The position numbers and the translations under genes are program-made. Of a stretch of DNA of 22,034 bases, positions 1 to 22,034 are shown one piece after another. Below the pieces are notes generated by a model that was given only the letters and a program-made list of their open reading frames with translations, was not told the origin of the DNA and did not search any database. The first letter of the stretch is position 1. Every line of letters begins with the position of its first letter. The stretch comes from a virus (Duplodnaviria; Heunggongvirae; Uroviricota; Caudoviricetes): IMG/VR virus record IMGVR_UViG_2690316286_000005. One strand, given 5' to 3'.

Positions 1-120
1 CTTCCGGGGTGTTTACCCGGGATTTCAGAATAATATGGTATCCGGACATGGGGATACCTGCGCCATCAGTCAGCGCACCTGATATCACTACAGACATAGT
101 TTTTCTCGCGATAAATTAAA

Positions 121-666
121 TCAGGAAGAACCTTCCGGAGAGACGGACCATTCAATGGCGTTATATGAGGATTTATCAGTGATGGTGCTGAAATCCATCG
201 CCTGCAGCGATTTCGCGTAAATACGACAGGCTTTCAGCTTTTCTTTATCTTCGTCGCTGATTAACCCCAGCAGCAGGTCTTCTTCCCATTCCCCTGTCCG
301 GGCACTGACCTGAGCCAGAAGGGCATCACGCTCATCTTCCGCTTTGAGTCTGTAGTCAAAGACAAATTCATCATTGCGGTAAAACCAGTAACCCGGCGCG
401 GTAATCCGTCGGTTAGCGGTAATATCCGGAACTTCGATAACGCTGGCATTGCGTGGCTCGATGCCTGTCACATCCTTACCGACCCATACCACGCGACCAT
501 CTCCGGTGTAAGTTATTTTAATTGTGTCGCTGGCGAAATTCTTCAGCTCTTCATACCAGTTTTTTTCGTCTTCCGAAAAAAGCCAGGTGACATCATACTG
601 TTTTGTCATCTGATATTGTTCTGCTGTTTTCGGATTACCCGCAGTAATATTTTTTAAATGCAACAT
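121..666 (-). CDS. tail fiber assembly protein (Tfa-like chaperone)
   Basis: 181-aa ORF directly after the tail fiber gene (fiber stop 669, this ATG 666). C-terminal segment GLISDEDKEKLKACRIYAKSLQAMDFS resembles the conserved C-terminal region of lambda-type Tfa proteins as I recall it. Confidence 0.8.
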   Translation of the reverse strand: MLHLKNITAGNPKTAEQYQMTKQYDVTWLFSEDEKNWYEELKNFASDTIKITYTGDGRVVWVGKDVTGIEPRNASVIEVPDITANRRITAPGYWFYRNDEFVFDYRLKAEDERDALLAQVSARTGEWEEDLLLGLISDEDKEKLKACRIYAKSLQAMDFSTITDKSSYNAIEWSVSPEGSS

Positions 667-668
667 TG

Positions 669-1901
669 TTAAATACTCGCTACGTTATACCAGGTGCCAT
701 TAATCAGTTTTTGCAGCGGTCGGTAATACACGCCGTTGACGTTATCCGCTGAGTTACGGCCGGTATCCGATATCGATATCCCTGACAGCCCGTGTCCCGA
801 AGGTGAGCGAAACGTCCATGAAACGGTGTTGCTGCCAGGGTTGTAATACATTTCATAACCATACCGCACATCCTGCACGCCACCATTTCGCTGCTGGTAA
901 CGGGCATCAAAGTTTCCGTAGTCTGACGGTGTTACCCGTCCTGTAACGTTTACAGCTTTATTACTCTGGATACTGCCATTCTGGAAACGAAATACTCGCT
1001 GTCCATTCGCATAAACATCAAGCAGACCATCGCCATTTTGTTTAAACCCGGTATCGTTATCTCCTAAAACGATTGAACTTCCACCTAACGCATTCGTCGT
1101 ACCAATTCCAAGACAACCATTAATGACGGCATTAACCAGAATATTTAGTGTATCCCATTTGAGATTCATCAGGTCTTTAACCCGGCCGCCAGCGAGGCGG
1201 TGTCTCCATTTGAAATACTCATTGCCGTTGTCACCTGTTTCAAACCACATGTATGAATCAGTATCGCTGTCGGCATCATTTTTAAAACCAATCTTTGCCC
1301 AGTCAGTATTTCGAATCCAGGCAAGGGTTGAGTCGTTTTCAAAAGTAAGTCCACCGGACAAGGTATCGCCTTCCCGATGAACATAGCGTTGATCTGACTG
1401 CTCTTTACTGTAAACCTGAAGATTATCCCGTGCCGTCCCTTTATTCTGAAGGTCTGACAGATTGTTCTTCTGCCGCAGGAATATCCTTTTCGGATCCTCA
1501 AGAAGATTTACCCAGCCCGCACTGTCGGAGCCTTCAGGATCGGTCAGGTTATCGTCTGTGGTATTCAGCCAGACCGCTGTTGTTGCGACTCCGGCGAGAA
1601 TGGCTCCTTTTGCATATCCACCAATGGCCCCCGCAAAACCGGCATTATACGTGTACAAACCGCCAGCCTGGGCGAACCGTATTGCTGCGGTAATATCGTA
1701 CATCAGACCGTTAAAATCCTTGCCGTGTGGCGGTATACCTCCCGCTGAGACCGCTGTCATGGTCACCGGAGGAAAACCTGAATCATACGCAGCATTACCG
1801 CTCTCTCTGGTCTGCTGTGTCGCCTTGTCCGGGATACGGTTTTTATCTCCGGTACTCGCAAAGGGGACCGCCAGCTGGCGGGGTTTATCACTGGCCTTCA
1901 T
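669..1901 (-). CDS. tail fiber protein
   Basis: 410-aa ORF with ATG at 1901 preceded by AAGGAG. Gly/Ala/Thr-rich N-terminal region typical of fiber proteins, more divergent C-terminal end, followed by a tfa gene. Confidence 0.75.
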
Positions 1902-2493
1902 TACGGGACTCCTTTAAAACTACTGAAACATAAACACCCGGCGGGGACGGCAGTGCACCCGACGACTGGATAATCGCCAGTTCTGCCAACGAGAGCGCGG
2001 ACTCAAAGACGTAACTCATCCTCAGCCCGCCATTATTCAGAACATAAGCCCGGCGTTTTTTTCCGAACATAAATCTCAGCATCAGGTTAATATCCGGAAC
2101 GGAACAGTCAGTAATGTTCGACATGGCTTTCATCAGTATCAGCCGCCGGTATACAGCATCAGACAGGTCAACAGTCCGGGTATCCGATTTTCCGTTGTAA
2201 AACGGTGCCTGATTAAACGGACAGGGATCATCCATTACCGGGGTGTCCATCCTGGACTCGCTGAAGCCCAGGTAATTAAAATCGTCCTTTACCGTCAGCC
2301 GGCGACTGACACCCACAATCTTTCCCCAGACATCAAGACCATACTTTTCTGCGGTATCGATGTTCCAGATAAGACCATAAAAATCACTGATAAAACTGTC
2401 GGGGGAAAGCGCTGCGTTAAAGCTGTTAATGAGGGCATTGAGTCGGGGGCTGGCAGCATACTGCGCAAGCACAGTGGCAGCCACATTCTGCAC
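1888..2493 (-). CDS. tail/baseplate protein (Mu gp48 / DUF2313-like)
   Basis: 201-aa ORF with GTG start 1 nt after the stop of the baseplate J-like gene; position between J-like gene and tail fiber matches Mu-type baseplate modules. Family name recalled, not searched. Confidence 0.55.
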
Positions 2494-2494
2494 G

Positions 2495-3736
2495 TTATGC
2501 CTCCTGGAGTTTCACACTGATATCCGACACATCCAGAACCGGAATCTCATCTATCCCGAAAGTGACAGCCGTTGTCCATGACGAACCGTCACGGCTCACA
2601 GTAAGGCCCAGAATATCAATATGTTCCGGATCGGTTTTGTAAATGCCGGCATAGTAGCGCCCGGCAGAGACAACAGAGGCAACCCTTGCCCGCAGACCAC
2701 CATCTGTACCATTAAATGCGTCCAGCACGGATTGCTGTACCTGTCGGGTAATATCTGAAGGCAGGTAGTCACTTTTTTTCAGCGTCACACTGACATGCAG
2801 ACTGACGGGTTTGAGTGTCTGCCAGCTGATCACGTATTCAGGATACGGCGGATCGTACTCCTTATCTGCAACAGTGAACGTTGTGTTGCCATTCATATCA
2901 ATACCCGGCGGAGCCTTACGCCAGATGGCCGCCGCGATATCTGCCGGGCTGCCGCCGTACACGCCAACATAAAGCGAACCGGGTGTTAATGGATACTGAC
3001 TGACTCCGGCTTTTTGTTCTGTTTTTTTCGGATTATGGGTGACGTAAACATCCACCACGTTTTCCACCGTGGAGAGTATTTCACCCCGGATGGCTTCCAG
3101 AATATTCCGGGCATTACGGGCAACTGAATTACGTCGGCGGTTTTCAAAGTCCGCACGGGTTTCCTCATCGCTGCCCGGCACACCGGCACTGGCGTTAGTG
3201 ACACCTGACCAGCCAGGTATTGCCTTATAAATTTTATTCAGCGTCCCCACAGGACAGCCGACGGGGCCGGTGGACAAATTCAGAAATACCGCATCAACCT
3301 GCCCTGATGCGCCGATAGTGACGTCTGACTGACTGACATACTTATAACCGGCCTCATCCTGCGCCATACTGCCCGCCGGGATCAGCGTGCCAACCAGCCC
3401 GGTACAGGTCGCTGTTACTGTCGTACCTGTGGCCCCGCGGCGCTCCAGGAAATAAATCCTGCCTATTGCATCCTGAAAGCGACCACTGGAAAAGTCAGGG
3501 TTGATCTGGTTAACGATATACAGCAACTGATCGTTTTTATCCGCAATAATGGCGCTTTCGCTGGATGCAAGTTGTCCCTGCGGACTGCTCAGACTGGTAC
3601 TCATGGCCCCGCCCAGCGCCGCCGAAAAATCAGCAAGCCTGCCGCTCAGAATATCCGCTTCATCCGGCACATTCAGCCCGCTATCCGAAATCTGTACAGC
3701 GGGCACTGCGGTAGAAAAAGATTTATTTTCACTCAT
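2495..3736 (-). CDS. baseplate J-like protein (Mu gp47 / P2 gpJ-like)
   Basis: 413-aa ORF, ATG at 3736 overlapping the upstream stop (ATGA); size and position after a small wedge-type gene fit the Baseplate_J family. Confidence 0.7.
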   Translation of the reverse strand: MSENKSFSTAVPAVQISDSGLNVPDEADILSGRLADFSAALGGAMSTSLSSPQGQLASSESAIIADKNDQLLYIVNQINPDFSSGRFQDAIGRIYFLERRGATGTTVTATCTGLVGTLIPAGSMAQDEAGYKYVSQSDVTIGASGQVDAVFLNLSTGPVGCPVGTLNKIYKAIPGWSGVTNASAGVPGSDEETRADFENRRRNSVARNARNILEAIRGEILSTVENVVDVYVTHNPKKTEQKAGVSQYPLTPGSLYVGVYGGSPADIAAAIWRKAPPGIDMNGNTTFTVADKEYDPPYPEYVISWQTLKPVSLHVSVTLKKSDYLPSDITRQVQQSVLDAFNGTDGGLRARVASVVSAGRYYAGIYKTDPEHIDILGLTVSRDGSSWTTAVTFGIDEIPVLDVSDISVKLQEA

Positions 3737-4089
3737 AGCAGTACCGTAAAAATGTCATTATTGGTATCTGTAATACGCAGCACACCTGTTACTGTCCGGG
3801 TTTGATCAGCTGTGACCTGGCAGACAGCGGCGCTCACGGTCGGCAGTTTAAGTGCTTCCTGTTGCAAAGTGGCATTCACCAGTTGTGTGCCGGGCCAGTG
3901 TCCGAGGATGCGTGGCCAGTAAGGTATGCCAGCCGTTGAGTCGTACCAGCACTCCCCCAGAAAAGTACTGCACGCACACGCCACATCCTGAGCTACCGCA
4001 TGGGGATTATCAGTAATGGCAAGATTTCCGGTATCATCAAGCAGGATATCCCATGTCCCGGTGTCAAGAAGAAGTGATCGTGACTGCAT
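3733..4089 (-). CDS. small baseplate wedge protein (gp25/GPW or Mu gp46-like)
   Basis: 118-aa ORF, ATG at 4089 preceded by AGGAGAA; size and position between spike gene and J-like gene. Confidence 0.5.
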   Translation of the reverse strand: MQSRSLLLDTGTWDILLDDTGNLAITDNPHAVAQDVACACSTFLGECWYDSTAGIPYWPRILGHWPGTQLVNATLQQEALKLPTVSAAVCQVTADQTRTVTGVLRITDTNNDIFTVLL

Positions 4090-4101
4090 GTTTTCTCCTG
4101 T

Positions 4102-4779
4102 TTACCGGGGTCCCTGCGTGGTTGAGCCGCCGGACTCAACGCCGCCGTGAACGTGGTTTCCAAAATCAATACCCCCGATGTTCGAACCGCCGGAAAGCCT
4201 GGACTGCCCGGTAACGTTAAGCCCCTTACTGACGGCGGTATCGCCGTTCAGCGCAATTTGTGGTGAGTTAACGGTGAAGCTTTTCGGCGCATTAATCACA
4301 CCCTCAGGCGCGGATATCTCCACTTTCCAGGGAGATACAATCCGTATCTGGTTGTCATCAAATACCACAAACTGGACGGGATCACCGTTGAGCACGCCAC
4401 CCAGCCAGATGGCATCAGCATAATTATGGGTACGCTTTGATCCCGGCATCGCAGCCTGACGCGTGGCTTTTACCGCACTGATATCCCGATCGCAGATGGC
4501 AAGAAAACCGATATCCCCCACATGTGGCGGCATAATCACCGCATTACCGCCCCCCTGTAGTCGCCATACGGGAATGTTATAAATCACCTCATGTTCAACC
4601 GGGGAACCGTCTGCTGCAACGCCCATTACCATCGGTCGGGCCTCAATAAATCCCTCTTCCACGGCTACCACCCGTCCCAGAGTGATAAACGCATGACGTC
4701 CGAGAAACTGCCGCAGCATAAAGTCCTGTGCATTGATTTCGCTGTTCACGTCTGTCGGGTTACTGAGTGGTTGTGCCAT
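4102..4779 (-). CDS. baseplate central spike / assembly protein V-like
   Basis: 225-aa ORF with Gly-rich C-terminus containing GNHVHGG, resembling the HxH apex motif of gpV-type spikes; ATG at 4779. Confidence 0.6.
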   Translation of the reverse strand: MAQPLSNPTDVNSEINAQDFMLRQFLGRHAFITLGRVVAVEEGFIEARPMVMGVAADGSPVEHEVIYNIPVWRLQGGGNAVIMPPHVGDIGFLAICDRDISAVKATRQAAMPGSKRTHNYADAIWLGGVLNGDPVQFVVFDDNQIRIVSPWKVEISAPEGVINAPKSFTVNSPQIALNGDTAVSKGLNVTGQSRLSGGSNIGGIDFGNHVHGGVESGGSTTQGPR

Positions 4780-5629
4780 TTTCTTCAGCCCTCATCATGG
4801 TACAGTTGGAACTCCACGGACCGCCCACGGTTCGCGAAGTAATGGTGTGTATCACCCCTGTGATCGTATAATCGCCCGTCATATCAGGCAGTGACGATTC
4901 CAGATGCGCTGGCCTGCCAGTAAAGAGATCGGGGCAGAATATCGTGGTGGCGCTGAGTCCGGTCATGGTGTAAACCGGATAGCCAGTCAGTCCGTGATCC
5001 GGCGAAATCAGTACCGGCGGAATATTCCGGTTCTGCCCTTTCGGCCAGATGGTGACTTTCTCCACATTCCCCAGATCAATGTTAATATCGGCGGCTGAAG
5101 CGACATCCAGCATTTGTTGTACAACATTACCGGAAAAATGCGGGTCAGACAGACTGCGGCTGACCCCCTGGTTTTCAAATCCAAGCCCGACAGTTGACGC
5201 CAGCGCACGGATAATATCTGCAACCGCAACATCGCCCTTTGCGCTGAAATCTGCCGCCGGCTGATTACGCAGATTAAAATGAATCTGTCCTGTCAGAATG
5301 AGCGGAATATCCGGTGCCTGGTTGTAGTCGGCGTATGCATCAGTAATATCACCTTCAAAAATAAGCCGCCCGTCGGCCCACAGCCGCATTTTATTTGCGG
5401 TACTCTGCTCCTGTCGCCACACACCGCGCCAGCTTAAATTCGTCATATGCGCCGGTGACATTCCCCAGATATACAGCGTGATTTGTGTACCAGCCACCCC
5501 TCCATATACGCCAATACTGGCAAAACAGCTTGCGTCGGTAATGGTCAGCATATTGCCCTGGCCATTACCAAACGTTCGTCCGTCTGAAAGAGTGAACTCC
5601 ACCGTTATTTTACGTTGTCTGTAGCTCAT
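4760..5629 (-). CDS. tail/baseplate structural protein (possibly hub-like)
   Basis: 289-aa ORF, ATG at 5629 preceded by GAGGAA; in-frame stop just upstream so the start is well defined. Function inferred from position only. Confidence 0.5.
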
Positions 5630-5630
5630 A

Positions 5631-6014
5631 TCAGTTCCTCAGGTAACAGCCAGTAGAGCCGGTACCGGGATCCGAGCCCCCGCCAGTCAGGGTCACTATT
5701 CCCCTCCGTGTCGGTAAAAAACAGGTCCCCCTGAAACGGCAGGGATCCNNNNNNNNNNNNNNNNNNNNNNNNNNNNNNNNNNNNNNNNNNNNNNNNNNNN
5801 NNNNNNNNNNNNNNNNNNNNNNNNNNNNNNATCCGTACCGGACAATCCGGTTATTATTCAGACACAGCACGCCATACAGGCACGGTTCACCATTAACAAT
5901 GATATCGATATACATCCCCGTAGTACGCTGATTCAGGCGAATGGTGCAGACCTGAGCGCCCAGTGTCACCGTAAACTGCTGGGCTTTAACGGGAGATAAA
6001 ACAATTTCCAGCAT
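5631..6014 (-). CDS. hypothetical tail protein interrupted by an assembly gap
   Basis: ORF starts with ATG at 6014 overlapping the upstream stop, then runs through 82 N at 5749..5830. Frame and length beyond the gap are unreliable. Confidence 0.3.
5749..5830. other. run of N (sequence/assembly gap)
   Basis: 82 consecutive n characters in the sequence; true length of missing DNA unknown. Confidence 0.95.
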
Positions 6015-6724
6015 CAGGTGATCCCCCTGTTCGTGGCGCTTCGTCTGTCAGCGTCTGACGGTTGTGTCACCGACGCCGTAACTGGCTGCGTTTTAACCGA
6101 TGCGGCCCCTTTTGCTTTATCGTTGTCCGTGGGAGACGACTTATCCGTACTTCCCACTGACACCTCTCCTGTATTCATTACGGTCTGAAATACCGCAGTA
6201 ACCGTCAGTAAGGTCGGACCATTATTACTTCGCATTCGGTAGTCATATTTCACAAGGTCGCAGGATGTCCATGTCTTGTCCGGCGTCTCAATATCGTAGA
6301 GTCCTGCCGTGGTACGCATCCTTTCAAGCGTTTCCAGCACATTCGTCCGCGAGGTGGTGGAAAAATTTGTCAGGTTCGGGACGGATCCGGAAAAGGCCGT
6401 CCACCCCTCTACAGTGAAAGTCACATGCAGTTCCGGCGATCTCTGGATTTTATTAAAGGTGGTATAAGCCCCCTGCTCCACGGGGACGGTGGAAACAGAA
6501 GCCTCCGCGCCCACCTCAACGACAACAAAAGAATCCGGGGAGAAAGGTTTGCCACCCTTCTGATGGGCACCTGCCGGATCATTCCGTGCGTAATAAATAC
6601 CGAATGACGGTGCCAGTACACTGTTAATGAGTCCCAGGACACCGCCGCCACGAACCGCACTCAGTACGTTACTTTCACTGAGCGAAAAGTTATTCAGGGA
6701 AATATTATCGAAAGAAAAACTCAT
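6014..6724 (-). CDS. tail protein downstream of tape measure (function unassigned)
   Basis: 236-aa ORF with ATG at 6724 overlapping the tape measure stop (ATGA), indicating translational coupling. Confidence 0.55.
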   Translation of the reverse strand: MSFSFDNISLNNFSLSESNVLSAVRGGGVLGLINSVLAPSFGIYYARNDPAGAHQKGGKPFSPDSFVVVEVGAEASVSTVPVEQGAYTTFNKIQRSPELHVTFTVEGWTAFSGSVPNLTNFSTTSRTNVLETLERMRTTAGLYDIETPDKTWTSCDLVKYDYRMRSNNGPTLLTVTAVFQTVMNTGEVSVGSTDKSSPTDNDKAKGAASVKTQPVTASVTQPSDADRRSATNRGIT

Positions 6725-8742
6725 CCTGTTACCCCGCTGGAATAAACCGACACAAGCGCCGAATTCGTGATACGCCGACGTGCGTCATCGGTAATACCCT
6801 TCACATTGTCCGACGTTGTGGTGACATTCAGTGTCCCGATATGCGTGGTTTCCGTTACGGTGGACTGCGATACAGGCGCAGGATGGCGCGACCGTATGGC
6901 CATTGCCGCACCCGGATAAGGCAGGTTCGCCAGCACCCGCGGAATATAGTTGCGGGTCTCCTCCGGAGCAGCAGCCAGTCCCTTACGCTGAACATTTCCC
7001 TCTCCCCAGTTATATGCCGCCAGAGCCTTAGCCAGATCGCCATGAAAAAAACGTATCAGGCCACCAAGTTTTCTCGCGGCGGCATCAGCGGCTTTTTCGG
7101 GATCAAAGGCATCGTTCCCCCTCAGACCAAATTCACTGGCCGTCTTCGGCATGAACTGAAACAGTCCCATCGCACCAGCAGGTGAGACGGCAAACTGATT
7201 ACCACGGGATTCGGTGATCGCAACGCTGCGCAGCAGTCCGGGCGGCAGGTTATATTTTTCCTCCAGTTGAGACAGTTTCGGTTGCAGCCAGCCTAACAGG
7301 GCTTCCCCGGTCTTCGTCGGTCGCTGGCGGTTTTGCATGGCATTACCGAGTTTTTCCTGCGTCGCACGCATACCCTGTAGCCAGGATTCACCGAAGGCTG
7401 CTTCCCTCCCGGTTGCCTGAGAAGCCTGAGTATCCAGCATGCCCTGCTGCCATACTGTGGGTGATTGTGCCCGGGTGATGTTGCCAGGCTTTTCTCCGGC
7501 ATCCAGTTTTGTCTGATACGTCTCCATCTCTTTCTTATTGAAAAAGAAAGTCCCGTCTGAAGCCCAGAAAAAACCATGTGAATCCAGCCAGTCCTTATTT
7601 TCCCTGCCAACAATGGATGTCAGTAATCCGTCAACAACCGGGTAAAGCGCCGTTATCGCAAAAAGAAGGCCTCCGGGGCCACTGAGGGCTTTTGTCAGCC
7701 CCCGCACCCATGACGCCACTTTCAGCCCGATCAGCGTAATAATGACATTCTGCCAGCCCCCCAGTTCTCCGGCAGCCTTATTCGCCAGGGAGGCCACTGA
7801 CTCAACGTCATTCAGAAATGTGGTGATAAACCTGTTCACTTCCTCCGGATGTTGCTGCATCCAGTCACCGAGTGTCTCCAGCCAGTGGCTGAGCTTCAGC
7901 GCGTACGGCATCAACGCGGTGCTAATCGTCATCCCGATGCCGGACCAGGTCTGATCGAGCTCAACAAGCTCTTTTCGTAGCTTACGGGCCAGCGCTGTAC
8001 GCCCCGGCGTAACCTGCGAACGGGAAGTAAATTCGTCCACATCTTTCAGCGCATGACCGGAGCCAAGAAACTGCTGTCCGGCATAACTGAAGCCCAGCGC
8101 GTTGCCGTAGGCAGTTTGTTCGGACTTTGTCAGTCGCGGAAAAATAACCGCCAGCTTGCGCATGATGGCTTCAGTGCTGTCAGTATTTAAATCAACACTA
8201 ATGCCCGCCCTGGCTGCAACCTGAAACAAATCCTGTAACACAGGATCAAAGGACCTTCCGGCTCTGAAGGCCGCTTTTGCATTTGCAAGCCGGGAAAATG
8301 CCCCAGACATTTCCCCTTCATCAACATTATTTGCCCGCGCAGCCCGTAACCATCCGTCCAGATTTCTGGCCTTCATGCCAAAAGCATCGGATTCCACGGA
8401 CAGACGGTTCAGATCACGGGCAAAACCTGTTACCAGGTTCTTCAGCCCCCCCAGCGTCAGACTGACACCCGCAAGAGCCAGAATCTCGCTACGGATCCCT
8501 GAAAAAAAACGGGACGCCCGTTTCCCGGCATCTTCCATTCGACGGGCCGTTTTATCAGCATCTTTTCCGGTTTTTTCCAGTGATTCACTGGTTTTCTTCT
8601 GTCCCTGACTGAATGTGTCAGCGACACCTTCCATCACCGTCGTGAGCCGGTTAAGGGCAGCATGTACTGCCTGTTCCCCGGCAGTAAAGTCCCTGTCATC
8701 AATCCCGAGGGACAGAACAAGCTCATCAAGTACCTGCGCCAT
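6721..8742 (-). CDS. tail tape measure protein with C-terminal lytic transglycosylase (SLT) domain
   Basis: 673-aa ORF, ATG at 8742 preceded by AGGAG. Helical N-terminal half, hydrophobic segments around residues 325-375, and SLT-like motifs ITESRGNQFAVSPAGAMGLFQF and AAYNWGEGNV around residues 500-585. Confidence 0.8.
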   Translation of the reverse strand: MAQVLDELVLSLGIDDRDFTAGEQAVHAALNRLTTVMEGVADTFSQGQKKTSESLEKTGKDADKTARRMEDAGKRASRFFSGIRSEILALAGVSLTLGGLKNLVTGFARDLNRLSVESDAFGMKARNLDGWLRAARANNVDEGEMSGAFSRLANAKAAFRAGRSFDPVLQDLFQVAARAGISVDLNTDSTEAIMRKLAVIFPRLTKSEQTAYGNALGFSYAGQQFLGSGHALKDVDEFTSRSQVTPGRTALARKLRKELVELDQTWSGIGMTISTALMPYALKLSHWLETLGDWMQQHPEEVNRFITTFLNDVESVASLANKAAGELGGWQNVIITLIGLKVASWVRGLTKALSGPGGLLFAITALYPVVDGLLTSIVGRENKDWLDSHGFFWASDGTFFFNKKEMETYQTKLDAGEKPGNITRAQSPTVWQQGMLDTQASQATGREAAFGESWLQGMRATQEKLGNAMQNRQRPTKTGEALLGWLQPKLSQLEEKYNLPPGLLRSVAITESRGNQFAVSPAGAMGLFQFMPKTASEFGLRGNDAFDPEKAADAAARKLGGLIRFFHGDLAKALAAYNWGEGNVQRKGLAAAPEETRNYIPRVLANLPYPGAAMAIRSRHPAPVSQSTVTETTHIGTLNVTTTSDNVKGITDDARRRITNSALVSVYSSGVTG

Positions 8743-9354
8743 TTCTGTTCTCCTGTATCACCTGTTCGTTATGGGCATCCACATGAATTATTTCCAGCAG
8801 ATCCCATAAGTCCTGCACACCAAGGACAGAATCCAGTTCAGCTTTTGAAGCCTTACCGGAGGAGATAACGGTCGCAATGGTACGGGGAACATTAACGTAA
8901 TCCACCACCCCGAACGGTCTGTCGGGGTCGAGATAACGCGGGGGGATATCTAGCTGACGACGGTAGCGAAAAAATCCACATGCAGCTTAAAGACCTCCGC
9001 ACGCAGATTAAGACGGGTAATGATTTCTTCAATATCCTCTTCAACAAGCGGTCTCCGGATGCTGCGTTTTTTCGGATCGGGAACAAACTGCACACAGTCC
9101 ATCATTTCATCCATCAACGGACGCGCCTCATCAGGCGGAATTTTCGATAATGCTTTCAGCCCTTCAAGGGCAAGCGCAGCCATCCCCAGACTACGAACAT
9201 CATCCGGTAACTCCACGCCACCACGCCCCATTGCCATAATGGCACGCATCGCCCACCATTCCGCCTGTGAGGCAGACATTTCGGTAAGATGAAATACCTT
9301 GCCCTTATCCCGTCCCTGACCTTCAATAGTGATAAATTTCTCTTTACGGGCCAT
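8726..9354 (-). CDS. putative -1 frameshift fusion product of the tail assembly chaperone (G-T-like, about 209 aa)
   Basis: The -1 frame is open from 8986 to the stop at 8726 and is reached from the chaperone frame by slippage at TTTTTTC; the extension overlaps the tape measure start. Confidence 0.45.
8950..9354 (-). CDS. tail assembly chaperone (G-like)
   Basis: 134-aa ORF between tail tube gene and tape measure gene; contains slippery heptamer near its 3' end. Confidence 0.6.
   Translation of the reverse strand: MARKEKFITIEGQGRDKGKVFHLTEMSASQAEWWAMRAIMAMGRGGVELPDDVRSLGMAALALEGLKALSKIPPDEARPLMDEMMDCVQFVPDPKKRSIRRPLVEEDIEEIITRLNLRAEVFKLHVDFFATVVS
8968..8974 (-). promoter_or_regulatory. candidate -1 ribosomal frameshift slippery heptamer T_TTT_TTC
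   Basis: Plus-strand gaaaaaa at 8968..8974 reads TTTTTTC on the minus strand, in register GAT TTT TTC within the chaperone frame, 6 codons before its TAG stop. Confidence 0.45.
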
Positions 9355-9800
9355 CAGTTAAAAACCTCCGGAGTAATGGTTTCCCACTCAATAACCGCCT
9401 GCCCTGGCTGCAACGTACGAGCTGCATCAGGCAGCGCTTTCCATTGTTTGAGTACGCCATTCACGCAGGTATATTTACGGCCAATCGCCGGAAGCAGGAC
9501 GACAGCGTTACAACGGAATACAGCCCGACTGGCCCGGGATGTGGTTGACCAGGTATCAAAAATATCCCGGCTGGGGGAATCCGGCATGATATGAAACGTC
9601 TGGATAATGTTGCTGTACACAAATCCCGCGGACAGTTTACCGTCAATACCGCGGGCAGTTTCCGCCAGTACCAGTGGATCGGTGCCATAAACGTTATCTG
9701 TTGCAAATCCCTGAAGTCGTACGCCGGAGGGATACAGATTATTCACTGTCAGCGTGATAATGGCATCCGCCGCAGTGATGGTGTTGTTGTTACCCGACAT
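9354..9800 (-). CDS. tail tube protein (DUF3277-like)
   Basis: 148-aa ORF immediately after the sheath gene; ATG at 9800, stop overlapping chaperone start. Family name recalled from sequence character and position. Confidence 0.65.
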   Translation of the reverse strand: MSGNNNTITAADAIITLTVNNLYPSGVRLQGFATDNVYGTDPLVLAETARGIDGKLSAGFVYSNIIQTFHIMPDSPSRDIFDTWSTTSRASRAVFRCNAVVLLPAIGRKYTCVNGVLKQWKALPDAARTLQPGQAVIEWETITPEVFN

Positions 9801-11285
9801 TTACTGGACCTCCGTGGATGCAATAACAAGTTTCTGGATACTACCGCCGTCACAGTACCAGAGCGTACAGGACGGACTGCTACGGGTTGCCCGCAAAGAG
9901 GGAAGCATATCGCCGATATACAGGTAATAGCCGGTGGCAAACAACGTTGAAGAAACATCTGCCCCCACAACATTGTTAATCTGTTTCTTCTGCGCCTCCG
10001 TCAGTGTCACCCCTTCACGGATCCCTCCCCAGCGTTTGTACTGCTGGATAACGTCACTCATTGACGCTGCAACCAGCGCCCGCCCTTCATTGTTGTAGGG
10101 GATCGTCTGGTTTGACTTGAATAACGCGATCACCGCCCCCTGCAAACTGGCATTCAGCCAGATTTGCCCGCAGAAACTGTCCAGCCATTTAAAATCACCG
10201 GTAATAGTGCCATCCGCCCAGTAATCTTCCACCACACTGTTTTCCGCATATTTTCCGTAGAAATTGTAACCTGCGGCGATCAGCGCATCATAATCGCTGC
10301 CACTGGTAACATCAGCGGCCAGCCCCTCATACTCGCGGAACTTGAATGATACACGCCCCTCTGGTCGGACAAAATCAAGGCACGCTGCATACCCCAGTAC
10401 CGCTGCAGCCCGGTTACCATCAGTCGCGAAAACAGGTACAACAGAGCTGTAGTTATTGACAGCAATTATCTGGTAAGCGATGTGTTCAGTACTGCCTTTT
10501 ACTCTGGCGTTGCCGCTGGTTGTCCATGCCACATAAAAGTAACGCTTGCCCTGCCCGTTTGCCCATGCAGAAAACGCCAGGTGTTGCTCGTCAGTGACCT
10601 CAGATACCGTGGAAAAACCCGCCCATTGCTGGGAAGCGGCCTTAATGGCTGCCATTGTGTCAGGGACATCAGATACAGGCGCGCCCCGGGATATCACCGC
10701 ACCGGTGTTACTGGTCATCTTCAGGAGTTCTGCTGCCGATCCACTGCCGAACGTTATCGTGGTACTCCCGGGTTTCGCCCCGGCGACAGTAATGACAAAA
10801 GCATTCTGTGTGGTATCGAATACCACTGTAGCCACTGCTGCGGTCAGCGCTGTCTGTAGTGCCGTTGCAGCAGCGGCGAAGCTGGCGACACCGTTAAAAT
10901 TCACTTCAATGCTGACGCTTTTCCCGTTAATACTCAGCATCAGCGTGCCGGAAAGTTTTTGTAGCTGTTCAACAGTCGCGCCCTTAAACGAACCGCTACG
11001 TAACCAGGCCGCCGATGGGGCAGGACTGAAACGGGAAAACAACAATTGCCCCGGCGTCCTGGTGGCATTTTTGAAGCCCTGGAAATAAAGCTGAGCGCGT
11101 GCGTACTCATCGGATAATGCACCAAAATACGCGGCCACATCATCCGGAGAGGAAAACGGAACCACAGTGCCGACCGGAAGTAACGGATTACTGGTCAACA
11201 GCAGACCGTTAAGATCGACGGCATTACCCGCCACAGCCAGCACACCGGGATTTATCTGTACATCTTTACTGAGTGGAATTGGCAT
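9801..11285 (-). CDS. tail sheath protein (DUF3383-like)
   Basis: 494-aa ORF, ATG at 11285, followed by tube, chaperone and tape measure genes, which is the canonical contractile-tail order. Confidence 0.7.
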
Positions 11286-11811
11286 TATCAGCCTCCGTTG
11301 TCCGGGTGATCACGTTGTCAAAAAACATCAGGGAAGTTGTGACCACAGGGTTAATCTGCATCTGAATATCAAGCGTCCAGCGCGGTTCATACTGTTGCTG
11401 ACCGTTGGGGAATGTGGTGTTAAAGGGCTCTGAGCAATACAGCGGGGAAATCAGCCCACCGCCCTGCCGGAAAAGCCGTACGGAAAATTCAGACCGGAAA
11501 AGCGTTGCCAGCACCTGCGCGTTATCTGCCGCGTGAGGGCCGTAGAAATCAAGCTGGCAACGCCATTTTGTGGTACGGGTGATATGCTGAGAGCCCTCAC
11601 CAGCCTGCGCTGGCGCAGAATATGCCACTACCGCAGTGGATAATCCGGTAACATCAATGCCCGTCATGGTGATGAAATTCCCCTGAGGCATCGGGACCTG
11701 GTTCTGCTGCGTTCGTTCAATCCCGGCATCAGAAAAAAGCCCCCGGAGATAATCACCGAGGGCCTGATAAAGAGCGCTTTCCGTAACGGAGAGGGTCACA
11801 CCTGAAGGCAT
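11266..11811 (-). CDS. hypothetical neck / tail-completion protein
   Basis: 181-aa ORF with ATG at 11811, between head-completion genes and sheath gene; 16-nt overlap with upstream gene. Confidence 0.55.
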
Positions 11812-12161
11812 ACAATAACCCTCGTCCAGTCAGGCCAGATTTCCGGTACCTCAATCACCAGCCACGTTTCATCGCCAATAACAAATTTATCGCCTCCCTG
11901 TTGCCGGGCACGGTTAAGCCCGCACCAGTTACCATCGGTATACAATGTGGCGAAAACTCCCTGCTGGTTAAGATTATCAAGATGACGTAAATCAGCCTGG
12001 GTGACAGCCTGCTTTTGCACCCTGACGGAAACCGGATCTTCATACTCAGGTACGCGGGAATAATCTGCCTGCTGTGTACTCCCGCGGGAACGATAAACCA
12101 GCGCGTCTGTAAAGGGATTTACCCGACGTACTGCGCCGGAAACAATACCGTGAAAGTTCAT
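11796..12161 (-). CDS. hypothetical head-tail joining protein
   Basis: 121-aa ORF with ATG at 12161 overlapping the upstream stop (ATGA). Confidence 0.55.
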   Translation of the reverse strand: MNFHGIVSGAVRRVNPFTDALVYRSRGSTQQADYSRVPEYEDPVSVRVQKQAVTQADLRHLDNLNQQGVFATLYTDGNWCGLNRARQQGGDKFVIGDETWLVIEVPEIWPDWTRVIVCLQV

Positions 12162-12742
12162 TTTTTGCCCCCGTCTACAGAATAATCAACGCTGTCCATC
12201 ATATGTCCGGTTTCAATAAGCGGGTTGTTAAAACCCTTTTGCCGGGCAGTGGATGCAGCGTTGGGCGGACTTTCCCAGTCGCGAACAGACATCTGCAACT
12301 GCCCTTTGATATGTTCTCCCATACACACCAGAGCGGTCGCAGTATCAAAATCATTCGCCCGTAATAAGGTCGCCATTTTTTCGCCCCATTCGGGACTTTT
12401 ATGTTCGATCATCTTACGGAAGAACGGACGGGGGGGAATGGTGACCGTGTGCTCAGGAATAACCACATCCTGAACAAAATTCCCTTTACCGGCTTTGACA
12501 AAGCGGTGCCCGGTTTCTCCCGTTTTTTCGTTATAGCGAAAGTGGAGCGTCTGCTCACGGGCGGGTATGACCGCTCTTCCACCAAACTCCTGAACTGCGG
12601 CAATATAAGCCACTGACGTACCGTCAGGGTAAGTTGCTCCCTCAAGAAAACCCACTTTGAGTTTTTTACCCAATGAAAGGTTCGCGGCAACCTGTTTCAG
12701 CTTCTGCCGGAACTGTTTGCCACCTGTGACTTTATTTACCAT
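12158..12742 (-). CDS. head-tail connector / tail completion protein (HK97 gp10-like)
   Basis: ORF-track start at 13012 would overlap the upstream gene by 280 nt; the ATG at 12742 is preceded by GGGAGG and overlaps by only 11 nt, giving 194 aa. Family name recalled, not searched. Confidence 0.5.
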
Positions 12743-13190
12743 CGACGCCCCTCCCGTATCCCCGGTAATAATGCCCCGGATATCGCGAAGGTGACCCCCC
12801 GGAATGATACTGCATTGAGCGGTATGGCGCTGTCGCCTGCCAGTAGTCAGCACCCCAGGGGGTCTGGAGATACCACCACGACGCATCATTACTGCCGCTA
12901 TTATCCACCGATACCGATACAGAACCTTCCGACGCACTGGTGATACGCCCCACCAGACCAGCCTGCCCGTCTCTCCCGTTTCCCAGCCCCCGCAATGCGC
13001 ACAGATGCGCAACCAGCAGGAACAGAAGCTGTTCCCGCTCCTTCAGGTCGGTAACCGGACTGTCGTCCGTGTTATCCAGGTACAACGCGGTCGCCTGGTT
13101 AAACACCGCCGTCAGTAGCTCCGGTGTCACCATGGAAAACTCCGGGTACAGACTGACAAACATCCGACAGTCAAACGTCACCGTACCCAT
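12732..13190 (-). CDS. DUF4054-like phage head protein
   Basis: 152-aa ORF, ATG at 13190 preceded by AGGAG; N-terminal pattern YPEF followed by ALYLD and LLVAHLCAL resembles DUF4054 members as I recall them. Confidence 0.55.
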
Positions 13191-13195
13191 AGCGT

Positions 13196-13543
13196 TTACT
13201 CCTGAGGTTTACCCATCACTTCATCATTGCGGTTAACGCCCGGAGCCGGATTTTTCTGCGGCAGCGGTTCAAGGCCGGATTTAACGGCTTTCTGCTCCGT
13301 AGCCTGCGAGACTGCACTGTTCGCCTTATCCTGCGCAAAAATAACGCCATTTTTCACATAAGGTTGCTGTCCGTGCTCCGCCAGCCAGGCGTCAAAAAAC
13401 ACCTTATCGACCTGCGTCAGACCATAGCCCCCCACAATTTTAACCGCGTTATTCCGCCAGCCTGCCACCTGAACCCGTTTCTGACCCACTTCCAGCACCA
13501 GACCGTTCGGCAGTTTGCAGCCCACTGTTACCATTTCAGCCAT
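13196..13543 (-). CDS. hypothetical head protein
   Basis: 115-aa ORF immediately after the major capsid gene; ATG at 13543. Confidence 0.55.
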
Positions 13544-13546
13544 AAC

Positions 13547-14575
13547 TCACACCCCCAGCATTTGTGCATACGCCAGCGGCTGGCGAATAATCGCCCCCCA
13601 GGTACCAGCGGATTTTTTCTGTTTCCAGGAAGACGTATCTGCCACTACCGCATGGGCGCGCATTTTTTCAGTGAAAGCGCAATAGCCTGTATCCTGTTCA
13701 CCCAGACGCTCCGCGATAAGCTGTACCAGCTCGCCAGCGTCAGAGGTGTATTCCACCGCCGTTTCAATGGTCATCGCCGGGAAATTTTTCGCCAGCAGAT
13801 CGGACACGTTAACCCTGTACTGGTTTGTTTTGGTGAGGTTCACCTCTGCCAGCGGCGACATGCACAGTTTCATTTTGTCGGTACGCTCAATATGACCGTT
13901 AGTCTGTTTCACCAGTTGCTTAAAGAGTTTCACGATATCGTCATACACGCCCTGTCCGTCCTTGTCGTCCCACTTCAGTTTACCGTCAACGGTATCCGGG
14001 GTGATTGGTGCAGATAACGACGGATCATTCAGCAAACCGTAGTTCGTCAGTCCGGCAATACCGTAGAAATAGGACTTATTCTGGAACTTATTCAGCGTCA
14101 GTGCTGACGCCACGTTCAGCTCTGCCGCCCAGCCAATACGGGCTGCGCCGTACATCTCCAGCTCACGTTCGCCCCATACGGTGAAGGTCTGGAAGTGATA
14201 GCTCTGGCGCGGTACCCAGTTGACGTTTGCGCTTACCACCCCGTTGTTGCTGTAATCCCCGTAGGAACTCACCTCCCCGTCAGATTCTGCAATCGGGAAT
14301 TGTGCCGACAGTGTCGTCCAGTCACCTTTTTTGGTTTCGCCCAGAATCTGAGCGGCTTTCATCGGCGTCACCAGCACGCGGATCAGTTCTGGCTCAACGT
14401 AATTGGTGAAATACGCAGGGATACCGCTGTTAGCCGCTGTGACCAGCGCAGGCTGCGCGTCCATCGCCAGTCCGTAATCGGCGGCGTACTCCTTCGGCAA
14501 ATAAGCCTGTGCTCCGGGAAGAATAATCCCGTAGTCGCGACTTGCCGTCGCATAATGCTGTTTAAATTTATTCAT
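13547..14575 (-). CDS. major capsid protein (DUF2184-like)
   Basis: 342-aa ORF, ATG at 14575 overlapping upstream stop; position after MuF, DUF2213 and a small structural gene matches the known head module of this type. Confidence 0.75.
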
Positions 14576-15057
14576 TATTTGCTCCAGGTACTGATCTTAA
14601 TGACTTCTTTTGCCGCCGCAGCGCTGGCAACGGAAAACCAGGTTTCGACAAACCCCGCCATCGAGGTGCCAGCCGCCCCCGTGGCTATCTCCCCGGTGGC
14701 CAGTGAGGCAAATACTTTCTGCCCGATCGTCGCAGTAGTGGTGGTCAGCGCCCAGAAATCCCCCGACACCATCAGGGTGCATTCACGCCCCGGATAAATG
14801 GTGTTCGAGTCCCCGGCCAGCCATTCCACAATGGAAGCCTGCCCGTCACGAGGAACAAAACCCGCCGGTGCGCCGGCCCCCTTATTAGCGGCAACACCTT
14901 TGGTTACCCAGGCAAACCGGGCAATTACCAGCCCGTCAGGGCCGGTAATCAGCCCGCCATCTCCCGCCACATACGAGGCATGAGGGTTAGCACTGGCAAA
15001 CGCCCCCGGAATACCCGGTGCCGGGTACTGGTTCATGTGTGTCTGAAAAGTATTCAT
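14575..15057 (-). CDS. head structural / decoration protein (DUF2190-like?)
   Basis: 160-aa Gly/Ala-rich ORF between the DUF2213 gene and the capsid gene; ATG at 15057. Confidence 0.6.
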
Positions 15058-15058
15058 A

Positions 15059-16408
15059 TCAGTAACCTCGTTTCAGTTTTGCACCGGGGAAATCTGCCGC
15101 AAACGTCGATGCGCTGGCCTGATCCATCGCCACACGGGGAGAGGATTTGGCCGTCTGCTTCTGCTCAACGGCAAACTTCACCATGCTGCGGTACGCACCG
15201 GGGTGAATACCCTGGATATCGATCCCCGTCTGTTCCAGCGCGGTACGGTAAACATCTTCGGCGCAGTCCATCGCCACCACATCGCCAATCAGCGGTCGCA
15301 CTTCAGCTTCAGCCACACGGACGGCGCGGAAATTTTCAGCAGCCCGTTTCGTTGCCTGGTCAGTTGCCAGCCTGATTGCTGCATCCATCGCAGGTTTATC
15401 GACTTTCACATCGTCGGGTTTCACATCAGCCTCTTTTGTTTCGGGGGCTTCGTCGGTTGTCGGAGACAGTGCGGATTTAATTTTTTCCAGCACATCATCA
15501 GGAACTTTGCCGGACAGCAACGCCAGTACACTTTCCATCGGGCTGTCGGTATCAAATGCCTTCGACTCGTCAGTTAACCCGGTATCATCATCCCCGACCA
15601 GCTCCGGTACGGCTTCTGCTGATTCCATCAGTTGCGCCAGCTCCGCCGGTTCAATATCCATATCCTGTGCCAGCCGTTCGCTGTAAGCAGTTTTTACCGC
15701 GCTGGCGATAGCTGCCGGACGCTTATACTGCGCCATCAGGCGTAACAAATCCCCGGGAGCCGCATCCTGCGCCAGACGCGGCGCAAGATAGGTTCCCAGC
15801 GCGGTAAGCACCGCCACTTCTTTTTTACTCAGTTTCATGCGTTTTAGCTCCTGAGGGAGAGAGTCCATAACAAGACAGTCCGACCCTACCCGGCCATCGC
15901 CGACCAGGGCCACATGATTTCCCACGATATTCCGCATAACGCCGTCATACGGCTCACCGTCGGGGGTGGTTCCCGGCGTCATATCTGCCACATAGGCATA
16001 TGACGATGAGATTTCCCGTTGTTCATCCGTTTCTATCCCCGCGATGGCGGAGTTGTCCCAGATGGACATGCCGTTAACCAGATAGGTACCGTCAAACTCG
16101 CTGTTGGCATGAGTCGTCCCCACCCGGTACTCGCGCGCGGGCGCGCCCGGATAATCGGGTTTGTGTCGGCACAGGACGGGAATATTGTTGAAGGTTGAAA
16201 CTGCCTTGCGCAGTTCATCGGGGTCACGGTAAAGCTGATAAAGTTTTTTGGGGTCGAGTCCCAGCGCTTCCGCCCCCGGTATTTCATACCCGAAATAACC
16301 GCAGACGTTCGCCTTGCTGAGATTACTGCGCTCAATCTGGAGGCGACCGACTTTATCGAACTGCCTTACCGATGCCCGGTCAAACGCCAGCATTTCGGTA
16401 ATAATCAT
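15059..16408 (-). CDS. DUF2213-like protein (putative scaffold/protease of the head module)
   Basis: ORF-track start at 16480 is a GTG; the ATG at 16408 overlaps the MuF stop (ATGA) and follows GGAG at 5-nt spacing, giving 449 aa. Acidic Ala-rich C-terminal half is scaffold-like. Confidence 0.7.
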
Positions 16409-17175
16409 TTTTTCTCCAGTCCGGGAATAACGGCCTCCCAGCCACACCGGCAGTTGATTTCTTCGCCCGGCAGTACCCACTTACCATCCAGAAACATCCC
16501 CTTTCGCAGGTCAAACCGTTTACCGTTCGCCTTCACATGCGACGGACGCCATGTTTTACCCGCGCGGGAATGCCTCCAGACACCTTCAGTGATACCCACC
16601 GAACGCTGTCTGGCGGCCTGCATTACCGACGTTGCCTTATTGTTCTGGTCGCGGGCAATCAGCGCCGCGCGCCGTCGTGTGATGCCGTAACGTTTTTCCA
16701 GTTCATCGGTCAGCGTTTTCAGGTCACGTCCCCGGCCAACAGACTGCATGACCAGTGTTTCCACCTGGGTGAGATGTTGCTGCGGGATGGAGCGAATGAG
16801 GTTCACATTCTCCGTGATGCTGGCCTGAAGTGCGGTATTCATCTCCGTTGTCATACGGAAAGGAACCGTAAACCCGGCATCACGGAGCGCAGTGTACAGT
16901 GACGCATCGCTGTTTTTCAGGACATCACCGGCAAACCGCCTCGCCAGCCGCAGGGCCATTTCGTCAAAATTTTTCTGCCAGCGCCGGGCAAGTTGCTGCA
17001 TGGCACCACGCATCAGGTTAACGGGGGACGCATCCTGCGCGAGGTCTGTTTTACGGTACTCAGCCCGCAGCCAGTAAAGTACACTGTTGTGCATCCCACT
17101 GACGGCATTATCCAGTTGTCTGCGGTACCAGGCCTCAATCCCCGCGTTGGGTGAAATCCGCCTCAGGGTCTGCAT
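16405..17175 (-). CDS. Mu F-like / SPP1 gp7-like head morphogenesis protein
   Basis: ORF-track start at 17226 is a TTG overlapping the portal by 92 nt; the first ATG is at 17175 (alternative ATG at 17094). Position directly after portal is characteristic. Confidence 0.75.
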
Positions 17176-18676
17176 TCGGGCCTTGCGGCGGATTTTCTTC
17201 GGTGTTGTCAATTTCAGTGTCGTCAATTTCGATGTCCCCGCTCAGGTCAATACCGCTGTACGGGCTGTCCTGCGCAGTCGCCAGCCGTTCGCGTACTTCG
17301 TTATTGGTCACTGCTCCGGTGCTCTCATAAATCTGATCCGTTTCCGCCTCAGTTTTACGGATATTCGCCAGTTGCTCACGCGTCAGTTCATGCAGGGGTT
17401 CAAATTCAAACGTGATATCAGGATCGATATCGCCGAACTCAGACAACTGGATAATATCCAGCACCTTTTTCAGCGGTTTCTTCAGAAGACGGGTGGCAAG
17501 TGCAGCAATGGTGTCGTAAAACACCCGGATTTCACCCTCACTCGACGCATTCAGTCCCGTTGGGCTCAGCCCGGCGAATTTTACGGACGGTATGGCACTG
17601 ACAAAGAACATGTGTTCCTGTGCCTGCGCCTGAAGGGTGTCGAGGCCGCTCAGGGGAGTGTTGAACTGGAAAAACTCTTCGTTCGTCTTGTCCAGCATCA
17701 GCAGCCCGCGGTTATCACGGGTACGGTTAAACAACTCCGCGCGTTTTGCGTAATTCGGGTCCCTTTTACCACTTAATACCTGTGTCATATCCGTCTTAAT
17801 CCCGCTCAGCGAAAACGAATGCAGCATATCGCCCACGCTGTCGCGTGTTCGCAGCCAGTTATCAACATAAGGCTCAGCAATCTGAACCAGTGACAGGCCG
17901 CCAAAGTTGTAGGCCGGCTTCAGCATGTCCGGAACCGGACGGGAGATCAGATCAATCATGCGGCTGGCGTGAACCGTTTTTCCCATTACGTACCATTCGG
18001 ACGGACGGTAAAAATCATCACTCAGCGGATTATCCGCGTTATATATACCCGGATACGTCCAGACGGGTTCAATAACACGAAGCCCCAGCAGGGAACCTTT
18101 CGGGATTTTTTTGTCGGAAATAAACAGTCCGGATCCCAGCTCCGCCGGGTCAGTCCAGGCAGATATACCCGATGGCGAACGCACATCAATATAAATCTGC
18201 CCTCGCCCGAAAAAGCCGTCGTGCTCAATCGCCAGTCTGAAAACGTCCTGTACGTTATAGTGCTCCAGTGCGTCAGTAAGCTGCGCTATGCGTGACGCGT
18301 GGCTGTCGTCCCCTTCTCCGACCGCCTTAACCTTTATCCACTTACGGGTCATCTCCTCGGCAAGCACACTGACCATACGCCGGTACTCCGGTAACTGCGC
18401 CTGAAGTGCCAGATACGGATAGCCCGGGAAACCACCATAAACAAAATCAGGATAATGACTGTTCAGGGTGTCATACGGTGTTGCATCCATTGCCAGCACA
18501 GCGTCGCGAACCGGTGCCGGGATAACGCCCGGTGGTGGCTCATAGCGAACAAACTCCCTCCGTGGTTTCTGCCGGACGGAAGCAATCACCTCATCGTTAA
18601 TTTCCGGTGGCTGTGGTTCAGGTTGTTTGTCCGGTACCGCCGGCGCTGACGGTTCTTTTCGTTTAAACGGCCACAT
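17135..18676 (-). CDS. portal protein (DUF1073-like)
   Basis: ORF-track start at 18685 is a GTG; the ATG at 18676 overlaps the terminase stop by 1 nt. About 513 aa with acidic C-terminal tail, immediately after terminase large subunit. Confidence 0.8.
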
Positions 18677-20295
18677 CAGATCCACTCCATAAAGTCATCA
18701 GAAATTACGATGGGCATTTCCATCGGGGCATAAGCAATCATCACAGAATCAGCCAGGTTTGGAGATTTCGTTCCGTCAGGTTGCTTATCCACAAGAATTT
18801 TTCCGGTGGCATTTTTTGACCAGGTAGGTTGTGACAGCTCCATCAACAGCCGGTCTTTATTTTCCATTGTGCTGCTGATGGAAATAATCTCATCCGGGTC
18901 ATACTCCATACCCTGTAGTGCACGAAATGTATTGCGGAATAATTTGCGAAGATGCCACCACCCCTGGGCTTTGGCATTGACAAAAAAGTCCTTATTCAGA
19001 CGAGCCGGTTTACCATTATCACCGGGAACAGCTTCATTTTCAGGATGAAACACGCTCCCGCTGCCCCGGAATGGAGTGGCGGTGATTTGACAGATGCCCT
19101 CCGCTTCACGCAGTTCGTTGATAGCGCGCGCATCACCACGAACGCCAGCACCCAATCCGTCCTCATCAAAGCGAAACTCATCGGCACCAAAGTCATCGCA
19201 CAGACCAAAAACCTTAACCACAGAGTCATAGATGTCACTCCCCTTACCTGACCACTCCTGTACGTCATTCAGCAGGATGCCATAACGGAGCGAACAGGCG
19301 TTTTTATCCCGCCCTTCGTCGGCGACATCCATTGCACCAAGCCGTTGGCCGCCGGGCGGAATGCCCAGTCTGATATGTGCATCAACCGCAGCCTGTACCC
19401 ATTCTGAGGGGATCAGGATGCCTTCTGCTGATGCCTGGTAATTAAGATCCAGTTCCTGGGCAACGATGACTGGGTTATCAATTTTCTCGCACTCCTTGTG
19501 ATACCACTCATCGTCTTTACGCGGATCGCTACGCCAGTGAAACGTAAACACCGGGATTTTTCCACTGTGCCGCTTCTGTGCGAAGGGGTTGTTCATGCCG
19601 TTAATCGATGAGAGATCGATACGACATCGGGTTGTCTGGGAAAGCGCGGCATCAATAAGTAATGGTCGCTGGAGAAAAGCAGCCTCATCAACCAGATAAA
19701 GCGTGGTACGGTCACCACGACCAATATTATCGCCAGCCTCGCCTTTGATAACGGCACCAGTTTCAGGAAACTCAACACGCATATATGGCGCGTGCTTCTT
19801 CTCGCTCCACGAACCGCGAAACTCTACAGGTAGTGTTTCCACGAACTTGCGCGCCTTCCAGAACAATGCTTTCGGGTCACCGGTGCTGTCGACGTATTCC
19901 TCTTTACGGGAGCCGAAACCGATAACCATTTCTTTGTTGAAGAGACAAAGCGAGCAGGCCAGTCCGATCGCGGTCCAACTGAGCCCCATTTCACGGGATT
20001 TTTCGGTAATACCATTCTCCCGATTGTTCCAGCGTTCCATAATCCAGTGGATCCACTCCTCCTGCCTAGGGAAGAGTAAAAACGGAATGGTCACCGGCAG
20101 GCCATAATCAATATTACGCGGGTCCGTTGTCATGCCCCAGTCGATGATGAACTGAGCCGGATTGGTTCGGTAAAACTGCTTCAATACGGGCAATATTTCA
20201 GGATTCTGGCGAATGCGCTGTAGGCGTTCCATCCGCCATTCAAAAACCATCTGGTAATCAGGATGTTTAAAATCGAAGGGGAATGGTAACGGCAT
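18676..20295 (-). CDS. terL: terminase large subunit
   Basis: 539-aa ORF, ATG at 20295 two nt after the small subunit stop. Walker B-like LYLVDEAAF and acidic nuclease-like motifs (MDVADEGRD) in the C-terminal half. Confidence 0.85.
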
Positions 20296-20297
20296 AC

Positions 20298-20852
20298 TTA
20301 GCCCATCATTTTTCTATACACCTCTGCGGCCTGCTCAGGCGTTAATTTGGTAATTTCTGTTCTGACTGGTCCTCCGTCAGCGCCAGTCACTTCATTTTTG
20401 ACGTTGTCTTTAAACGCCTGAACAGAAACATGGCGCCCAAGCAACTCAAGGTTTTTAACCTTATCAGGCCATTTGATTTTCTTCAGAAGTGCGGCGCTAT
20501 CTGCGGATACCATCTCCACGACATCCATTCCTGATAGCGTTGTGCGCCATACCTTAGGCCAGTCTTTAATGGGCTTTAGCTCACCGTTTTGCAGGAGAAT
20601 GTCGAGCACATCCATCTGGTCGATTTCAACCAATCTACGAAGAACATAGGCGGCATCTATACCCGTCTGCTCAACGCGGGCGGATTTAAGTTCAGCAACG
20701 AATTTTTGAACATTAACATTTGCTAATAATCGAGATGCCTGCTCATTGGCGGTCTTCTCGCTGTAGCCCGCCCTGATAGCTGCCTGTGTGCCGTTCAGAT
20801 CTTTCAGGTACTCACGGGCAAACAGCTCTTGTTTGTCGGTGAGCTTTGCCAT
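20298..20852 (-). CDS. terS: terminase small subunit
   Basis: 184-aa ORF, ATG at 20852 preceded by GGAG; N-terminal [16 protein letters not shown] with [11 protein letters not shown] helix-turn-helix-like segment typical of small terminase subunits. Confidence 0.8.
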
Positions 20853-20875
20853 TATTTGTGCTCCGTTTATCCGTT

Positions 20876-20901
20876 AAAAGGGATATCAGTTAAGTTATCC
20901 C
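20876..20901 (-). promoter_or_regulatory. inverted repeat GGGATA-N10-TATCCC followed by TTTT upstream of terS
   Basis: Plus 20880..20885 gggata and 20896..20901 tatccc are reverse complements; on the minus strand the repeat is followed by TTTT (20879..20876), about 25 nt before the terS ATG. Confidence 0.25.
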
Positions 20902-20975
20902 GTGTAGGGTATAAGCCATTATCAAGCCCACCAGTAGATAGGCTTTGTAATGAAGAGCCGTTGTGAAAGTAGCTC

Positions 20976-21188
20976 TCAGGTTGTCATTTTTTCCCTTTTC
21001 TGCCTACCTGCCCACTGTTTTGCAATGTACAGGCAGTCATCGAAAACTCGGCCTTTTCTGCTGGCTTGTGAACAACGGCGGTAATGCTCCACCGCCATGT
21101 CAGCGCCAGTCATAGCCGCGTTCTGGTCGTACCCAAGCTTTATTAACTCGGTTGTTACATTTTTATGTATGAAATCAATCGGAGTCAT
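20976..21188 (-). CDS. hypothetical small protein (70 aa)
   Basis: ATG at 21188 overlaps the upstream gene stop (ATGA), suggesting translational coupling; no recognisable motif. Confidence 0.45.
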   Translation of the reverse strand: MTPIDFIHKNVTTELIKLGYDQNAAMTGADMAVEHYRRCSQASRKGRVFDDCLYIAKQWAGRQKREKMTT

Positions 21189-21781
21189 GCTGGTTTACCA
21201 TCAGGGAAATCCCCCATGTCACATAGCTTGAACTGAATCAGATCCTTCACAAGCTGCTCAGCCTTTTTAATGGCCTTCTTCTCTTTCTTCCGACGAGTCA
21301 TGAGAGCGCTACCTGCTTGACCGTGCATTTCAAATGAGAACTTCTCAGCAGCCGCGACACGGTTTTGCATTTCGCTGATTGCCATATCGGTCAGGCCAGA
21401 GAAATCGAGGAGGTTAATGTCCTTCCCGCCCTCAAGCTCCGTCATGTGGTCATACACCTGCGCCTGAAGCTCATAGCTGTAGCTCATTGCCATGAGGCAA
21501 GCTTCACGCTTGGGAAAATTGCAAATATCCCTCTCCACAACACCACCTGTTCCGTTGATATAGGTATCAGTTGCAAAAAATTTTGCAGCTGCATCCCCGA
21601 GGACCCTGGGTACTTTCTTCATGAAACTGCGGTGTTCGAGTTTGCGATATTTCTTACAGGGGAACGCAAGCCCCTCCGCCTCCGCTTTGGATTTCCGATC
21701 AGCATTAATGTAATCCACCATCTCAAGACTGCTCATGGTCGGGTATTCGCCAGAAGGAAGAACGGTTAATGATTTGTTCAT
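21185..21781 (-). CDS. putative phage regulatory protein (Rha/antirepressor-like)
   Basis: 198-aa ORF, ATG at 21781 preceded by AAGGAA. N-terminal TMSSLEMVDY and central REACLMAMSYS loosely resemble Rha-family proteins; the CDS call is firm, the family assignment tentative. Confidence 0.5.
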   Translation of the reverse strand: MNKSLTVLPSGEYPTMSSLEMVDYINADRKSKAEAEGLAFPCKKYRKLEHRSFMKKVPRVLGDAAAKFFATDTYINGTGGVVERDICNFPKREACLMAMSYSYELQAQVYDHMTELEGGKDINLLDFSGLTDMAISEMQNRVAAAEKFSFEMHGQAGSALMTRRKKEKKAIKKAEQLVKDLIQFKLCDMGDFPDGKPA

Positions 21782-21924
21782 GTCGGTATTTCCTTTAGAA
21801 AGTTGAACCTGTTCGCACAGAAAAGCCGTCCCCGAAAGGTCCTCACCTATACGGCAGTTCTCAGGCTCAGCTTTCTGAAAGACTCGGGATTGTTACGCGC
21901 TGCGATGCGCGGTTTACTGCGGAC

Positions 21925-21950
21925 ATATAAAAGCCCCGCAAGTGCGAGGC
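21925..21950 (-). terminator. candidate intrinsic terminator (hairpin plus T-tract)
   Basis: Minus strand reads GCCUCGC-ACUU-GCGGGGC (7-bp stem with one G-U pair, plus 21933..21950) followed by UUUUAUAU (plus 21925..21932), about 34 nt after a TAA stop. Confidence 0.4.
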
Positions 21951-21983
21951 TCATTAAATGGACTTTGTGATTTGCAAAAAAAT

Positions 21984-22034
21984 TTATTTCAGGCACTGAG
22001 TCCTGATGTACTCCTGAAGCATTCTCAATGCTGT
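21984..22034 (-). CDS. 3' end of an upstream gene (partial, frame uncertain)
   Basis: Minus-strand frame from the window edge ends ...TALRMLQEYIRTQCLK at TAA (21986..21984); an alternative frame stays open to 21847, so the assignment is tentative. Confidence 0.25.
   Translation of the reverse strand, partial: TALRMLQEYIRTQCLK

Follow-up and report, generated by a model that had tools for sequence, protein, structure and literature searches.

In a contractile-tailed prophage from hosts of the E. coli/Shigella type, the gene for the tail assembly chaperone very probably contains a programmed −1 ribosomal frameshift, a reading for which the support is comparative and computational. The gene lies in a window of 22,034 nucleotides (the whole stretch of DNA that was analyzed, IMG/VR record IMGVR_UViG_2690316286_000005). 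In the mechanism we propose, the majority of ribosomes would translate the 134-residue zero-frame product, G, and terminate at the TAG at 8952–8950, while a minority would slip at U_UUU_UUC when the P-site tRNA-Phe is paired with UUU and the A-site tRNA-Phe with UUC. Both tRNAs would then re-pair one base upstream, CGC at 8968 would be read next, and 80 further −1-frame codons, the T extension, would give a 209-residue GT protein whose frame ends 14 nt beyond the start codon of the tape-measure gene. If lambda G/GT and P2 E/E+E′ are a guide, the tape-measure protein would be coated by G together with the G part of GT, recruitment of the tube protein would fall to the T domain, and the G:GT ratio would be set by the efficiency of frameshifting.

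Results

The chaperone gene is part of a tail gene cluster on the minus strand. The tail sheath gene (9801..11285, 494 aa; Pfam DUF3383, 2.2e-140; annotated by PGAP in an identical E. coli prophage) is followed by the tail tube gene (9354..9800, 148 aa; Pfam E217_Gp32, 1.8e-17), the TGA of which forms TGATG with the overlapping ATG of the chaperone gene. The chaperone ORF (8950..9354, 15.2 kDa product) runs from this ATG at 9354 to its TAG and is followed by the tape-measure gene (6721..8742, 673 aa, with a lytic transglycosylase domain; Pfam SLT, 8.8e-26). Codons 127–129 of G, GAT TTT TTC (D127, F128 and F129), hold the slippery heptamer T_TTT_TTC (8968..8974, minus strand) in X_XXY_YYZ register, after which come five more G sense codons (ATVVS) and then the stop. 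The preliminary description had placed a TTTTTTC in exact register inside the chaperone ORF and near its TAG, and our inspection agrees with it in every coordinate. The −1 frame is closed by a TAA at 8989–8987 and open from 8986 to a TGA at 8728–8726, and both frames are open together over the 34 nt between this TAA and the TAG of G (8953..8986, minus strand). From the slip onward, the T extension (8726..8968, minus strand; RYRRQLDIPP...GAGT) counts 80 codons plus the TGA, and the tape-measure ATG at 8742 lies 17 nt inside its end; the claim that the open −1 frame adds about 80 codons and overlaps the tape-measure start is thereby confirmed. The predicted fusion joins G residues 1–129 to T, with the junction ...LHVDFF/RYRRQLDIPP..., and comprises 209 aa (23.7 kDa); this exact sequence is absent from a collection of 15 billion proteins.

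The bare heptamer is by itself not informative, as 19 copies, of which 6 are on the minus strand, are seen in the window versus 4.3 expected. In-register X_XXY_YYZ heptamers number 34 in the ~6,900 codons of the window's genes, or ~0.5% of codons, which translates into a chance of roughly 5% that one falls inside the 11-codon doubly open zone. Among the in-register heptamers with a readable −1 frame, only the one in the chaperone gene is followed by a long −1 ORF (80 codons versus at most 41 elsewhere). Another heptamer, TTTTTTA at 5721, shows an apparent −1 run of 29 codons, two codons beyond its own stop, and follows closely on a stretch of 82 Ns. We take the decisive support for the frameshift to be comparative, rather than to come from statistics within the window.

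G matches PHROG 1932 at 3.2e-59, residues 1–131 aligning with profile positions 1–131 of 134, and the T extension matches PHROG 3976 at 5e-32. The name of PHROG 1932, "tail assembly chaperone", is an annotation and not a tested function; together with the position of the ORF between the tube and tape-measure genes, the match upholds the earlier identification of G as such a chaperone. Pfam and NCBIfam gave no match for G, T or the fusion, PF21822 (Phage_TAC_15) was touched weakly by 3 of 20 homologues (best E 0.0033), and PDB sequence and profile searches returned noise only. Tail assembly chaperones reportedly constitute a structural family with the HK97 gp13-like spiral fold, as described by Pell et al. 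in 2013. When the predicted G fold was compared with 48,164 PDB chains, 2ob9, 3klu and 3fgx came out at ranks 3, 4 and 19, and these entries are solved tail assembly chaperones, namely, 2OB9 (HK97 gp13), 3KLU (B. subtilis YqbN) and 3FGX (Rbstp2171) (PMC9603447). By analogy, G would be functionally like the curated Pfam/NCBIfam chaperone families, such as Phage_TAC_15, P2 gpE and lambda G/T, yet it is no sequence member of them.

Megablast of the phage collection gave no match at the nucleotide level, and relatives were obtained by tblastn. The resulting comparative set comprises 101 homologous loci, which represent 70 distinct sequences with protein identities as low as 33% and come from Enterobacterales, Pseudomonas, Aeromonas, Acinetobacter, Burkholderia and acetic-acid bacteria, that is, from gamma-, beta- and alpha-proteobacteria. 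The T domain stands in the −1 frame relative to G in every intact case among the 101 loci, and the slippery site is found at the homologous ...LHV[DG]F[FL] position of the 70 distinct sequences in all but one lineage. Heptamer and open −1 frame, which the preliminary description had proposed to check in homologous clusters, are both conserved across the three proteobacterial classes. Most homologues carry TTTTTTC and three carry TTTTTTT, while the homologous site reads TTTTTTA in Orimi01, GF-2, AP22, WCHABP1, Acjo_20 and phiAO1 and GGGTTTT in phiE131 and Aeromonas 2_D05. The exceptional lineage, represented by Klebsiella RCIP0114 and PDP110P1, has the T_TTT tetramer only (GCT TTT GTA). Two apparent counter-examples could be explained: locus L024 has three homopolymer-length changes, probably from sequencing error, and locus L084 has a nonsense mutation in G (W34*).

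Conservation of D-F-F at the protein level would alone favor T-rich codons, an effect for which the synonymous-site test controls. Across 47 distinct enterobacterial G genes (a sample selected in part by the presence of T_TTT, which excluded one disrupted locus alone), the third base varies in 41 of the 44 degenerate codons that are invariant in amino acid; the remaining three, in which it never varies, are codons 127–129. Variation falls on G-frame third positions up to the heptamer and on −1-frame third positions from ~22 nt past it, a switch that occurs 40 nt upstream of the GTG annotated as the start of the downstream ORF. The peptide right after the slip, R-x-R-R-x-L-D-I-P-P, is conserved in the −1 frame. 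Purifying selection is visible on both the T frame and the heptamer. Synonymous sites frozen at the heptamer only, with a codon-phase switch after it, speak for the original proposal of a programmed −1 frameshift in the conserved G/GT arrangement.

The same selection argues against the view that the prophage is decaying and makes G alone, its −1 frame being open by chance or a relic with no function. Some copies are visibly damaged, L084 by its W34* mutation in G and L050 and L103 by truncated T frames, and in the prophage copy of CFSAN029787 a gene neighboring the locus is marked as frameshifted by PGAP. The window, however, has G, T and the tape-measure gene all intact, and lytic phages from many genera that form plaques have retained the arrangement, so that decay is an extremely unlikely explanation. 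The prophage may nevertheless be defective in its present host, in which case the frameshift signal would possibly be conserved by descent and not by current use.

In the PGAP table the downstream ORF appears as a separate 60-aa protein with a GTG start (WP_000228829; 8726..8908, minus strand), and database names for it are "hypothetical protein" or "transcription elongation factor GreA". Other pipelines likewise call a separate 60-aa CDS, as in Pantoea PA-1, Aeromonas 2_D05, GF-2 and AP22. With a GTG-GTG pair available at codons 21–22 of the extension, these calls would suit an independent gene starting from GTG 8908, next to which the heptamer would be incidental. Against this, the window has no Shine-Dalgarno motif before GTG 8908 and no ATG in its T frame. 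Among 53 distinct T frames, almost none has a Shine-Dalgarno motif and 20 have no possible start (ATG, GTG or TTG) ahead of the conserved core. A promoter/terminator scan of the coding strand revealed no signal between G and T. Moreover, conservation at the level of −1-frame protein, with third-position variation in that frame, extends over the 20 codons that precede the GTG, and the −1-frame peptides QLDIPPR and YLDPDRPFGVVDYVNVPR are located upstream of, or across, GTG 8908. In several phage records the ~200-nt T stretch is left unannotated because no ORF can be called there, and in some homologues the two parts are joined colinearly in a single ORF. We judge an independent gene very unlikely; the annotated 60-aa ORF is most likely a mis-annotated C-terminal part of GT.

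The single-ORF homologues are Bcep781 gp47 and Ralstonia Bakoly 2B_00022, which encode the G+T polypeptide continuously and colinearly through the junction and are free of any TTTT run. Behind each of them stands a G-only paralogue (gp46 and 2B_00021, respectively) whose end coincides with the homologous stop of G and which precedes the tape-measure gene, the product of which is gp44 in Bcep781. These proteins belong to the same families as those of the window, PHROG 1932 for the short form and PHROG 18181/3976 for junction and T domain, the PHROG 18181 profile spanning the junction of the window's fusion, and their genes likewise stand just upstream of the tape-measure gene. They differ in having no frameshift, the short form being instead a separate adjacent paralogous gene. 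We tentatively suggest, with somewhat less than even confidence, that the chaperone family holds both solutions, a stimulator-free U_UUU_UUY frameshift in most lineages, this prophage included, and, apparently replacing it in Bcep781-like (Naesvirus) and Bakoly-like phages, two adjacent paralogous genes, GT and then G-only. If both genes are expressed as isoforms, these phages would offer a natural experiment on whether the frameshift is kept for the G:GT ratio or by descent, and we regard these frameshift-free relatives as the more interesting by-product of this work.

The run of six T could also cause RNA polymerase to slip, giving an extra U in some transcripts that are then translated in the standard manner. 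Bacteria are known to obtain −1-frame products by transcriptional realignment on runs of T or A (PMC5009743), and in three homologues the run extends to seven. In phiE131 (GGGTTTTC), Aeromonas (GGGTTTTTC) and the Klebsiella phages (GCTTTTG), however, the arrangement is kept with only four or five T. Efficient slippage of bacterial RNA polymerase needs runs of about 8–9 or more, by which measure six T is short. The conserved feature is the zero-frame X_XXY_YYZ register, down to the third base of codon 127, and this register matters to tRNA re-pairing and not to the polymerase. The long conserved homopolymer run of programmed transcriptional slippage thus seems to be absent from this family, and we consider polymerase slippage very unlikely as the source of the fusion.

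For the ribosomal frameshift, a stimulatory stem-loop downstream of the heptamer had been envisaged, an idea that folding of the window did not sustain. Four windows folded with shuffled controls gave z = +0.1, −1.0, +0.3 and 0.0, none of them significant; a further fold in the window gave z = +0.17, with no stem-loop 5–9 nt past the heptamer, and the sole good hairpin in the window starts ~28 nt past it. Folding of 24 homologues gave no structure in the enterobacterial clade that was significant or conserved in position, a strong downstream hairpin being found only in the acetic-acid-bacteria prophages, and an Rfam scan of 8500–9500 returned no relevant match. Neither these stem-loop folds nor the Rfam scan revealed a cis RNA stimulator of the dnaX, IS3 or IS911 type, and the heptamer in the window seems to work with no RNA stimulator dedicated to it. 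Two further candidates were rejected. A GGAGG that might serve as a Shine-Dalgarno stimulator lies 19 nt upstream of the heptamer, outside the effective range of 6–17 nt, and its wobble positions vary; for ribosome collision at the nearby TAG, the distance of 15 nt is estimated to be too short to place the trailing ribosome on the heptamer. Since neither a significant downstream structure nor a Shine-Dalgarno-like element at 6–17 nt upstream was found, the efficiency of frameshifting may be low. In E. coli, U_UU.U_UU.C reaches frameshifting levels above 0.1% with no stimulator present, and the H_HH.U_UU.Y class counts as one of the most efficient (PMC4066793).

The TAG five codons past the heptamer is near-invariant in the gamma-proteobacterial members, and the alpha-proteobacterial members have G tails of 28–35 codons. 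As a weaker addition to the two-solution proposal above, this TAG may be a component of the signal in the gamma-proteobacterial phages, with the strong hairpin taking its place in the alpha-proteobacterial ones.

Discussion

We regard the frameshift as very probably genuine but ordinary, of the lambda G/GT or P2 E/E+E′ type. It is a known phage device, hitherto unannotated in the phage family of this chaperone, and our literature search found no description of a frameshift for Bcep781, AP22/Obolenskvirus or DUF3383-sheath phages. Its main value is for annotation. In biological terms it extends the near-universal G/GT rule by a further lineage and brings no new mechanism. Hundreds of Enterobacterales genomes and many phage records list the chaperone as "hypothetical", and the T part is unannotated, called as a separate 60-aa protein or mislabeled "transcription elongation factor GreA". 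With the slip site documented as LHVDFF / T_TTT_TTY, the two ORFs can be joined across Obolenskvirus, Kunmingvirus, Gofduovirus and related prophages.

The chaperone frameshift of long-tailed phages was reportedly recognized as a conserved G/GT-type feature by Xu, Hendrix & Duda in 2004. Members of the class are said to make two proteins with a common N-terminus in a fixed low ratio, both required for tail assembly and absent from virions. The lambda G/GT chaperones are reportedly the subject of work by Levin, Hendrix & Casjens (1993) and Xu, Hendrix & Duda (2004, 2013 and 2014), and P2 E/E+E′ of work by Christie et al. (2002). The prophage described here has the hallmarks of this class: overlapping ORFs between the tube and tape-measure genes, a second ORF in the −1 frame that has no start signals of its own, an in-register slippery site within the overlap, and conservation of both arrangement and site despite divergence.

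Lambda, like the window, has two overlapping ORFs between its major tail and tape-measure genes (PMC5009743), with a −1 slip a few codons before the first stop, a long form that shares its N-terminus with the short one, an extension ending at the tape-measure start and no strong RNA stimulator evident. It differs in its heptamer (G_GGA_AAG versus U_UUU_UUC) and in its siphovirus tail, where the window encodes a contractile one, and the proteins have no detectable sequence similarity, with no match in Pfam, NCBIfam or PDB sequence searches. P2 shares with the prophage of the window a contractile tail, a U-rich heptamer and a −1 shift for which no downstream hairpin is found; its heptamer, TTTTTTG, ends in G rather than C and its products measure 91 and 142 aa, versus 134 and 209 aa in the window (PMC3091744). 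The longer proteins of the window are unrelated in sequence to those of P2, and the P2 tail module is of the FI/FII type whereas that of the window is of the DUF3383-sheath/E217-gp32-tube type. In Pakpunavirus (Vandenendeviridae) and Andersonviridae, the chaperone gene of the TAC-N/TAC-NC locus carries at its 3′ end a poly-T slip motif, GTTTTT, that is conserved (PMC12846349). As in the family studied here, the −1 frame is uninterrupted across divergent genomes, the downstream ORF is routinely mis-annotated as a separate hypothetical gene and the frameshift claim draws on the same kind of comparative evidence (PMC12846349). These phages are of another lineage, with another protein family, and are absent among our tblastn matches. 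The contrast that the preliminary description drew with the lambda-type GGGAAAG stands insofar as the heptamer is U-rich, but this is not unusual for contractile-tailed phages, as P2 and the Pakpunavirus/Andersonviridae group illustrate.

Anatomy and Context of the G/T Locus

The chaperone ORF G (134 aa, 15.2 kDa predicted) runs on the minus strand from ATG 9354 to TAG 8952-8950 (translation), and the slippery heptamer T_TTT_TTC at 8974..8968 (-) lies in X_XXY_YYZ register because codons 127-129 read GAT TTT TTC, with five sense codons between it and the stop. On the upstream side TAA 8989-8987 closes the -1 frame, which then stays open down to TGA 8728-8726 (translation). Minus-strand reading and translation of both frames confirmed every coordinate that the preliminary description had assigned to ORF, heptamer and -1 frame. 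Tandem slippage of two tRNA-Phe would give the junction ...VDFF-RYRR..., append an extension T of 80 residues (RYRRQLDIPP...NGAGT) and bring the ribosome to a halt 14 nt past the ATG (8742) of the following gene, the predicted fusion GT being 209 aa and 23.7 kDa (computed).

The window is a prophage: it is about 99.6% identical over its whole length to a prophage copy in E. coli CFSAN029787, and, among 5,426 complete E. coli genomes, 9 match its 1.3-kb region at 99.8-100% identity. In the CFSAN029787 copy (locus L001, 22213-23976) the tail-fibre end adjoins ipaH, encoding a T3SS E3 ubiquitin ligase effector, and transposase fragments, an association suggesting that the element belongs to the group of prophages that carry ipaH in Shigella and enteroinvasive E. 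coli. By profile matches, G is preceded by a DUF3383 sheath (2e-140) and an E217_Gp32-type tube, and G and T are followed by a protein of 673 aa carrying an SLT lytic transglycosylase domain and then by Dit-like, Pam3 gp18-like and E217 gp41-like baseplate proteins. Together these genes form a contractile-tail module in which the tape measure is encoded directly after the G/T pair. G matches PHROG 1932 "tail assembly chaperone" (3e-59), the T extension PHROG 3976 of unknown function (5e-32), and the conceptual fusion PHROG 18181, a 170-aa family, through the junction; no Pfam or NCBIfam family was matched by the 134-aa G protein. A run of 82 N (window 5749-5830) within the baseplate-plug ORF (5631-6014) is an insertion rather than an equal-length mask, its flanks being contiguous in CFSAN029787, and lengthens that ORF from 100 to 127 codons. 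The gene after the DUF4054 gene, a 'frameshifted' pseudogene according to PGAP at L001 9160-9743, is in the window an intact 194-aa ORF (12158-12742 (-), from ATG 12742).

The window contains 19 copies of TTTTTTC where 4.3 are expected (13 on the plus strand, 6 on the minus), roughly fourfold over-representation; the plus-strand copies are GAAAAAA on the coding strand of minus-strand genes, and the excess is probably an effect of codon or dipeptide composition (GAA AAA). Across the 25 minus-strand genes, 34 in-register X_XXY_YYZ heptamers were counted in about 6,900 codons (0.5% per codon). Among the heptamers with a readable -1 frame, only that of G is followed by a long one, 80 codons versus at most 41 elsewhere; TTTTTTA at 5721, just downstream of the 82-N run, has an apparent 29-codon -1 frame extending two codons beyond its own stop. 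By itself the heptamer is weak evidence for frameshifting, and the case from the window alone is suggestive, short of proof.

Conservation of the Slip Site and the -1 Frame

With the conceptual fusion as query, tblastn returned 130 phage records, with two-piece, two-frame matches in Pantoea PA-1, Burkholderia phiE131, Pseudomonas Orimi01, Klebsiella RCIP0114, Aeromonas 2_D05, Edwardsiella GF-2, Acetobacter phiAO1 and Acinetobacter WCHABP1. Together with 12 bacterial genome loci and 80 IMG/VR loci, these phages made up a sample of 101 loci with 70 distinct G..T nucleotide sequences. In all intact cases T occupies the -1 frame with respect to G, and an in-register slippery site stands at the homologous ...LHV[D/G]F[F/L] position in all but the Klebsiella-phage lineage. 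The site is TTTTTTC in the majority of homologues, TTTTTTT in three, TTTTTTA in Orimi01, GF-2, WCHABP1, phiAO1, AP22 and Acjo_20, and GGGTTTT in phiE131 and Aeromonas 2_D05. G of the Acetobacter, Komagataeibacter and Gluconobacter prophages is only 38% identical, yet these carry the same GTG GAT TTT TTC and keep the conserved T domain in the -1 frame. The Klebsiella-phage lineage, RCIP0114 (L005 1950-1977) and PDP110P1 (L106, codon 152 of G), has only a T_TTT tetramer (GCT TTT GTA) and still retains T in the -1 frame; U_UU.U ranks in the top three tetramers for shifting in E. coli (PMC4066793). PDP110P1 is classified as 'Lambdavirus' despite having a tail module of the myovirus type described here. 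As to irregular loci, L024 (IMGVR_UViG_2537561977_000012) shows three differences in homopolymer length from the window, which place T in frame 0 and are probably sequencing errors; a nonsense codon, W34*, interrupts G in L084; and the T frames of L050 and L103 are truncated. Conservation of heptamer and open -1 frame in homologous clusters, on which the preliminary description had made its proposal depend, holds across the intact loci, save for the heptamer in the Klebsiella-phage lineage. That the layout is a relic or a chance open frame has next to no probability, the same arrangement being kept under purifying selection in lytic phages of many genera.

Selection at the slip site was assessed in 47 distinct enterobacterial-type G genes, in which 44 codon columns have an invariant, degenerate amino acid. 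Forty-one of these show third-base variation, and in this sample, located by way of T_TTT (a step at which L084, itself disrupted, was the sole locus lost) and excluding the still slippery TTTTTTT variants, the only never-varying columns are codons 127, 128 and 129 (GAT, TTT, TTC). Given that three columns are invariant, the probability of their being precisely these is about 1 in 13,000 by our arithmetic (1/C(44,3)). Positional entropy shows G-frame third positions varying in every codon as far as the heptamer; from about 22 nt beyond it the variable sites are -1-frame third positions, with L-D-I-P-P conserved, a switch lying 40 nt upstream of the GTG taken by PGAP as a start. The G tail past the slip is short and poorly conserved (ATVVS, TAVAG, SPAAS...); the -1-frame peptide right after it, R/H-x-R-R-x-L-D-I-P-P, is conserved. 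Initiation of T on its own as a separate small gene is extremely unlikely: its frame in the window offers no ATG, and its GTG is not preceded by a Shine-Dalgarno motif; in 20 of 53 distinct homologues no ATG, GTG or TTG stands ahead of the conserved core; and in several phage records the stretch carries no annotation, there being no callable ORF. Polymerase slippage on the T run we likewise consider very unlikely, as the run is just T6 in the window and T4-T5 in homologues, and it is the codon register that is conserved, a property of consequence for tRNAs and not for polymerase.

The most interesting by-product of the search is a set of relatives that encode the long form without a frameshift. 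The fusion matches in one piece in Burkholderia phages Bcep781, Bcep43, Bcep1 and BcepNY3 and in Ralstonia phages Bakoly, Adzire and relatives. Bcep781 gp47 (170 aa) and Bakoly 2B_00022 (186 aa) are continuous ORFs upstream of the tape-measure gene, colinear with the window GT across the junction (LHVAFLTDREPLDIP and LHAGFVVGRKPTELP versus LHVDFF/RYRRQLDIPP in the window), and the TTTT run is absent from both. After each comes a G-only paralogue of 136 aa, ending at the G-stop position (gp46, matching PHROG 1932 at 5e-31, and 2B_00021); the gene pairs span L011 1522-2441 in Bcep781 and L010 1495-2462 in Bakoly, with their context in L104 5755-9135. The Bcep781 tape-measure gene is gp44 (PHROG 9570), two genes downstream of gp46. 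Judged from their sequences, these homologues serve as a natural control: the joined G+T polypeptide is a presumptive real protein of the family, and the slippery sequence is missing where it would be unneeded. Separate long and short genes look like a gene-duplication alternative to frameshifting.

Mechanism and Annotation

U_UU.U_UU.C, a member of the efficient H_HH.U_UU.Y class used by IS elements, gives more than 0.1% frameshifting in E. coli without a stimulator (PMC4066793). The downstream stimulatory stem-loop envisaged in the preliminary description did not materialise: for pseudoknot-free folds in the window z is near 0 (+0.1, -1.0, +0.3 and 0.0 downstream of the heptamer, +0.17 for 70 nt), and the only solid hairpin begins about 28 nt downstream. 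The window locus gave no Rfam match, and no Shine-Dalgarno-like element was found 6-17 nt upstream of the heptamer. In the acetic-acid-bacteria prophages (L020, L021 and L023, of Acetobacter, Komagataeibacter and Gluconobacter), where G tails extend 28-35 codons beyond the heptamer, a strong hairpin begins about 3 nt past it (~1890-1970, just after GGATTTTTTC; z about -3.9, -3.8 and -2.1); no comparably strong hairpin was found in the enterobacterial clade, with TAG five codons downstream. The lambda site, treated by Levin et al. in 1993, is reportedly similar to that of P2 in having no downstream structure. For P2, whose E/E+E' shift takes place at TTTTTTG, a structure downstream is likewise lacking (PMC3091744), which matches the window.

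The practical value of the finding is annotation correction. G is named "hypothetical protein" in a 289-member cluster, and the 60-aa ORF 8726-8908 (-) is named "hypothetical" or, in several E. coli, Salmonella and Shigella records at NCBI, 'transcription elongation factor GreA'; the GreA label is a propagated mis-annotation of what would really be the end of GT. The exact 209-aa fusion was not found in a collection of 15 billion proteins, its relatives among the matches listed (n=120) being 120-140 aa, nearly all 133-135, with at most 64% query coverage. No published description of a frameshift in this phage lineage was found in the literature searched. The comparative evidence bears out both the observation in the preliminary description and its reading as a G/GT-type system, and we consider it highly probable that ribosomes slipping into the -1 frame at 8974..8968 produce GT.

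The G/GT frameshift is textbook knowledge and almost universal in long-tailed phages (Xu et al. 2004; review PMC5009743). In sequence terms the window protein belongs to none of the Pfam or NCBIfam curated chaperone families. Contractile-tailed phages with an established U-rich slip site include P2 (PMC3091744) as well as Pakpunavirus and Andersonviridae, which have a GTTTTT slip motif, the downstream ORF being routinely mis-annotated there too (PMC12846349). All features of the G/GT class amenable to testing are found at the window locus, which would appear to work like the G/GT, P2, Pakpunavirus and Andersonviridae systems.
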